61,205 nt of DNA from an uncultured Lachnospiraceae bacterium (GTDB lineage Bacteria > Bacillota > Clostridia > Lachnospirales > Lachnospiraceae). Of this stretch, positions 1 through 61,205 are shown in pieces. Location of the stretch: positions 1 to 61,205 of the forward strand of contig CANQYP010000001.1 of NCBI GenBank assembly GCA_947628045.1. Reading direction: 5' to 3'. The position numbers and the translations under genes were made by a program. The stretch's first letter is position 1; each line of letters starts with the position of its first letter. The notes under the pieces were generated by a model that made no database searches, was not told the origin of the DNA, and saw nothing but the letters and a program-made list of their open reading frames with translations.

Positions 1-2
1 CG

Positions 3-869
3 AAGCTTGTGGCGGTCACGGCGGCGATGCCGGACGGCACGGGGCTCAAGCGTTTCCGAAATATGTACCGGGACCGTTTTTTTGACGTGGGGATCGCAGA
101 GGCGCACGCGGTGACCTTTGCGGCTGGGCTGGCGGCTGGCGGTCTGAAACCGGTGGTCGCGGTGTACTCGTCGTTTCTGCAGAGAGCGTTCGACCAGATC
201 ATCCACGACGTCTGCATTCAGAACCTTCCGGTCGTGTTCGCGATCGACCGCGCCGGTCTGGTCGGGAGCGACGGGGAGACGCATCAGGGAATTTTCGATC
301 TCTCATATCTCTCGATGATGCCGAATATGTGCGTGATGGCGCCCAAGAACAAGTGGGAGCTTGCCGACATGCTGAAATATGCGATCGGGTATGACGGACC
401 GATCGCCCTGCGCTACCCGCGCGGGGAGGCGTACGATGGGCTGAAGGAGTTCCGCGCGCCGATCGTCTTCGGGAAGAGCGAGATCCTTTACGACGAGGAC
501 GGGCTCGCGCTGGTCGCGGTCGGCAGCATGGTGCAGACGGCGCTCGCCGTGCGCGAGATGCTCAAAGAGCTCGGCTATCAGTGCACAGTCGTGAATGCGC
601 GTTTTGTAAAACCGATCGACGAGGAAATGCTTGCGTACCTGGCGAAGGATCACCGGCTGGTCGTGACGATGGAAGAAAATGTAAAGAGCGGCGGGTTCGG
701 GGAGAAGGTGCTGGAGTACTACAACGAGACGGAGACCGACGTGCAGCTGATGCAGGTGGCGTTGCCGGACGACTATATCGAACACGGGAACGTGGATGTG
801 CTGCGCGAGGAGACCTGCATCGACGCGGAGTCGGTGTTCAAGCGGATCATCGCGCGTTACCGGCAGTAG
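3..869 (+). CDS. dxs: 1-deoxy-D-xylulose-5-phosphate synthase, C-terminal part (5' end outside window)
   Basis: AVTAAMPDGTGL, DVGIAEAHAVTFAAG, YSSFLQRAFDQIIHDV, DRAGLVGSDGETHQG motifs; conserved position before tlyA. Confidence 0.96.
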   Translation, partial: KLVAVTAAMPDGTGLKRFRNMYRDRFFDVGIAEAHAVTFAAGLAAGGLKPVVAVYSSFLQRAFDQIIHDVCIQNLPVVFAIDRAGLVGSDGETHQGIFDLSYLSMMPNMCVMAPKNKWELADMLKYAIGYDGPIALRYPRGEAYDGLKEFRAPIVFGKSEILYDEDGLALVAVGSMVQTALAVREMLKELGYQCTVVNARFVKPIDEEMLAYLAKDHRLVVTMEENVKSGGFGEKVLEYYNETETDVQLMQVALPDDYIEHGNVDVLREETCIDAESVFKRIIARYRQ

Positions 870-936
870 GTGTGAAAGCGAACCTTTTTCGAGGCTGGCG
901 TGGCTCATTGCGATATAGGAAGACGGAGATTTGTTT

Positions 937-1851
937 ATGAAGGAACGACTGGATGTGCTGCTTGTGCAGCGCGGGCTTGCGGCGTCGCGCGAGAAGGCGA
1001 AGGCGGTCATCATGGCGGGCAGCGTCCTGGTGGGCGGGCAGCGTGAGGACAAAGCCGGGACCATGATCGACGAGAAAGCGGAGATCACAATAAAAGGAAA
1101 TCAGCTCCCCTATGTGAGCCGGGGCGGATTCAAGCTGGAGAAGGCGATGAAATGCTTTGATTTGGCGCTCGATGGGCGGGTCTGCATGGACGTCGGGGCG
1201 TCGACCGGAGGCTTTACCGACTGTATGCTGCAAAATGGAGCCGCCAGGGTCTATTCGGTCGACGTCGGACACGGGCAGCTCGACTGGAAACTGCGCAACG
1301 ACGCGCGTGTGGTTTGCATGGAGAAGACCAATATCCGCTACGTTGTGCCGGAGGATATCGGGGAGCCGCCGTCGTTTGTGTCGATCGACGTGTCGTTCAT
1401 CTCCCTGACGAAGGTGCTCGGACCGGTGCGGGAGCTGATGACGGACGAAGGAGAGCTCGTCTGTCTGATCAAGCCGCAGTTTGAGGCGGGGCGGGAGAAG
1501 GTTGGCAAGAAGGGCGTCGTGCGCGACCCGGCGGTGCACGAGGAAGTGATTCGCAAGGTGGCGTCGTACGCCGCGCAGCTGGGGCTGGAGTGCGGCGGAC
1601 TGGATTTTTCGCCGATCAAAGGACCGGAGGGAAATATTGAATATCTGCTGTATCTGCGAAAAGGCGCGGAACATGCGAAGACGGAGCCGGAGACGCCCGG
1701 GTGGAAGGGCACGGAGAAAGAGCCGGAGACGCCCGGGTGGAAGGGCACGGAGAAAGAGCCGGAGACACCCGAGCGGAAAGACGCGGAGAAAGAGCCGGGG
1801 CAGGACGCGGTGCATACGGTTGTAACCGCCGCCCACGCGGCGCTTGACTGA
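937..1851 (+). CDS. tlyA: TlyA family rRNA methyltransferase (S4 + FtsJ-like) with C-terminal repeat insertion
   Basis: KERLDVLLV, YVSRGGFKLEKA, DVGASTGGFTDC, LIKPQFEAG, SPIKGPEGNIEY. Confidence 0.93.
   Translation: MKERLDVLLVQRGLAASREKAKAVIMAGSVLVGGQREDKAGTMIDEKAEITIKGNQLPYVSRGGFKLEKAMKCFDLALDGRVCMDVGASTGGFTDCMLQNGAARVYSVDVGHGQLDWKLRNDARVVCMEKTNIRYVVPEDIGEPPSFVSIDVSFISLTKVLGPVRELMTDEGELVCLIKPQFEAGREKVGKKGVVRDPAVHEEVIRKVASYAAQLGLECGGLDFSPIKGPEGNIEYLLYLRKGAEHAKTEPETPGWKGTEKEPETPGWKGTEKEPETPERKDAEKEPGQDAVHTVVTAAHAALD
1684..1798 (+). repeat. 36-bp in-frame tandem repeat (about 3.2 units) encoding EPETPGWKGTEK
   Basis: gagccggagacgcccgggtggaagggcacggagaaa exact at 1684 and 1720, degenerate at 1756. 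Confidence 0.9.
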
Positions 1852-1865
1852 AGGAGCGGTCGCTT

Positions 1866-2726
1866 ATGGATACGTTTTATGTAATCACAAATTACCAGAA
1901 AGACCCGGAATTCCAGACAGCCGGAATGATCCGGGACTATCTTGAGCAGAAGGGAAAGCGCTGCTATGTCCAGCAGTGCGGGAAGACGCAGCCGTCCGGG
2001 CAGTACAAATACACGGACGCGCGCAAGATTCCGAAGGACGTGGAATGCGTGCTGGTGCTTGGCGGGGACGGGACACTTCTGCAGGCGGCGCGGGACCTGG
2101 TGGACTGCTCTCTGCCGTTGTTCGGCATCAATATGGGGACGCTCGGATTTCTTGCGGAGATCGAGCACACCAACATCCGCCCGGCGCTGGACAAGCTGGT
2201 GAACGATGAATTCCAGGTGGAGCCGCGCATGATGCTCAAGGGCAAGGCATACCACCAGGGCAGGCAGCTTTTGAACGACATCGCGCTCAACGACATTGTC
2301 ATCAAGCGAAACGGCAAGCTGCGCGTCCTTGATTTCAACATCTATGTGGACGGTGTGTTTTTGACGGCGTATTCCGCGGACGGGGTCATTCTCTCCACGC
2401 CGACGGGCTCGACCGGCTACAATCTGTCCGCGGGAGGTCCGATCGTGGCACCGCAGGCGTCGCTGATCCTGCTGTCGGCGGTCGCCCCGCACACGCTGAG
2501 CGCGCGCTCGATCGTCCTGCCGGATAACGTGGAGATCACGATCGAGGTGAGCGCAAGGAACGATCCCGATATGGACGGCGCGGACGCCACGTTCGACGGG
2601 GATACCTCCGTGAAACTGACTTCCGGGGATCGGATCGTCATTTCCAAGTCGGAGCGCAGGGTGCCGCTGATCAAGGTGAGGAATACCAGTTTCCTCGAGA
2701 TCCTGCGCCAGAAGATGGGCAACTGA
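1866..2726 (+). CDS. nadK: NAD(+) kinase
   Basis: LGGDGTLL, GINMGTLGFL, ALND, DGVILSTPTGSTGYNLSAGGPI motifs. Confidence 0.95.
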   Translation: MDTFYVITNYQKDPEFQTAGMIRDYLEQKGKRCYVQQCGKTQPSGQYKYTDARKIPKDVECVLVLGGDGTLLQAARDLVDCSLPLFGINMGTLGFLAEIEHTNIRPALDKLVNDEFQVEPRMMLKGKAYHQGRQLLNDIALNDIVIKRNGKLRVLDFNIYVDGVFLTAYSADGVILSTPTGSTGYNLSAGGPIVAPQASLILLSAVAPHTLSARSIVLPDNVEITIEVSARNDPDMDGADATFDGDTSVKLTSGDRIVISKSERRVPLIKVRNTSFLEILRQKMGN

Positions 2727-2742
2727 GAAAGGAGCGGGAAAG

Positions 2743-3195
2743 ATGAAAAACGCGAGGCATGAGAAGATCGTAGAGCTGATCGCGAAACACGAGATCGAGA
2801 CGCAGGAGGAGCTCGCCTCTTACCTGGAAAAAGAAGGGTTCCGTGTGACGCAGGCAACGGTTTCCCGCGATATCAGGGAGCTCAAGCTGACGAAGGTGAC
2901 CGCGGAGGACGGAAAACAGAAATACACACTGATGCAGAGCCAGACGCCGGGCATGAACGAGACCTATCTGCGTGTGCTGAAAGACGGCTTTGTCTCGATG
3001 GACATGGCGCAGAACATCCTGGTCGTGAAGACGGTGTCCGGCATGGCGATGGCGGTCGCGGCGGCGATCGACGCGATGCACTGGAGCGAGGTCGCGGGCT
3101 GCATCGCGGGGGACGACACGATCATGTGCGCGATCCGCAGCGCGGAGGACACGCTGCGCGTGATGGATAAGATACAGAAGATCGTTCGCGCATAG
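2743..3195 (+). CDS. argR: Arginine repressor
   Basis: TQEEL, VTQATVSRDIREL, GCIAGDDTI motifs. Confidence 0.96.
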   Translation: MKNARHEKIVELIAKHEIETQEELASYLEKEGFRVTQATVSRDIRELKLTKVTAEDGKQKYTLMQSQTPGMNETYLRVLKDGFVSMDMAQNILVVKTVSGMAMAVAAAIDAMHWSEVAGCIAGDDTIMCAIRSAEDTLRVMDKIQKIVRA

Positions 3196-3268
3196 CGATG
3201 AGCCTTGCAAGGGTGAGGCTGCAGGGTTCGCTGCTGCAAACGAAATCGGGGAGAGTCAGGACAAGGTT

Positions 3269-4951
3269 ATGCTGGTAAGTTTGCATGTGAAAAATATGGC
3301 GCTGATCCGAGAGGCGGAGGTCGAGTTCGGCGAAGGGCTGAACATCATGACCGGCGAGACCGGCGCCGGAAAATCGATCGTGATCGGAGCGGTCAATATT
3401 GCGCTGGGGACAGGCAGTTTCCGGGACTATGTCCCGGAGGACGCGGAGTACGCGCTTGTGGAGCTTGTGTTTTCCACAGAGAATGAGACCGTCCGTCGGC
3501 TGATGGAGGAGCAGGAGATCCCGTTCGAGGACGGGGAAGTGATCATCGCGAGGCGGTATAAGGGCGGCAGGAGCGTCAGCAAGGTCAACGGCGAGACTGT
3601 GCCTGTCTCGTTCGTGCGGGAGATCGCCGCGGAGCTGATCGACATCCATGGGCAGCACGAGCATCAGTCGCTGTTGTACGAGAAGAACCATCTGAAAATA
3701 CTGGACGAGTTTGCCGGGGAGGCAATGGCGCAGAAACTGGCGCTGTGCCGGGAGCAGTGCCGCGCGTACCGGTCGGCGAAGAAACAGCTCGAGGAGGCGG
3801 ATGCCGGGGATGCCGCGCGCGCCAAGGAACTGGATTTCCTGAAATTTGAGCTGAATGAGATCGAGTCCGCCGCGCTTACGGACGGGGAGGACGAGGAGCT
3901 GGAGAGCGAATACCGGCGCATGTCGAACGGGCAGAAGATCCTGGAGGCGCTCTCGGAGACGGCGGGGCTGACGGGCGCCGGAGGATTGTCGGGCGCGGGG
4001 GATCAGATCAGCCGCGCGCTGCGTGCGTTTGGAACGGCGGCGCTCTACGACGAGTCGCTTGGCGAGCTGGAGCGGACGCTCTCCGACCTGGAATCCATGC
4101 TGAATGACTTCAACCGGGAGCTGTCCGGCTATATGGACGATTTTTCCTTTGACGCACGGCAGCTGCAGGAGACGGAGGAGCGGCTGAACCTGATCAATCG
4201 TCTCAAGACAAAATATGGCAATTCGATTGAGAAGATTCTTGCCGCCGCGCGGGAGAAGAGCGAGCGGATCGGGATCCTGTCCAATTATGAGGAATATCTT
4301 GCGGATCTGAGGGAAAGCTGTCAGAAAAGCAGAAAACAGCTTGAGCAGACCGCCGGAGAGATCTCGCGGATGCGCAAAAGCTGCGCGGCGCAGCTTGCCC
4401 GGGAGATCCAGGCTGCGCTGGTGGACCTGAATTTTCTTGACGTGCGCTTTGAGATCGCGTTTCGGGAGCTGGAGGAGCCGGGGGAGAACGGCAAAGACGA
4501 GGTGAGCTTTGTCATCTCGATGAATCCGGGACTTCCGCTGAAACCGCTTGCAAGCGTGGCGTCCGGCGGCGAGCTCTCGAGGATCATGCTTGCGCTCAAG
4601 GCTGTGATGGCGGAGCGGGATGCCATCGGGACGCTGATCTTTGACGAGATCGACTCCGGGATCAGCGGGCGGACGGCGCAGAAGGTTTCCGAAAAAATGG
4701 CAGTCATTTCCAGAAGGCATCAGGTGCTGTGCATCACGCATCTCGCGCAGATCGCGTCGATGGCGGACCACCATTTTATTATTGAGAAAAAACCGGCGGA
4801 CAGCAAGACCGTGACGAACATCGGGCTGCTCTCGGAGGAGGAGAGCATCGCGGAGCTGGCGCGCATTTTGGGCGGCGCGAAGATCACGCAGACGGTGCTC
4901 GACAGCGCGCGTGAAATGAAAGAACTGGCAAAAAACGCAAAAAAATACTAG
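3269..4951 (+). CDS. recN: DNA repair protein RecN
   Basis: Walker A TGETGAGKS, DIHGQHEHQSL, coiled coil, ASGGELSRIML, FDEIDSGISG, CITHLAQIA. Confidence 0.96.
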   Translation: MLVSLHVKNMALIREAEVEFGEGLNIMTGETGAGKSIVIGAVNIALGTGSFRDYVPEDAEYALVELVFSTENETVRRLMEEQEIPFEDGEVIIARRYKGGRSVSKVNGETVPVSFVREIAAELIDIHGQHEHQSLLYEKNHLKILDEFAGEAMAQKLALCREQCRAYRSAKKQLEEADAGDAARAKELDFLKFELNEIESAALTDGEDEELESEYRRMSNGQKILEALSETAGLTGAGGLSGAGDQISRALRAFGTAALYDESLGELERTLSDLESMLNDFNRELSGYMDDFSFDARQLQETEERLNLINRLKTKYGNSIEKILAAAREKSERIGILSNYEEYLADLRESCQKSRKQLEQTAGEISRMRKSCAAQLAREIQAALVDLNFLDVRFEIAFRELEEPGENGKDEVSFVISMNPGLPLKPLASVASGGELSRIMLALKAVMAERDAIGTLIFDEIDSGISGRTAQKVSEKMAVISRRHQVLCITHLAQIASMADHHFIIEKKPADSKTVTNIGLLSEEESIAELARILGGAKITQTVLDSAREMKELAKNAKKY

Positions 4952-5024
4952 AGTCAAACGAAGAGAACTCCACATACTGAATGCAGAGCTTTGTGAGAAA
5001 ACATACAGAAGTGGGGTGCAAAAG

Positions 5025-6296
5025 ATGAATGTCAGGCAGAAGTACAGGGGATTTGTGTGTGTTTTGCTGGGGTTCGGCATTGTGGGGCTGGGCATGTGCA
5101 GCCTGGCGGCGGTGCGCGGGCAGATTCCTTCTCAGATGCAGGTATCAGAGAGCGGGGAGCTGCCGGAGCTGTTCCACAACGCGTTTGACCGCCTGATCAC
5201 AAAAGAGATCCGCGCGCATGCTCCCGCCGTCTCGGAGACGGAGCCGGAACAGAAGTCGGTGATGGAGGTCGGAGAGACGCTTGGCGGCGCTGTGCAGGAG
5301 AGCTACCAGGTCCTGTACAGCCTGTTTGGGAGAATTCCGCTGAAGATGGTGACGGTGAGCGTCGTCCCGCGAAAACGAGTCTATGCGGGCGGCACGCCGA
5401 TCGGAATCTATCTGAAGACCGATGGCGTGATGGTCGTCGAGACGGCGGAGATACAGTCCGGGGACGGGAGCAGATGCTGCCCGTCGGAGAATATCGTGCG
5501 TTCCGGCGACTATATCAAGTCCGTCAACGGAGTGGAGACCGACACGAAGGAACGGCTCGTGGAATGCATCAGCAATTGCGGCGGGGAGGACCTGGTGCTG
5601 GACGTGGACCGTTCGGGCGAGCAGATCAGCCTCAAGGTGCACCCGGTGTTGGATGAGAGCGGCGTGTACCGCGCCGGGATCTGGGTGCGCAACGACACGC
5701 AGGGCATCGGCACGTTGACTTACATTGACGAGAATGGGAAATTCGGCGCGCTGGGGCACGGGATCAGCGACATTGATACGGGAAAGCTGCTGGATATCAG
5801 CGGAGGCACGCTCTACAATGCGGACGTGATCTCGATCATCAAGGGTTCGCAGGGCGTGCCGGGAGAACTCGCGGGCGTGATCCATTACAGCGAAGGCTAC
5901 AAGATCGGAGAGATCGAGGAAAACCGTAAGGACGGAATCTACGGGGAGACGATCGGCTTTCCGGCAAGGGCGGAGCAGATGGAGCTCTACGAGACGGCAT
6001 ACAAGCAGGAGGTTGTGCAGGGACCGGCGACGATCCTCTGCTCGGTGAACGGCGCCTGCAGGGAGTACGAGGTCGATATCCGCGAGATCCGGCTGAACGG
6101 GAGCGACGTCAACAAGGGCATGGTGCTCGAGGTGACGGACCCGGAGCTGTTGGAGCTGACCGGAGGGATCGTGCAGGGCATGTCGGGGTCGCCGATCCTC
6201 CAGAACGGCAGGATCGTGGGCGCCGTGACGCATGTGTTCGTGCAGGACGCGAAGAAAGGCTACGGGATCTTCGTGGAGAGCATGCTGGGACACTGA
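5025..6296 (+). CDS. spoIVB: SpoIVB peptidase (PDZ + S55)
   Basis: GIWVRNDTQGIGTLTY, FGALGHGI, LTGGIVQGMSGSPILQNG; follows recN; alternative GTG start at 5016. Confidence 0.95.
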   Translation: MNVRQKYRGFVCVLLGFGIVGLGMCSLAAVRGQIPSQMQVSESGELPELFHNAFDRLITKEIRAHAPAVSETEPEQKSVMEVGETLGGAVQESYQVLYSLFGRIPLKMVTVSVVPRKRVYAGGTPIGIYLKTDGVMVVETAEIQSGDGSRCCPSENIVRSGDYIKSVNGVETDTKERLVECISNCGGEDLVLDVDRSGEQISLKVHPVLDESGVYRAGIWVRNDTQGIGTLTYIDENGKFGALGHGISDIDTGKLLDISGGTLYNADVISIIKGSQGVPGELAGVIHYSEGYKIGEIEENRKDGIYGETIGFPARAEQMELYETAYKQEVVQGPATILCSVNGACREYEVDIREIRLNGSDVNKGMVLEVTDPELLELTGGIVQGMSGSPILQNGRIVGAVTHVFVQDAKKGYGIFVESMLGH

Positions 6297-6302
6297 AATT
6301 TT

Positions 6303-6344
6303 TGTCGAAAAGCGGTTGACAGGCTCTGATGACGCTTGGATAAT
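6303..6344 (+). promoter_or_regulatory. Perfect Spo0A box (TGTCGAA 6303-6309) next to a sigmaA-like promoter (TTGACA 6316-21, GATAAT 6339-44)
   Basis: Consensus match, 17-bp spacer, upstream of the EAL gene. Confidence 0.5.
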
Positions 6345-6376
6345 GGAGGAAACAGGACAGAGGGGGAGGAAAATCT

Positions 6377-7978
6377 ATGAACCGGAAGATGACAGAGAAC
6401 GAATTGCTCGCGTGCTTTGAGGACGAATTGAAGTCCGGGCATATTTATGCGGTCTATCAGCCCAAGATCAACCATGACACGGGGAGGATGATCGGCGCGG
6501 AGGCGTTGATGCGGTGGTCGCACCCGGAGTACGGAATGCAGTATCCATCAGATTTTATTCCGGTGCTGGAGGCACATGACCTGATCTTCCGCGCGGATCT
6601 GGGGATCTTTGAATTGGTTTGTCGTTTCCTGCGGAAATGCCTGGACGACGGAATTTCTCCCGTACCGATCTCGACCAATATGTCGCGCTATGATATTTAC
6701 GGAAAGGCTTACGTGGAGGAGATCGAGAAGATCCGCGGCAAATACGATGTCCCCGTGAAGTATCTCCATATCGAGGTCACGGAGACATCGGCGATCGGCG
6801 GCATGGAGCTACTTACGGATGTCCTCGATCAGCTCCACAGCAAGGGATATGTGGTCGAGATGGACGATTTCGGCAGCGGCTACTCCTCGCTGAATGTGCT
6901 CAAGGATCTTGCGGTCGACGTGATCAAGCTGGACATGCGTTTTCTCAGCGGCAACATTGGCGGCAGGGGCGGCACGATCATCAGCTCGGTTGTCCACATG
7001 GCGAAGTGGCTGGGCACTCCGGTAATCGCGGAGGGCGTCGAAACAATGGAGCAGGCGGATTATATGAAGAGCATCGGCTGCCGATACATACAGGGTTACC
7101 TCTACGCGAAACCGCTGGAGGAAGAGGATTTCCGCAGAAAGATGGAGCAGCTGGAGCAGGAACCGATGCGCGCGCCGATGGATCTGATCAACACGATGAA
7201 CGCAGGGAAATTCTGGGATCCCACGTCCATGGAGACACTCATCTTCAACAATTTCGTGGGCGGTGCGGCGATCTTTACCTACCAGGACGGCAATCTGGAG
7301 GTGCTTAGGACGAACAAGAAATACGTCAAAACGATCTGTGTCGACCTGACCGAGCAGGAGGTCATAGGCTCCGATCCGTGGAAGAGCTTTGATGAGGAGA
7401 ACCGCAGGATCTATGAGGAGACGCTCCGACGCGCCATTGAGACGGAGGACGAGGAGACCTGCGAGACATGGCGCACGATCCAGTCGAAGACCTGCGGGGA
7501 GGATAAGGTGTGCATCCGCAGCTTTATCCGCATGATTGGCAGGGCGGAGAACCAGCAGCTCTTCTATGCGATGGTGCAGAACATCACCGCGGAGAAACAG
7601 CAGTACGACCAGCTGCATGACAGCGAGCGCCGTTTTCGCTTTGCGAGTGAGCAGATCAATGTATACGCGTGGGAATATGACATCTCCAAGAAGGAAATGC
7701 GCCCCTGTTTCCGCTGCATGCGCGATCTGCATCTGCCGCCGCTTTTGGAGAATTATCCGGAGCCAGCCATTGAGATGGGTATCTTCCCGCCGGATTATGC
7801 GGACATGTACCGCGACTGGCACAGGCAGCTCGAGCAGGGCGTCGACCATCTCGAGGCGATCATTCCGCTGACGCCGGATCGAGTGCCGTTCCATGTGCGC
7901 TATACGCTGGAAAAAGATGAGGCGGGCAGACCGCTGAAGGCTTATGGGTCGGCGGCGCTGGTGGTGGACAAGGTATAG
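6377..7978 (+). CDS. EAL-domain c-di-GMP phosphodiesterase with C-terminal PAS-like region
   Basis: YQPK, EALMRW, STNMS, EVTE, DDFGSGYSSL, KLD, EGVET, QGY; no GGDEF motif seen. Confidence 0.9.
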   Translation: MNRKMTENELLACFEDELKSGHIYAVYQPKINHDTGRMIGAEALMRWSHPEYGMQYPSDFIPVLEAHDLIFRADLGIFELVCRFLRKCLDDGISPVPISTNMSRYDIYGKAYVEEIEKIRGKYDVPVKYLHIEVTETSAIGGMELLTDVLDQLHSKGYVVEMDDFGSGYSSLNVLKDLAVDVIKLDMRFLSGNIGGRGGTIISSVVHMAKWLGTPVIAEGVETMEQADYMKSIGCRYIQGYLYAKPLEEEDFRRKMEQLEQEPMRAPMDLINTMNAGKFWDPTSMETLIFNNFVGGAAIFTYQDGNLEVLRTNKKYVKTICVDLTEQEVIGSDPWKSFDEENRRIYEETLRRAIETEDEETCETWRTIQSKTCGEDKVCIRSFIRMIGRAENQQLFYAMVQNITAEKQQYDQLHDSERRFRFASEQINVYAWEYDISKKEMRPCFRCMRDLHLPPLLENYPEPAIEMGIFPPDYADMYRDWHRQLEQGVDHLEAIIPLTPDRVPFHVRYTLEKDEAGRPLKAYGSAALVVDKV

Positions 7979-8028
7979 CAGCTGCGAAATATAGCGGCTG
8001 AAAAATATTACATAGAGAGGAAAGAGAT

Positions 8029-9012
8029 ATGCGAAAGGAAAAGAAGAGAACAATTCTGATTTCACTGGGGGTGGCGGCATGCCTTGCCGCCGGATGCGCC
8101 GGATTGAATGCGGGCGCGGAGGAGCAAACGGGCGGCGTGAGCATTACGGATATGGCGGGACGTGAGGTCACGCTGGAGCAGCCGGCGGAGCGCATTGTGG
8201 CGCTCACGGCGTCGGACTGCGAGATCCTCTACGCGATCGGCGCGGGGGACAAGCTGGTCGGGCGCGGCACCTACTGCGATTACCCGGAGGAAGTCCTGGA
8301 GGTGCCGGAGGTGAATTCCGGTGAGGACATGAACATCGAGGAAGTGATCGCGCTGGAACCGGACGTGCTGCTCATGAGCGACATGGCGCAGACGGAGGAG
8401 CAGGTACAGATGCTCGAGGACGCCGGGATACGGGTGGTCGTCAGCGAGGCGAAGGATATCGAGGGCGTATACACGGCGATTGAGATGATCGGCGCGCTGA
8501 TGGGACAGGACGAGAAGGCGGCAGAAGTCATCGACGGCATGAAGGACACGTTTGAAGAGCTCTCGGAACAGGCGGTCGGCGACGGCACACAGACAGTCTA
8601 CTTTGAGGTGTCGCCGCTGGAGTACGGACTCTGGACGGCTGGCGCGAACACGTTCATGGACGAGATCGCGACGATGCTGGGAGTGAAGAACTGTTTCGCG
8701 GACGTCGACGGCTGGGGCGAGATCTCGGAGGAGCAGGTGCTGGAGCGCGACCCGGATTTCATCGTGACGATCACGATGTATTTCGGAGAGGGACCGACGC
8801 CGACCGAGGAGATCCTTTCCCGCAAGGGCTGGGAGAATGTGACCGCGGTGAAGAATCAGAAGATCCTGAACCTGCAGAACGACGAACTGTCCCGCCCGGC
8901 TCCGCGGCTCGCGGACGGAGCAAAACTGCTCTACGATTTCATTTATGGTGAGGCAGAGGAAACCGAGACGGAGATGACTCCGGCGGAAGAGGCTGCGGAA
9001 ATCGAAGAATAG
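8029..9012 (+). CDS. Cobalamin/Fe-siderophore ABC transporter substrate-binding protein (BtuF-like)
   Basis: Signal peptide, TDMAGREVTL...ERIVAL, GRGTYCDYP, NIEEVIALEPD, SRPAPR; operon with cobU-like genes. Confidence 0.88.
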   Translation: MRKEKKRTILISLGVAACLAAGCAGLNAGAEEQTGGVSITDMAGREVTLEQPAERIVALTASDCEILYAIGAGDKLVGRGTYCDYPEEVLEVPEVNSGEDMNIEEVIALEPDVLLMSDMAQTEEQVQMLEDAGIRVVVSEAKDIEGVYTAIEMIGALMGQDEKAAEVIDGMKDTFEELSEQAVGDGTQTVYFEVSPLEYGLWTAGANTFMDEIATMLGVKNCFADVDGWGEISEEQVLERDPDFIVTITMYFGEGPTPTEEILSRKGWENVTAVKNQKILNLQNDELSRPAPRLADGAKLLYDFIYGEAEETETEMTPAEEAAEIEE

Positions 9013-9031
9013 ATTTGTCAGGAGAGTCTGG

Positions 9032-10060
9032 ATGGGAAAACGCCCCGAATATTTTCGAGCAACTGAATACGTGGTCTTCAGCCTTGTCACGCTGGCGGTG
9101 ATGTGCCTGTGCGTCTGTGTCGGCAGCGTCAGCATTCCGCTGCCGGAGACGCTGCGGGTGATCTGGAATGCCCTGAGCGGGCAGGAGCAGGTTTCCGTGC
9201 AGTCGAACTCGATCATTCTGTCGGTGCGGCTGCCGCGCGTGCTCTGCGTTGCGCTCTCGGGGAGCGCGCTCTCGCTGGCGGGCGCGTCGATGCAGGGACT
9301 TCTGAAGAACCCGCTGGCGGATGGCTCCACGCTGGGGGTATCCTCCGGCGCGTCGCTCGGCGCGGTGCTCGCGATCGCGTTCGGGGTGACGATTCCGGGA
9401 CTGCCGTTTTCCGGGACGATGCTTATGGCGATCCTGTTCGCGTTCCTGTCGCTGCTGGTGATCCTTGGGCTTGCCTACAAGCTTGACTATTCCCTGTCGA
9501 CGAACACGATCATTCTGATCGGCGTGATCTATTCGATGTTCATGTCGAGTTTGATGAGCATCGTGATCACGTTCGCGTCAGATAAGATTCAGAGCATTAC
9601 CTTCTGGACGATGGGAAGTCTCCAGAATTCCAGCTACAAGAACGCGGCGATCCTTCTGGCGGTCTTTCTGCTGTGCGGCGGCGCCCTGTTCTTCCGTGCG
9701 CGGGAGCTCAACGCGTTCGCGGTGGGGGAGGACAATGCGCGGCATGTCGGCGTGGATGTGCGCAGGACGAAACTGACGGTGCTGATCATGGTGTCCATCC
9801 TGATCGGCGTCTGCGTCTCGGTGGGTGGGACGATCAGCTTTGTAGGGCTTGTCACGCCGCACATGGTTCGCATGATCGTCGGACCGAACCACAGACGCCT
9901 GCTCCCGGCGTCGGCATTTGGCGGCGCCGTGTTTCTGCTGCTTGCGGATCTGGCGGCGCGTATTCTGCTGAGACCGCGGGAACTGCCGATCGGCGTCGTC
10001 ACGAGTCTGGTGGGCGCGGTGGTCTTCGTGTTTATCTTTTACCAGACGCGGAAGAGCTGA
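9032..10060 (+). CDS. FecCD/BtuC family ABC permease
   Basis: RLPRVL, QGLLKNPLAD, GVSSGA, FVGLVTPH, ELPIGVVT. Confidence 0.92.
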   Translation: MGKRPEYFRATEYVVFSLVTLAVMCLCVCVGSVSIPLPETLRVIWNALSGQEQVSVQSNSIILSVRLPRVLCVALSGSALSLAGASMQGLLKNPLADGSTLGVSSGASLGAVLAIAFGVTIPGLPFSGTMLMAILFAFLSLLVILGLAYKLDYSLSTNTIILIGVIYSMFMSSLMSIVITFASDKIQSITFWTMGSLQNSSYKNAAILLAVFLLCGGALFFRARELNAFAVGEDNARHVGVDVRRTKLTVLIMVSILIGVCVSVGGTISFVGLVTPHMVRMIVGPNHRRLLPASAFGGAVFLLLADLAARILLRPRELPIGVVTSLVGAVVFVFIFYQTRKS

Positions 10061-10131
10061 AAGCGGGTACAGTTTCGGGCGCCCGCTTTAGGCTGTGTTA
10101 GACGAAATAAGAATCAGAAAGGGGTGACCGC

Positions 10132-10917
10132 ATGCTGGACGTAAAGGAGCTTTCGGTCAGCTACGGGAGCTGCACGGTGGTGGATCGGCTGAGCTTTCAT
10201 GTCTCGGAAGGACAGTGGCTGATGATCGTCGGTCCGAACGGCGCGGGCAAATCCACGGTGCTGAATGCGGTCACGCAGGGCGTCTCCTATACGGGGACGA
10301 TATCCCTGATGGGACAGGATGTGAAAAGAATTTCCGCCGCGCAGAGGGCGAGAGAGGCAGGTGTGCTTGCGCAGAACCATTTCGTCGGCTACGAGTTTAC
10401 CGTGGAAGAGGTCGTGCGGTTGGGACGCTATGCGTATTCGTCGAGAGTGCTTGCCGGGAGAAGGGACGAGGACGAGCGCGCGGTCGAAGAGGCTCTTGCG
10501 CTGACCGGAATGGAGGAACTGCGCGACCAGTCGGTGCTGAAACTCTCGGGCGGCGAGCTGCAGAGGACGTTTCTGGCGCAGGTGTTCGCGCAGGACCCGA
10601 AACTGCTGCTTTTGGACGAGCCGACGAACCATCTGGATCTGGTCTATCAGAAACAGGTATTCGAGCTGATCGCGCAGTGGGTGAAACAGCCGAGGCGGGC
10701 GGTCGTCTCGGTCGTACATGACCTGTCGCTCGCGAAGGTGTTCGGCAGCGACGCGCTGTTGATGAGCAAGGGCAGACGGATCGCGGAAGGCGCGGTAGAT
10801 GAGGTGCTGCGGCCGGAACATCTTGATCCGGTCTACCATATGGACGTCTGTGCGTGGATGCGGGAGATGCTTTCGCAGTGGGGAAAGGAGGAGACGGTGT
10901 GCCGGATTCCGAAATGA
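10132..10917 (+). CDS. ABC transporter ATP-binding protein (BtuD/FecE-like)
   Basis: GPNGAGKST, LSGGELQR, LLLDEPTNHLD, HDL. Confidence 0.92.
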   Translation: MLDVKELSVSYGSCTVVDRLSFHVSEGQWLMIVGPNGAGKSTVLNAVTQGVSYTGTISLMGQDVKRISAAQRAREAGVLAQNHFVGYEFTVEEVVRLGRYAYSSRVLAGRRDEDERAVEEALALTGMEELRDQSVLKLSGGELQRTFLAQVFAQDPKLLLLDEPTNHLDLVYQKQVFELIAQWVKQPRRAVVSVVHDLSLAKVFGSDALLMSKGRRIAEGAVDEVLRPEHLDPVYHMDVCAWMREMLSQWGKEETVCRIPK

Positions 10918-11453
10918 TCTTGCTGACCGGGGGCTCTGCCTGCGGGAAGAGTTCTTACGCGGAGGAGCTTTGCCTGAGTCTTCCGTTTCCGAGGTATTAT
11001 ATCGCGGCAATGCGTCCGTTTGGGGACGGCAGCGAGGAGAAGATCGCGCGGCACAGGAGATTGCGCAGAGGAAAAGGGTTCGAGACGATCGAGCGCTATA
11101 CGGATCTGCAGGGACTCGTGCTCCCGGAGCGGGGGACGGTCCTGCTGGAATGTATCTGCAACCTTACGGCGAACGAGATGTTTGACGAGAACGGCGCGTG
11201 GACGGATCCATATGAGACGGTCGTCGCGGGAGTCGAGACTTTGCGCCGCCAGAGCGGTACGCTGCTTGTGATCACAAATGAAGTCGGCGCGGACAGCAGA
11301 GCGTACGATCCGGGGACACGGGCGTATATGGACGCGATCGGGCGCATCAATCAGAGGCTCGCGCGGCAGGCGGATGTGATCTGCGAGCTGGTCTGCGGGA
11401 TTCCGCTTGTACGGAAAGGGAGGTTGCCACATGATTCTGATCGTCGGCGGTGA
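10914..11453 (+). CDS. cobU: Adenosylcobinamide kinase/adenosylcobinamide-phosphate guanylyltransferase (CobU/CobP)
   Basis: LTGGSACGKS, KIARHR, FETIE, LLECI, ITNEVG, ELVCGIP; ATGA overlap with upstream gene. Confidence 0.88.
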   Translation: MILLTGGSACGKSSYAEELCLSLPFPRYYIAAMRPFGDGSEEKIARHRRLRRGKGFETIERYTDLQGLVLPERGTVLLECICNLTANEMFDENGAWTDPYETVVAGVETLRRQSGTLLVITNEVGADSRAYDPGTRAYMDAIGRINQRLARQADVICELVCGIPLVRKGRLPHDSDRRR

Positions 11454-11793
11454 AGGCGCCGGGAAACGGAGCTTTGCGGAAACGCTTGGGTATACGGAGA
11501 AGGACATTGCGGACGCGGCGATCGACGGGCGCCCGGTCGTGTATCATCTGGAACGCCTGGTTTTTGCGCAGCCGGAACAGGCGGACGCGCTGCTGGAGCG
11601 TCTGCTGGAGAAAGAAGTTGTGATCTGCTGTGAGGTGGGGAGCGGGATCATTCCGGTCGACCGGAGCGAGCGGCTGGGCCGCGAGGCGACGGGCAGGTTG
11701 TGTGTGCGCCTGGCGCAGCGGGCGCAGGCGGTCGTGCGTCTGGTCTGCGGAATCCCGACCGTGATCAAGGGGGAGCTGCCGGGAAAACGTTGA
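11431..11793 (+). CDS. Short CobU/CobP-like protein
   Basis: IVGGEGAGK, CCEVGSGIIPVD, REATGRL, RLVCGIP. Confidence 0.8.
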   Translation: MILIVGGEGAGKRSFAETLGYTEKDIADAAIDGRPVVYHLERLVFAQPEQADALLERLLEKEVVICCEVGSGIIPVDRSERLGREATGRLCVRLAQRAQAVVRLVCGIPTVIKGELPGKR

Positions 11794-11795
11794 GA

Positions 11796-11939
11796 ACAGC
11801 GGACAAACTCACGTCTGCGGCGAGAAGTAATGAATTGCTGGAGCTGGTGGGGCTTGGGCACGAGCGGCACCGGATCATAGGCTTTTTAAGGGGCATGAAA
11901 CAGCGCTTGGGAATTTGTTCAGGCGCTGCTTGCTTATAA
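11796..11939 (+). pseudogene. Remnant of an ABC-2/bacteriocin-resistance type ATP-binding gene
   Basis: ELLELVGL...GFLRGMKQRLGI then a +1 shift restores VQALL (consensus S-x-GMKQRLGIAQAL); no start codon or Walker A. Confidence 0.65.
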
Positions 11940-12024
11940 AAGACTTGAATAGAAAATCGTTTTATGACATGCTGTATGTAAGAAAAGGATCATATACGCC
12001 AGAGACATCTATTAGAAACCGAAA

Positions 12025-12630
12025 ATGAAAACACTGATATTAAATGGTTCTCCGCGGGAAAACGGAGATACGGTATCCCTTATTAAGAGGGTGACAAAAG
12101 ATTTACATGGAGAGCATTACATCGTGAACGCGTACAGCTGCAATATTTCACCTTGCGTGGATTGCAGGTATTGCTGGAAACAGGATGGCTGTTCCCTTGA
12201 TGATGAAATGCAGGAAGTATACTCTTATATACGGGAATGCGAAAATATTCTCATTGCCTCCCCCATTTACTTTTCTGAGCTGACCGGCAGATTGCTTGAC
12301 GTGGGGAGCAGATTGCAGAGATACTTTTGCGCGCGTTTCTTCCGAAAAGAAGTGCCTGTGGTTAAGAGAAAAAAGGGAGCGGTTATCCTTGTGGGCGGTG
12401 GGGACGGACACATAGAAAAGCCGTATGAGACAGCCTGTGTACTTTTGCGCCATATGAATTGTCATAATATCTACAGAGTTGTGTACAGCCATAATACAAA
12501 TGAAAGACCAGCCGCCGCAGATGAAACGGCACTTCAGGGTGTGGCTGGTATTATTGATTTTTTCAATAGAGAAGAACAATATGAATCTGAAAATAGCCTT
12601 TTTACAGATCCTGCCGGGAAAGGATCCTGA
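12025..12630 (+). CDS. Flavodoxin family protein (NADPH-dependent FMN reductase / iron-sulfur flavoprotein-like)
   Basis: ILNGSPRENGDT, PCVDCRYC...C, DDEMQEVY, IASPIYF. Confidence 0.85.
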   Translation: MKTLILNGSPRENGDTVSLIKRVTKDLHGEHYIVNAYSCNISPCVDCRYCWKQDGCSLDDEMQEVYSYIRECENILIASPIYFSELTGRLLDVGSRLQRYFCARFFRKEVPVVKRKKGAVILVGGGDGHIEKPYETACVLLRHMNCHNIYRVVYSHNTNERPAAADETALQGVAGIIDFFNREEQYESENSLFTDPAGKGS

Positions 12631-12859
12631 TGAGAATTTTCTGATCGGAAAGAAAGCCTGCATCGAGGCAAAGGAAAAAGGGGCAGATATCGCCCTTTTC
12701 CCGGAGATGTGGAGCGACGGGTACGATCTGCCGCAGGACCACGACCAATTAAATGCTCTTGCGAATGAAAAAGAGAGCGCTTTTTTGAATGGCTTTCGCG
12801 ACCTTGCCTCAGAACTGCGGATGGCGATAGGGATAAATGGTATTTTGGCTGTCCATTGA
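12581..12859 (+). pseudogene. Truncated carbon-nitrogen hydrolase (nitrilase family), N-terminal ~92 aa only
   Basis: MNLKIAFLQ...AKEKGADIALFPEMWSDGY; ORF stops before catalytic Lys and Cys regions. Confidence 0.7.
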
Positions 12860-12894
12860 GGAAGAGACTTTATATCGTATTTACAAGAAGGAAG

Positions 12895-12938
12895 AACATC
12901 CCACGGATCTGAAGACCTGCGGGATGTTTTCTTTTTTT
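12895..12938 (+). terminator. Putative rho-independent terminator
   Basis: aacatccc...gggatgtt stem followed by a T-rich tail. Confidence 0.6.
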
Positions 12939-13047
12939 GAATAGTAGTTATTTGCAATAATGCTAAATTAGATTGCAAAAAATACCATATGGTAATATAA
13001 TATTGTAAAATATGTTTGGATGCCAGATATGAGATGGAGGTTTTGCA

Positions 13048-14025
13048 ATGAAGACTCGATGGAAGAAGTATGCTCTGATAGGGCTTTTCTGGGCAGTCTT
13101 TGCTTTTGGGGCACTGGGGGCTGAGGCGTCCGCCGCCGGCAATCTTGGTCTGATCTGCAGTAAGATTACGATCGCCCCGAGAGAGACGGCAGATATGGGG
13201 AATATGGTGACGCCCAAGTCATTTGCCAAAAGAAAGCTTAAATGGAAGAGCAGCAATGAAAAGGTTGCGAAGGTCAGTAATTCGGGCAAGGTGATTGGAG
13301 TGAAGGAGGGAACTGCAACCGTGACGGTTAAAACAGCCGCCGGACGGGCTGCCTCCTGCGTGGTCAAGGTGTCGACCGGAGCCAAAAATTATGTGGTAAA
13401 CACGACGGCTGGGACTCAGAAATACCGCCTTTACGACCAGACGGATTACGGTGGTTACATTGCGCAGTCGGGCTGCACATTGACGGCTGTGTCGATCGTG
13501 GCGTCGCATTACGGGCTGAATTACAGTCCGGTGCAGATCCACAACGCGTCGGCCTCGGCAAAATACGGAGAGCGGTATGCTGCCAGGAGTCTGCCAGGAC
13601 CAAAAGTTTATGGACATGCCGCCGTGTCTGTCGCAACGCTCTCAAAGATCCTTACAAATCTGGGAATCAAGAACAGGGCAGTGTACAAATTCAACAAAAA
13701 AGACGCGATCCGGGAAATCAAGCAGCATGCTGCACAGGGCAAGCCGGTGCTGCTCAAGCTTACGAACAGGAGATACAATGGCTATCGGCTGGCAAACGGG
13801 CACCATACGATGGTGCTGGCGGGAATTGATTCAGATGGGTATGGGATTTTTCTGGAGCCGTACGGGGGAAAGATCAATTATACGCATGCGTCGAAGAACC
13901 AGTTCAGGATGAAGGTGTCGACGGTCGTGAATGAATTTATGCAGCCAGCGCAGGGCAATTACAAGGGTGCGTATGTTCTCGGGCTGAATACGGCTGGAGG
14001 TTATATTCTGGTTGACGGAATCTGA
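13048..14025 (+). CDS. Secreted protein: bacterial Ig-like (Big_2) domain + C39-like/papain-fold cysteine peptidase domain
   Basis: Signal peptide; WKSSNEKVAKVSNSGKV...GTATVTV; YDQ...SGCTLTAVSIV (Q, C), GHHTMVLAGID (H), FLEP. Confidence 0.7.
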   Translation: MKTRWKKYALIGLFWAVFAFGALGAEASAAGNLGLICSKITIAPRETADMGNMVTPKSFAKRKLKWKSSNEKVAKVSNSGKVIGVKEGTATVTVKTAAGRAASCVVKVSTGAKNYVVNTTAGTQKYRLYDQTDYGGYIAQSGCTLTAVSIVASHYGLNYSPVQIHNASASAKYGERYAARSLPGPKVYGHAAVSVATLSKILTNLGIKNRAVYKFNKKDAIREIKQHAAQGKPVLLKLTNRRYNGYRLANGHHTMVLAGIDSDGYGIFLEPYGGKINYTHASKNQFRMKVSTVVNEFMQPAQGNYKGAYVLGLNTAGGYILVDGI

Positions 14026-14052
14026 TGTATTTTGCAAAGGAGCGGATTGAAA

Positions 14053-14844
14053 ATGAAGAATCGAACAGTGAGGAAATGGATTGTCTTTGGACTTTGCCTG
14101 GGCTGCTGGACTGTGGCTGCGGGGTTTGCGATGGCAGAAGAGGGAGCGGAAACTCAGACGCAGACCGAAGAGGAAACCGAGACAGAGCAGTCGGCAGAGA
14201 AACTGCCGGAGGACGGGATCCTGTATTATAATATCGAAAACCCGGACAAGGGTGCGATCCGTCTTGTCGAGGAGGATGGGAAGACGTACGTGCGGTACGG
14301 CGATGAGGAAGAAGAGACAGAAACCTCCGCGCCGGAGGAGGCTTCGGACGCCGCAAAGGAGGGCGGATCGGAGGAACCCGAGACAGAGACAGAAGAGCCG
14401 GAGCTCCTCCTATTCGAGGAGCCGGAGACGTACTATGTGACAACCGCCCTCAATATGCGCGCACTGCCGGATGCAAATTCTGAGATCGTGCAGATCCTGC
14501 AGATCGAACAGAAGATAAACGTGTACGCGCAGATGCAGGAGAAATGGTATCTGGCGGGGACGGAAAAGGGCTTTGGCTTTGTGTCAAAGAAATACCTCAC
14601 GGACAGCGCGGAGGAGGCGGCACAGGCGATGAAAGCAGAAGAGGCGGCGCAACAGGCGGCAGCGCTTGCGGCGCAGCAGGCAGCGGCGGCGGCAGCCCGG
14701 CAGAAAGCGTCTTCGTCGGGCGGATCCGGCGGCGGTGGAAAGAAGGAAGTGAGTCGGGAGAACGTGCCCAACTGTGACGACGCGAGCCACGGGACAACGT
14801 ACATCACGTATTCGGACGGCTCCGTCAAGGTGGTCGGGTATTAA
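14053..14844 (+). CDS. Secreted SH3 (SH3b/SH3_3) domain protein with acidic linkers
   Basis: Signal peptide; YYVTTALNMRALPDANSEIV...KWY...GFVSKKYL. Confidence 0.8.
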   Translation: MKNRTVRKWIVFGLCLGCWTVAAGFAMAEEGAETQTQTEEETETEQSAEKLPEDGILYYNIENPDKGAIRLVEEDGKTYVRYGDEEEETETSAPEEASDAAKEGGSEEPETETEEPELLLFEEPETYYVTTALNMRALPDANSEIVQILQIEQKINVYAQMQEKWYLAGTEKGFGFVSKKYLTDSAEEAAQAMKAEEAAQQAAALAAQQAAAAAARQKASSSGGSGGGGKKEVSRENVPNCDDASHGTTYITYSDGSVKVVGY

Positions 14845-14847
14845 TCT

Positions 14848-16239
14848 ATGGTATTCAGTTCGCTTGCTTTTTTGTGTATCTTTCTGCCGATCGTGTTTCT
14901 GCTGCATCTGATCGTCCCGGGCACCAAATGCAAGAATGCGGTCCTTCTGGCAGGGAGTCTGGTGTTTTACGCATATGGGGAGCCGGTGTACGTATTTCTG
15001 CTTGTCGGCTCCGCATGGATGAGTTATCTGTTCGCGCGGTATCTGGATGGCAGGAAGAACAGGGGAGTGCTCTGCGCTGCTGTTTTGTTTCATATACTTA
15101 TTCTGCTTGTCTTCAAATACGCCGCTTTTCTGACAGGGATACTGAATTCAGCAGCCGGGTTAGGGTTTCCGGTTCCCGCGATCCGACTGCCGATTGGGGT
15201 ATCCTTTTTTACGTTTCAGGCGCTGTCGTATGTGGTCGACGTGTATCGGGGTGAGAGGGCGCAGAGGAGCTTTGGAAAGGTGCTCCTGTACATCGCCATG
15301 TTTTCGCAGCTTGTCGCCGGACCGATCGTGCAGTACCGCGACGTGGAGAAGGCGTTGGGAGAACGCCGGGTGACGCTTGAGGACACAGCGCAGGGACTTC
15401 GGCGTTTTCTTGCCGGGCTGTCGAAAAAGGTCCTGATCGCGAACCGACTCGGTCTGGCGGCGGATGCGCTTTTTGCGGCGATGCCCGGGCAGATCAATCT
15501 GGCGGGCGCGTGGCTCGGGGCGATCTCCTATATGCTGCAGATCTATTTTGATTTCAGCGGTTACAGTGATATGGCGCTCGGGCTGGGGCGCATGTTCGGC
15601 TTTTCATTCAGGGAGAACTTTTTTTACCCTTATGTCTCGGGGAGCATGCGGGAATTCTGGAGACGCTGGCATATCTCGCTTTCTTCCTGGTTTCGGGACT
15701 ACCTGTACATTCCGCTCGGAGGCAACCGCAAAGGGGAGCTGAGGACATACCTCAACCGGGCTCTTGTGTTTCTATGCACCGGAATCTGGCACGGGGCAAA
15801 TCTCACGTTCCTGTTCTGGGGAATCTATCACGGGTTTTTCCTGACCGTGGAGTCGCTGGCGCAGAAGATGGGTACGGGAAGGAAACAGATAAAACTTCCC
15901 GCGTTTTTGCGGCATTTCTACACACTGCTGGTGGTCTGCGTCGGTTTCGTGATCTTCCGCGCTGAGACATTGACAAAGGGCTTTTGGTGGATCGGAAAAA
16001 TGTTTGTGGGTTTCTCGCTTAGCAGTGCGGCGCTCAGTTTTGCGGCGCGCCAGCTCACGCCCGTTTTCCTCTGTGTGCTCGCTGTGGCGGTGGTCGGAGC
16101 AACGCCTGTGAAAAAGAAGTTTGAGAGATGGTGGTTCTACGAGCCCGCGTCCTATCTTGTGAGTGCGGCGGGTCTTTTGCTGTGTATGCTGCAGCTCGCG
16201 GGCAATACTTATAATCCGTTTATCTATTTCCAGTTTTAA
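14848..16239 (+). CDS. MBOAT family O-acyltransferase (AlgI/PatA/DltB-like)
   Basis: MVFSSLAFL, LPIGVSFFTFQ, QLVAGPI, YFDFSGYSDMA, EFWRRWHISLSSWFRDYLYIPLGG, GIWHGA, YNPFIYFQF. Confidence 0.93.
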   Translation: MVFSSLAFLCIFLPIVFLLHLIVPGTKCKNAVLLAGSLVFYAYGEPVYVFLLVGSAWMSYLFARYLDGRKNRGVLCAAVLFHILILLVFKYAAFLTGILNSAAGLGFPVPAIRLPIGVSFFTFQALSYVVDVYRGERAQRSFGKVLLYIAMFSQLVAGPIVQYRDVEKALGERRVTLEDTAQGLRRFLAGLSKKVLIANRLGLAADALFAAMPGQINLAGAWLGAISYMLQIYFDFSGYSDMALGLGRMFGFSFRENFFYPYVSGSMREFWRRWHISLSSWFRDYLYIPLGGNRKGELRTYLNRALVFLCTGIWHGANLTFLFWGIYHGFFLTVESLAQKMGTGRKQIKLPAFLRHFYTLLVVCVGFVIFRAETLTKGFWWIGKMFVGFSLSSAALSFAARQLTPVFLCVLAVAVVGATPVKKKFERWWFYEPASYLVSAAGLLLCMLQLAGNTYNPFIYFQF

Positions 16240-16259
16240 CTGTGAGGGTTTCAGGAAAC

Positions 16260-17738
16260 ATGAAAAAATGGAAACTTTTGTATGTGATTTTAATTTTTGG
16301 CGTGTGCCTTGCGCCGCTTGCGGGTATGGTCATACCTTGCCGTCAGGACAAAGCCGGGCATGAGGAGAAGGCGGATTTCCCGGAGCTGTCTTTGAAGGAA
16401 GGAGGTCTGAATGTGCAGTGGCTGTCTCAGGCGGGTGATTATTTTCAGGAGCATTTTGCGTTCCGTGAGGAGTTGGTTACGGCGAACGCATTGCTGCTGG
16501 GAGATGTGTTCCAGACTTCTGCGGACGACGGCGTAATCTTTGGCGAAGACGGATGGCTGTATTACATGGATTCACTGGACGATTATCTGGGGAGCGACCG
16601 GATGGATGAGCGGGCGCTGTTCTGTGTGGCGCACAGTCTGGCGCTTTTGCAGGAGTACGCGGGGAAGAGGGGCGTGACGTTCCTGTTTCTTCCGGTTCCG
16701 AACAAAAATACGATATACGGGGAACACATGCCATATTACTATCGCTGCAAAGCGAGCACGGAGAGGAATCTCACAAGGCTGTATAAAGCGCTGGATAAAG
16801 AGGGCGTCCGGTATGTGAAACTGGAGGAGCTTTTCCGGGAGAGTCCCGATACCCTGTACCACAAGACGGATTCCCACTGGACGAACGCCGGCGCGGCGCT
16901 CGCGTATGAGGAGGCGATGGAGGCGCTCGGCTTGCCGCATGATTCTTACCGTGACATGGACTATGAGACGCGGACGGATTTTGAGGGAGATCTGGCGGAG
17001 ATGCTGTTTCCGGCGGCCGTGGTGCCGGAGGAAGAAATCTATTACGACCGGATCGACATTTTTGCCTGTGTCGGTGAAGTGGAAAGTTATTTTGACCCGA
17101 AGATCGTGACGGTAAACCCGTCCATGCAGGGCGATCTGGTCATGTATCGGGATTCGTTCGGGAACGCGCTGCTGCCGTTTTTTGCCAATTCCTTTGCGAA
17201 CGCTTATTTTTCCAGAAGTGTGCCCTACCCGCTTGCCGACCTGGACCTTTATCCGGCGGACACTCTGGTCGTAGAGCGTGCGGAGCGTTTCCTTTGGGAT
17301 ATGGCGGGGAATCCGCCGGTCATGCCCGCGCCTTTGCGGGAGCTGCAGCCGGAGGACATGACGTTTGTCGGAGTGTATGAGCTGTCTGCCGGAAACGGGA
17401 CGGAAGATGGGGCTGGGACGGAAGATGGTGCTGGAGCGCAGGGGGACGCTGGGGCGAAGGGTGACGCCGAAACGAACGCCGGCGCCGGAGCGCTGCGGCA
17501 GCCCACGCTTGCGTCGGAAGGGCAGTACTGGAAACTGGAGGGAAGGTTGGATACGGAACAGCCGGACGCGCGCGTCTATGTCCGAATTGACGACGCCGGG
17601 ATTTACGAGGCGTTTCCCGTTGTGCTTTCCGCAAGCGATGCGACAAGGGAGAATGGCTACCGGCTGTATCTTCGCAAAGAGGACGCGGAACAGACGAAGA
17701 AATCCTTGCGGGCGGAGGTTTGGCTGTTGTCAGACTAG
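16260..17738 (+). CDS. AlgX/AlgJ/DHHW-like SGNH-fold extracytoplasmic O-acetyltransferase
   Basis: N-terminal anchor; GEDGWLYY, PVPNKNTIY, YHKTDSHWT (DxH), YRDSFG; directly after the MBOAT gene. Confidence 0.8.
   Translation: MKKWKLLYVILIFGVCLAPLAGMVIPCRQDKAGHEEKADFPELSLKEGGLNVQWLSQAGDYFQEHFAFREELVTANALLLGDVFQTSADDGVIFGEDGWLYYMDSLDDYLGSDRMDERALFCVAHSLALLQEYAGKRGVTFLFLPVPNKNTIYGEHMPYYYRCKASTERNLTRLYKALDKEGVRYVKLEELFRESPDTLYHKTDSHWTNAGAALAYEEAMEALGLPHDSYRDMDYETRTDFEGDLAEMLFPAAVVPEEEIYYDRIDIFACVGEVESYFDPKIVTVNPSMQGDLVMYRDSFGNALLPFFANSFANAYFSRSVPYPLADLDLYPADTLVVERAERFLWDMAGNPPVMPAPLRELQPEDMTFVGVYELSAGNGTEDGAGTEDGAGAQGDAGAKGDAETNAGAGALRQPTLASEGQYWKLEGRLDTEQPDARVYVRIDDAGIYEAFPVVLSASDATRENGYRLYLRKEDAEQTKKSLRAEVWLLSD
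17397..17468 (+). repeat. 18-bp in-frame tandem repeat x4 (GTEDGA GTEDGA GAQGDA GAKGDA)
   Basis: gggacggaagatgg(g/t)gct twice, then two degenerate units. Confidence 0.75.
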
Positions 17739-17849
17739 AATTGCGCTGATCGCGTTGTCTGCCGTTTCAGGAACTTTATTTACGGGACCTGATGTCGCGA
17801 AAAAGCTTTACAGGAAATAAACTTTCCATGTAAATTCTCTGTTTTTTCT

Positions 17850-19028
17850 CTACAAAGCGGAAGATCTGAAAAAGGCAGTCACCTTTGCGCCGTCTGAAAC
17901 ATTCTCAATTCGCAGATAACCGTCGTGGTGCTCACAAAGCAGCTTGCAGATATAAAGACCAAGACCGAAATGCGCGGATCGGTCCGTCTCTTCGGTAAAA
18001 TACGGACTGGCTGCCTTGGGTAAAGCGTCTTTGTCAAATCCTTTCCCGTCGTCAGTGACCGAAAGCAGCAAGCCGTTATCGCGCAGCGCGAAAGAGAGCG
18101 TGATCTGGCTGCGGGCATAGCGGACGGCATTTGCGATCAGATTGTTACTTACCCGCAAGACAAAGCCAGTGTCAATGGATAAGTGCGCGGCAGGGACACT
18201 GTTTTGCAGACACAGCATTTTCCCTTTTTGCTTACAGATCATTTCCATGCTTTTGTGCAGAGCCGACAAGAAGGGCTGCAAAAGAACGGTTTTGTATTTT
18301 GGCTGTGTGTCCTCTAAACGCTGCAGATTACTCATGCTGCTCACATAGGTTTCCATGCGCGCGATCTGCCTTCCCATCGTAACGGCGGTTTCCCGCGTCT
18401 GTGGATCATCGCTTGCCTGCAGCATTTCATTATGCCCCTTCAGGACCGTGAGAGGGGTGCGCAGATCGTGGGCAAATGCGGCGTTGAGCTGTTTGCGCTC
18501 TTCAACCTGCCGCCACATTTCCGAAAAATTCTTTGCGAGCGCGGCGCGCATGATCTCAAAGGATTTGCAAAGCTGCCCCAGCTCGTCGTTGCTGCTGTAG
18601 TCGATCGTAAAGTTCAGATCATTGCCGGATACTTTTTCGGAGGCTGCGGACAGCTCTGCAAGCGGTTTTTTTAAGCGGTTTCTGTAAAACAGCAATACCG
18701 CGGCAATGAGACAGAACGCCGAATACAGCGGCGCTGCGGCAATAGAAAGAGTCTCTAAAAGAGCGATCCTATGCCTGTCGTGTTCCGAATAGGAGATAGG
18801 GTCACTGCTGACCAGAACGCCGTCGCCCAGCTGTTCGCCTTGCCTGTTTGTCAGGTAATATTTCTCACCGTATGTTGGATAGGAGGCTTTGATCGCGTTG
18901 ATCCTGCTGTTGCATAAAGAAACTGTCGTCACAGAAAGAGCAAGGGCAAGCACGACAAAAGCCGCTATATATAACACAAGACTTTTTCGAAGAGATAGAT
19001 TTCGCCCGGTGTGTTTTATTTGATCCAT
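17850..19028 (-). CDS. HAMP-domain sensor histidine kinase
   Basis: Two TM segments, HAMP, FAHDLRTPLT H-box, NLIANAVRY, DDGKGF, GLGL. Confidence 0.92.
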   Translation of the reverse strand: MDQIKHTGRNLSLRKSLVLYIAAFVVLALALSVTTVSLCNSRINAIKASYPTYGEKYYLTNRQGEQLGDGVLVSSDPISYSEHDRHRIALLETLSIAAAPLYSAFCLIAAVLLFYRNRLKKPLAELSAASEKVSGNDLNFTIDYSSNDELGQLCKSFEIMRAALAKNFSEMWRQVEERKQLNAAFAHDLRTPLTVLKGHNEMLQASDDPQTRETAVTMGRQIARMETYVSSMSNLQRLEDTQPKYKTVLLQPFLSALHKSMEMICKQKGKMLCLQNSVPAAHLSIDTGFVLRVSNNLIANAVRYARSQITLSFALRDNGLLLSVTDDGKGFDKDALPKAASPYFTEETDRSAHFGLGLYICKLLCEHHDGYLRIENVSDGAKVTAFFRSSAL

Positions 19029-19690
19029 TTGTAGCCGCACCCCCAAACGGTCCCGATGTATATCTGATCCGTATAAGCGGCGATTTTAGCCCGTATTCTA
19101 CGGATGTGTTCAGCGACAACGCTGCTGTCGCCCTCGCTGTCATATCCCCAGACCCGTTCATAGATCCGTTCTTTGTCAAAGACTTGTCCCGGATTTTGGG
19201 AAAGCAGCTCCACGATGTCAAATTCCTTTTTGGCAAGCCCGAGACGCTCTCCCGAAAAAAACAGGCAGCGCTCGGAGTAGTCGATCGTCAGCTCGCCGGA
19301 AAACCGGATCTGTGCCTCAAAGCTGTGCCGCGTTTCACGGCGCAGATGGGCGCGTACCCTTGCCTCAAGTTCTATAAGCGAAAACGGTTTGACGATATAA
19401 TCGTCGCCGCCGACGGCAAATCCTTTTACTTTGTCCGCATCTTCAATTCGCGCAGTCAAAAAGAGGATTGGGCAGGATACATGATCGCGGATCCGTCTGC
19501 AGACTTCCAGACCGTCCATTCGCGGCATATTTATGTCGAGCAGGATAAGATCCGGCTGCCGTTCTGCCTGTTTTAATGTGTCCGCGCCGTTTGCGGCGGT
19601 CAGAACAATATAACCCCTGCTTTCAAAAAAACTGCGGAGCATTGATGTAATATCCGGCTCATCATCGGCTATCAGTATTTTACAGTTCAC
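19016..19690 (-). CDS. OmpR-family response regulator (NisR/SpaR-like)
   Basis: ILIADDE, LLDINMP, FLTA, DDYIVKPF, KEFDIVELLSQNPGQVF...VAEHIRRIRAK; GTG start with AAGGAGG SD. Confidence 0.92.
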   Translation of the reverse strand: MNCKILIADDEPDITSMLRSFFESRGYIVLTAANGADTLKQAERQPDLILLDINMPRMDGLEVCRRIRDHVSCPILFLTARIEDADKVKGFAVGGDDYIVKPFSLIELEARVRAHLRRETRHSFEAQIRFSGELTIDYSERCLFFSGERLGLAKKEFDIVELLSQNPGQVFDKERIYERVWGYDSEGDSSVVAEHIRRIRAKIAAYTDQIYIGTVWGCGYKWIK

Positions 19691-19749
19691 TTCTCACGCC
19701 TCCTTGGAGAGGAAACATACCAGCTAATTCTCAATTATTTATCTACTTT

Positions 19750-19851
19750 TGCATGTTCCTGTGCGTATCGCTTGTTTTCACCGGGTAGCTCGGCTCCGTC
19801 TCTGATGGAGATGCTGCATGTTCCTGCGCGTAGCGCTTGTTTTTTCACCGG
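19750..19851. repeat. Imperfect ~35-bp direct repeat in the divergent intergenic region
   Basis: tgcatgttcctg(t/c)gcgta(t/g)cgcttgtttt(tt)caccgg at 19750-19784 and 19815-19851. Confidence 0.8.
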
Positions 19852-20034
19852 CAATAAGTTCTCTCTTGTGATTATATACGGCTGACCGAACAGAATCAAG
19901 AGCCGCGAGGCAAGAAGAGGTTGAATAAAAGCCGGAAGTCCGCTATAATATCCACATGGAAATATCCTAACAAATCTCATGTTGCGGCGTATCAAGGAAT
20001 AAGAAACCAAAAGAGACAAAGGGAGGGAAAGCTT

Positions 20035-20394
20035 ATGAGCGGAGAGGTTGTTGAGAAATTGAAAAGAACAAGATCCGTGGAGGAAGTTCTGAGCATCGTG
20101 AAGGAGTACGGCGCGGAGGTGACTCAGGAACAGGCACAGGAGCTGTATGACCAATTCCATGCGCAGGGGGAGCTTTCTGACGACGAGCTGGCTGCGGTTG
20201 CGGGCGGAGAATATGCGTCGGTGTATGTGCAGGACGTGGGCTATGTGCTCTATGAGAAAGACAGAAAGTCAGCCACTTGCACAGCGACCTGCTTTTGGTG
20301 CGGGGTGGATCAGGAGTCTGCCGCGGCGAAGAGTCCCTGTACGTTCTTTCTTTCAAGAGGGATACATTCGTGGGTGTATTCGGGCGGCTGCTGA
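20035..20394 (+). CDS. Nif11-like leader, double-glycine precursor peptide (119 aa)
   Basis: GGGAGG SD; EKLKRTRSVEEVLSIVKEYGAEVT...GELSDDELAAVAGG leader; Cys-containing core. Confidence 0.8.
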   Translation: MSGEVVEKLKRTRSVEEVLSIVKEYGAEVTQEQAQELYDQFHAQGELSDDELAAVAGGEYASVYVQDVGYVLYEKDRKSATCTATCFWCGVDQESAAAKSPCTFFLSRGIHSWVYSGGC

Positions 20395-20395
20395 T

Positions 20396-20480
20396 CGCAA
20401 AAGAGAAGATAGTTTGCCTTCGGCAGAAGAAAACCGTTTGTTTTGGGCAGAAGAGAACCGTTTGCTTTTGGCAGAAGAGT
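20396..20480. repeat. 24-bp tandem repeat, ~3.5 degenerate units
   Basis: ggcagaaga at 20422, 20446, 20470; unit ggcagaaga(a/g)aaccgtttg(t/c)ttt(g/t). Confidence 0.8.
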
Positions 20481-20646
20481 GAAGGGCATATTGCGAAAGA
20501 AAGCAGTATGTCCTTTTTTGTGCGTGAGTGGGGTGTGCCCCCTGACAGCGGATGGGACGGCGCATCGCAAAACATTGACTTATGCCCGCGGGAAAGCTAT
20601 AATTGGAACAGCAAACCGGGCGCTGTGAAGGCTTGCCCTGGCAGGG

Positions 20647-20835
20647 CGGCGGGGAGGGGCTCACAGGCATTATCGAAAATGGAGGAATTTGCGGGAGTTG
20701 CCGGAAATGGAGAGAACTCGCAGATGCTGTCGAAAATGTAGAGACTTATAGATGCCGCTGGAAATGAAGGGACTTATAAGCATTTTCAGAAAAGGGAAAG
20801 TTTGCGGGAGTTGCCGGAAAGGGAGGGGCGCGTGA
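20647..20835. repeat. Degenerate 28-29-bp tandem repeat, ~6 units
   Basis: G(A/G)AAA(T/G)G anchors at 20675, 20703, 20732, 20760, ~20788, 20816; exact 20-mer tttgcgggagttgccggaaa at 20688 and 20801. Confidence 0.7.
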
Positions 20836-21680
20836 AACGGTCGGGGATCGCTTGGAAGGTCAGCAGAAATTCGGTGGGGAGGGCGGCACGGGCAGGCGCG
20901 GCGCTTTTGCTGCTTTTGCTGTTGTGCCTTGCCGCGAAAGGCTCCGCATCGGCGCAGGGGAAGGCGTATGTCGCGGTGTTCTACCGGACGTTTGAGGACG
21001 CGGAAGACCCGGAGACGGCGGATGTGCGCGCGGCGCTGAACGAGGCGCTTGCGGACGCCGGAATCGCGTACCGGGAGTACGACGGGGGAGACGACCCGCT
21101 GATACAGCTGATGCAGATCGTGCAGGAGAAGGACGCAATGCTGCTCATCGTGAACCCGGCGGAGCGGGGGTTCGGAGATACAGAAGAGGATACAGAAGAA
21201 GAAACAAGAGAGAAAACAGAAGAGAAAGCAGGAGAGAAAGCGGGAGAGGAAACAGAAAAGAATACCGTTGCGGATATAGGGGCGGACGTCACTGCGGATA
21301 TCATCGCGCAGACGGATGGAAGACCGCTGATCTTCTTCGACTGTGAGATCAGCGAGGAGATGGCGGACGGGGCGGAAGAGCTGTGCGTGCTGGTGAACGC
21401 GGCGGAGCCGGAGACGGAACCGGAAACAGAGACCAGGACGGAAATCGAGACGGAAATCGAGACGGAAATAACGAGAGCAGAGGCAGAAAATGAGGCGGAA
21501 TCGGGAACGGAAACCGAGACAGAAATCGAGCCGCCGAAGAAGAACCTTCAGGGCATGGCGGACGCGATCGCGTTGATTGCCGGAAATTACATGACCGGCG
21601 CCGGATACTTTGAAGGGATCGAGGAAGACTGGATCACCGACGGGTGGCGTGTGGACGTGCCGTGCCTGTTTTTGAAATAG
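20832..21680 (+). CDS. Secreted protein derived from an MglB-like sugar-binding protein, with E/T-rich inserts and apparent internal deletion
   Basis: VAVFY...VRAALNEAL...YREYDG, LLIVN, PLIFF, C-terminal GMADAIA...WRVDVP resemble galactose-binding proteins; second lobe appears replaced by ETEIETE tract. Confidence 0.55.
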   Translation: MKRSGIAWKVSRNSVGRAARAGAALLLLLLLCLAAKGSASAQGKAYVAVFYRTFEDAEDPETADVRAALNEALADAGIAYREYDGGDDPLIQLMQIVQEKDAMLLIVNPAERGFGDTEEDTEEETREKTEEKAGEKAGEETEKNTVADIGADVTADIIAQTDGRPLIFFDCEISEEMADGAEELCVLVNAAEPETEPETETRTEIETEIETEITRAEAENEAESGTETETEIEPPKKNLQGMADAIALIAGNYMTGAGYFEGIEEDWITDGWRVDVPCLFLK

Positions 21681-21749
21681 GCGCGCGTGGATGCCTTTGT
21701 TTGGTGCTTAGTGGATGAAGGATAAATTGGCGAATTGTAATACATTTGC

Positions 21750-21778
21750 TTGTATTTAGCATACAATAGTGTTATGAT
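21750..21778 (+). promoter_or_regulatory. sigmaA-like promoter with overlapping palindrome (TA autoregulatory operator)
   Basis: TTGTAT-17-TATGAT; inverted repeat ttgtat-ttagc-atacaa at 21750-21766. Confidence 0.6.
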
Positions 21779-21811
21779 ATTGACAAATAGAATACGAAGG
21801 GAGATGCTTTT

Positions 21812-22081
21812 ATGGCATTGGCAACTTTAACCGCAAGAGTAGATGAGAAAGATAAGTCCAATTTTGACAGCTTTTGTTCAAATGTCGGATTAAACACTTC
21901 TACTGCAATTAATTTATTTGTGAAGGCAGTTTTACGTGAAAACCGAATCCCGTTTGAAATCGCTCAGACTCCGGATCCTTTTTTTTCTGAAACAAATATG
22001 GCTTATGTAAAGAAATCTGTGCAGGAATTAAAAGCTGGCAAGGGCACCGCGCATGAACTGATTGAGGTGGATGATGAGTGA
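21812..22081 (+). CDS. RelB/DinJ family antitoxin
   Basis: TLTARVDEKDK...GLNTSTAINLFVKAVLRENRIPFEI...DPFFS. Confidence 0.88.
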   Translation: MALATLTARVDEKDKSNFDSFCSNVGLNTSTAINLFVKAVLRENRIPFEIAQTPDPFFSETNMAYVKKSVQELKAGKGTAHELIEVDDE

Positions 22082-22343
22082 GATCATTTGGTCGGACGAC
22101 GCATGGGAGGGTTATCTCTACTGGCAGACACAGGACAAGAGAACTCTGAAACGCGTCAACCAGCTCATAAAAGATATTGAACGAAATGGCTGCAGCAACG
22201 GGATTGGGAAACCAGAGCCCCTGACTGGTGATTTGCAGGGAGAGTACAGTCGACGTATCAATGAGAAAGATCGTCTTGTGTATCACATGGAAGGTGAGAG
22301 GCTATATATAGCGCACTGCAGGGGGCATTACGGGGATAAATGA
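22074..22343 (+). CDS. Txe/YoeB family mRNA interferase toxin
   Basis: WSDDAWEGYLYWQTQDK, GIGKPEPL, SRRINEKDRLVY, CRGHY; overlaps antitoxin stop. Confidence 0.9.
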   Translation: MSEIIWSDDAWEGYLYWQTQDKRTLKRVNQLIKDIERNGCSNGIGKPEPLTGDLQGEYSRRINEKDRLVYHMEGERLYIAHCRGHYGDK

Positions 22344-22390
22344 TTTTCCCGATATATGAAACACAAATCTACAGAAGAAAGAGGAACGCT

Positions 22391-23482
22391 ATGAAGGTTG
22401 TATTGCAGGATCTGACAAAGATATTTCCGGGGCGGGGGCGGAAGTCGAAGGGCGACGTGATCGCGGTCAGCGATTTCAGCTTTGAGATCCCGGACGGCAA
22501 GCTGATCGGGCTGCTGGGACCGTCCGGCTGCGGCAAGAGCACGACGCTCAACCTGCTGTGCGGACTGGAACAGCCGACGAAAGGAAAAATATTCTTCGGG
22601 GAGGACGATGTCACCGACCTTCCGGCGGAGAACCGGGGCGTGGGCATGGTCTTCCAGAACTACGCGCTCTATCCGCACCTGACCGTGAAACAGAACATTC
22701 TGTTTCCGCTGGAAAACCTGAAGGGGGACGCGAAACTCTCAAAGGAGGAGATGCTTGCGAAGGCGCAGGAGGTCGCGAAACTGGTGCAGATCGACGAGCT
22801 GATGGAGCGAAGACCGGCTGAGCTCTCCGGCGGGCAGCAGCAGCGCGTGGCGATCGCGCGGGCGCTTGTGAAGATGCCGCGCATTCTTCTGATGGACGAG
22901 CCGCTGTCGAATCTGGACGCGAGGCTGCGGCTGCAGACGCGCGAGGAGATCCGCAGGATCCAGCGGGAGACACAGATCACGACGATCTTTGTGACGCATG
23001 ACCAGGAAGAGGCGATGAGTATTTCCGACCTGATCGTCGTCATGAAGGAGGGCGTAGTCCAGCAGATCGGAAAGCCGCAGGAGGTCTACGATAATCCGGT
23101 CAATCTGTTCGTCGCGAAATTCCTCGGGACGCCGCCGATCAACGTGTTTGACGGAAAAGTGCAGGGCGGAAGGCTGTGGATCGGCGAGGACGACGTTCTT
23201 GCGGCGGACGGGATACCGGATCAGGAGGTCTATGTCGCGATCCGTCCGGAAGGCTTTGTCCTGAACGAGCAGGGCGCGTTTTCCTGTGAGCTGAAACGCG
23301 TCGAGGTGATGGGGCGCGACATCAGTGTGGTGTCTGTGAACAAAGCGAGCGAGAATGAGGTGATCCGCTCGATCATCGCGGCGGAGAATAAGGTGAATAC
23401 CGGCGCCGCGAAGGTGCGTTTCGACCTCAAGCCGAATAAGGTGTTCGCCTTTGACCGTAGGACGGAGAAACGGCTGCTGTAA
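22391..23482 (+). CDS. Carbohydrate-family (MalK/UgpC) ABC ATP-binding protein
   Basis: GPSGCGKST, VFQNYALYPH, LSGGQQQRVA, DEPLSNLDA, VTHDQEEA. Confidence 0.93.
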   Translation: MKVVLQDLTKIFPGRGRKSKGDVIAVSDFSFEIPDGKLIGLLGPSGCGKSTTLNLLCGLEQPTKGKIFFGEDDVTDLPAENRGVGMVFQNYALYPHLTVKQNILFPLENLKGDAKLSKEEMLAKAQEVAKLVQIDELMERRPAELSGGQQQRVAIARALVKMPRILLMDEPLSNLDARLRLQTREEIRRIQRETQITTIFVTHDQEEAMSISDLIVVMKEGVVQQIGKPQEVYDNPVNLFVAKFLGTPPINVFDGKVQGGRLWIGEDDVLAADGIPDQEVYVAIRPEGFVLNEQGAFSCELKRVEVMGRDISVVSVNKASENEVIRSIIAAENKVNTGAAKVRFDLKPNKVFAFDRRTEKRLL

Positions 23483-23591
23483 AACGGGCGGCTGCGGAGC
23501 GCGCGTCACTGAAACGACAGATCCGTTTCTTGTATTCGGATAAAATGGAACGCGGGCTTGCAGGTGTCCGGGAAATGAAACACGGAGGAGA

Positions 23592-24497
23592 ATGCAGACA
23601 ATGGAGAGAAGAACGATGAAGGGCTGGCTGTATCTGCTGCCGGCGATCCTTTTTCTGGGACTGTTTCTCGTGTACCCGCTGATCGACGTTTTCGTCTACT
23701 CCTTTGAGGAGGGGTACAATTTTGCGTCGCAGACCTACCACGGCGTCGGCGGCTATAATTACGCATACGTCCTGCGCGACCCGTATTTTCTGCAGGCGGT
23801 GCGCAACACATTTATCCTGGTGGTGATCACGGTGCCGCTTTCTACCGGCATTGCGCTGCTGATCTCGGCGGGCTTAAGCTCGATCAAACCGCTGCGGAAC
23901 CTGTTTCAGACGATTTATTTTCTGCCGTATGTGACGAACACGCTGGCGGTCGGTCTGGTCTTCATGATCCTGTTCAAGAAGACGCCGTACACCGACGGGC
24001 TGGCGAATCTGATCCTCGGCTGGTTCGGGCGCGGACCGATCGACTTTATCGACGGACCGTATGCGGCGAAAATGTTCGTGCTGTGTCTGTACACGATCTG
24101 GATCGTGATGCCGTTCAAGATCCTGATCCTGACGAGCGCGCTGGCGTCGGTGAACCAGAGCTACTACAACGCCGCGAAGGTGGACGGCACGTCGCGTTTC
24201 CGCATTTTTGTGCGCATCACTCTGCCGATGATCTCGCCGACGCTGGTCTATCTGGTGATCACCGGTTTCATCGGGGCGTTCAAGGCGTACAGCGACGCGG
24301 TGGCGCTGTTCGGGACGAACCTGAACGCGGCGGAGATGAACACGATCGTCGGCTATGTGTACGACATGCTGTACGGCAACAGCGGCGGCTACCCGTCCTA
24401 TGCGTCGGCGGCAGCGATCATTCTGTTCGCGATCGTGCTGACGATCACCTGCATCAACCTGCTGGTGAGCCGGAGATACGTGAATTATAATGTGTGA
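23592..24497 (+). CDS. ABC permease (UgpA/MalF-like)
   Basis: Multiple TM helices; YYNAAKVDG...ITLPMISP EAA loop. Confidence 0.9.
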   Translation: MQTMERRTMKGWLYLLPAILFLGLFLVYPLIDVFVYSFEEGYNFASQTYHGVGGYNYAYVLRDPYFLQAVRNTFILVVITVPLSTGIALLISAGLSSIKPLRNLFQTIYFLPYVTNTLAVGLVFMILFKKTPYTDGLANLILGWFGRGPIDFIDGPYAAKMFVLCLYTIWIVMPFKILILTSALASVNQSYYNAAKVDGTSRFRIFVRITLPMISPTLVYLVITGFIGAFKAYSDAVALFGTNLNAAEMNTIVGYVYDMLYGNSGGYPSYASAAAIILFAIVLTITCINLLVSRRYVNYNV

Positions 24498-24507
24498 GGA
24501 TAATATC

Positions 24508-25383
24508 ATGGAGCACAAAATTGAGTACGAAAAGATAGAAAAACGGGACAGAGCCCGCCGCGCATTCACGGGCGCGGTCACATACGTGCTGCTGGCGTTT
24601 TGGGCGCTGGTCGTGCTGTTCCCGTTCTACTGGATGGTGCTGACCTCCGTGAAGAGCTACAGCGCCTACAATTCCGAGTACATACCGCAGCTGTTCACCT
24701 TATCGCCGACGCTGCAGAACTATGTGGACGCGTTCACGGCGGTGTCGCTCGGGCGCTACTTCGCGAACACGATCCTGTTCACCGCGGCGACCACGCTGTT
24801 GATGCTCGGCGTGACGGTGCTCGCGGCGTACGCGTTCGCGCGGCTCAACTTTCGCGGGAAGAACCTTGTGTTCACGCTGTTCCTCTCGCTGATGATGATT
24901 CCGAACGAACTTGTCGTCATCACGAACTTTGTCACGATCACAAACATGGACATGCGCAACACGTTCCTCGGTCTGATCCTGCCTTCGGTCACATCGGTCT
25001 TTTATATCTATCTGCTGAAAGAGAATTTCGAGCAGGTGCCGGACCAGCTCTATTACGCGGCGAAGGTGGATGGGACCTCTGACCTCAAATACCTGTGGAA
25101 GGTCATGATGCCGATCTGTAAGCCGACGATCGTGACGATCACGATCCTGAAAGCGATCGAGTGCTGGAACTCCTACGTGTGGCCGCGGCTGATCACGGAC
25201 GATGAGCGGTATTTCCTGGTGTCGAACGGCATTCAGGAGATCCGCGAGAACGGGTTTGGACGCGAGAACATCCCGGCGATGATGGCGGCGGTCGTGGCGA
25301 TCTCCGTGCCGCTGATCGTGATTTTCCTGATCTTCCGCAAGAGCATCATGGCGGGCGTGTCGAGAGGAGGGACCAAGGGATGA
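24508..25383 (+). CDS. ABC permease (UgpE/MalG-like)
   Basis: PFYWMV, AAYAFAR, LYYAAKVDG, WNSYVWP; alternative start 24490. Confidence 0.9.
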   Translation: MEHKIEYEKIEKRDRARRAFTGAVTYVLLAFWALVVLFPFYWMVLTSVKSYSAYNSEYIPQLFTLSPTLQNYVDAFTAVSLGRYFANTILFTAATTLLMLGVTVLAAYAFARLNFRGKNLVFTLFLSLMMIPNELVVITNFVTITNMDMRNTFLGLILPSVTSVFYIYLLKENFEQVPDQLYYAAKVDGTSDLKYLWKVMMPICKPTIVTITILKAIECWNSYVWPRLITDDERYFLVSNGIQEIRENGFGRENIPAMMAAVVAISVPLIVIFLIFRKSIMAGVSRGGTKG

Positions 25384-26996
25384 GCGGGACGAGGCATAAT
25401 TTCTTTGGCGCGCTGTTGATTTTTATGATCTTATTCGCCCTCACCGGCTGCCACGGCAAGCGGGAGCAGCGCACGTTCGAGATCCCGGAGGCCTTTGACG
25501 AGGCGGGCAGCTACGAGATCACCTTCTGGGCGAAGAACGATACGAACAAGACGCAGACCGGCATCTACAAGAAGGCGATTCGCGACTTTGAGGCGCTGTA
25601 CCCAAATATTACCGTGAATCTGCGGCTGTACACAGACTATGGAAAAATTTACAACGACGTCATCACGAACATTGCGACGGACACGACGCCGAACGTCTGC
25701 ATCACCTACCCGGACCATATCGCGACCTACCTGACCGGGCAGGACAGCGTGGTGCCGCTCGACGATCTCTTCGCGGACGAGAGGTATGGGCTCGGAGGCA
25801 GCGAGCTGAAATTTGACTCGCCCTCTCAGGATGAGATCATTCCGCAGTTTCTGGAGGAGTGCGCCTTTAACGGCAGCCACTATGCGATCCCCTATATGCG
25901 CTCCACGGAGGCGTGTTATGTAAACAAGGACTTTGTGGAACAGCTCGGCTATACGCTGCCGGAGACGCTGACCTGGGACTTCATCTGGGAGGTCTCGGAG
26001 GCTGCGATGGAGAAAAACGCGGACGGCACGTTCAAGCTCAACGGACAGAACGTTCTGATTCCGTTCATCTACAAATCTACCGACAATATGATGATTCAGA
26101 TGCTGCGGCAGAAGGACGCCGGATATTCGACGGACGCCGGAGAGATCGAGATCTTCAACGACACGACGAAGGAGCTTTTGGAGACGGTCGCGGAGCATGT
26201 GAAATCCGGCGCGTTCTCCACGTTCAAAATCTCCGGCTATCCGGCGAATTTCCTGAACGCGGGACAGTGCATTTTTGCGGTCGACTCCACGGCGGGCGCG
26301 ACCTGGATGGGGACGCACGCGCCGCTTTTGGACATCAGCGAGGACAAGCTGATCGAGTTTGAGACGGCGGTCATGGAGATCCCGCAGTTCGACCCGGAAC
26401 ACCCGCAGATGATCTCGCAGGGACCGTCTGTCTGCATCTTCAATAAGGCGGACAGGCAGGAGGTGCTCGCCTCGTGGCTGTTCGCGCAGTATCTCTTGAC
26501 GAACGAGGTGCAGATCGCCTACTCACAGACTGAGGGCTATGTGCCGGTGACCTCTAAGGCACAGGAGACGGAGGAATATCAGGACTACCTGCAGCGGGAG
26601 GGGGAGGACAACGCCACCTATTATGATGTCAAGCTGCAGGCGGCAAAGCTGCTCCTGGCGCATACGGACGACACTTTTGTGACACCGGTGTTCAACGGCT
26701 CCGCATCCTTGCGCGACGCAGCGGGGCAGCTGATCGAGACGACGGCGAAATCCGTCCGGAGAAAGCAGACGGCGGACGGCGCGTTTTTCAAAAAGCTGTA
26801 TGAAGATACGGCGTCGCTGTACCATCTGGATCAGGGCGGCGCGCAGATGGACCCGGGCGCCGAGGGAGCGGGGGTGAAAGATCTGGGACCTCTGCCGCTC
26901 ACCGCGAAACTTCTGCTTGCGGCTCTGGCGGCGGCATGGGCGCTGATCGCGGGGTACCTGCTTTTGGTGCAGCTCAAAAAAAAGAACAGAAAATAA
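25380..26996 (+). CDS. Extracellular solute-binding lipoprotein with C-terminal transmembrane tail
   Basis: Lipobox LTGC; ITFW, TPNVCITYPDH, AIPYMRSTE, QGPS; hydrophobic C-terminus followed by KKKNRK. Confidence 0.85.
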   Translation: MSGTRHNFFGALLIFMILFALTGCHGKREQRTFEIPEAFDEAGSYEITFWAKNDTNKTQTGIYKKAIRDFEALYPNITVNLRLYTDYGKIYNDVITNIATDTTPNVCITYPDHIATYLTGQDSVVPLDDLFADERYGLGGSELKFDSPSQDEIIPQFLEECAFNGSHYAIPYMRSTEACYVNKDFVEQLGYTLPETLTWDFIWEVSEAAMEKNADGTFKLNGQNVLIPFIYKSTDNMMIQMLRQKDAGYSTDAGEIEIFNDTTKELLETVAEHVKSGAFSTFKISGYPANFLNAGQCIFAVDSTAGATWMGTHAPLLDISEDKLIEFETAVMEIPQFDPEHPQMISQGPSVCIFNKADRQEVLASWLFAQYLLTNEVQIAYSQTEGYVPVTSKAQETEEYQDYLQREGEDNATYYDVKLQAAKLLLAHTDDTFVTPVFNGSASLRDAAGQLIETTAKSVRRKQTADGAFFKKLYEDTASLYHLDQGGAQMDPGAEGAGVKDLGPLPLTAKLLLAALAAAWALIAGYLLLVQLKKKNRK

Positions 26997-27078
26997 ACTT
27001 CTGATTGATTTCCGAAGACATTTGTGTATAATAGGGTATGAACTTTCATACCAATACGGTACTACAAGGAGGATGAAG

Positions 27079-27840
27079 ATGAAAAAATTTACAGCATTTT
27101 TACTGACGGTATCACTGGTTCTCGGTTCTGCCGGCATGGTTCTGGCGGATGAGACGGAGACGGAGCCGACGCTCACCCCGGAGGAGAAGTCCGAGGGCGT
27201 TATGACGCACGAGGAGTACATGGCGGCGGCGGTGGACGACGAGGTCACGATCGAGACCTACGTCCAGGCAAAGCAGTCCTGGTGGGAGGACAAGGCGACG
27301 CTCTACACGCAGGACCACGACGGCGCGTACTTTATCTACAATATGACCTGCTCCGAGGAGGACTACGACAAGCTCGAGGTCGGCACGAAGATCCGCGTGA
27401 CCGGTTACAAGGCAGAGTGGGAAGGCGAGATTGAGATCGCAGAGGGAGCGACCTTTGAGATCCTCGACGGCGAGTATGTCGCCGAGCCGCTGGACGTGAC
27501 CGATCTGCTCGGCACGGACGAGCTGATCGACCATCAGAACGAGCTCGTCTCCTTCAAGGGCATGACGGTCGAGGCGAAGGAAGACGCGGACGGCAATGAG
27601 GCCGCGTTCGTGTACAACTGGGACGGCTCCGGACAGGACGGCGACGACCTGTACTTTGACGTTTCCCTGGACGGCGAGACCTACACGTTCACGGTGGAGT
27701 CCTATCTGTGCGACAACACGACGGACGTCTACAACGCGGTCAAGGAGCTGAAGGTCGGCGACGTGATCGACATGGAAGGGTTCCTGTACTGGTATCAGGG
27801 CGTGAACCCGCACATCACATCGGTTGCCGCGGCAGAGTAA
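27079..27840 (+). CDS. Secreted acidic protein with two OB-fold-like repeats
   Basis: Signal peptide; LEVGTKIRVTGYKAEWEGEIEI and LKVGDVIDMEGFLYWYQG; SD AAGGAGG; alternative ATG 27073. Confidence 0.65.
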   Translation: MKKFTAFLLTVSLVLGSAGMVLADETETEPTLTPEEKSEGVMTHEEYMAAAVDDEVTIETYVQAKQSWWEDKATLYTQDHDGAYFIYNMTCSEEDYDKLEVGTKIRVTGYKAEWEGEIEIAEGATFEILDGEYVAEPLDVTDLLGTDELIDHQNELVSFKGMTVEAKEDADGNEAAFVYNWDGSGQDGDDLYFDVSLDGETYTFTVESYLCDNTTDVYNAVKELKVGDVIDMEGFLYWYQGVNPHITSVAAAE

Positions 27841-27866
27841 GCGGATCCGATACAGCAGTCAGTTTC

Positions 27867-27902
27867 AAGCCGGTGCAAGGTGATTCCTTGCACCGGTTTT
27901 TT
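27867..27902 (+). terminator. Rho-independent terminator
   Basis: gccggtgcaagg-tgatt-ccttgcaccggt followed by T run. Confidence 0.88.
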
Positions 27903-27924
27903 CTGACATAAATTTTCGCCCGTT

Positions 27925-28074
27925 TTCGACAAAATTGTGTATTTATCGTCACATTTCTCCCTGAAATCCGTTTCTATCTATAGAGGGGTACGCATCAGCG
28001 CAGGTGAAACATGCCGAATCTTGTTGTTTCCTGCGATAAGATTTCCTTGCCAACACATGCGGTTGATATATAAT
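27925..28074 (+). promoter_or_regulatory. spo0A promoter region with 0A boxes
   Basis: TTCGACA (reverse 0A box) 27925-31, TGCCGAA 28012-18, TTGCCA 28047-52 / TATAAT 28069-74. Confidence 0.6.
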
Positions 28075-28168
28075 ACAAGTAGTTTTTGTACGTGTCAATT
28101 TTTGGTAAGGGCCCCCAAAAATGCATCGGTGCAACGACAGAATAACGAAACAGGGGAGGAGCATGTAA

Positions 28169-28966
28169 ATGGAAAAGCTAAATATCGCGATTGCCGACGA
28201 CAACGAGAGAATGGTGCAGCTGCTGGATCAGATCGTCAGCAGTGACGAGGAGCTGGAGGTTGTCGGAAAAGCAGGAAACGGGGAGGAACTGATCGAGATC
28301 ATTCGCGAGAAGAAACCGGATGTCGTATTGTTGGACATTATTATGCCGAAACTGGACGGTTTGACGGTGATGGACCGCATCAACCGGGAGCAGAATCTGA
28401 AGAAACCCGCGTTTATCGTGATCTCCGCCGTCAGCCAGGAGAAGATGACAGAGGACGCGTTTGAACTCGGGGCGGATTATTATATTCTGAAACCTTTCGA
28501 CAACGATATGGTCGTAAACCGCATCAAGCGGGTGCGGTCAAGGCAGCAGAAGAGCTTTGCCAAGCCGAAGAAGGTGAATGCCTATGACAACAAAAAGGAA
28601 TACATGGAGCACAATCTGGAGACCGACGTCACGAACATTATCCATGAGGTCGGCGTTCCGGCGCACATCAAGGGGTATCAGTACCTGCGCGACGCGATCA
28701 TCATGTCGGTAAACGACATGGAGATGCTCAATTCGATCACCAAAATTCTCTATCCGACGATCGCGAAACGACACCAGACGACGCCGAGCCGGGTGGAGCG
28801 CGCGATCCGCCACGCGATCGAGGTCGCCTGGAGCCGGGGCAAGATGGACACGATCGACGAGCTGTTCGGCTACACGGTCAGCAACGGCAAGGGAAAGCCG
28901 ACAAATTCCGAGTTCATCGCGCTGATCGCCGACAAGATCCGCCTGGAGTACAAAAGCCGGGCATAA
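28169..28966 (+). CDS. spo0A: Sporulation master regulator Spo0A
   Basis: Receiver domain [12 protein letters not shown]; [41 protein letters not shown]. Confidence 0.98.
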
Positions 28967-29028
28967 CGGGCGGCACGCATATCCGGCGGAAAACATACAA
29001 TATTTCTGAAAACAGACGAAGAAATGCT

Positions 29029-29080
29029 TTGCATTATGCGAGAAATGCGTTATAATCAAATTAAACTCGATAATGTCGAA
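29029..29080 (+). promoter_or_regulatory. glgA sigmaA-like promoter with downstream perfect 0A box
   Basis: TTGCAT 29029-34, TATAAT 29051-56, TGTCGAA 29074-80. Confidence 0.55.
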
Positions 29081-29097
29081 TAAGCGGAGGTTCGTAT

Positions 29098-30534
29098 ATG
29101 AAGAAAATATTGTATGTGACATCAGAGGCGGTACCGTTTATCAAGACGGGAGGTCTTGCGGATGTGGCTGGTTCTCTGCCGAAGTGCTTTGACAAGAACG
29201 AATTCGATGTGCGCGTGATTTTGCCGAAATATCAGTGCATGAGTGAAGAGTGGAAGAGCAAGATGAATTACGTGACGCATTTCTATATGGATCTTGCGTG
29301 GCGTTCCCAGTATGTCGGCGTCCTGGAGATGCAGTACGACGGCGTGCAGTTTTATTTTATCGACAACGAATACTACTTCTCCGGGGCAAAGCCTTACGGA
29401 AACATCTATCAGGACATTGAGAAGTTCGCGTTCTTCTCGAAGGCGGCGCTCTCGGCGCTGCCGCTGATCGGGTTCCGCCCGGACATCGTGCACTGCCACG
29501 ACTGGCAGACCGGACTGATCCCGGTGCTGCTCAAGGATAAATTCCACGAGGGCGAGTTCTTCCGGGACATGAAGTCCATCATCACGATCCACAATCTCAA
29601 GTTCCAGGGCATCTGGGACGTGAAGACGGTGCGCGACATCACGGGGCTGCCGGCGTATTACTTCACGCCGGATAAGCTCGAGGCGTACGGCGACGCGAAC
29701 TACTTAAAGGGCGGCATCGTGTACGCGGACGCGATCACGACGGTGAGCAATACTTACGCCGAGGAGATCAAGATGCCGTTCTACGGCGAGGGCCTCGACG
29801 GGCTGATGAGGGCGCGTTCCAATTCCCTGCGCGGGATTGTGAACGGGATTGACTACGACGAGTACAACCCGGAGACGGATCCCCTGATCGAACATAACTA
29901 CAACGCGCGGAACTTCCGCAAGGAGAAGATCAAGAACAAACGTGCCCTGCAGCGCGAGCTCGGGCTCAACCAGAGCGATTCGACGTTCATGGGCGGCATC
30001 GTCTCCCGCCTGACGGATCAGAAGGGCTTTGACCTGATCGCCCACATGATGGATGAGATGTGCCAGAACGACATTCAGATCGTCGTGCTCGGCACCGGCG
30101 AGGAGAAGTACGAGAATATGTTCCGCCACTTCGCGTGGAAGTATCAGGGCAAGGTGTCCGCGAACATCTTCTACTCAGAGGCGCTCTCGCACAAGATCTA
30201 CGCCTCCTGCGACGCCTTCCTGATGCCGTCGCTGTTTGAGCCGTGCGGACTGTCGCAGCTGATGAGCCTGCGCTACGGCACGGTGCCGATCGTCCGCGAG
30301 ACCGGCGGACTGAAGGACACGGTGATCCCGTACAACGAGTACGAGAGCACAGGCACCGGGTTCAGTTTCGCGAACTACAACGCGCACGAGATGTATTTCA
30401 CGCTGCAGTACGCGATGTCCGTCTACTACAACAAGAAACGCGAGTGGAACAAGATGATCGACCGCGGCATGGCGCAGGATTTCTCCTGGCACAGCTCGGC
30501 GGCGAAGTACGCGGAATTGTACAACTGGCTGTAA
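29098..30534 (+). CDS. glgA: Glycogen synthase
   Basis: PFIKTGGLADV, HCHDWQT, TIHNL, SRLTDQKG, PSLFEPCGLSQL. Confidence 0.96.
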   Translation: MKKILYVTSEAVPFIKTGGLADVAGSLPKCFDKNEFDVRVILPKYQCMSEEWKSKMNYVTHFYMDLAWRSQYVGVLEMQYDGVQFYFIDNEYYFSGAKPYGNIYQDIEKFAFFSKAALSALPLIGFRPDIVHCHDWQTGLIPVLLKDKFHEGEFFRDMKSIITIHNLKFQGIWDVKTVRDITGLPAYYFTPDKLEAYGDANYLKGGIVYADAITTVSNTYAEEIKMPFYGEGLDGLMRARSNSLRGIVNGIDYDEYNPETDPLIEHNYNARNFRKEKIKNKRALQRELGLNQSDSTFMGGIVSRLTDQKGFDLIAHMMDEMCQNDIQIVVLGTGEEKYENMFRHFAWKYQGKVSANIFYSEALSHKIYASCDAFLMPSLFEPCGLSQLMSLRYGTVPIVRETGGLKDTVIPYNEYESTGTGFSFANYNAHEMYFTLQYAMSVYYNKKREWNKMIDRGMAQDFSWHSSAAKYAELYNWL

Positions 30535-30563
30535 AGGTTCCCTGATATTTTTTTACAAAACAG

Positions 30564-30592
30564 GAATAAGTTCCCTTCTTTTGGAAGATACT
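30564..30592 (+). promoter_or_regulatory. Possible forespore sigmaF/sigmaG-type promoter
   Basis: GAATA-15-GAAGATACT upstream of two small spore-type genes. Confidence 0.35.
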
Positions 30593-30632
30593 GTGAGCGT
30601 AACCACAAACATTCCAAAAGGAGGGAATTTTT

Positions 30633-30818
30633 ATGAACGAGATCTCAGAACTGGATCTTCAGAATCTCCGCCACCTGATCGGCGGATTTTCGACGACGCA
30701 CTGCAAGATGCAGGCGTATGCGGAGCAGGCGTCGGACCCGAACGTAAAACAGTTTTTCCAGAAGTCCGCGCAGTCGGCGATGGAGAGCAAACAGCAGCTG
30801 ATGAAATTTTTACAGTAA
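30633..30818 (+). CDS. Small helical hypothetical protein, probable spore protein
   Basis: GGAGGG SD; 61 aa; paired with a Coat F-like gene. Confidence 0.7.
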   Translation: MNEISELDLQNLRHLIGGFSTTHCKMQAYAEQASDPNVKQFFQKSAQSAMESKQQLMKFLQ

Positions 30819-30877
30819 AGGTCAGGACAGACCGAATCAACGGTTAGTGAGGTCGAAAAAACGACACAGGAGGGAAA

Positions 30878-31132
30878 ATGATGTTGGACGAGAAGACAAT
30901 GGTATCAGACACGCTGGCTGGGATCAACGGCGAGCTTGTGCGCTACGGCGAGATGATCCCGCAGACAGAGAATATGCAGCTGAAACAGACCCTGAAACAG
31001 TTCCGCAACCAGTGCGAGCAGTCTCAGGAGGAGATCTACCAGATCGCGCGTAGCAGGCAGTACTATGTGCCGGCGGCGAAGGCGTCGCGGGAGGAGATCG
31101 ACCATGTGAAGTCCGTTCTCATGCAGGGCTGA
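30878..31132 (+). CDS. Spore coat protein (Coat F-like)
   Basis: DEKTMVSDTL...Y..MI..TEN.QLKQTL...Q.EIYQIA...YY.P pattern; AGGAGG SD. Confidence 0.75.
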   Translation: MMLDEKTMVSDTLAGINGELVRYGEMIPQTENMQLKQTLKQFRNQCEQSQEEIYQIARSRQYYVPAAKASREEIDHVKSVLMQG

Positions 31133-31313
31133 GGCGAAGGACGGCAAAAGGCGGCGCGGCAGGGCAGTCCGGTCCGCGCCGCAGATAAAAACATTGCGAA
31201 ACCGCAGGGTATCCGCTATACTGTCTTTAAGACGGTGTAGCGGATGTTGTCTGTTGCGGGGATTCTGTCCGAGCCGCGCGGCGCGCCGCTATGATAGAAA
31301 ATGGGGTGTTTCG

Positions 31314-32201
31314 ATGAGAAGAAAAGCTGGGAAAGGTCTGCGGAAGGAAGTCCTGTTCTGCCTGCTGCTGACGCTGCTCTGGGGCAGCGCATTCACGGCG
31401 GAGGCAAAGCCGCAGCTGAGCGAGGCGCGGCTGTCGCTGGTGAAGGGCGAGACGAGGACGCTGAAGGTGAGCGGAGCGAGCGGCAAGATCAGATGGAAGA
31501 GCAGTGATCCGCGCGTGGTCTCGGTGGACAGCTCCGGGAAGATTCAGGCGAAAAAGAAGGGGAGCGCGACGGTTTCGGCGAAGACCGGCGGGAAAAAGCT
31601 GTCCTGCAAGGTCCTGGTCGCAAACAACCGGTGGAATCAGCTGTTCAACGAATACCGCGACGACGACGGCACGAACCAGCTGCTTATGGTCAAGTACAAG
31701 GGCGGGAGCAGCGCGAAGGTGCAGCTCTATCAGAAGACCGACGGGAAATGGTATCGGGCGCTGAGCTGCCGCGGCTATGTGGGGCGAAACGGCATCGGCA
31801 AGGCACGGGAGGGAGACGGGAAAACGCCGACCGGCGTCTTCCGCCTGACACAGGCGTTCGGGATCAAGGCGGATCCGGGCGCGCAGGTCTCCTATGTGAA
31901 GGTGGATCGGAATCTGTACTGGTGCGGAGACGAGCCGTATTACAACCAGCTGATCGATATCCGGGAACACCCGCATTCCTGCCGGGGAGAGCATTTGATC
32001 GACTATGTGCCGCAGTATAATTACGGCATGTTCCTGGATTACAACAGCGAGCATACCTACGGCAAGGGCTCGGCGATCTTCCTGCACTGCATGGGACCGA
32101 ATTCTTACACCGCCGGCTGCATCGCGGTGAGCGAGGAAAACATGATCCGCATTCTCCGCACGGTGGAGGATGGGGCGAAAATCTGTATTTTCCCGAAATA
32201 A
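31314..32201 (+). CDS. L,D-transpeptidase (YkuD-like) with Ig-like Big_2 domain
   Basis: Signal peptide; WKSSDPRVVSVDSSGKI; EGDGKTPTG; GSAIFLHC...TAGCIA (His-x-Cys catalytic motif). Confidence 0.85.
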   Translation: MRRKAGKGLRKEVLFCLLLTLLWGSAFTAEAKPQLSEARLSLVKGETRTLKVSGASGKIRWKSSDPRVVSVDSSGKIQAKKKGSATVSAKTGGKKLSCKVLVANNRWNQLFNEYRDDDGTNQLLMVKYKGGSSAKVQLYQKTDGKWYRALSCRGYVGRNGIGKAREGDGKTPTGVFRLTQAFGIKADPGAQVSYVKVDRNLYWCGDEPYYNQLIDIREHPHSCRGEHLIDYVPQYNYGMFLDYNSEHTYGKGSAIFLHCMGPNSYTAGCIAVSEENMIRILRTVEDGAKICIFPK

Positions 32202-32272
32202 AGCGCTCAATTCGCGGGCAGGCAGAATGAAATTGTGCCGTTTGAACGCTGCCTTGACCTGAAAGAAAGCGC

Positions 32273-33880
32273 TCAGCGCGCGGGCGGGCGGCGCAGCAGC
32301 CGGATGCGCCCTTCCTTGCCCGGGAGCAGGAAAAAGGCGAGCCAAAGGAAGGCGGCGCCGTAGATGCACAGGGAGCCAAGGAGCGATCCCCAGGACGTCC
32401 TGCCAAGGTACGGCAGGGCGTTTTGCAGCAGGAGGAGACCTGCGCTGCTTGCGACGCATACGAGCGCCGGTCGGATCAGCGCAGCGGACAGGTCAACGGA
32501 GAAAGCGCTGTCCCGGTGCAGGAGAATCAGGGAGCAGACGGTCAAAAAGACCTGGCTGAGCAAGGTGCCCGCGAAGTACCCGTCGATCCCGGTATTCGGG
32601 ACGAGGAGAAGGATCGCGGCGAGGCGGATGCCGAACGCAGCTGTGTTCCAGACCGTGACGAGCGTGGTCGCCCCGAGCCCGTGCAGGATGCTCACGAGCG
32701 TTGTATTGATGTAGAGGAAGGGGCAGAGCAGGGCGAGCTTTCGGGTGTAGATCCCGGCGAGCGCGCTGTGGAACAGCAGGGAGCCGATGCTGTCTCCGAA
32801 CAGGAGGAACGCGCAGAGGAAAAACAGCCCAAGCAGCAGGCTCCCGCGGAAACTGGCATCGACGGTGCCGGTTATTTTTTTGTCCTGGCGGAGCGCGCGC
32901 GCCTCAGAGACAGCGGGCAGCAGCAGGGTGCCGAGCGACGAGGTGATCGCCGTGGGAAACAGGATCAGGGGCATAGCCATTCCGGTCAGCGTGCCGTAGA
33001 GGGCGAGGGACTGTGTGCCGCTGCAGCCGGATCGGCGCAGCATCTGCGGAAGGAGCGCCGCCTCGATTCCCTGGAGGACGCAGAGTAGCATACGGTTCAG
33101 ACCGAGTGGCAGGGAGACCGATACTGTCCGATCCAGATCGGCGCGCCCGGGGCGGAGGCGTTTCGGGGAAGGCGCGGTCCGCGCGGGGGAAAGCGGTGCG
33201 GTCCCAAAGCCGCGGGAGGCGGCTTTCCCATCCGCAAAGGGCGAGCTTTTCCCGTAGATCAGCTGATACGCGCAGAAGAGGGCTGCCGACAGCTCTCCGG
33301 CGAGCTGCCCGAGCGCCATGACGGAGGCGTCCATCTGCCCTCCGTTTTTCTGGAAATACAGAAAGATCAGCAGGACGGAAACGATGCGCAGGAGCTGCTC
33401 GACAAACTGCGCGGCGGCGGGGATGGAGACGTTCTTTTTGCCGAGAAAGAATCCGCCGACGCAGCCGTGGAGGGCGCCGAAGGGGAGGGAGAGCGCGACC
33501 ATCTGCAGCAGGACGGCGCAGGAGGGCTCCAGCAGGAAGGAGCGGGCGATCCACGCAGCACCGAAAAACAGGGCGGCGGCGCAGGCGGCTGAGAGCCCGC
33601 CGGAGAGCAGGAGCGCGCAGATAAGGATGCGGATCGCCGATCGCTCGTCCTTCTCCGCGTAGGATTCCGCCGTAAAGCGGGAGACCGCCGTCTGGATGCC
33701 GCCGCAGGAGAGCGCCGTGCAGAACGCGTAGACGGGGAGCGTGAGCTGGAACATGCCGATCTGCGCCGCACCGATCGTGCGCGAGAGGAATATTTTATAG
33801 AAGAAACCTGCGATCCGCGTCAGGAGACCGGTGAAGGTCAGGATAAAAGTGCCTTTCAGAAGGAAGTGACGTTGGTTCAT
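32273..33880 (-). CDS. spoVB: SpoVB-like polysaccharide/lipid II flippase (MOP family)
   Basis: LLKGTFILTFTGLLTRIAGFFYKIFLSR, GGIQTAVSR, EQLLR, YGTLTGMAMPLILFP; ~14 TM helices. Confidence 0.8.
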   Translation of the reverse strand: MNQRHFLLKGTFILTFTGLLTRIAGFFYKIFLSRTIGAAQIGMFQLTLPVYAFCTALSCGGIQTAVSRFTAESYAEKDERSAIRILICALLLSGGLSAACAAALFFGAAWIARSFLLEPSCAVLLQMVALSLPFGALHGCVGGFFLGKKNVSIPAAAQFVEQLLRIVSVLLIFLYFQKNGGQMDASVMALGQLAGELSAALFCAYQLIYGKSSPFADGKAASRGFGTAPLSPARTAPSPKRLRPGRADLDRTVSVSLPLGLNRMLLCVLQGIEAALLPQMLRRSGCSGTQSLALYGTLTGMAMPLILFPTAITSSLGTLLLPAVSEARALRQDKKITGTVDASFRGSLLLGLFFLCAFLLFGDSIGSLLFHSALAGIYTRKLALLCPFLYINTTLVSILHGLGATTLVTVWNTAAFGIRLAAILLLVPNTGIDGYFAGTLLSQVFLTVCSLILLHRDSAFSVDLSAALIRPALVCVASSAGLLLLQNALPYLGRTSWGSLLGSLCIYGAAFLWLAFFLLPGKEGRIRLLRRPPAR

Positions 33881-33909
33881 GGGATAACCGTCCGGAACGA
33901 TGTTTGTAC

Positions 33910-33937
33910 ACTATATGCGGCGGGCGGGATTTTATGC
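33910..33937 (-). promoter_or_regulatory. sigmaE-like promoter for the spoVB-like gene
   Basis: Minus strand GCATA-15-CATATAGT. Confidence 0.55.
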
Positions 33938-33998
33938 TTGACAGACAGGCGGACAGGTGCTATTCTGTACACGAAATCCGAGTAAAACGCTCGGAAAT
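33938..33998 (+). promoter_or_regulatory. sigmaA promoter plus Rrf2/IscR-type inverted repeat operator
   Basis: TTGACA-17-TATTCT; tccgag-taaaacg-ctcgga at 33977-33995. Confidence 0.65.
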
Positions 33999-34030
33999 AA
34001 AAAGGAGATATACCCGTCAGGGAGAAGATC

Positions 34031-34501
34031 ATGAAATTATCAACGAAAGGGCGATACGGTCTGCGCGCGATGATCGATCTGGCGCAGTACAGCGAGCAGG
34101 AGGCGGTGTCGATCAGCAGTGTCGCGCAGCGGCAGAACATTTCCGAGCGCTACCTGGAACAGCTTGTCGCAAAGCTGAAGAAGGCGGGGCTGGTGATGAG
34201 CACGCGCGGCGCGCAGGGCGGATACCGTCTGGCGCGGTCGGCGGACGAGATCTCGGTCGGGGACGTGCTGCGGGCGCTCGAGGGGAACCTTGAGGCGGTC
34301 GTCTGCTCGGCGCAGACGGACGAGGGCTGTCAGGGCGCGGAGCTGTGTGTGACGAAATACGTCTGGCAGAAGATCAACGAGAGCATCGCGAGGACGGTCG
34401 ACGAGATGATGCTCAGCCAGCTGGTGGAGGAGAGCAGAAAAGCGCAGAAGAAACGTGCGGATCAACAGCCGGACTACGGCAGCAGGAGCTGCCTTGGCTG
34501 A
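34031..34501 (+). CDS. Rrf2 family transcriptional regulator (IscR/CymR-like)
   Basis: [26 protein letters not shown], three Cys (C-x7-C-x5-C). Confidence 0.92.
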
Positions 34502-34536
34502 AAAACATACAAGTTTATGACAGAAGGAGAATGAAC

Positions 34537-35721
34537 ATGGAACGATTGATTTATCTGGACAATGCTGCAACAACTAAGACTTCGCCGACGGTTCTGGAGG
34601 CGATGCTCCCGTATTTTTCCGAGTACTACGGGAACGCGTCCAGCATCTACAGCATCGGCACAAAGAGCAAGGAGGCGATCAACCACGCCAGGGAGACGAT
34701 CGCTGCGACGCTCGGCGCAAAGCCGGAGGAGATCTATTTCACCGCGGGCGGTTCCGAGTCGGACAACTGGGCGATCAAGGCGACCGCGGAGGCATATAAG
34801 GCGAAGGGAAAGCATATCATCACGTCGAAGATCGAGCACCACGCGGTGCTGCACAGTTGTGAATATCTGGAGAAACAGGGCTATGAGGTCTCCTACATCG
34901 ACGTCGACGAGAACGGCGTGGTGAAACTGGACCAGCTCGAGAAGGCGATCCGTCCGGATACGATCCTGATCACGATCATGTTCGCGAACAACGAGATCGG
35001 GACGATCCAGCCGATTCGGGAGATCGGGGAGATCGCGAAAAAGCACGGGATTCTGTTCCACACGGATGCGGTGCAGGCGTACGGGCAGCTCCCGATCAAC
35101 GTAGACGAGCTGAACATCGACATGCTCAGTTCCAGCGGGCACAAGATCTGCGGACCGAAGGGGATCGGTTTCCTCTATATCCGCAAGGGCGTGAAGATCC
35201 GCTCGTTTGTGCACGGCGGGGCGCAGGAGCGCAAGCGCCGCGCGGGCACGGAGAATGTGCCGGGCATCGTGGGCTACGGCAAGGCGGCAGAGGAGGCGGC
35301 GTCGACGATGCAGGAGCGCACGGCGAAGGAGATCGAGCTGCGCGATTACCTGATCGACCGCATTTTGAAAGAGATCCCGTATACAAGGCTGAACGGGCAC
35401 CGCACGAACCGTCTGCCGAACAACGCGAACTTCAGTTTCCAGTTCATCGAGGGAGAGTCCCTGCTGATCATGCTGGATATGGAGGGAATCTGCGGTTCGA
35501 GCGGATCCGCGTGTACTTCCGGTTCGCTGGATCCGTCGCATGTGCTGCTGGCGATCGGGCTGCCGCATGAGATCGCGCACGGGTCGCTGCGGCTGACGCT
35601 TGGCGCCGAGACCACGAGGGAGGACATTGATTTCGTGATCGAGAAGGTGAAGGGAATCGTGGAGCGGCTGCGCAGCATGTCGCCGCTGTACGAGGATTTT
35701 GTGCGGAAATCAGGGCATTGA
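34537..35721 (+). CDS. iscS: Cysteine desulfurase
   Basis: [32 protein letters not shown]. Confidence 0.95.
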
Positions 35722-35818
35722 CACCGGTGGCGCGGCGCATGGCGGAATCACGTGCCGACCGGCTGGGTGATCATAAAAAAACAAATCGACAGAGACAAGA
35801 AACAGGAGGAACACAGCA

Positions 35819-36256
35819 ATGTATTCAGAGAAGGTAATGGACCATTTTCAGAATCCGAGGAATGTGGGGGAAATTGAGAACGCGAGCGGCGTCGGCACAG
35901 TCGGCAATGCCAAGTGCGGCGACATCATGCGCATGTACCTGGACATCGATGACAACGGCATCATTCAGGACGTGAAGTTCAAGACGTTCGGCTGCGGCGC
36001 TGCGGTGGCGACGAGCAGCATGGCGACGGAGCTCGTCAAGGGCAAGAGCATCCAGGAGGCGCTCCAGGTGACGAACAAGGCGGTGATGGAGGCGTTGGAC
36101 GGGCTCCCGCCGGTGAAGGTGCACTGTTCGCTGCTGGCGGAGGAGGCGATCCATGCGGCGCTGTGGGATTACGCGCAGAAACACGGGATCGAGATCGAGG
36201 GGCTTGAGAAACCGAAGTCTGACATCAGCGAGGGCGAGGAAGAGGAAGAATACTAA
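35819..36256 (+). CDS. iscU: Fe-S cluster scaffold protein IscU/NifU
   Basis: MYSEKVMDHF.NPRNVG, CGD, FGCG, KVHCS. Confidence 0.95.
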   Translation: MYSEKVMDHFQNPRNVGEIENASGVGTVGNAKCGDIMRMYLDIDDNGIIQDVKFKTFGCGAAVATSSMATELVKGKSIQEALQVTNKAVMEALDGLPPVKVHCSLLAEEAIHAALWDYAQKHGIEIEGLEKPKSDISEGEEEEEY

Positions 36257-36259
36257 AGT

Positions 36260-37336
36260 ATGAAGAAGGGGAAAGTAGTCGTGGGCATGTCCGGCGGCGT
36301 GGATTCGTCGGTGGCGGCGTACCTGCTGCTGGAGGAGGGTTATGACGTGGTCGGCGTCACCATGCAGATCTGGCAGAGGGAGGACGACGACGCGGCGAGT
36401 GAGAACGGCGGCTGCTGCGGCTTGAGCGCCGTGGAGGACGCCGCGCGCGTGGCGCGCAAGCTCGGGATCCCGCACTATGTCATGAACTTCCGCGACGAGT
36501 TTCGGGAGAAGGTCATTTCGTATTTCATGGATGAATACCTCTCCGGGCGCACGCCGAACCCCTGCATCGCCTGCAACCGCTATGTGAAGTGGGAGTCGCT
36601 GCTGCAGCGGAGCCTGCAGATCGGGGCAGACTGCATCGCGACCGGACATTACGCGCGGATCGCGCGGCTGCCGAACGGACGGTACGCGCTGCGGCGCTCG
36701 GCGACGGACGCGAAGGATCAGACCTACGCGCTCTACAGCCTGACGCAGGATCAGCTTGCGCGCACGCGGATGCCGGTCGGGGATTACGAGAAACCGGAGA
36801 TCCGCAGGATCGCGGGGGAGCTGGGGCTTGCTGTGGCGGACAAGCCGGACAGCATGGAGATCTGCTTTGTGCCGGACGGGGACTATGCGGGTTTTATCCG
36901 TGCAAACAGCGGCAGGGAGATCCCGAAGGGGAACTTTGTGACGGCGGACGGCACGGTGGTCGGCAGACACGAGGGAATCACACATTACACGGTCGGACAG
37001 CGGAAGGGGCTGCACCTCTCGATGGGACGCCCGGTGTTCGTGACGGAGATCCGACCGGAGACGAACGAGGTCGTGATCGGGGACAGCGCGGACGTCTTTA
37101 CCGACCGGCTTTGCTGCAATCGGCTGAATTTCATGGCGGTGCCGGACATCGTGGAAGAGATGCCGGTGACCGCGAAGATCCGCTACAATCATCAGGGCGC
37201 GCGCGCCGTGGTGCGAAGGACTGCGCCGGACGAGGCGGAAGTGATCTTTGAGGAGCCGGTGCGCGCGGTGACGCCGGGACAGGCGGTCGTGTTCTATGAC
37301 GGGGACTACGTGGTCGGCGGAGGAACGATCCTGTAG
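36260..37336 (+). CDS. mnmA: tRNA 2-thiouridine(34) synthase
   Basis: [41 protein letters not shown]. Confidence 0.96.
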
Positions 37337-37405
37337 GCACGGCGCCTTGCGCATTTCGGAGAAATGTGGTTCATTATATGCGAATAAGACAAATGGAGAT
37401 TGCAT

Positions 37406-38686
37406 ATGTACGGTGATTACATGGACAACCATGAGAATATCGCGACGCGCGTGCCGATGGGGAACGGTTTCTCGGAGGAGAGAACCAGGGAATCCGGGAG
37501 CCGTTACGCGGACAAGCAGACGCGGGACACGGCGGGACGGCGCGTATCCGGCGGCGGGAGCAAGAAGGGCGGCGGGCGGAACCGGCTTTTTGTTTTTCTG
37601 ACGATCCTTCTGCTGGCGCTGGTTCTGTGCGCGGTGGCGGCGATTGCGCTGCTCCAGAGGAAAAGAGAAGGCACGGAGCAGGAGAACGATGCGGGGATCG
37701 CGCAGATCGCCGCGGAGGACGGTCGGACGGGAGACGATTCCGGGACTGACTTGGGGGAGCAGGCACAGGGCGTCGATGCGGACGATCAGGCTGACGCGCC
37801 GGGCGCATCAGGGACACCGGATCAGGTCGATGCGTCAGAGTCCTCGGATGTGTCGGCAGAGGGACAGCAGGACGGTGGCGATTCCACGCAGCTTGTCGAC
37901 CTCGGGATCCTGGACAGCCCCTACGCCGCGCTGATGGACGCGCAGACCGGGGAGCTGCTGGCGGTGAAACGCGGCGACGAGAAGATCTTCCCGGCGTCCA
38001 TGACGAAGATACTGACGGTGCTCACCGCCATCGAGCATATCCCGGATCTGGATGTGACGATCCACATGGAGGAGGACTTTTACGAGGATCTGTATGACGA
38101 GGACGCGTCGCGCGCGGGCTTTGAGCCGGGCGAGGAGGCGGTGATCCGGGATCTGCTCTACGGGGCGCTGCTCCCGTCGGGCGCGGAGTGCTGCATCGAG
38201 CTGGCGCGTCAGGCTGCTGGGGCAGAGTCCGCGTTCGTCGAGCTGATGAACCAGAAGGTGGCGGATCTGGGGCTGGTACAGACGCATTTCACGAACTGTA
38301 CGGGGCTGCACAACGCCGAGCAATTCTCGACCTGCACGGAGATCGCGCGGATCCTGCAGAACGCGATGCAGAATGAGACGTTTCGGAATGTGTTCACGAC
38401 GCACCACTATTCGGTGGCTCCCACGGAGATACATCCGGATGGGTTTACCTTCTGGAGCACACTGTTCAAGGCGACGGCGGACGAGGTTGTGACCGGCGGA
38501 GAGATCATCGGCGGAAAGACCGGCTATACGGACGAGGCGGGGCATTGCCTGGCGAGCGCGGCGGAGATCTACGGAAAGGACTACATTCTTGTGACCGCCG
38601 GCTGGGCGGAAGACCCGGAGAATGAGCTTTATCACATTGACGACGCATTTCGGGCGTATAATGCCCTTGGAGACGCGTTGAGTTGA
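37406..38686 (+). CDS. D-alanyl-D-alanine carboxypeptidase (peptidase S11), membrane anchored
   Basis: PASMTK (SxxK), PSGA (SxN variant), FTNCTGL, GGKTG; N-terminal TM and acidic linker. Confidence 0.88.
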   Translation: MYGDYMDNHENIATRVPMGNGFSEERTRESGSRYADKQTRDTAGRRVSGGGSKKGGGRNRLFVFLTILLLALVLCAVAAIALLQRKREGTEQENDAGIAQIAAEDGRTGDDSGTDLGEQAQGVDADDQADAPGASGTPDQVDASESSDVSAEGQQDGGDSTQLVDLGILDSPYAALMDAQTGELLAVKRGDEKIFPASMTKILTVLTAIEHIPDLDVTIHMEEDFYEDLYDEDASRAGFEPGEEAVIRDLLYGALLPSGAECCIELARQAAGAESAFVELMNQKVADLGLVQTHFTNCTGLHNAEQFSTCTEIARILQNAMQNETFRNVFTTHHYSVAPTEIHPDGFTFWSTLFKATADEVVTGGEIIGGKTGYTDEAGHCLASAAEIYGKDYILVTAGWAEDPENELYHIDDAFRAYNALGDALS

Positions 38687-38731
38687 ATTCAGCTGCGTGG
38701 ATATCATATGACAGCCGCACAGGAGGACGCT

Positions 38732-39931
38732 ATGAGACCAGGGACTGTAAAACGACTTTTTCTCGCTGTACTGTTTCTGCTGCTGACGCCCGGAATCGCC
38801 GGAAAGCTGGAGGCAAGCGCGGAGGGCTGGAAATTCGGAGATCAGCTGACCGGGAGGGACAAAGAGGTCTACGAGCTTTTTGAGAACAATTACTCCGCGA
38901 TCGTGAACTGCAGCGAGGTATATGGAATCACCCTGCCGCTGGCAAGTCCGATGACGGAGACAGAGGCGCGTTCATTTACCGGGTTTCGCGCGCAGCAGGC
39001 GTTCCTGCTGGATCACAGCGAGTTGTTCTGGATCAATTTCCTGTCGCCGGGTATGAGCATGGAGTGGAATAACGAGAGCGGCGCCTACCTCACATCGAAG
39101 GTGACGTTTTTTTCGCTGAACCGTTACGCGGGCATTCGGGACGAGATCCCGGAGGCGCAGGCAGAGCTCGCCAAGGCAGTCGCCGCGGTCGCGCGCTGCA
39201 GCGGGCGGTATGAGAAGGTGAAAGCCGCGCACGACTATGTGATCCGCCTGACGACCTACCCGCGCGACCTCATGCCGGAGCCTTATCACGCGGTGACCGG
39301 TCCGCTGCTGGGCAAGTACGGACACAACGGAGTCTGTGAGGCATATGCCTGGCTGTTTGACATTCTCTGCAAGGCAAACGGGATTCCGTGCGTGATCCTG
39401 GAGGGCGGCAACCACGCGTGGAACTATGTGCAGATGGAGGACGGCAAGTGGTATCTGGTAGACACGACCTGGGACGACTGGGATGAGATAAGCTACGACT
39501 ATTTTCTCGTAGGCATGAATTCGTCCATAAGAGGGAAAAAGGTGAAAAAGACGCACAACCCGGCGACGACGGCGGATCTTTACGCGCTGAACAGCGCCGA
39601 GCCGCTTGCCTACCCGACGCTCTCGAAACAGGCGTATCCGCGGAAACCCGCTCAGATGTCTAAGACAAAAAAGCTGACCTCCGTCAAAATTAGCGGCGCG
39701 GCTAAGCAGGTGAAGGCTGGGAAAAAGCTGAAACTGAAGGCGACGGTTCTCCCGGGAGACGCCGCGAACAAGAAACTCAAATGGTCGTCGAGCAATACGC
39801 GCTATGCCACAGTGACGCAAAAAGGCGTCGTGAAGACCAAAAAGGCAGGAAAAGGCAAGACAGTCAAGATCACCGCGAAGGCGACGGACGGCAGCGGAAA
39901 GAAAGCGACGGTCAAGATAAAGATCAAATAG
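38732..39931 (+). CDS. Secreted transglutaminase-like domain protein with C-terminal Big_2 domain
   Basis: HDYVI, GVCEAYA, HAWNYVQ, YLVDTTWDD (C-H-D triad); WSSSNTRYATVTQKGVV...ATDGSG. Confidence 0.85.
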   Translation: MRPGTVKRLFLAVLFLLLTPGIAGKLEASAEGWKFGDQLTGRDKEVYELFENNYSAIVNCSEVYGITLPLASPMTETEARSFTGFRAQQAFLLDHSELFWINFLSPGMSMEWNNESGAYLTSKVTFFSLNRYAGIRDEIPEAQAELAKAVAAVARCSGRYEKVKAAHDYVIRLTTYPRDLMPEPYHAVTGPLLGKYGHNGVCEAYAWLFDILCKANGIPCVILEGGNHAWNYVQMEDGKWYLVDTTWDDWDEISYDYFLVGMNSSIRGKKVKKTHNPATTADLYALNSAEPLAYPTLSKQAYPRKPAQMSKTKKLTSVKISGAAKQVKAGKKLKLKATVLPGDAANKKLKWSSSNTRYATVTQKGVVKTKKAGKGKTVKITAKATDGSGKKATVKIKIK

Positions 39932-39936
39932 GAAAC

Positions 39937-40292
39937 TTTCCTGCGGTACGTGGAGTGCAGCAGCGGAGCTGGGATCGCGGAGGGCTGCGATGGGAAACTT
40001 AAACATCTGCATGAGAAGGTGGAGCGTATCAAGGCGAACAGCCAGATGGAGGTGTCATACGTGAGGACGAGGGAATGGGAGCGACTGATACGGGAAGAGG
40101 GAAAAACGCGAAAATTGCTTGAAATGATCAGCAAGAAACTTCGCAAGGGCGATTCACAGGAGAAGATCGCGGATGACCTGTGCGAGGAGCTGGCAGTGGT
40201 GCAGCGATTCAGTGAGGCGCTGCAAAACTCACCGGAGCAGGATCTGGACATAGCGCTTGAATATCTGGAGAACGCTGGGGAATAGAAGAAAA
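39937..40292 (+). repeat. Copy 1 of a 356-bp direct repeat (3' end of the Rpn gene)
   Basis: Matches 41153-41508 (offset 1216) with about 9 substitutions and no indels. Confidence 0.95.
40061..40285 (+). CDS. Putative stand-alone small Rpn C-terminal protein (74 aa, RpnS-like)
   Basis: GGAGGTG SD (40048-54) 6 nt before GTG; open to the same stop; differences from copy 2 mostly synonymous. Confidence 0.55.
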   Translation: MRTREWERLIREEGKTRKLLEMISKKLRKGDSQEKIADDLCEELAVVQRFSEALQNSPEQDLDIALEYLENAGE

Positions 40293-40317
40293 ATTCGTTC
40301 GGTCAGATGCAAAGGCT

Positions 40318-40353
40318 CAGCCGGTCTGGTTTTGATTCCAGACTGGCTGTTTT
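40318..40353 (+). terminator. Putative rho-independent terminator
   Basis: cagccggtctgg...ccagactggctg followed by tttt. Confidence 0.7.
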
Positions 40354-40411
40354 GCCGCCTTAATATCTCAAAGAATGGATAACGATACTGATGCTAAATA
40401 TATATAATTTG

Positions 40412-40439
40412 TTGACAAAATAAAATTTAAGAGTATAAT
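40412..40439 (+). promoter_or_regulatory. Consensus sigmaA promoter upstream of the Rpn gene
   Basis: TTGACA-16-TATAAT in AT-rich context; second candidate TTGAAA-17-TATAAT at 40549-40577. Confidence 0.65.
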
Positions 40440-40592
40440 GAAATCAACATGTGCTAATTGATAAATGAGTTCTATTCATGTCGACGGTGATTCAGCCGAC
40501 TTACCCAAAAGATAAGACCGGGAGCGTTAGATTTCTTTCGGAAGTTGATTGAAAAAAATGCATTGGAAGACTATAATGAAGGAGGATAACTG

Positions 40593-41501
40593 ATGACTCA
40601 AACGCAAAAACTGAATAAGCAGATGCAGAAGAAGACTGTGCCGGGGAAAACGTTGCAGGAACTGAACCTGATCGACGATTTTCTTTTTGACGTGGCGACC
40701 GAGGACCTCGAGGTCTGCAAGATCATTATCGAGCTGTCCCTGAATATGAGCTTGCAGAGCATACGCTGGAGGGAGGGGCAGAAGGTCGTGCACAACCTGC
40801 CGGGACGCAGGGGGATCCGTATGGATTTCTGCGCGGAGGACACGGACGGGAACTATTTCGACGTCGAGATGCAGAAACGCAATGTCGGCAACATTCCCAA
40901 GCGTACACGCTACTATCAGGCGCTGGTGGACGCGCCGATGCTGAAGAGCGGCGAGGAGGGGTTCGACAACCTGCGACCAGTGTACATCGTCGTGATCTGT
41001 GGTTTCGACCTGTATGGGTACGGAAAGTACCGTTATTCCTTTGGCAGCTACTGTGAGGAGATTCCCGGGCTTGTCATGGGAGATGAGTGCAGGAAGATAT
41101 TCCTGAACACGAAAGGGAAGAACGCTGACGAGGTAGAGAGACCTCTGGTTGATTTCCTGCGGTACGTGGAGTGCAGCAGCGGCGCTGGGATCGCGGAGGG
41201 CTGCGATAGGAAACTTAAACATCTGCATGAGAAGGTGGAGCGTATCAAGGCGAACAGCCAGATGGAGGTGTCATACGTGAGGACGCGGGAATGGGAGCGA
41301 CTGATACGGGAAGAGGGAAAAACGCGAAAATTGCTTGAACAGATCAGCAAGAAACTTCGCAAGGGCGATTCGCAGGAGAAGATCGCGGACGACCTGTGCG
41401 AGGAGCTGGCAGTGGTGCAGCGATTCAGTGAGGCGCTGCAAAACTCGCCGGAGCAGGATCTGGATATAGCGCTTGAATATCTGGAGAACGCTGGGGAATA
41501 G
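40593..41501 (+). CDS. Rpn family / PD-(D/E)XK nuclease-like putative transposase
   Basis: LIDDFLF, GIRMDFCAEDTDGNYFDVEMQK, KRTRYYQA, VYIVVICGFD, IFLNTKG. Confidence 0.88.
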   Translation: MTQTQKLNKQMQKKTVPGKTLQELNLIDDFLFDVATEDLEVCKIIIELSLNMSLQSIRWREGQKVVHNLPGRRGIRMDFCAEDTDGNYFDVEMQKRNVGNIPKRTRYYQALVDAPMLKSGEEGFDNLRPVYIVVICGFDLYGYGKYRYSFGSYCEEIPGLVMGDECRKIFLNTKGKNADEVERPLVDFLRYVECSSGAGIAEGCDRKLKHLHEKVERIKANSQMEVSYVRTREWERLIREEGKTRKLLEQISKKLRKGDSQEKIADDLCEELAVVQRFSEALQNSPEQDLDIALEYLENAGE

Positions 41502-41508
41502 AAGAAAA
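41153..41508 (+). repeat. Copy 2 of the 356-bp direct repeat
   Basis: See 39937-40292. Confidence 0.95.
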
Positions 41509-41522
41509 TTCAGTTGGAACGC

Positions 41523-42389
41523 CTACTGAAAATATTTCTTCCGCACTTCCTCGACCGGCATATCCTGCCCGGTCCAGATGCGGAAGGCGGCGGCGCCCTG
41601 GTAGAGCAGCATGTACAGCCCGTTCAGGGTACGGCAGCCCTGTGCCGCGGCATCGCGCAGCAGCCGTGTCTGGCGGGGGTTGTAGATGATGTCTGAGACG
41701 AGCAGGTCGGGATGCAGCCAGGTGGAGTCAGCGATCGGCGTCGTGTCCTCGTTCGGAGACATTCCGACGGAGGTGGCGTTCGTGAGCAGACGGCTCTTCG
41801 CAAGGCAGTCCTGTACCGCGGCGTTGTCGGCAAGATCCGTCACGTCGGCACGGCAGTTCGTGTTGCGGGTGATCGTTTCGGCAAGGCAGAGCGCTTTCTC
41901 CCAGGAACGCCCGTGGCGGTTCACGATATGCAGGGCGGGGATGCCGTCGAGCGCGGCGTGCACCGCGATCGATGCGGCGGCGCCTCCCGCGCCGAGCAGC
42001 GTCATCTCGCTGATCGACGGATCGCAGCCCGCCTCGCATACAGAGCGCATATAGCCGACGCCGTCCGTATTGTAGCCGATGAGTCTGCCGTTTTCATTTT
42101 TGACCGTGTTGACCGCGCCGATCATCTGCGCGGCGGGATCGATCTCGTCGAGGAAGGGCAGAATCCGCTCCTTGTCCGGCATTGTGAGGTTGAACCCGAA
42201 TACGTCCATCTGGCGCAGGGACTGGACGAGGGCGCCCAGATCCGCGTTTTTGGTATCGAAACACAGATAAACGCGATCGATGCCGAGCAGGCGGAACGAT
42301 TCGTTGTACATCATCGGGGATAAGCTGTGTGTGACCGGCGTCCCGAGCAGGCAGCCGAGACGCGTGCGGCCGGTGATCTCATAGGTCAT
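41523..42389 (-). CDS. aroE: Shikimate dehydrogenase
   Basis: GTPVTHSLSP, FNLTMPDK, GAVNT, GYNTDG, GAGGAA, NATSVGM, DIIYNP. Confidence 0.93.
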   Translation of the reverse strand: MTYEITGRTRLGCLLGTPVTHSLSPMMYNESFRLLGIDRVYLCFDTKNADLGALVQSLRQMDVFGFNLTMPDKERILPFLDEIDPAAQMIGAVNTVKNENGRLIGYNTDGVGYMRSVCEAGCDPSISEMTLLGAGGAAASIAVHAALDGIPALHIVNRHGRSWEKALCLAETITRNTNCRADVTDLADNAAVQDCLAKSRLLTNATSVGMSPNEDTTPIADSTWLHPDLLVSDIIYNPRQTRLLRDAAAQGCRTLNGLYMLLYQGAAAFRIWTGQDMPVEEVRKKYFQ

Positions 42390-42576
42390 TTCTATCGGTA
42401 GGAGGGCGTTCGTCCTCGGATCCTTTCTCCCGGTTTCGGGGGTCTTTTTCCATCGCATCCGATGGTCGCTTACGCCAGATTAGTATACCATGCGCACACC
42501 TTTTTTTCAACAATCCGGAAAAGGATTTCCTTTTTGCATACGGTTATGGTAAGATAAAAAGAAAAGGAGAATGCTT

Positions 42577-43347
42577 ATGTATGCGACGAGATGGACCGAA
42601 GAGGGGCAGCTTAGGATCCGCAGCCTGGTATTGGGCACCGGGACGCCGAAGATCTGCGTCCCGGTGATGGCGGCGAGCCCGACGGGGCTGGAGCAGGAGA
42701 CGGAACGGATCCTTGCAGGTCCTTGTGATCTGGTGGAATGGCGTGCCGACGTTTACGGGAGGAAGGAAGGCGACTGGGTGGAAGAGTGCCTTGCGTATCT
42801 GCGCGATCGCATGGGTGAGCGCCCGCTCCTTTTTACCTTCCGCACGGAGGAGGAAGGCGGGCTGGGGAAGATCGGGATGGAGGAGTACGAGTCCCTGAAT
42901 GAGCGCGCGGTGAAATGCGGACATGCGGATCTTGTCGATCTTGAGCTGAACCGCGGCGAAGAGCGCCTGCGCCGCATGGTGAAACGAATCCATGCGCTGG
43001 GCGGGTATGTTGTGGGATCCTTCCATGATTTCCATCAGACGCCGGGCGCGCAGGAGATCGCCGATATCCTCAGAAAGATGCAGGAACTGGGCGCGGACGT
43101 GACGAAGGCGGCGGTCATGCCGTGGTCGGAGGAGGACGTGATGGCGCTTTTAGACGCCTCGCTCCGGATGAAGAAACAGTACGCCGATCGCCCGTATATC
43201 ACGATGGCGATGGGACGCATGGGCGCGGTCAGCCGACTGTGCGGCGCCCTGACCGGCTCTGCGGTCACGTTTGCGATGGCTGGGAAGGAGTCCGCGCCCG
43301 GTCAAATTGACGCGGAGCTGGTTGCGCAGGTTCTTCAGGTGCTGTAG
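42577..43347 (+). CDS. aroD: Type I 3-dehydroquinate dehydratase
   Basis: PKICVP, VEWRAD, FTFRTEEEGG, SFHDF..TP, SAPGQI; alternative ATG 42571. Confidence 0.93.
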   Translation: MYATRWTEEGQLRIRSLVLGTGTPKICVPVMAASPTGLEQETERILAGPCDLVEWRADVYGRKEGDWVEECLAYLRDRMGERPLLFTFRTEEEGGLGKIGMEEYESLNERAVKCGHADLVDLELNRGEERLRRMVKRIHALGGYVVGSFHDFHQTPGAQEIADILRKMQELGADVTKAAVMPWSEEDVMALLDASLRMKKQYADRPYITMAMGRMGAVSRLCGALTGSAVTFAMAGKESAPGQIDAELVAQVLQVL

Positions 43348-43424
43348 CGCCGGGAGCCGCACGCGGATCTCTTTCTCATGGGTAAGGACTAGTCTCATTC
43401 AAGTGTCATAGCGCCGGGAGCCGC
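43345..43424. repeat. 16-bp exact direct repeat
   Basis: tagcgccgggagccgc at 43345 and 43409. Confidence 0.8.
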
Positions 43425-43488
43425 CGGTCGGCACATTCGGATTTCCTGTCGTATCCTGTCTACAAAAACAGCAGAAATGCTGCCTGTA

Positions 43489-43522
43489 TTTGACAAATTT
43501 CACACCCCCTGTGGAGTATACT
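43489..43522 (+). promoter_or_regulatory. spoIIG-type promoter with over-long spacer
   Basis: TTGACA 43490-95 and TATACT 43517-22 (21-bp spacer); TTTGACA is a near 0A box on the reverse strand. Confidence 0.6.
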
Positions 43523-43552
43523 GACTTCAGTTGCATCCGCAGGGGGTGTTTT

Positions 43553-44329
43553 GTGTATTATGAATTTTACATAGATCAGTTTTTTCTGGAACATCTTCTC
43601 ACGGGATTTCTGCTGATCGCTGTGACGGTTTCGCTGCGGCGGCAGAACGTATCCTGGAAACGCATGCTTGCCGGGAGCGCTGCGGGTGCGGCGGCGGTGA
43701 CGGCGTTCGTCTGCCTGGGTATGCCCGGCTGGTATTTCGCCGGCATGCTGCTTGCGGGCACGGTGGTATTCGCCGGGACGGGCAGGGAGGAATTTCTGGG
43801 AGGACTGTTTTTTTTATTGCTGGTAAGCGTCTGTTTCGGGGGCGTCCTGCAGGCGCTTGTGAATCTGTTCGGGTTCCCGCTTTTGCTGGGCAGCGCGGCG
43901 GCGGCAGCAGCGCTCTGGCTTGCCGGGCGCTGCCTCTCGCGGCGGAAGGCGCTGCGGGACAGCCTTGTGACGGTGCGTCTGCAGTGGGAAGAGCGGACGG
44001 AGACGCTGCGCGGGCTGATCGACACGGGCAATCGGCTGGAGGAACCCCTGACGGGCAGACCGGTCAGCATCGTCGACGCGAGCCCCGCGCGCCGTCTGCT
44101 CGGCGAGGCTTGGGAGGAGCGGCGCGGATTCTATCTGATCCCGTACCACAGCGTCGGGACGGAGAAGGGCTGGATGCGCGGGGTGACGATCGACAGCATG
44201 ACCGTGGAGCTGCCGCAGCGCACGGAGGTCGTCCGGCGCCCGGTGCTGGCGATCTACGAAGGAGAACTGAGCGCCGGGGCGCGGTTCCAGATGGTCCTGC
44301 ATCCGCTGCACATACAGGCGGGAAAATAA
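43553..44329 (+). CDS. spoIIGA: Pro-sigmaE processing peptidase SpoIIGA
   Basis: YEFYID, 5 TM helices, [23 protein letters not shown]; precedes sigE. Confidence 0.9.
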
Positions 44330-44349
44330 GAGAGAAGAGGAGAGGAAAG

Positions 44350-45090
44350 ATGATTGTAAAGATTGCGATGCCTCAGCGGTTTCAGTTCAGAATGGCGGCG
44401 GGATTTGGGGACGTCCTGTTCCGCAAGACCAGCGATACACATTACATCGGGGGAACCGAGGTGCTCCCGGCTCCGCTGGAGCCGGAGCAGGAGAAGGCGC
44501 TGCTGGGGATGTTCGGCAAGGAGGGGGACGCGAAGGCGAGGAGCCAGCTGATCGAGCACAACCTCCGCCTGGTCGTGTACATAGCCAAAAAGTTCGACAA
44601 TACGGGCGTCGGCGTCGAGGATCTGATCTCGATCGGGACGATCGGTCTGATCAAGGCGATCAACACGTTCAACCCGGACAAGAAGATCAAGCTTGCGACC
44701 TACGCGTCGCGCTGCATCGAGAATGAGATCCTGATGTATCTGCGCCGCAACAGCAAAAATAAGATGGAGGTCTCGATCGACGAGCCGCTGAATGTAGACT
44801 GGGACGGGAATGAGTTGCTGCTCTCCGACATTCTCGGCACAGACGACGACGTCATCTCCCGCGACATGGAGACGGAGGCGGAGCACAACCTGCTGCTCGA
44901 CGCGATCGCCAAGCTCTCCAAGCGGGAGCAGACGATCATCCACCTGCGGTTCGGCATCAACACACAGGACGGCGAGGAGAAGACGCAGAAGGAGGTCGCT
45001 GACCTGCTGGGCATCTCCCAGTCCTACATTTCCCGGCTGGAAAAACGCATCATCAAGCGGCTGCGCAGGGAGATCGTGCGCTTTGAGTGA
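44350..45090 (+). CDS. sigE: RNA polymerase sporulation sigma factor E
   Basis: Pro-sequence, [47 protein letters not shown]. Confidence 0.96.
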
Positions 45091-45222
45091 CTCCGGTGCG
45101 GGATACGCGCCGTGTTTCCTTTGTCAAGGTCTAAAAGTTTATAAAATTTCTGCCGCGGACGAATAGCCGAGATGCAAAATGTGAATCATTTTACCAGAGA
45201 ATACTTTCAGGAGGATGATCAC

Positions 45223-46002
45223 ATGGCACTGAACAAGGTAGAGATCTGCGGCGTCAACACCGCGAAACTTCCGACGCTGACCGGGGAGGAGAAGGAGTTC
45301 CTGTTTGAACGCATCAAGGCGGGCGACGAGAACGCGCGGGAGCTGTACATCAAGGGGAACCTGCGGTTGGTTCTGAGTGTGATCAAACGCTTTTCGAGCA
45401 GCAGCGAGAACGTGGACGACCTGTTTCAGATCGGCTGTATCGGGCTGATGAAGGCGATCGACAATTTCAACACAGAGCTGGATGTGAAGTTCAGCACCTA
45501 CGCGGTGCCGATGATCATCGGGGAGATCCGGCGCTACCTGCGCGACAACAACGCGATCCGCGTCAGCCGTTCGCTGCGGGACACGGCGTACAAGGCGATC
45601 TACGCGAAAGAGAGCTACACGAAAAAATATTTGCGGGAGCCGACGATCAATGAGATCGCGGAGGAGATCGGCGTGCCGAAGGAAGAGATCGTCTACGCGA
45701 TGGATGCGATTCAGAGCCCGGTCAGCCTTTACGACCCGGTATATACGGAAGGAGGAGACGCCCTGTACGTCATGGACCAGATCAGCGACAAGAAAAACAA
45801 GGAAGAGAACTGGGTTGAGGTCATTTCCCTGAAGGAGGCGATGAAACGCCTGGACGAGCGGGAGAAACATATCATTGAGCTGCGTTTCTACGAGGGGAAG
45901 ACGCAGATGGAGGTCGCGTCGGAGATCGGAATCTCCCAGGCGCAGGTGAGCAGGCTGGAAAAGAACGCGCTCAAGAACATGCGGAACTACCTGCGCGCCT
46001 AA
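45223..46002 (+). CDS. sigG: RNA polymerase sporulation sigma factor G
   Basis: NKVEICGVNTAKLP, DDLFQIGCIGL, STYAVPMIIGEIRRYLRD, SQAQVSRLEK. Confidence 0.96.
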   Translation: MALNKVEICGVNTAKLPTLTGEEKEFLFERIKAGDENARELYIKGNLRLVLSVIKRFSSSSENVDDLFQIGCIGLMKAIDNFNTELDVKFSTYAVPMIIGEIRRYLRDNNAIRVSRSLRDTAYKAIYAKESYTKKYLREPTINEIAEEIGVPKEEIVYAMDAIQSPVSLYDPVYTEGGDALYVMDQISDKKNKEENWVEVISLKEAMKRLDEREKHIIELRFYEGKTQMEVASEIGISQAQVSRLEKNALKNMRNYLRA

Positions 46003-46256
46003 CTGCACTTTTTCCGCGTCTCCTCTTCGTTGACTTCCACCAGGATGATGTCGGCGCCGATCTGGACAATGCATTTCCACGGAATGACGTACTCGTACTC
46101 TCTGCCGAGGAACCAGCAGAGCTTTCCGGGACCGGGGACGATCAGGGCGAGAATGAGCCCGGTCTTGCAGTCGATATCGAGGTCGCTGATGCAGCCGAGC
46201 GAGCGGCAGGTGCAGATATTGATCACTTCTTTTTGTTTCAGATCATAGAATCGCAT
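45999..46256 (-). CDS. YlmC/YmxH family PRC-barrel sporulation protein
   Basis: LKQKEVINI...LG.ISDLDID..TG...IPW..I..IG.DIILV. Confidence 0.9.
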   Translation of the reverse strand: MRFYDLKQKEVINICTCRSLGCISDLDIDCKTGLILALIVPGPGKLCWFLGREYEYVIPWKCIVQIGADIILVEVNEEETRKKCS

Positions 46257-46303
46257 GGACATTCCCTCAACACGAAACAGCTGTTTTATTGTATGATTCG
46301 TGA

Positions 46304-46332
46304 TTGACAGTCGTTCCGATATCCTTTATACT
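46304..46332 (+). promoter_or_regulatory. sigmaA promoter of nrdR, overlapping a divergent sporulation-type promoter (-10 CATACAAT, minus strand 46288-95)
   Basis: TTGACA-17-TATACT. Confidence 0.65.
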
Positions 46333-46368
46333 TTAGGAAAAAGTAAGGGAGCCGGGGAGGAAAGCAGT

Positions 46369-46818
46369 ATGAAATGTCCGTTTTGCAACCAGGAGAATAC
46401 GCGTGTCGTTGATTCAAGACCGGCGGACGAGAACAGCGCGATCAGGAGAAGGCGCATGTGCGACGCGTGCGGGAAACGGTTCACGACCTACGAGAAGGTA
46501 GACACGATCCCGCTCGTCGTGATCAAGAAGGATCAGACCAGGGAGCAGTACGACCGCAGGAAGATCGAGGCGGGTGTGATGCGCGCCTGTTACAAGCGTC
46601 CGATCCCGATCCAGAAGATCAAGGAGATGATCGACGCCGCGGAGATGGAGATCTTCAACCTCGAGGAGAAGGAGATCGAGAGCAAGGCGATCGGCGAGAT
46701 CGTCATGGACAAGCTCAAGGACCTGGAGGCGGTCGCGTACGTGCGTTTTGCCTCTGTGTACCGCGAGTTCAAGGATGTCAACACCTTCATGGACGAGCTG
46801 AAGAAGATACTGGAATAA
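46369..46818 (+). CDS. nrdR: Transcriptional repressor NrdR
   Basis: MKCPFC, IRRRRMC..C..RFTTYE, ATP cone, AYVRFASVYR. Confidence 0.97.
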   Translation: MKCPFCNQENTRVVDSRPADENSAIRRRRMCDACGKRFTTYEKVDTIPLVVIKKDQTREQYDRRKIEAGVMRACYKRPIPIQKIKEMIDAAEMEIFNLEEKEIESKAIGEIVMDKLKDLEAVAYVRFASVYREFKDVNTFMDELKKILE

Positions 46819-46828
46819 GGATCACAGG

Positions 46829-46857
46829 AAAAGGCGGGCGAAGAGCCTGCTTTTTTA
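46829..46857 (+). terminator. Putative terminator after nrdR
   Basis: ggcgggc-gaaga-gcctgct followed by T run. Confidence 0.65.
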
Positions 46858-47032
46858 TGCGCAGACCCGCGAGAGAAAAAATTTGCTGCTGTCGCGGTGC
46901 GCGGGTCACGCAGCGAGTAGGGAAAATCCACCCTGCTTGATTTAAGATTTTGCAAAAATCGGCAGAACGCTTGCGGAGAATGGTTCGGAAGTGATATACT
47001 GAAAACGGTATTTCTGTGACAGGAGAAAAGCA

Positions 47033-50000
47033 TTGAAGAGACGAATCGAACAATTGCTGAACGGAATATTTGAATATAAGGTGCCGAACCTGCGGATCGA
47101 GCCGGAAAAGCTGGAGATCCACGCGGGACCGGGGGCGGCGGCGCGCGGGAGTTTTCGTGTTGCGGCGGAGGATCACCGCAAGGTTAAGGGCTTTCTCTAC
47201 ACGTCGAGCCCGCGCATGCTGTGCGAGCCGGTCGAATTCCAGGGGACCGAGAGCGAGATCCGGTATCAGCTCGACTGCAGCGGTTTTGAGGACGGCGTCA
47301 GGGAGCAGGGCAGCATCACGCTCTGTACGGATCTCGGGGAGTATGTCCTGCCGTACGAGGTAGTGGTCGAGGCGGCGCAGCGCCACCCGGGCGCGGAGAA
47401 GATCGGGACGGCGCAGGAGCTGGCGCAGCTTGCGCGGAAGAACTATGAGAAGGCAGCCCGGATCTTCGCCACAGACGAATTTGCCGCGCGGCTTGCCGAA
47501 CGCGAACCTCAGTTCGCGGCGCTTTGCGGCAGCCTGCGCGCGCAGGAGACCGGAGCGCTGCCGCTGGAGGAATTTCTGGTCGGAACAGGCTGCAAGGAGC
47601 CGCTGGCACTTCGCGCGGAGCAGGATTCCTATGTCTGGGACGGTCTGTCCGCCCCGACGATGCAGACGATCCAGATCACGAAGAACACCTGGGGTTATGC
47701 GCAGATTACCGTCACCTCGGACGCGGGCTTTGTCCGCCCGGAGCGCAGGCAGTTCACGACGGAGGATTTCGCGGGCAGCACCTTCGGGCTGAACCTGGTG
47801 GTGGATACGAACCTGATGCATGCCGGGAACAATTTCGCGCGGATCCTGCTGAAGACAGGGCACCGGACGCTGCAGATCCAGGTGACGGCGCGCGGGGCGG
47901 AGCGCTCCCGGGCGGCGCGCGACCACCATATCCGCAGGATCATGATGAAGGAGCTGGAGTCCCTCTATGTGCGTTTCCGCCTGAAGAAGACGGATCTCGC
48001 GACCTGGGTGGAGCGCTCAGTCAGCGTGATCAACAGCTACAAAAGAGCCGGCGGACAGGACATCTACGCGGATCTGTTCCTGGTGCAGCTCTATTTCGCG
48101 GACGGAAAGAAACAGCGCGCTTTCAAGCTGCTCGAGAGCCTGGACGGCGAGCGGCGGCGCATGGACACGCCGGAGCGCTACGGATTCTATCTGTATATGA
48201 CGACCTTTTTCTACCATGAGGCGGCGTATGTCGACCGCGTGGAGGAGGAGATCGTGCGGATGTTCTCCCGGGATCAGGCAAACTGGAGGCTGCTCTGGAT
48301 CCTATTGTATCTCCAGGAGAAATACTTAAACGACGACAAGGCAAGGTACGAGGCGATCGCGGAGCAGTTCCGCCGCGGCTGCCGCAGCCGGATCCTGTTC
48401 CTCGAGGCGTACCAGATCCTGAAGAAGGATCCGTTCCTGATGCGGCGGCTCGGGGCGTATGAACTGCAGCTTTTGCGCTTTGCGCGGGAGGAGGACTGCC
48501 TGACCGCGGAGGTCATGCGCCAGACGGCGGAGCTGGCGGCGTACTCCCCGGCGTTTGACCAGCGGCTCTATGAGGTGCTGACAGACGGGTATCGCCTTTA
48601 TCCGTCCGAGGATCTCGTGAAAGCGATCTGTCTCCTGCTGATGAAGGGAGACAAGAAGGACAGCTGTTTCTTCCCCTGGTATGAGAAGGGCGTTGCGAGC
48701 GGACTTCGCCTCACGGGACTGTATGAATATTATATGGAGACGATGGACAGCCTCGACATGGACGCCATGCCGCAGGTGATCCGTATGTATTTTGCTTATG
48801 ACACCGCGCTGGATTACCGCAGGAGGGCGGCGATCTACCGCAGGATCGTGGAGAACCGGGAGGAGGATCCGCAGACCTACCGCAATTATCGGACCGCGAT
48901 GGAGAAATTCACGGCGGACCAGCTCGAGACGGCGCGGATCTCGGACGATCTCGCGGTGCTGTATCGGACGTTTTTGCGCCGGAGTTCCCTGACGAGGGCA
49001 TCCGCGGAAAAGCTTGCAAAGCTCCTGTTCAGCTACGAGGTGACGTGCGATCTGCCGGAGGCAAGGCAGGTGGTCGTGCATTCCGCGCGTTTTCGCAGGG
49101 AGCAGGCGTGGATCCTTGCAGATGGAAAAGCCTGTATCCAGATCTTCGACCCGGACAGTGCGCTCGTGCTGGAGGACACGCACGGTCGCCGTTTTCTTGC
49201 CGCCGATCTGTGCGGCGTCCGAAGAATGTTTGAGGATGAGGAGATGCTTTCCTGGTGCGTGCAGCTCTGCCCTGATTTTCCGGGACTGCTGCTGTACCTA
49301 TGTCTCCGCTGTATGGAGGCGGGACCGGTTCAGAAAAAGACGCTTTCGTATTTTGTGGTGGCATGTGAGACGGAGGCATTTTCCGACGCGTTTCGCGATG
49401 TGATGCGGAAACAGGTGATGGACTATTATGTAAACCATTTGCGGGACGAGTCGCTGCCGGAATTTCTGGAGCATATTCCATACCTCGCCTATGTGAAGGT
49501 GGACAAGGCGTCGCTGATCACGCTCCTGGCGGAGGAGGGCAAGTGCGCGGACGCGTTCACGATCCTGGACGCTTACGGGACGGAGGGCATTGCGCTGCTC
49601 CAGCTTGTGCGCATCTGCAGCCGCATGGTGCTCGAGCTGGAATTCGAGGAGAATCCCATGCTGCTGTCCCTGTGCCGCTATTGCTTTGACCGCGGCAAAT
49701 ATGACGACAAGCTGCTGCGCTACCTGCTTTTGTACTACGAGGGCTCGGTGCGCGACATGAAACAGGTCTGGCTGGCGGCGGTTCGTTTTGACCTTGACAC
49801 GATGCTGCTGGAGGAAAAGATCATAACGATGATCCTTTTCACGCGGAGCGGGACGCAGGGGTCGGAGGCGGTGTTCGAGTCCTACTGGAAGAAGATGGGG
49901 CGCAAGAAACTGTGCAGGGCGTATGTGAACCTCAAGGCATATGAGTATTTCGTCAAAGGCATTCCGGTGGCGGACCCGGTGTTCGCCTACATGGAGCGGG

Positions 50001-50587
50001 AGTACCTGTACCTGGAGCGGAAGAACCGGTCACAGGAGCAGGAACAGGTGTGTCGGCTTGCGCTTTTGCAGCATTACGCGAAGAGCCTGGAGCTCAAGCC
50101 GGAGCAGAGGAAGATCGCCGCGCAGCTGCTTGAGGAATTCGGCGCGCGCGGCATGCGGTTCGCGTTCTGGCGCCGCTTTGACGAGGATCTGCTGCGTCCT
50201 TACCAGATGGAGGGCACGGTGTTTGCGGAATATGCCTGCGACCCCGAAAGCAAGGTGACGATCTTCTATCGGCTGCGCGGCAGGCAGGAGGAGTACCGGC
50301 AGGAGACGATGAAGGATTACTTCGAGGGAATCTTCGTCCGGGAGTTTACCCTGTTTGACGGAGACGAGCTGGAATGCTATCTTGAGGAGAAGTCCGGCGA
50401 CACGCGCAGGAAGACGGATCTCTGGATCCTGAAGGCGCCGTCGGGGGCGCCGGGGCGTGTCTCGAAATACGAGGCTCTGAACCGGATCGCGCGGGCGCAG
50501 CGCGCAGACGGCAGCCGCGCGGAGGAGGAGCTGGAGACCTACCTGACGCAGGAATATCTGGCGCGTGAGCTGTTTACCCTGGTGTAA
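47033..50587 (+). CDS. Large conserved hypothetical protein (DUF5717-like): two beta-rich Ig-like N-terminal domains, helical-repeat core, beta-rich C-terminus
   Basis: 1184-aa ORF, TTG start after AGGAG SD, typical coding pattern; family name from recollection, not a search. Confidence 0.8.
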   Translation: MKRRIEQLLNGIFEYKVPNLRIEPEKLEIHAGPGAAARGSFRVAAEDHRKVKGFLYTSSPRMLCEPVEFQGTESEIRYQLDCSGFEDGVREQGSITLCTDLGEYVLPYEVVVEAAQRHPGAEKIGTAQELAQLARKNYEKAARIFATDEFAARLAEREPQFAALCGSLRAQETGALPLEEFLVGTGCKEPLALRAEQDSYVWDGLSAPTMQTIQITKNTWGYAQITVTSDAGFVRPERRQFTTEDFAGSTFGLNLVVDTNLMHAGNNFARILLKTGHRTLQIQVTARGAERSRAARDHHIRRIMMKELESLYVRFRLKKTDLATWVERSVSVINSYKRAGGQDIYADLFLVQLYFADGKKQRAFKLLESLDGERRRMDTPERYGFYLYMTTFFYHEAAYVDRVEEEIVRMFSRDQANWRLLWILLYLQEKYLNDDKARYEAIAEQFRRGCRSRILFLEAYQILKKDPFLMRRLGAYELQLLRFAREEDCLTAEVMRQTAELAAYSPAFDQRLYEVLTDGYRLYPSEDLVKAICLLLMKGDKKDSCFFPWYEKGVASGLRLTGLYEYYMETMDSLDMDAMPQVIRMYFAYDTALDYRRRAAIYRRIVENREEDPQTYRNYRTAMEKFTADQLETARISDDLAVLYRTFLRRSSLTRASAEKLAKLLFSYEVTCDLPEARQVVVHSARFRREQAWILADGKACIQIFDPDSALVLEDTHGRRFLAADLCGVRRMFEDEEMLSWCVQLCPDFPGLLLYLCLRCMEAGPVQKKTLSYFVVACETEAFSDAFRDVMRKQVMDYYVNHLRDESLPEFLEHIPYLAYVKVDKASLITLLAEEGKCADAFTILDAYGTEGIALLQLVRICSRMVLELEFEENPMLLSLCRYCFDRGKYDDKLLRYLLLYYEGSVRDMKQVWLAAVRFDLDTMLLEEKIITMILFTRSGTQGSEAVFESYWKKMGRKKLCRAYVNLKAYEYFVKGIPVADPVFAYMEREYLYLERKNRSQEQEQVCRLALLQHYAKSLELKPEQRKIAAQLLEEFGARGMRFAFWRRFDEDLLRPYQMEGTVFAEYACDPESKVTIFYRLRGRQEEYRQETMKDYFEGIFVREFTLFDGDELECYLEEKSGDTRRKTDLWILKAPSGAPGRVSKYEALNRIARAQRADGSRAEEELETYLTQEYLARELFTLV

Positions 50588-50624
50588 ACACGGGGACAGG
50601 TTCAAAAGGAGATAAGAGGGAGCT

Positions 50625-51875
50625 ATGATACAGGCGACAAATGAACTGGTGCTGGGCATGGAGCTGAACGAACAGTATGCGCAGATCACCTATTATCACT
50701 CGTCCGTGAAGGAGCCGATGACGCTGGGGGCGTCGTCGGATTCGGAGCATGCGCTCCTGCCGATGGGGCTGCGGCAGGACAGGCAGGGGAACTGGCATCT
50801 CTGGGACGGAAGGAGCGGAGACGGGATCACGGATCTGTATCGGAAGATCGCGGGACGGGAGCCGCTCGTCTGCGGCGGGAAGAGCTACGAGCCGCAGGAG
50901 CTTTTGGCGATCTATTTCAGGCGCTGCCTTGCCAAGCTGAAACTGGCGTCGCAGGACGTCACGCTGCACATTATGGTCACGGTGCGGACGCTCGACGATC
51001 TGTGGAGCGCGGTGATCGTGGAGGCGCTCGAGCGCGTCGGGCTGGACCGCAAGCAGATCTATATCCAGGACTATTGTTCTTCCTTCTATTACCATACGAT
51101 CAACCAGAAAAAGGAGCTCTGGTACCAGGACGTCGCGCTGCTGACGTACGAGGATGAGGCGATCGTCGGACAGGTGCTCCACATCGACCGCAGCACAAGA
51201 CCGGCGATCGCGATGGTGAATGAGGTCGCACGCCAGCCGATGGGCAGGGACGTGCGGGGCGGGCGCAGCGATTCCGAGTGGAAAAAGGAGAAGGATCGGC
51301 TGTTCTTTGAACTCCTGAAGAAGGTGTTTGAGCGGCGGAATGTCTCCGCGAGCTATCTGATGGGGGATTATTTCAACAAGAGCTGGGCGGAGCGTTCGAT
51401 CCAGTTCCTGTGCTACCGGCGTCACGCGTTTCAGGGACGGAACCTCTACTCCAAGGGCGCATGCTACGCGGTGATGGAGCGGGTCGGTATGATCGAGGAC
51501 CACGGGATCATTTTCGGCGGCAGGGATATGATCGAGCGCAACCTGGGCATGGAGATGCGTATCCGCGGGAAGGAGACGTATTATCCGCTGGTGAGCGCGG
51601 GGATCAACTGGTACGAGGCGCACCACGTCTGTGAATTTATTCTGGACGGGGAGCGGGAGATCCGGGTCGTCTCGCAGCCGATGACGGAGGGCGAGAGCAT
51701 TGTCCATGTGATGCGCCTTCCGGGACTTCCGTTCCGCCCGGATCGCGGGACGAGGGTGCGGATGACCGTCTGGTTTTCCTCATCGTCCTGCTGCCACATC
51801 GAGGTGGAGGATCTGGGGTTCGGCGGTCTGTACCGCTCTTCGGGGCTGAGCTGGAAACGCGCCATATGCTTTTAG
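50625..51875 (+). CDS. Degenerate Hsp70/actin-fold protein (DUF5716-like)
   Basis: Colinear but degenerate Hsp70 motifs: LGMELNEQ, IMVTV, EALERVGL, YLMG, SKGAC, LPGLPFRP...VEDLGFG. Confidence 0.7.
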   Translation: MIQATNELVLGMELNEQYAQITYYHSSVKEPMTLGASSDSEHALLPMGLRQDRQGNWHLWDGRSGDGITDLYRKIAGREPLVCGGKSYEPQELLAIYFRRCLAKLKLASQDVTLHIMVTVRTLDDLWSAVIVEALERVGLDRKQIYIQDYCSSFYYHTINQKKELWYQDVALLTYEDEAIVGQVLHIDRSTRPAIAMVNEVARQPMGRDVRGGRSDSEWKKEKDRLFFELLKKVFERRNVSASYLMGDYFNKSWAERSIQFLCYRRHAFQGRNLYSKGACYAVMERVGMIEDHGIIFGGRDMIERNLGMEMRIRGKETYYPLVSAGINWYEAHHVCEFILDGEREIRVVSQPMTEGESIVHVMRLPGLPFRPDRGTRVRMTVWFSSSSCCHIEVEDLGFGGLYRSSGLSWKRAICF

Positions 51876-51890
51876 GGGAAGGGAGCGTCT

Positions 51891-52685
51891 ATGGGGTATG
51901 ATCTGTGCCTGCTGAAACAGGCGGAAAAGCCATATTTTATCGAAAACATACGGACGGGCATCTACTCGCTCGAGGAGCTCTGCTTTTACCTCTATCACAA
52001 TGTATACCTGATCGACGAGAGCATTCTCAACGAGGGACTGTGCGACTGGATCCGGGACGAGCTGGGCTTGACGCGGCTGTACCGCCAGCTCTACGAGCAG
52101 CTTGAGAAACAGGAGGGGGCGGCGTATTTTGTGCTGCCGATCTTCCGGGAGGCGGGTTATCTGACGCATGCGCAGATGCGGGAATTTCAGGAGCAGCTCG
52201 CAAAGCTTGAAGTGCAGTCGGACGATATGAAACAAAAGCTGCGCGGCGACTATCTCTTCCGGGAGCGCATGTACGCGCGGGCGATCGGGGAGTACCGCGG
52301 TATCCTGAAACGCAGGAACCCCGGCAAGCTGGGGACGCAGTTCTACGCGGCTGTGCTGAACAACCTCGGCGCGGCGTACGCGGGGCTGTTCCAGTTCGAG
52401 ACCGCCGCGGAGTGTTTCCGCGAGTCCTACGAGCTGTCGAGGACGAAGGAGACGCTGCGCAAGTACGTCAGCGCCCTGCCGCTGTTTCTGGACGAGAAGG
52501 AATACCAGGAGCGGCTCGCAAAGCTGCGGGTGGATCCGGCGCTCATACAGGGGATCCAGGAATACAACGCAAAACTGTGCGCCGCGCCGGAGCTGAAGGA
52601 GGAGATCGCGCGCGCCGGGGAGCAGGGCGTCGGGGAAGTCCTGGAGGAGCTGAAGGAGCAGTACTGCAGGAGCACGAAAATCTAA
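51891..52685 (+). CDS. TPR-containing hypothetical protein
   Basis: RGDYLFRERMYARAIGEYRGIL and VLNNLGAAYAGLFQFETAAECFRESYEL TPR-like helices; 15 bp after the previous gene. Confidence 0.75.
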   Translation: MGYDLCLLKQAEKPYFIENIRTGIYSLEELCFYLYHNVYLIDESILNEGLCDWIRDELGLTRLYRQLYEQLEKQEGAAYFVLPIFREAGYLTHAQMREFQEQLAKLEVQSDDMKQKLRGDYLFRERMYARAIGEYRGILKRRNPGKLGTQFYAAVLNNLGAAYAGLFQFETAAECFRESYELSRTKETLRKYVSALPLFLDEKEYQERLAKLRVDPALIQGIQEYNAKLCAAPELKEEIARAGEQGVGEVLEELKEQYCRSTKI

Positions 52686-52687
52686 TC

Positions 52688-52716
52688 TTGCAATCTTGGG
52701 CTTAATCATATATACT
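52688..52716 (+). promoter_or_regulatory. sigmaA-like promoter of purC
   Basis: TTGCAA-17-TATACT. Confidence 0.6.
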
Positions 52717-52820
52717 TGCTTGTGGCAAGAAAGCAGGCGCGACAAAGCCGGATCTTGTTCCGCCGCGGCGCGCCGACACAAACAGGGAAACCATTCACAG
52801 AGGCGAAGAGGAGATCAGTT

Positions 52821-53528
52821 ATGGAAAAAAAGGAATTGCTCTACGAGGGAAAGGCAAAGAAGGTTTACCGCACGGACAACGAGGATGTGCTGATCGTGGA
52901 CTACAAGGACGACGCGACGGCGTTCAACGGTCTGAAAAAGGGGACGATCACCGGTAAGGGCGTGATCAACAACCGCATGACGAACCATGTGTTCCAGATC
53001 CTTGAGAAGGAGGGCGTTCCGACGCACTTTATCGAAGAGCTGAGCGACCGGGAGACCGCTGTGAAGAAGGTGGAGATCGTTCCGCTCGAGGTCATCGTGC
53101 GCAACATCGCGGCGGGCAGTTTTTCAAAGCGCTTAGGCGTCCCGGAGGGCACGCCGTTTGCGGCTCCGACGCTGGAGTTCAGCTACAAGAACGACGAGCT
53201 GGGCGATCCGCTGATCAACGACTATTTCGCGATCGCGCTGAACCTTGCGACGCGGGAGGAGATCGAGACGATCACGAAGTACGCGTTCAAGGTGAACGAG
53301 GTTCTGAAGAACTATTTCCTGCAGGCGAACATCGAGCTCGTGGACTTCAAGATCGAGTTCGGACGCTATCACGGGCAGATCATTCTGGCGGACGAGACCT
53401 CGCCGGATACCTGCCGTCTGTGGGACGCGACGACGCATGAGAAACTGGACAAGGACCGTTTCCGCAGGGACCTTGGCAATGTCGAGGAGGCATACAACGA
53501 GGTGTTCCGCCGTCTCGGACTGGCTTAA
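52821..53528 (+). CDS. purC: SAICAR synthetase
   Basis: [46 protein letters not shown]. Confidence 0.97.
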
Positions 53529-53562
53529 GTGTTTGGAACCTGGGCGGGAGATGAGGAAAAGA

Positions 53563-55011
53563 ATGAATTCTGAGATTCATGAGATGGCGGAGCCGGAGGA
53601 TAAGCTGCGCGAGGAGTGCGGTGTTTTTGGCATGTACGATTTCTCGGGAGAGAACGTCGCGTCGTCGATCTATTATGGACTTTTTGCGCTGCAGCACCGC
53701 GGGCAGGAGAGCTGCGGGATCGCGGTCAGCGATACGCGGGGACCGAAGAAGAAGGTGCTGTCGCACAAGGGCATGGGGCTTGTGAACGAGGTGTTCACGG
53801 GCGACCATCTGGCGGCGCTGAAGGGCGATATCGGCGTCGGGCATGTGCGCTATTCGACCGCGGGCGGGAGCACGCGCGAGAACGCGCAGCCGCTGGTGCT
53901 CAACTATATCAAGGGTACGCTGGCGCTCGCGCACAACGGCAATCTGATCAACGCGAACGAGCTCCGCAGGGATCTGGAGTACACCGGCGCGATCTTCCAG
54001 ACGACGATCGACACGGAGGTCATCGCCTACCACATCGCCAGGGAGCGCGTCCGCTCAAAGGACGTCGAGGGCGCGGTCGCGAACGCGATGAAAAAGCTGG
54101 TGGGCGCGTACTCACTGGTCATCATGTCGCCGCGCAAGCTGATCGGGGCGAGGGATCCGTTCGGGTTCCGCCCGCTGTGCATCGGCAGGAGGGACAACGC
54201 GTACATTCTCGCGTCCGAGACCTGCGCGCTGGACACGATCGGCGCGGAGTTTGTCCGGGACGTCGAGCCCGGGGAGATCGTGACGATCAGCCCGAAGGAG
54301 GGCATCGTGTCCGACCGCAGCATGTGTCTGCCGAAGGAAAAGACGGCAAGGTGTATTTTTGAATACATCTATTTCGGAAGACCGGACAGCCGACTGGACG
54401 GCGTCAGCGTCTACCAGTCGCGGATCCGCGCAGGGCGTTTCCTCGCGATGGATTCTCCGGTGGACGCGGATCTCGTGGTCGGCGTGCCGGAGTCCGGCAA
54501 CGTGGCGGCGCTCGGCTATTCGCTGGAGTCCGGGATTCCTTACGGGACTGCGTTTGTCAAGAACGGCTATGTGGGGCGCACGTTCATCAAACCGAAACAG
54601 AGCAGCCGGGAGTCGAGCGTCCGCGTGAAGCTGAACGTGCTGCGCGAGGCGGTGGCCGGGAAGCGGATCTTCATGATCGACGACTCGATCGTCCGCGGGA
54701 CGACGAGCGACCGGATCGTCCGCATGCTGCGCGAGGCAGGGGCGCGGGAGGTACATATGCGCGTCAGCTCGCCGCCGTTTCTCTACCCGTGCTATTTCGG
54801 GACAGACGTGCCGGCGCGGGAGCAGCTGATCGCCTACAACCGCACACTCGAGGAGATCCGCGCGATCATCGGCGCGGATTCGCTGGGCTATCTGCGGCTG
54901 GAGCGCCTGCAGGAGCTGACGGAAGGGCTGCCGATCTGCCACGGATGTTTCACGGGACAGTATCCGGTGAGACCGCCGAAGGAAGATATACGTGGGGAAT
55001 ATGAACGATAA
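53563..55011 (+). CDS. purF: Amidophosphoribosyltransferase
   Basis: EECGVFG, LQHRGQE, GHVRYST, AHNGN, IDDSIVRGTT. Confidence 0.97.
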   Translation: MNSEIHEMAEPEDKLREECGVFGMYDFSGENVASSIYYGLFALQHRGQESCGIAVSDTRGPKKKVLSHKGMGLVNEVFTGDHLAALKGDIGVGHVRYSTAGGSTRENAQPLVLNYIKGTLALAHNGNLINANELRRDLEYTGAIFQTTIDTEVIAYHIARERVRSKDVEGAVANAMKKLVGAYSLVIMSPRKLIGARDPFGFRPLCIGRRDNAYILASETCALDTIGAEFVRDVEPGEIVTISPKEGIVSDRSMCLPKEKTARCIFEYIYFGRPDSRLDGVSVYQSRIRAGRFLAMDSPVDADLVVGVPESGNVAALGYSLESGIPYGTAFVKNGYVGRTFIKPKQSSRESSVRVKLNVLREAVAGKRIFMIDDSIVRGTTSDRIVRMLREAGAREVHMRVSSPPFLYPCYFGTDVPAREQLIAYNRTLEEIRAIIGADSLGYLRLERLQELTEGLPICHGCFTGQYPVRPPKEDIRGEYER

Positions 55012-55012
55012 A

Positions 55013-55136
55013 CACGAACGCAGCGTCGGGGACATCGCAAGCTGTGACTGCTTGCAGGCAACAGCAGGCGATGGCTCAGACGATATGTGAGTGTAACGAA
55101 CACCGAGGAACCGCAGGTTCCGAGGCTGCGTTTGTG
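55013..55136. other. Multi-stem palindromic intergenic element (REP/MITE-like or structured RNA)
   Basis: Terminal cacgaacgcagc/gctgcgtttgtg pairing; inner catcgc/gcgatg, gctgt/acagc, ggaacc/ggttcc stems. Confidence 0.6.
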
Positions 55137-55171
55137 ACAGACAAAAGACTTGATGAGAAAGGATAGATAAT

Positions 55172-56611
55172 ATGGGAGACCGCAACGACCGATATGTGAG
55201 TCCTCTTTCTGAGCGCTACGCGAGCAGGGAGATGCAGTACATCTTCTCGCCGGACATGAAGTTCCGCACGTGGAGGAGGCTGTGGATCGCGCTGGCGGAG
55301 ACGGAGCAGGAGCTTGGGCTTGATATTACCGACGAACAGATCGCGGAACTGAAAGCGTTTCAGGACGACATCAACTACGAGGTGGCGAAGGAGCGCGAGA
55401 AGGTCGTGCGCCACGACGTGATGTCGCATGTGTACGCCTACGGCGTGCAGTGTCCGAAGGCGAAACCGATCATCCATCTCGGCGCGACGTCCTGTTACGT
55501 GGGGGACAACACGGACATCATCGTGATGACCGAGGCGCTGAAACTTGTGAAGAAAAAGCTGGTCAACGTGATCGCGCAGCTTGCGGATTTCGCGATGAAG
55601 TACCGGGATCTGCCGACGCTCGCGTTCACGCATTTTCAGCCTGCGCAGCCGACGACGGTCGGCAAGCGCGCGACGCTGTGGGCGCAGGAGTTCCTGATGG
55701 ATCTGGAGGATCTGGACTATGTGCTCTCCACGATGAAACTGCTCGGCTCGAAGGGGACGACCGGCACACAGGCGAGTTTCCTGGAGCTGTTTGACGGCGA
55801 TCAGGCGAAGGTCGATCAGCTCGATCCGAAGATCGCGCAGAAGATGGGATTTTCCGCGTGTGTTCCGGTGTCGGGGCAGACGTATTCGAGAAAGACGGAC
55901 ACGAGAGTGCTCAATGTACTCGCGGGGATCGCTGCGAGCGCGCACAAGATGTCGAACGACATCCGGCTGCTCCAGCATCTGAAACAGGTGGAGGAGCCGT
56001 TTGAGAAGACACAGATCGGCTCTTCCGCGATGGCGTACAAGCGCAATCCGATGCGCAGTGAGCGCATTGCCTCGCTGGCGCGCTATGTGATCTGCGACGC
56101 CCTGAATCCGGCGATCACCTCGTCTTGCCAGTGGTTCGAGCGGACGCTGGACGATTCCGCGAACAAGCGGCTTTCCGTGCCGGAGGGATTCCTCGCGGTG
56201 GACGGGATCCTCGATCTCTGCCTGAATGTGACGGACGGGCTGAAGGTCTACCCGAAGGTGATCGAGCGCCAGCTGATGGCGGAGCTGCCGTTCATGGCGA
56301 CCGAGAACATCATGATGGACGCGGTGAAGGCGGGCGGCGACCGGCAGGAGCTGCACGAGAAGATCCGCACGCTCTCGATGGAGGCGGGACGGAATGTGAA
56401 GGAAGAAGGCAAAGAGAACAATCTTCTGGAGCTGATCGCCGCAGACCCGTCGTTCGGCATGTCGCTCGAGGATCTGAAGAAGTCGATGGAACCGTCGCGC
56501 TATGTCGGACGCTCGAAGGAGCAGGTGGAGCGTTTCGTGGAGACGGTGGTGAGACCCGTGCTTGCGCAGAACGAGGAACTGCTCGGCGTAAAAGCGGAGA
56601 TTAATGTTTAA
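55172..56611 (+). CDS. purB: Adenylosuccinate lyase
   Basis: SPLSERYAS, RHDVMSHV, HLGATS, THFQPAQ, GSSAMAYKRNP. Confidence 0.97.
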   Translation: MGDRNDRYVSPLSERYASREMQYIFSPDMKFRTWRRLWIALAETEQELGLDITDEQIAELKAFQDDINYEVAKEREKVVRHDVMSHVYAYGVQCPKAKPIIHLGATSCYVGDNTDIIVMTEALKLVKKKLVNVIAQLADFAMKYRDLPTLAFTHFQPAQPTTVGKRATLWAQEFLMDLEDLDYVLSTMKLLGSKGTTGTQASFLELFDGDQAKVDQLDPKIAQKMGFSACVPVSGQTYSRKTDTRVLNVLAGIAASAHKMSNDIRLLQHLKQVEEPFEKTQIGSSAMAYKRNPMRSERIASLARYVICDALNPAITSSCQWFERTLDDSANKRLSVPEGFLAVDGILDLCLNVTDGLKVYPKVIERQLMAELPFMATENIMMDAVKAGGDRQELHEKIRTLSMEAGRNVKEEGKENNLLELIAADPSFGMSLEDLKKSMEPSRYVGRSKEQVERFVETVVRPVLAQNEELLGVKAEINV

Positions 56612-56627
56612 TTAAGAGTGGGGCACA

Positions 56628-56725
56628 GACAGGAACCGCAGGGATTTCCGGGCGTTTTCCGGCACAAACCGTTTGATGTCGGTTTTGCCGGGAAATGCCC
56701 AGGAAGGGTACCGTGCGGTTCCGTC
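56628..56725. other. Long imperfect hairpin between purB and purA
   Basis: ggaaccgca/tgcggttcc, gggcgtttt/gaaatgccc, ccggca/tgccgg, aaaccg/cggttt nested. Confidence 0.7.
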
Positions 56726-56775
56726 CGGGTAATGTTAATATAACATGAAATATGTATATTTTGGAGGAAACGAAT

Positions 56776-58050
56776 ATGGTACAGGCGGTTGTAGGAGCAA
56801 ACTGGGGCGACGAGGGAAAGGGCAAGATCACGGATATGCTCGCGGAGAAGGCGGACATTATCGTGCGCTTTCAGGGCGGCGCGAACGCAGGTCACACGAT
56901 CGTGAACAACTACGGGAAATTTGCGCTGCATACGCTCCCGTCGGGCGTGTTCTACGGACATACGACGAGCGTGATCGGCAACGGCGTCGCGCTCAACATT
57001 CCGACGCTGTGCGGTGAGGTGAAGAGCATTGTGGACCGCGGCGTTCCGAGACCGAGGATCCTGGTGTCCGACCGCGCGCAGATCGTGATGTCCTATCACA
57101 TTCTGTTCGACCAGTACGAGGAGGAGCGGCTGGGCGGAAAGTCCTTCGGCTCGACGAAGTCCGGCATTGCGCCGTTTTATTCGGACAAATTCGCGAAGAT
57201 CGGGTTCCAGGTGAACGAGCTTTTCGATGAGAAGACGCTCGAGGACAAGGTGCAGCGTATCTGCGCCCTCAAGAACCCGATGCTCGAGCATCTGTACCAC
57301 AAGCCGCTTTTGACCCCGGAGGCGCTGCTGGAGGAGCTGCACGGCTACCGCGAGATGATCAGACCGTTCGTGTGTGACACGTCCGCGTTTCTGTATCAGG
57401 CGCTCAAGGAAGGCAAAAACATTCTGCTGGAAGGGCAGCTTGGCTCGCTGAAGGACCCGGATCACGGCATTTATCCGATGGTGACGTCTTCCTCGACGCT
57501 TGCCGGATACGGCGCGGTGGGCGCCGGGATCCCGCCGTACGAGATCCGCAAGGTGATCACGGTCTGTAAGGCGTATTCGAGCGCGGTGGGCGCGGGAGCG
57601 TTTGTCAGCGAGCTCTTTGGCGACGCGGCAGACGAGCTGCGCAGACGCGGCGGAGACGGCGGCGAGTTCGGCGCGACGACCGGACGCCCAAGGCGGGTGG
57701 GCTGGTTCGACTGTGTGGCGTCCAAGTACGGCTGCAGGCTGCAGGGCACGACGGATGTGGCGTTCACGGTGCTCGACGTGCTCGGTTACCTCGACGAGAT
57801 CCCGGTGTGCGTGGGCTATGAGATCGACGGCGAGGTGACGACCGACTTCCCGACGACGGCGCTTTTGGAGAAGGCGAAACCGGTGCTGAAGGTTCTGCCC
57901 GGCTGGAAGTGCGGCATCCGCGGCATCCGCAGCTATGCGGAGCTCCCGGAGAACTGCCGGAAGTACATCGAGTTCGTGGAAGAGCAGATCGGTTTCCCGA
58001 TCACGATGGTCTCGAACGGACCGGGGAGAGAGGATATCATCTATCGGTAA
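56776..58050 (+). CDS. purA: Adenylosuccinate synthetase
   Basis: GANWGDEGKGK, RFQGGANAGHT, EFGATTGRPRRVGWFD. Confidence 0.97.
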   Translation: MVQAVVGANWGDEGKGKITDMLAEKADIIVRFQGGANAGHTIVNNYGKFALHTLPSGVFYGHTTSVIGNGVALNIPTLCGEVKSIVDRGVPRPRILVSDRAQIVMSYHILFDQYEEERLGGKSFGSTKSGIAPFYSDKFAKIGFQVNELFDEKTLEDKVQRICALKNPMLEHLYHKPLLTPEALLEELHGYREMIRPFVCDTSAFLYQALKEGKNILLEGQLGSLKDPDHGIYPMVTSSSTLAGYGAVGAGIPPYEIRKVITVCKAYSSAVGAGAFVSELFGDAADELRRRGGDGGEFGATTGRPRRVGWFDCVASKYGCRLQGTTDVAFTVLDVLGYLDEIPVCVGYEIDGEVTTDFPTTALLEKAKPVLKVLPGWKCGIRGIRSYAELPENCRKYIEFVEEQIGFPITMVSNGPGREDIIYR

Positions 58051-58068
58051 TCAGAAAAGAAAAGGAAC

Positions 58069-58105
58069 GATGCCGCCGACAGGTCCACGGACTTGCCGGC
58101 GGCAT
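58069..58105. terminator. Hairpin between convergent purA and HAD gene, likely terminator
   Basis: atgccgccg...cggcggcat stem flanked by A-rich and T-containing sequence. Confidence 0.65.
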
Positions 58106-58110
58106 ATTTG

Positions 58111-58758
58111 TCAGGAGAGGGTTTGCCTGTCGGGAGAGGTTTCGCCGGGAGTTTCCGCGCAGAGCAGCCGTTCCAATTCTGCCATCGCCTGCGCCGGATC
58201 CCGGAACACGATTCCATGGAACCCGAGCCGCCTTGCTGCCTCGACATTACAGGGGACGTCGTCAAAGAATACGGATTCTTCGGGACGGATGTCAGGATAG
58301 CGCGCGAGCAGGGAGGCGAAGATCTCCGGCTCCGGTTTGACCTGTTTTACCTCGTACGAAAAGAGACCGCCGTCCATGAGCGGCAGGAAGTCGAGCGCGT
58401 CGCGCGTCTGGTTGATCGCGTAGCTTGAATAATTTGAGAGATAATAGACCTTAAAACCGCGGGCTTGAAGGCTGCGGACCAGATCGCAGGCGTAATCGCG
58501 TCTGTGGATGGTGTGGCGCAGACCGTGGAACACGGTCAGAATGTCCTCGGCGTACTCGGGCGCGGCTGCGGTCATCATCGCCTTGATCTCATCAATGGGG
58601 AGTGCCTCGCGGTCGAGTTCAGCCCACGATTTGCTCAAAAAGGTCGCCCTCGCGATCACGTCTGCCTTCTCTTTGGGGAAGTGAAAGAGATCAAGATAGC
58701 TCTTCCAGTCGTAATCCGCCAGCACGCCGCCGATGTCAAATATAATGGTTCGGATCAT
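58111..58758 (-). CDS. HAD family phosphatase
   Basis: IIFDIGGVL, LSN, KPEPEIF, FFDD..NVEAA. Confidence 0.92.
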   Translation of the reverse strand: MIRTIIFDIGGVLADYDWKSYLDLFHFPKEKADVIARATFLSKSWAELDREALPIDEIKAMMTAAAPEYAEDILTVFHGLRHTIHRRDYACDLVRSLQARGFKVYYLSNYSSYAINQTRDALDFLPLMDGGLFSYEVKQVKPEPEIFASLLARYPDIRPEESVFFDDVPCNVEAARRLGFHGIVFRDPAQAMAELERLLCAETPGETSPDRQTLS

Positions 58759-58866
58759 TGCGAAATCCCCTTCCGTTCTCAGCTTTTGAATTCCCGATCA
58801 TGTTTACAGCTCTGCTTTATGTATTTTCTGGTCTTATTTGTATTTCTGTTTTGCGAATCTCCAGCC

Positions 58867-59127
58867 TCATTTGTCTTGCTGCTTTTTGGAATTTTTCGTG
58901 TTTTCCGTTTCCTTGTCCCGGTCGGAGAGGTGCCGGTTGTCCAGCACGCGCGTGATCAGGATCATGCCGTAGAGCAGGCAGGGCACGATCACGGTGCACA
59001 CGATCGACGCCATCAGCATATTGTTGGCATTCGGGCTGGAGCTGAGCGCGAAAACGAGCGTGACTACGTACATGCCGACCAGGATCACGACGCCGAGCAG
59101 CGCGAGGATACGTCTTAATTTCTGCAT
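58867..59127 (-). CDS. Small two-TM membrane protein
   Basis: 86 aa, two hydrophobic helices, charged tail. Confidence 0.75.
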   Translation of the reverse strand: MQKLRRILALLGVVILVGMYVVTLVFALSSSPNANNMLMASIVCTVIVPCLLYGMILITRVLDNRHLSDRDKETENTKNSKKQQDK

Positions 59128-59390
59128 GGAAGATTACCCCTTTCTGTTTACAAATATCCTATCACAAAATACGCGTTCGGACAAGAATTATGGAACGTTC
59201 TGCGCCTGTTTCCGCCAAAGAAAAGCTTGCCTTTGTAAAAGGATTGGAAAAACTTGGAGAATTCGTTGATTTTATCCGGGATTGCGTGTAAAATATCTGG
59301 CAAAGATTTCATTTAGAATGGAATCCTGCGGGCATACTTTACAATGAAACAATTGGCTGTAAGAAAAGACGGAATACAGGAGGTTATCAG

Positions 59391-61139
59391 ATGAGACGTG
59401 GAAAAATCAAGCTTTTGCTGGCGCTGGTGATTCTGCTGGCGCTCGGCGTATATTACTATGTGGCGCTGCCGGCGATCAATCTTCATTCGAGCGGACTGTG
59501 GATCGTGCTGCTGGCGCTTTTGCTGATCGCGCTCGTGTTCAGCATCGGGAGGAAGATACGGGTACAGACCTTCGGGGATCTAAGGGATCTGAGAGGCGAG
59601 ATCCGCGCGCGGCGCGCGCCGAAGATCTTCCTCACGCTGTTCCTGCTGGTGCTCGTGGTCTACCTGGCGGGCTCGGTGCTGTCTTCGCCGATCGTGAACG
59701 CGGGCAAGTACCGCGACCTGCTCGTGCCGGAGACCGGAAATTTCGCCGAGGACATCAAGCAGGTGAATTACAATCAGATCCCGCTGCTCGACAAGGATTC
59801 GGCGGAGATCCTGGGCAACCGCAAGATGGGCAGCATGGTGGACATGGTGTCGCAGTTCGAGGTGAGCACGCTGTACTCGCAGATCAACTATCAGGGGCGC
59901 CCGGTGCGCGTGACGCCGCTGGTGTACGCGAGCCCGATCAAGTGGTTCACGAACCGCAAGAACGGCATTCCGGCATACATCAGCATCGACATGGCGACGC
60001 AGAACACGGAGCTTATCAAGATCCCGGAGGGGATCCGCTACTCGGAGTCCGAGTATTTCAACCGCAACATTTACCGGCACCTGCGTTTCCATTACCCGAC
60101 CTATATCTTCGACCAGCTCAGCTTTGAGATCGACGAGGAGGGGACGCCCTACTGGATCTGCCCGGTGAAGAAGTTCTCGATCGGGCTGTTCGGCGGACAG
60201 ACGATCGGCAAGGTCGTGCTCTGCAACGCGGTGACGGGCGAGTGCGAGTCGATGGACGTGGAGGACTGTCCGACGTGGGTGGACCGCGTCTACCCGGCGG
60301 ATCTGCTGATCCAGCTCTACGACTATCACGGGACGCTGATCAACGGGTTCATCAACAGCGTGCTCGGACAGAAGGGCTGCCTGGTGACGACGGACGGCTA
60401 CAATTACCTCGCGCAGGACGACGACGTGTGGGTGTACACGGGCGTGACCTCTGTGAGCGGCGACCGCTCGAACGTGGGGTTTGTGCTCATGAACCAGCGC
60501 ACGATGGAGACGAAGTACTATGAAGTCGCCGGGGCGGAGGAGTATTCCGCGATGGGATCCGCCGAAGGGCAGGTGCAGAACCTCGGTTACCGCGCGACCT
60601 TCCCGCTGCTTTTGAACATTTCCGGCGAGCCGACTTATTTCATCGCGCTGAAGGACAACGCGGGGCTGGTGAAAAAGTACGCGATGGTGAACATTCAGCG
60701 CTACCAGAACGTGGCGATCGGGGATACGGTGCCGGAGTGCGAGCAGACCTACGTGAAGATGCTCGGGCTGAAGAACAAAGGCGCGGCGGCGGGCAGCGAT
60801 CTGCAGACGGCGGAGGGGAAGATCCGACGCATCGCGCAGGCGGTCGTGGACGGGAATACGCATTTCTATGTCATGCTCGAGGGGCGTGACGAAGTGTTCG
60901 ATCTGCCGGTCACGGATTTCATGGACATCATCCGCTACGAGGAGGGCGACGAGATCACTTTGTCCTATGCGAAGGGAGAGCCGGTGTGCACGGTGCTCTC
61001 GCTGGACGGCGGACAGGGGAGTGCCGCCTCGCAGGAGGCGCAGTCTGCCGCGGACGAGGAGGCGATGTCAGAATCCGGGGATGTCTCGGGCGCGGAAGGC
61101 GGGGAGGAGACTCAGGCAGAAGAGGAAACCGTGAAGTGA
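59391..61139 (+). CDS. Conserved membrane-anchored hypothetical protein (3 N-terminal TM, large external domain)
   Basis: CAGGAGG SD; 582-aa ORF with typical coding pattern; acidic low-complexity tail. Confidence 0.8.
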   Translation: MRRGKIKLLLALVILLALGVYYYVALPAINLHSSGLWIVLLALLLIALVFSIGRKIRVQTFGDLRDLRGEIRARRAPKIFLTLFLLVLVVYLAGSVLSSPIVNAGKYRDLLVPETGNFAEDIKQVNYNQIPLLDKDSAEILGNRKMGSMVDMVSQFEVSTLYSQINYQGRPVRVTPLVYASPIKWFTNRKNGIPAYISIDMATQNTELIKIPEGIRYSESEYFNRNIYRHLRFHYPTYIFDQLSFEIDEEGTPYWICPVKKFSIGLFGGQTIGKVVLCNAVTGECESMDVEDCPTWVDRVYPADLLIQLYDYHGTLINGFINSVLGQKGCLVTTDGYNYLAQDDDVWVYTGVTSVSGDRSNVGFVLMNQRTMETKYYEVAGAEEYSAMGSAEGQVQNLGYRATFPLLLNISGEPTYFIALKDNAGLVKKYAMVNIQRYQNVAIGDTVPECEQTYVKMLGLKNKGAAAGSDLQTAEGKIRRIAQAVVDGNTHFYVMLEGRDEVFDLPVTDFMDIIRYEEGDEITLSYAKGEPVCTVLSLDGGQGSAASQEAQSAADEEAMSESGDVSGAEGGEETQAEEETVK

Positions 61140-61205
61140 AAAGTTTATTTCCACTTTGAAAAGTACCAGAAAAAAAGTGGCATTTACTCATACAGAAAGC
61201 AGTGA

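Follow-up and report, generated by a model that had tools for sequence, protein, structure and literature searches.

A near-universal Lachnospiraceae operon encodes an Hsp70 descendant without ATPase motifs that is predicted to hold its TPR partner in the peptide groove

A three-gene operon found across the Lachnospiraceae encodes, as its second product, a true Hsp70 descendant that has no ATPase motifs, no helical lid and no subdomain IIB. The explanation we favor overall, with a probability of roughly 55%, is that this pseudo-Hsp70, its groove plugged by a partner strand, is the base of a static cytoplasmic complex with a membrane-proximal structural role. The initial annotation of this DNA had termed the system uncharacterized, and the literature indeed gave no described function for these genes, whose families are already named as Pfam DUFs.

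The operon lies on the forward strand of the window, i.e., the whole 61,205-nucleotide stretch that was analyzed. Open reading frame calls match the three co-oriented genes proposed earlier: a DUF5717 gene (47033–50587, 1184 aa, TTG start), a DUF5716 gene (50625–51875, 416 aa) and a TPR partner gene (51891–52685, 264 aa), separated by gaps of 37 and 15 bp and free of internal stops. The boundaries suggested at that stage, an nrdR terminator and a purC promoter, also hold. Upstream, an intrinsic-terminator-like hairpin with a U run follows nrdR (46826–46862, + strand, −17.5 kcal/mol); a consensus terminator scanner failed to flag it, and it was recognized by its folding energy relative to shuffled sequences (z −3.81, none of 200 shuffles equally stable). 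Downstream, a motif scan placed a promoter-like site 5' of purC (52688–52716, + strand). Sequence scoring predicts a sigma-A-type promoter with an extended −10 element (TTGCGG, 18 nt, TG.TATACT) at 46971–47000 on the + strand, which scores below the threshold of a general consensus scan; the mean score upstream of the operon is 9.7 over 48 loci versus 7.6–8.2 in 30 shuffles, and most orthologous operons have the same predicted promoter type. The claim that the three proteins contain no transmembrane helices is borne out by their highest 19-residue hydropathy values (1.32, 1.22 and 1.01), compared with 3.13 for a real membrane protein of the system.

Gene 2 is a full member of Pfam PF18980 (DUF5716_C; E 1.4e-94, 316.8 bits, gathering cut-off 34.7), an entry that, like those of gene 1, gives no function, no Hsp70 link in its name and no operon context. 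Its Hsp70 ancestry, originally proposed by eye, was recovered by three approaches. The DUF5716 profile matches DnaK with both NBD and SBD colinear (E 2.4e-5); Foldseek of the structure model (pLDDT 95), in which an actin-fold NBD is followed by SBD-beta and the chain ends in a strand, retrieves DnaK at E 9.9e-18; and residues 7–416 superpose on residues 2–503 of DnaK (7kru) with a VIA Z of 19.2 (rmsd 6.8, 384 aligned). DnaK, Sse1 and Ssz1 are the top fold matches, Ssz1 being tied at Z 18.1–18.3. All eight motif pairings with DnaK drawn by eye fall into matching alignment columns, with DnaK taken from related genomes. The phosphate loops had been called degenerate, and the phosphate-1 (DxGTT), catalytic EPxAA and phosphate-2 (DxGGG) motifs each occur in 0 of 150 DUF5716 sequences, the adenosine motif (GG[ST]) in 1 of 150; these counts and the model support a presumably catalytically dead Hsp70 fold. 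Likewise, the lid is missing as stated, with a median of 17 and a maximum of 30 residues beyond the last SBD-beta motif in the 144 sequences that have this motif. Overlooked at the time was the loss of NBD subdomain IIB, about 80 residues that are gone relative to DnaK and to the sister B proteins described below. In Hsp70s, subdomain IIB is the GrpE contact. The SBD-beta itself (residues 305–416, 51537–51872, + strand; delimited by the model and the DnaK alignment) retains its groove: M309, R312 and F338–D341 align with DnaK peptide-groove residues, and positions 309 and 338 are hydrophobic in 99–100% of DUF5716 sequences. Carriers also have a separate canonical dnaK.

The groove is predicted to be occupied by the product of gene 3. 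This protein consists of a conserved N-terminal strand and helical domain (residues 1–110), which belongs to no Pfam family, two TPRs (119–184) and a helical tail; Pfam TPR matches are below cut-off, and its profile matches TPR proteins across residues 120–185. That the TPR protein pairs with the Hsp70-like protein had been suggested on general grounds and gains support here from a complex prediction score of 0.66, against 0.00 for the best control, and from natural DUF5716–partner fusions in eight proteins (7 of 150 representatives plus L106). The score mark is reached by 116 of 157 solved pairs and 2 of 215 mismatched pairs, and the runs share at least 95% of contacts with a partner pLDDT of at least 83; the score may nonetheless reflect memory of solved Hsp70–peptide and Ssz1–Zuo1 structures. 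In the predicted complex, the partner strand inserts into the Hsp70 peptide groove, coinciding with the DnaK groove on the alignment, and the site on gene 2 comprises M309, R312, F338–D341, R377 and the DLGFG motif. Closest to F338, I339 and R312 is a predicted pseudo-substrate strand, partner residues 3–6 with the consensus L-I-L-C (51897–51908, + strand), in which I4, L5 and C6 are conserved in 39, 45 and 51 of 57 sequences. On each of its two sides, the predicted interface is more conserved than average, although burial is uncontrolled in this comparison (entropy 2.15 versus 2.57 and 1.76 versus 2.44). The mode of binding implied earlier is not borne out: Hop/CHIP-type TPR co-chaperones clamp the EEVD tail of Hsp70, whereas an EEVD-like tail occurs in 0 of 150 DUF5716 proteins and the TPRs take no part in the predicted interface.

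Gene 1, which encodes the scaffold-like protein, is a full member of PF18984 (DUF5717_N; E 2.6e-245, 816.8 bits) and PF18983 (DUF5717; E 1.3e-85, 287.7 bits), each with a gathering cut-off of 25. In the model (pLDDT 87), a small helical domain lies between two ASH/PapD/MSP-type Ig domains; after these come a long alpha-solenoid, interrupted by a beta domain, and then a C-terminal beta sandwich and helices. Ig domain 1 (residues 15–115, 47075–47377, + strand) matches the VAP-A MSP domain (Z 12.0, rmsd 2.6, 100 aligned), Ig domain 2 (residues 189–291, 47597–47905, + strand) a HYDIN PapD-like domain (Z 11.8, rmsd 2.1, 96 aligned), and the two are homologous to each other (hhalign 95.6%). Tandem Ig domains of this fold also occur in HYDIN, CEP192/SPD-2 and VAP, but the likeness is a fold match at Z 10–12 to a common Ig type, and in gene 1 they precede a bacterial solenoid without known counterpart. 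The C-terminal beta segment noted earlier is a real beta sandwich in the model (residues ~1059–1138, 50207–50446, + strand).

Sister families within the order carry a larger operon, encoding three motif-intact Hsp70s (A, C and D), a dead Hsp70 (B), a GrpE-like protein and an Hsp70–vWA fusion. The phosphate-1, EP and phosphate-2 motifs are present in 19/19 A, 17/17 C and 15/15 D proteins (EP in 14/15) and in 0/18 B proteins. In a quick tree search with long branches, DUF5716 nests inside the B clade with L115_14 as sister (SH-aLRT 99), which at the level of sequence shows DUF5716 to be the B orthologue, descended from the dead member of the four-Hsp70 operon. The sister operons appear to retain intermediate steps of a path on which the lid was lost first, the motifs next, and IIB last, at the same stage as the active paralogues and the GrpE-like gene. 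An optional fourth gene, which encodes a coiled coil with two transmembrane helices and belongs to no Pfam family, occurs in 56 of 151 Lachnospiraceae genomes and 5 of 20 sister loci; a further 8 sister loci have a TM-plus-tail protein that is unrelated to it. As the fourth gene is missing in 95 of the 151 genomes, a tether is not required; one of the 95 is the genome of the window (91% complete), where the gene was found neither between gene 3 and purC nor elsewhere.

With one genome sampled per genus, 297 of 301 Lachnospiraceae genomes encode DUF5716, 295 as a single match, and the carriers include genomes of 1.4–1.6 Mb. The genes are co-conserved, as had been anticipated: their order is kept in all 40 fetched loci and dN/dS is 0.02–0.08 in close pairs, so the operon is beyond chance. 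It was not found outside the order, and DUF5716 was detected in 0 of 385 other Clostridia genomes. Since whole families of the order have no scaffold (0/20, 0/19 and 0/19) and three Lachnospiraceae genomes that are 96–98% complete carry none of the three genes, the operon is dispensable for the order.

A close known parallel is Ssz1 of the eukaryotic RAC core (Ssz1–Zuo1), described in PMC7083937 as a lidless, non-hydrolyzing Hsp70 whose groove holds the Zuo1 N-terminus as a pseudo-substrate, as predicted here for the partner. Together with the hydrophobic DUF5716 groove, this anatomy would suit a relay resembling RAC, in which the pseudo-Hsp70 holds clients weakly, the partner strand displaces them and the scaffold passes them to DnaK or HtpG. 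The GrpE-like protein and active-type Hsp70s of the ancestral operon lean the same way, as do 3 of 56 loci where the gene immediately before the operon looks, by eye, like HtpG. We consider such a relay improbable. DUF5716 shares the fold, colinear sequence and groove of the DnaK–DnaJ–GrpE system but not its ATPase motifs, IIB or lid. There is no J protein: none of the scanned components, those of the sister operons included, has a J domain, and no DnaJ match was found in 57 partner sequences among the listed families; CIRCE is absent upstream in all 48 loci. By losing both IIB and the nucleotide motifs, DUF5716 has gone further than Ssz1, which keeps IIB and still binds ATP, and the near-invariant hydrophobicity of a partner strand that is fused in cis in eight proteins fits a permanent plug. 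The pair differs from RAC in other respects too: the partner, with TPRs in place of a J domain, is unrelated to Zuo1, no evidence was found for a counterpart of RAC ribosome association, and DUF5716 arose independently of Ssz1, from a bacterial operon paralogue. A domesticated or active anti-phage conflict system of the GAP1-N2 or Zorya type, combining Hsp70, GrpE, vWA and TPR proteins, has only a slight chance of being correct. According to Kaur 2020 (PMC7159879), GAP1-N2 neighborhoods in Firmicutes do contain extra HSP70s, GrpE, beta-sandwich (FNIII)/TPR proteins, vWA and membrane components, and in some sister operons the membrane protein encoded upstream has weak ZorA matches (E 1e-5). These matches are, however, restricted to a coiled tail and far under cut-off, PADLOC matched neither the three window proteins nor the fourth gene at E 0.001, and it gave only weak generic matches for sister proteins. 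No conserved GTPase, GAP1 or effector was seen in 20 sister loci, and neither the ORF clusters shared by at least 3 of these loci nor a Pfam scan of 28 sister cluster proteins contained the DO-GTPase or GAP1 that this source describes. Unlike a conflict system, the operon is universal, single-copy, vertically inherited, fixed in location and under strong purifying selection, and the Hsp70–vWA protein is 72–79% identical over most of the 120 homologues listed.

The two roles suggested by the initial annotation, in sporulation and in glycogen granules, fare worse. A glucan-binding scaffold acting through the C-terminal sandwich of gene 1 seems very unlikely. Residues 1044–1135 match CBM56 in a whole-protein search (Z 9.9, rmsd 2.0, 75 aligned), aromatics are conserved in the sandwich, the window contains glgA 18 kb upstream of the operon, and all 14 Lachnospiraceae tested have this gene; yet the CBM56 match is tied with PPAD (Z 9.2), whose matching Ig domain is not a carbohydrate binder, Pfam gives no CBM match in the protein, no glg gene is a conserved neighbor, and glgA is missing from 6 of 23 cluster-positive sister genomes while being present in 25 of 29 cluster-negative ones. 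A sporulation complex, proposed because spoIIGA-sigE-sigG adjoin the operon in the window, is the hardest of all to credit. Apart from this adjacency, it can point to a sigG-like match in the fetched 20 kb of 7 of 40 loci and to spoIIGA in 3 of the 40, itself a small share. Against it, the terminator separates the operon from the nrdR side, the predicted promoter is of the sigma-A type, and DUF5716 is kept in 90 of 91 genomes negative for spoIIGA (one marker only). Furthermore, the operon is intact in 51 Butyrivibrio-labeled or related loci, a largely non-sporulating genus, and DUF5716 was not found in the 385 other Clostridia genomes, many of them from spore formers.

We return to a static complex on a plugged pseudo-Hsp70, which the three products likely form as a housekeeping structure in growing cells. 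Its architecture, which we regard as probable, would have the partner strand seated permanently in the peptide groove, which serves as a fixed socket, with the 1184-aa Ig/solenoid protein as a backbone carrying the pair; a coiled-coil membrane protein of one of two unrelated types, where present, may tether the assembly. Given such a putative tether, a membrane-proximal organizer of envelope, pole or division, not a folding chaperone, is the most likely specific role, although it remains tentative. Cell-division genes were not seen among the conserved neighbors, and neither FtsA (0 of 66 above cut-off, in carriers and non-carriers alike) nor DivIVA was complementary in distribution to the operon; most carrier cells have no canonical FtsA, and DivIVA is often missing as well. 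In the ancestral operon, the three motif-intact, lidless Hsp70s, the GrpE-like exchange factor and the vWA protein may have assembled or remodeled the complex with ATP, Lachnospiraceae retaining the structural core only. That Lachnospirales thus evolved an ATP-driven four-Hsp70 assembly machine of their own for a giant cytoplasmic Ig/solenoid scaffold located at the membrane, later frozen in Lachnospiraceae as a nucleotide-free, pseudo-substrate-plugged core, is conceivable but rather doubtful; if true, the operon would represent a family-defining, near-essential cell-organizing structure and a bacterial reinvention of the Ssz1–Zuo1 architecture. Lachnospiraceae are among the main butyrate producers of the gut and rumen, and a 5.6-kb operon in 297 of 301 sampled genera likely reflects core cell biology invisible in model organisms, besides serving as a clean taxonomic marker and allowing a direct test of how a chaperone turns into a structural part. 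The phosphate-1 aspartate position is still D or E in 146 of 150 DUF5716 proteins, which may therefore still bind a nucleotide or a metal weakly.

The three genes at 47033..52685 on the forward strand encode a scaffold protein of 1184 aa (gene 1), a DUF5716 protein of 416 aa (gene 2) and a TPR protein of 264 aa (gene 3), and ORF calls bear out the lengths, common strand and gaps of the initial annotation. On the 5' side lie spoIIGA, sigE, sigG, a PRC-barrel gene and nrdR, and on the 3' side purC-purF-purB-purA (sigE, sigG and the pur genes were named by eye). Both proposed boundaries were recovered, a hairpin with a U run 3' of nrdR and a promoter-like site 5' of purC, and all three proteins lack TM-like stretches, as had been described. 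Pfam assigns DUF5717_N and DUF5717 to gene 1 and DUF5716_C to gene 2; its TPR matches in gene 3 fall below cut-off, and a profile of 57 orthologues supports the repeats at residues 120-185. NCBIfam gave no match for any of the three. The YlmC/YmxH-type PRC-barrel gene (45999-46262, minus strand) is inverted and convergent with sigG, which it overlaps by 4 bp; it is co-oriented with sigG in a locus from the same genus (L102) and in locus L072.

The gene 2 product is a dead Hsp70. A single-sequence search against PDB sequences returned no match, and DnaK was reached by profiles only: a profile of 15 gene 2 sequences matched DnaK at E 2.4e-5, with segments of the nucleotide-binding domain (NBD) and substrate-binding domain (SBD) in order. 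The Foldseek comparison called for in the initial annotation, run on a model of high confidence (150 rows, pLDDT 95, pTM 0.91), placed DnaK on top at E 9.9e-18. A wide structure search was led by Sse1 (Z 18.5, rmsd 8.4, 387 residues aligned) and Ssz1 (Z 18.2, rmsd 4.3, 265 aligned), followed by ParM and actins; DnaK, Sse1 and Ssz1 are tied as fold matches within about 1 Z. The motif pairings with Hsp70 first drawn by eye hold in the alignment, as do the loss of the phosphate loops (the phosphate-1, EP and phosphate-2 motifs occur in 0 of 150 DUF5716 members) and the absence of the helical lid; none of the 150 members has an EEVD-type tail. The first Asp of phosphate 1 persists as D or E in 146/150, and a short loop stands in place of about 80 residues of subdomain IIB.

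Complex prediction paired gene 2 with gene 3 at a score of 0.66, against 0.00 for the best control, and thus passed a mark that 116 of 157 solved pairs and 2 of 215 mismatched pairs reach. At least 95% of the contacts agree between runs, and the pLDDT of the partner, gene 3, is at least 83. The predicted interface comprises residues 309-315, 336-343, 372-377 and 399-402 of the gene 2 SBD-beta and residues 1-7, 14, 22-36 and 89-92 of the partner, leaving the TPRs outside. M309, R312 and F338-D341 of gene 2 align with the DnaK segments SxETLGG and QVFSTAA, which line the DnaK peptide groove (I401, M404 and F426-A429, E. coli numbering). On the partner side, the I-L-C strand is well kept among 57 rows (I in 39, L in 45, C in 51) and E29 is invariant; most TPR proteins of sister families of the order likewise have a hydrophobic strand there. 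On the gene 2 side, R377 is kept in 143/150 and DxG[FL]G in 144/150. Because Hsp70-peptide and RAC structures have been solved, the pass may reflect likeness to them. Gene fusions and two-sided conservation, the latter perhaps owing in part to burial, lend the pair independent support. The predicted placement of the partner N-terminus is that of Ssz1-Zuo1, where the N-terminal LP motif of Zuo1 sits in the lidless, non-hydrolysing Ssz1 (PMC7083937). No DUF5752 was found among the matches listed for the partner. Its N-domain occurred within longer proteins in 0 of 109 candidates, in a weak search that missed known fusions. Homology of this N-domain to the small helical domain of the scaffold was unsupported (hhalign probability 9.6%).

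The gene 1 model (54 rows, pLDDT 87, pTM 0.61) contains two mutually homologous Ig domains of ASH/PapD/MSP type (Z 11.8-12.0), a middle of about 760 residues modelled as an alpha-solenoid into which a beta domain is inserted, and a beta sandwich at the C-terminus. The best match to this sandwich is CBM56 (Z 9.9), in a tie with a non-sugar Ig domain. Foldseek ranked ciliary central-apparatus chains on top with low TM-scores. The model suggested no catalytic fold, and no solved relative turned up for profiles built from the scaffold, from its split N-terminal form or from an optional fourth gene, which encodes a coiled-coil protein with two TM helices. Judging from the shared operon, gene 1 would bind the products of genes 2 and 3.

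The operon is near-universal in Lachnospiraceae. Among 399 scored Clostridia genomes (two more were unscored), PF18980 matched 14, all Lachnospiraceae, and 0 of the 385 others; homologue source names are likewise Lachnospiraceae. Within the family, sampled at one genome per genus, it matched 297 of 301, with a single match in 295; of the four negative genomes, three have none of the three genes, and in the other the scaffold gene sits at the end of a contig. In 40 loci of 20 kb, selected among the rows with the best scores and among long contigs, gene 3 lies 3' of gene 2 or is fused to it in all 40, and gene 1 lies 5' of gene 2 in 39 by script and in the fortieth by direct search. Fusions of genes 2 and 3 were seen in 7 of 150 listed representatives and in one further locus (L106). 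The fourth gene, 3' of the trio in 13/40 loci and present in 56/151 genomes, was not found in the window's genome. In close pairs, dN/dS is 0.02-0.08 for each of the three genes. Over the upstream regions of 48 orthologues, a predicted sigma-A-type promoter with an extended -10 averages a score of 9.7, versus 7.6-8.2 in shuffles; heat-shock control was rejected, with no CIRCE within 4 mismatches in these 48 regions. In one subgroup (L070, L075, L076, L078 and related loci), the scaffold of about 1095 aa lacks profile positions ~750-837, genes 2 and 3 overlap by 26 bp, and the fourth gene adjoins in none of the loci.

Across the order Lachnospirales, the scaffold profile matched 102 of 201 genomes, patchily by family; in a phylum sample it matched 0 of 278 genomes outside Lachnospiraceae. 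In 20 sister loci, several of them cut by the ends of the fetched stretch, the scaffold is mostly split into genes of ~400 and ~900 aa, followed by Hsp70-A, a GrpE-like coiled-coil protein, Hsp70-B, Hsp70-C, an Hsp70-D fused to vWA, and a longer TPR protein; L121 has the scaffold pair only. Intact ATPase motifs occur in all 19 A, all 17 C and all 15 D proteins (EP in 14 of the 15) and in none of the 18 B. Hsp70-A, -B and -C end shortly past SBD-beta, where Hsp70-D has its vWA domain. The DLG[FY] motif is retained in B as well as in C. A quick tree search with long branches (58 rows: 7 each of A, C and D, all 18 B, 16 of 150 DUF5716 and 3 DnaK) nests DUF5716 within B, beside L115_14 (SH-aLRT 99), and separates it from A, C, D and DnaK (support 100). 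IIB and the GrpE-like gene were lost together, as is to be expected if IIB is the part on which GrpE acts, and it is. In about 18 Lachnospiraceae loci (L066, L070, L071 and others), the gene next to the operon on its upstream side, in most cases divergent, encodes a CobD/HisC-like aminotransferase (named by eye); such a gene also lies near the start of 10/20 sister loci and marks where on the chromosome the operon stood ancestrally.

The 2-TM gene is present in five of the 20 sister loci, and in eight others the operon begins, upstream, with the gene of an unrelated, long-tailed membrane protein (L113:15028-16350, L117:3589-4926 and six more). The two never share a fetched locus and are not homologous (hhalign 0.8%). 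The upstream protein has an N-terminal TM helix, a loop, a TM hairpin and a long helical tail, a MotA/ZorA-like topology by eye, with only weak tail matches to ZorA.

Our best reading is that the operon products would form a static scaffold, optionally membrane-tethered; its main rival is a chaperone that would relay clients. The suggested tie to sporulation fell away: spoIIGA occurs in 210/301 family genomes, and 90 of the 91 genomes without it keep DUF5716, on which ground we reject a sporulation role. Nor did a link to glycogen stand, glgA being absent from 6/23 sister genomes carrying the scaffold operon and present in 25/29 non-carriers. A defence system is unlikely, as neither the three window proteins nor the fourth gene had a PADLOC match and the operon is universal in the family and single-copy. 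The nearest described neighbourhoods are those of the HSP70 and GrpE theme in GAP1-N2 systems (PMC7159879); these need a GTPase and GAP1, and neither was seen in the shared or scanned sister-cluster genes.

Replacement of division proteins was also considered. No canonical FtsA reached the TIGR01174 cut-off in 66/66 genomes of the order, carriers or not, an uninformative result; an FtsA-like ORF of 590-970 aa scores 88-120 bits, below that cut-off, in 31 of them. Strong DivIVA matches (E<1e-25) form no pattern (2/9 Lachnospiraceae, 9/19 carrier sisters, 13/26 non-carriers), and no DivIVA was detected for 7 of the 9 Lachnospiraceae. Division in Lachnospirales seems non-canonical. What remains for the operon is a function of the housekeeping kind, shared across the family Lachnospiraceae. 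Three near-complete genomes of this family, and several families within the order, do without the operon, which speaks against its being indispensable.

The operon's parts are already catalogued DUFs. We found no description of it in the main texts of the open-access literature, in keeping with the initial annotation, which knew of no described function; supplements may hold the genes under locus tags. Gene 2 is a pseudo-Hsp70 of independent bacterial origin. The canonical dnaK of the window's genome lies on another contig (C146), whose end cuts the gene after 285 residues. In a same-genus genome, at locus L134 (G547:C32:193010-194740), another dnaK-like gene of full length (796 bits, below cut-off) is found about 1.6 kb away from the canonical dnaK. 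Elsewhere in the window, a direct repeat of 364 bp, 97% identical (39937-40299 and 41153-41515), holds two copies of the 3' end of a PD-(D/E)XK_2 (Rpn-like) gene at 40593-41501. The upstream one codes for just the last 111 aa of the protein, and four more distant paralogues of the gene lie on other contigs.
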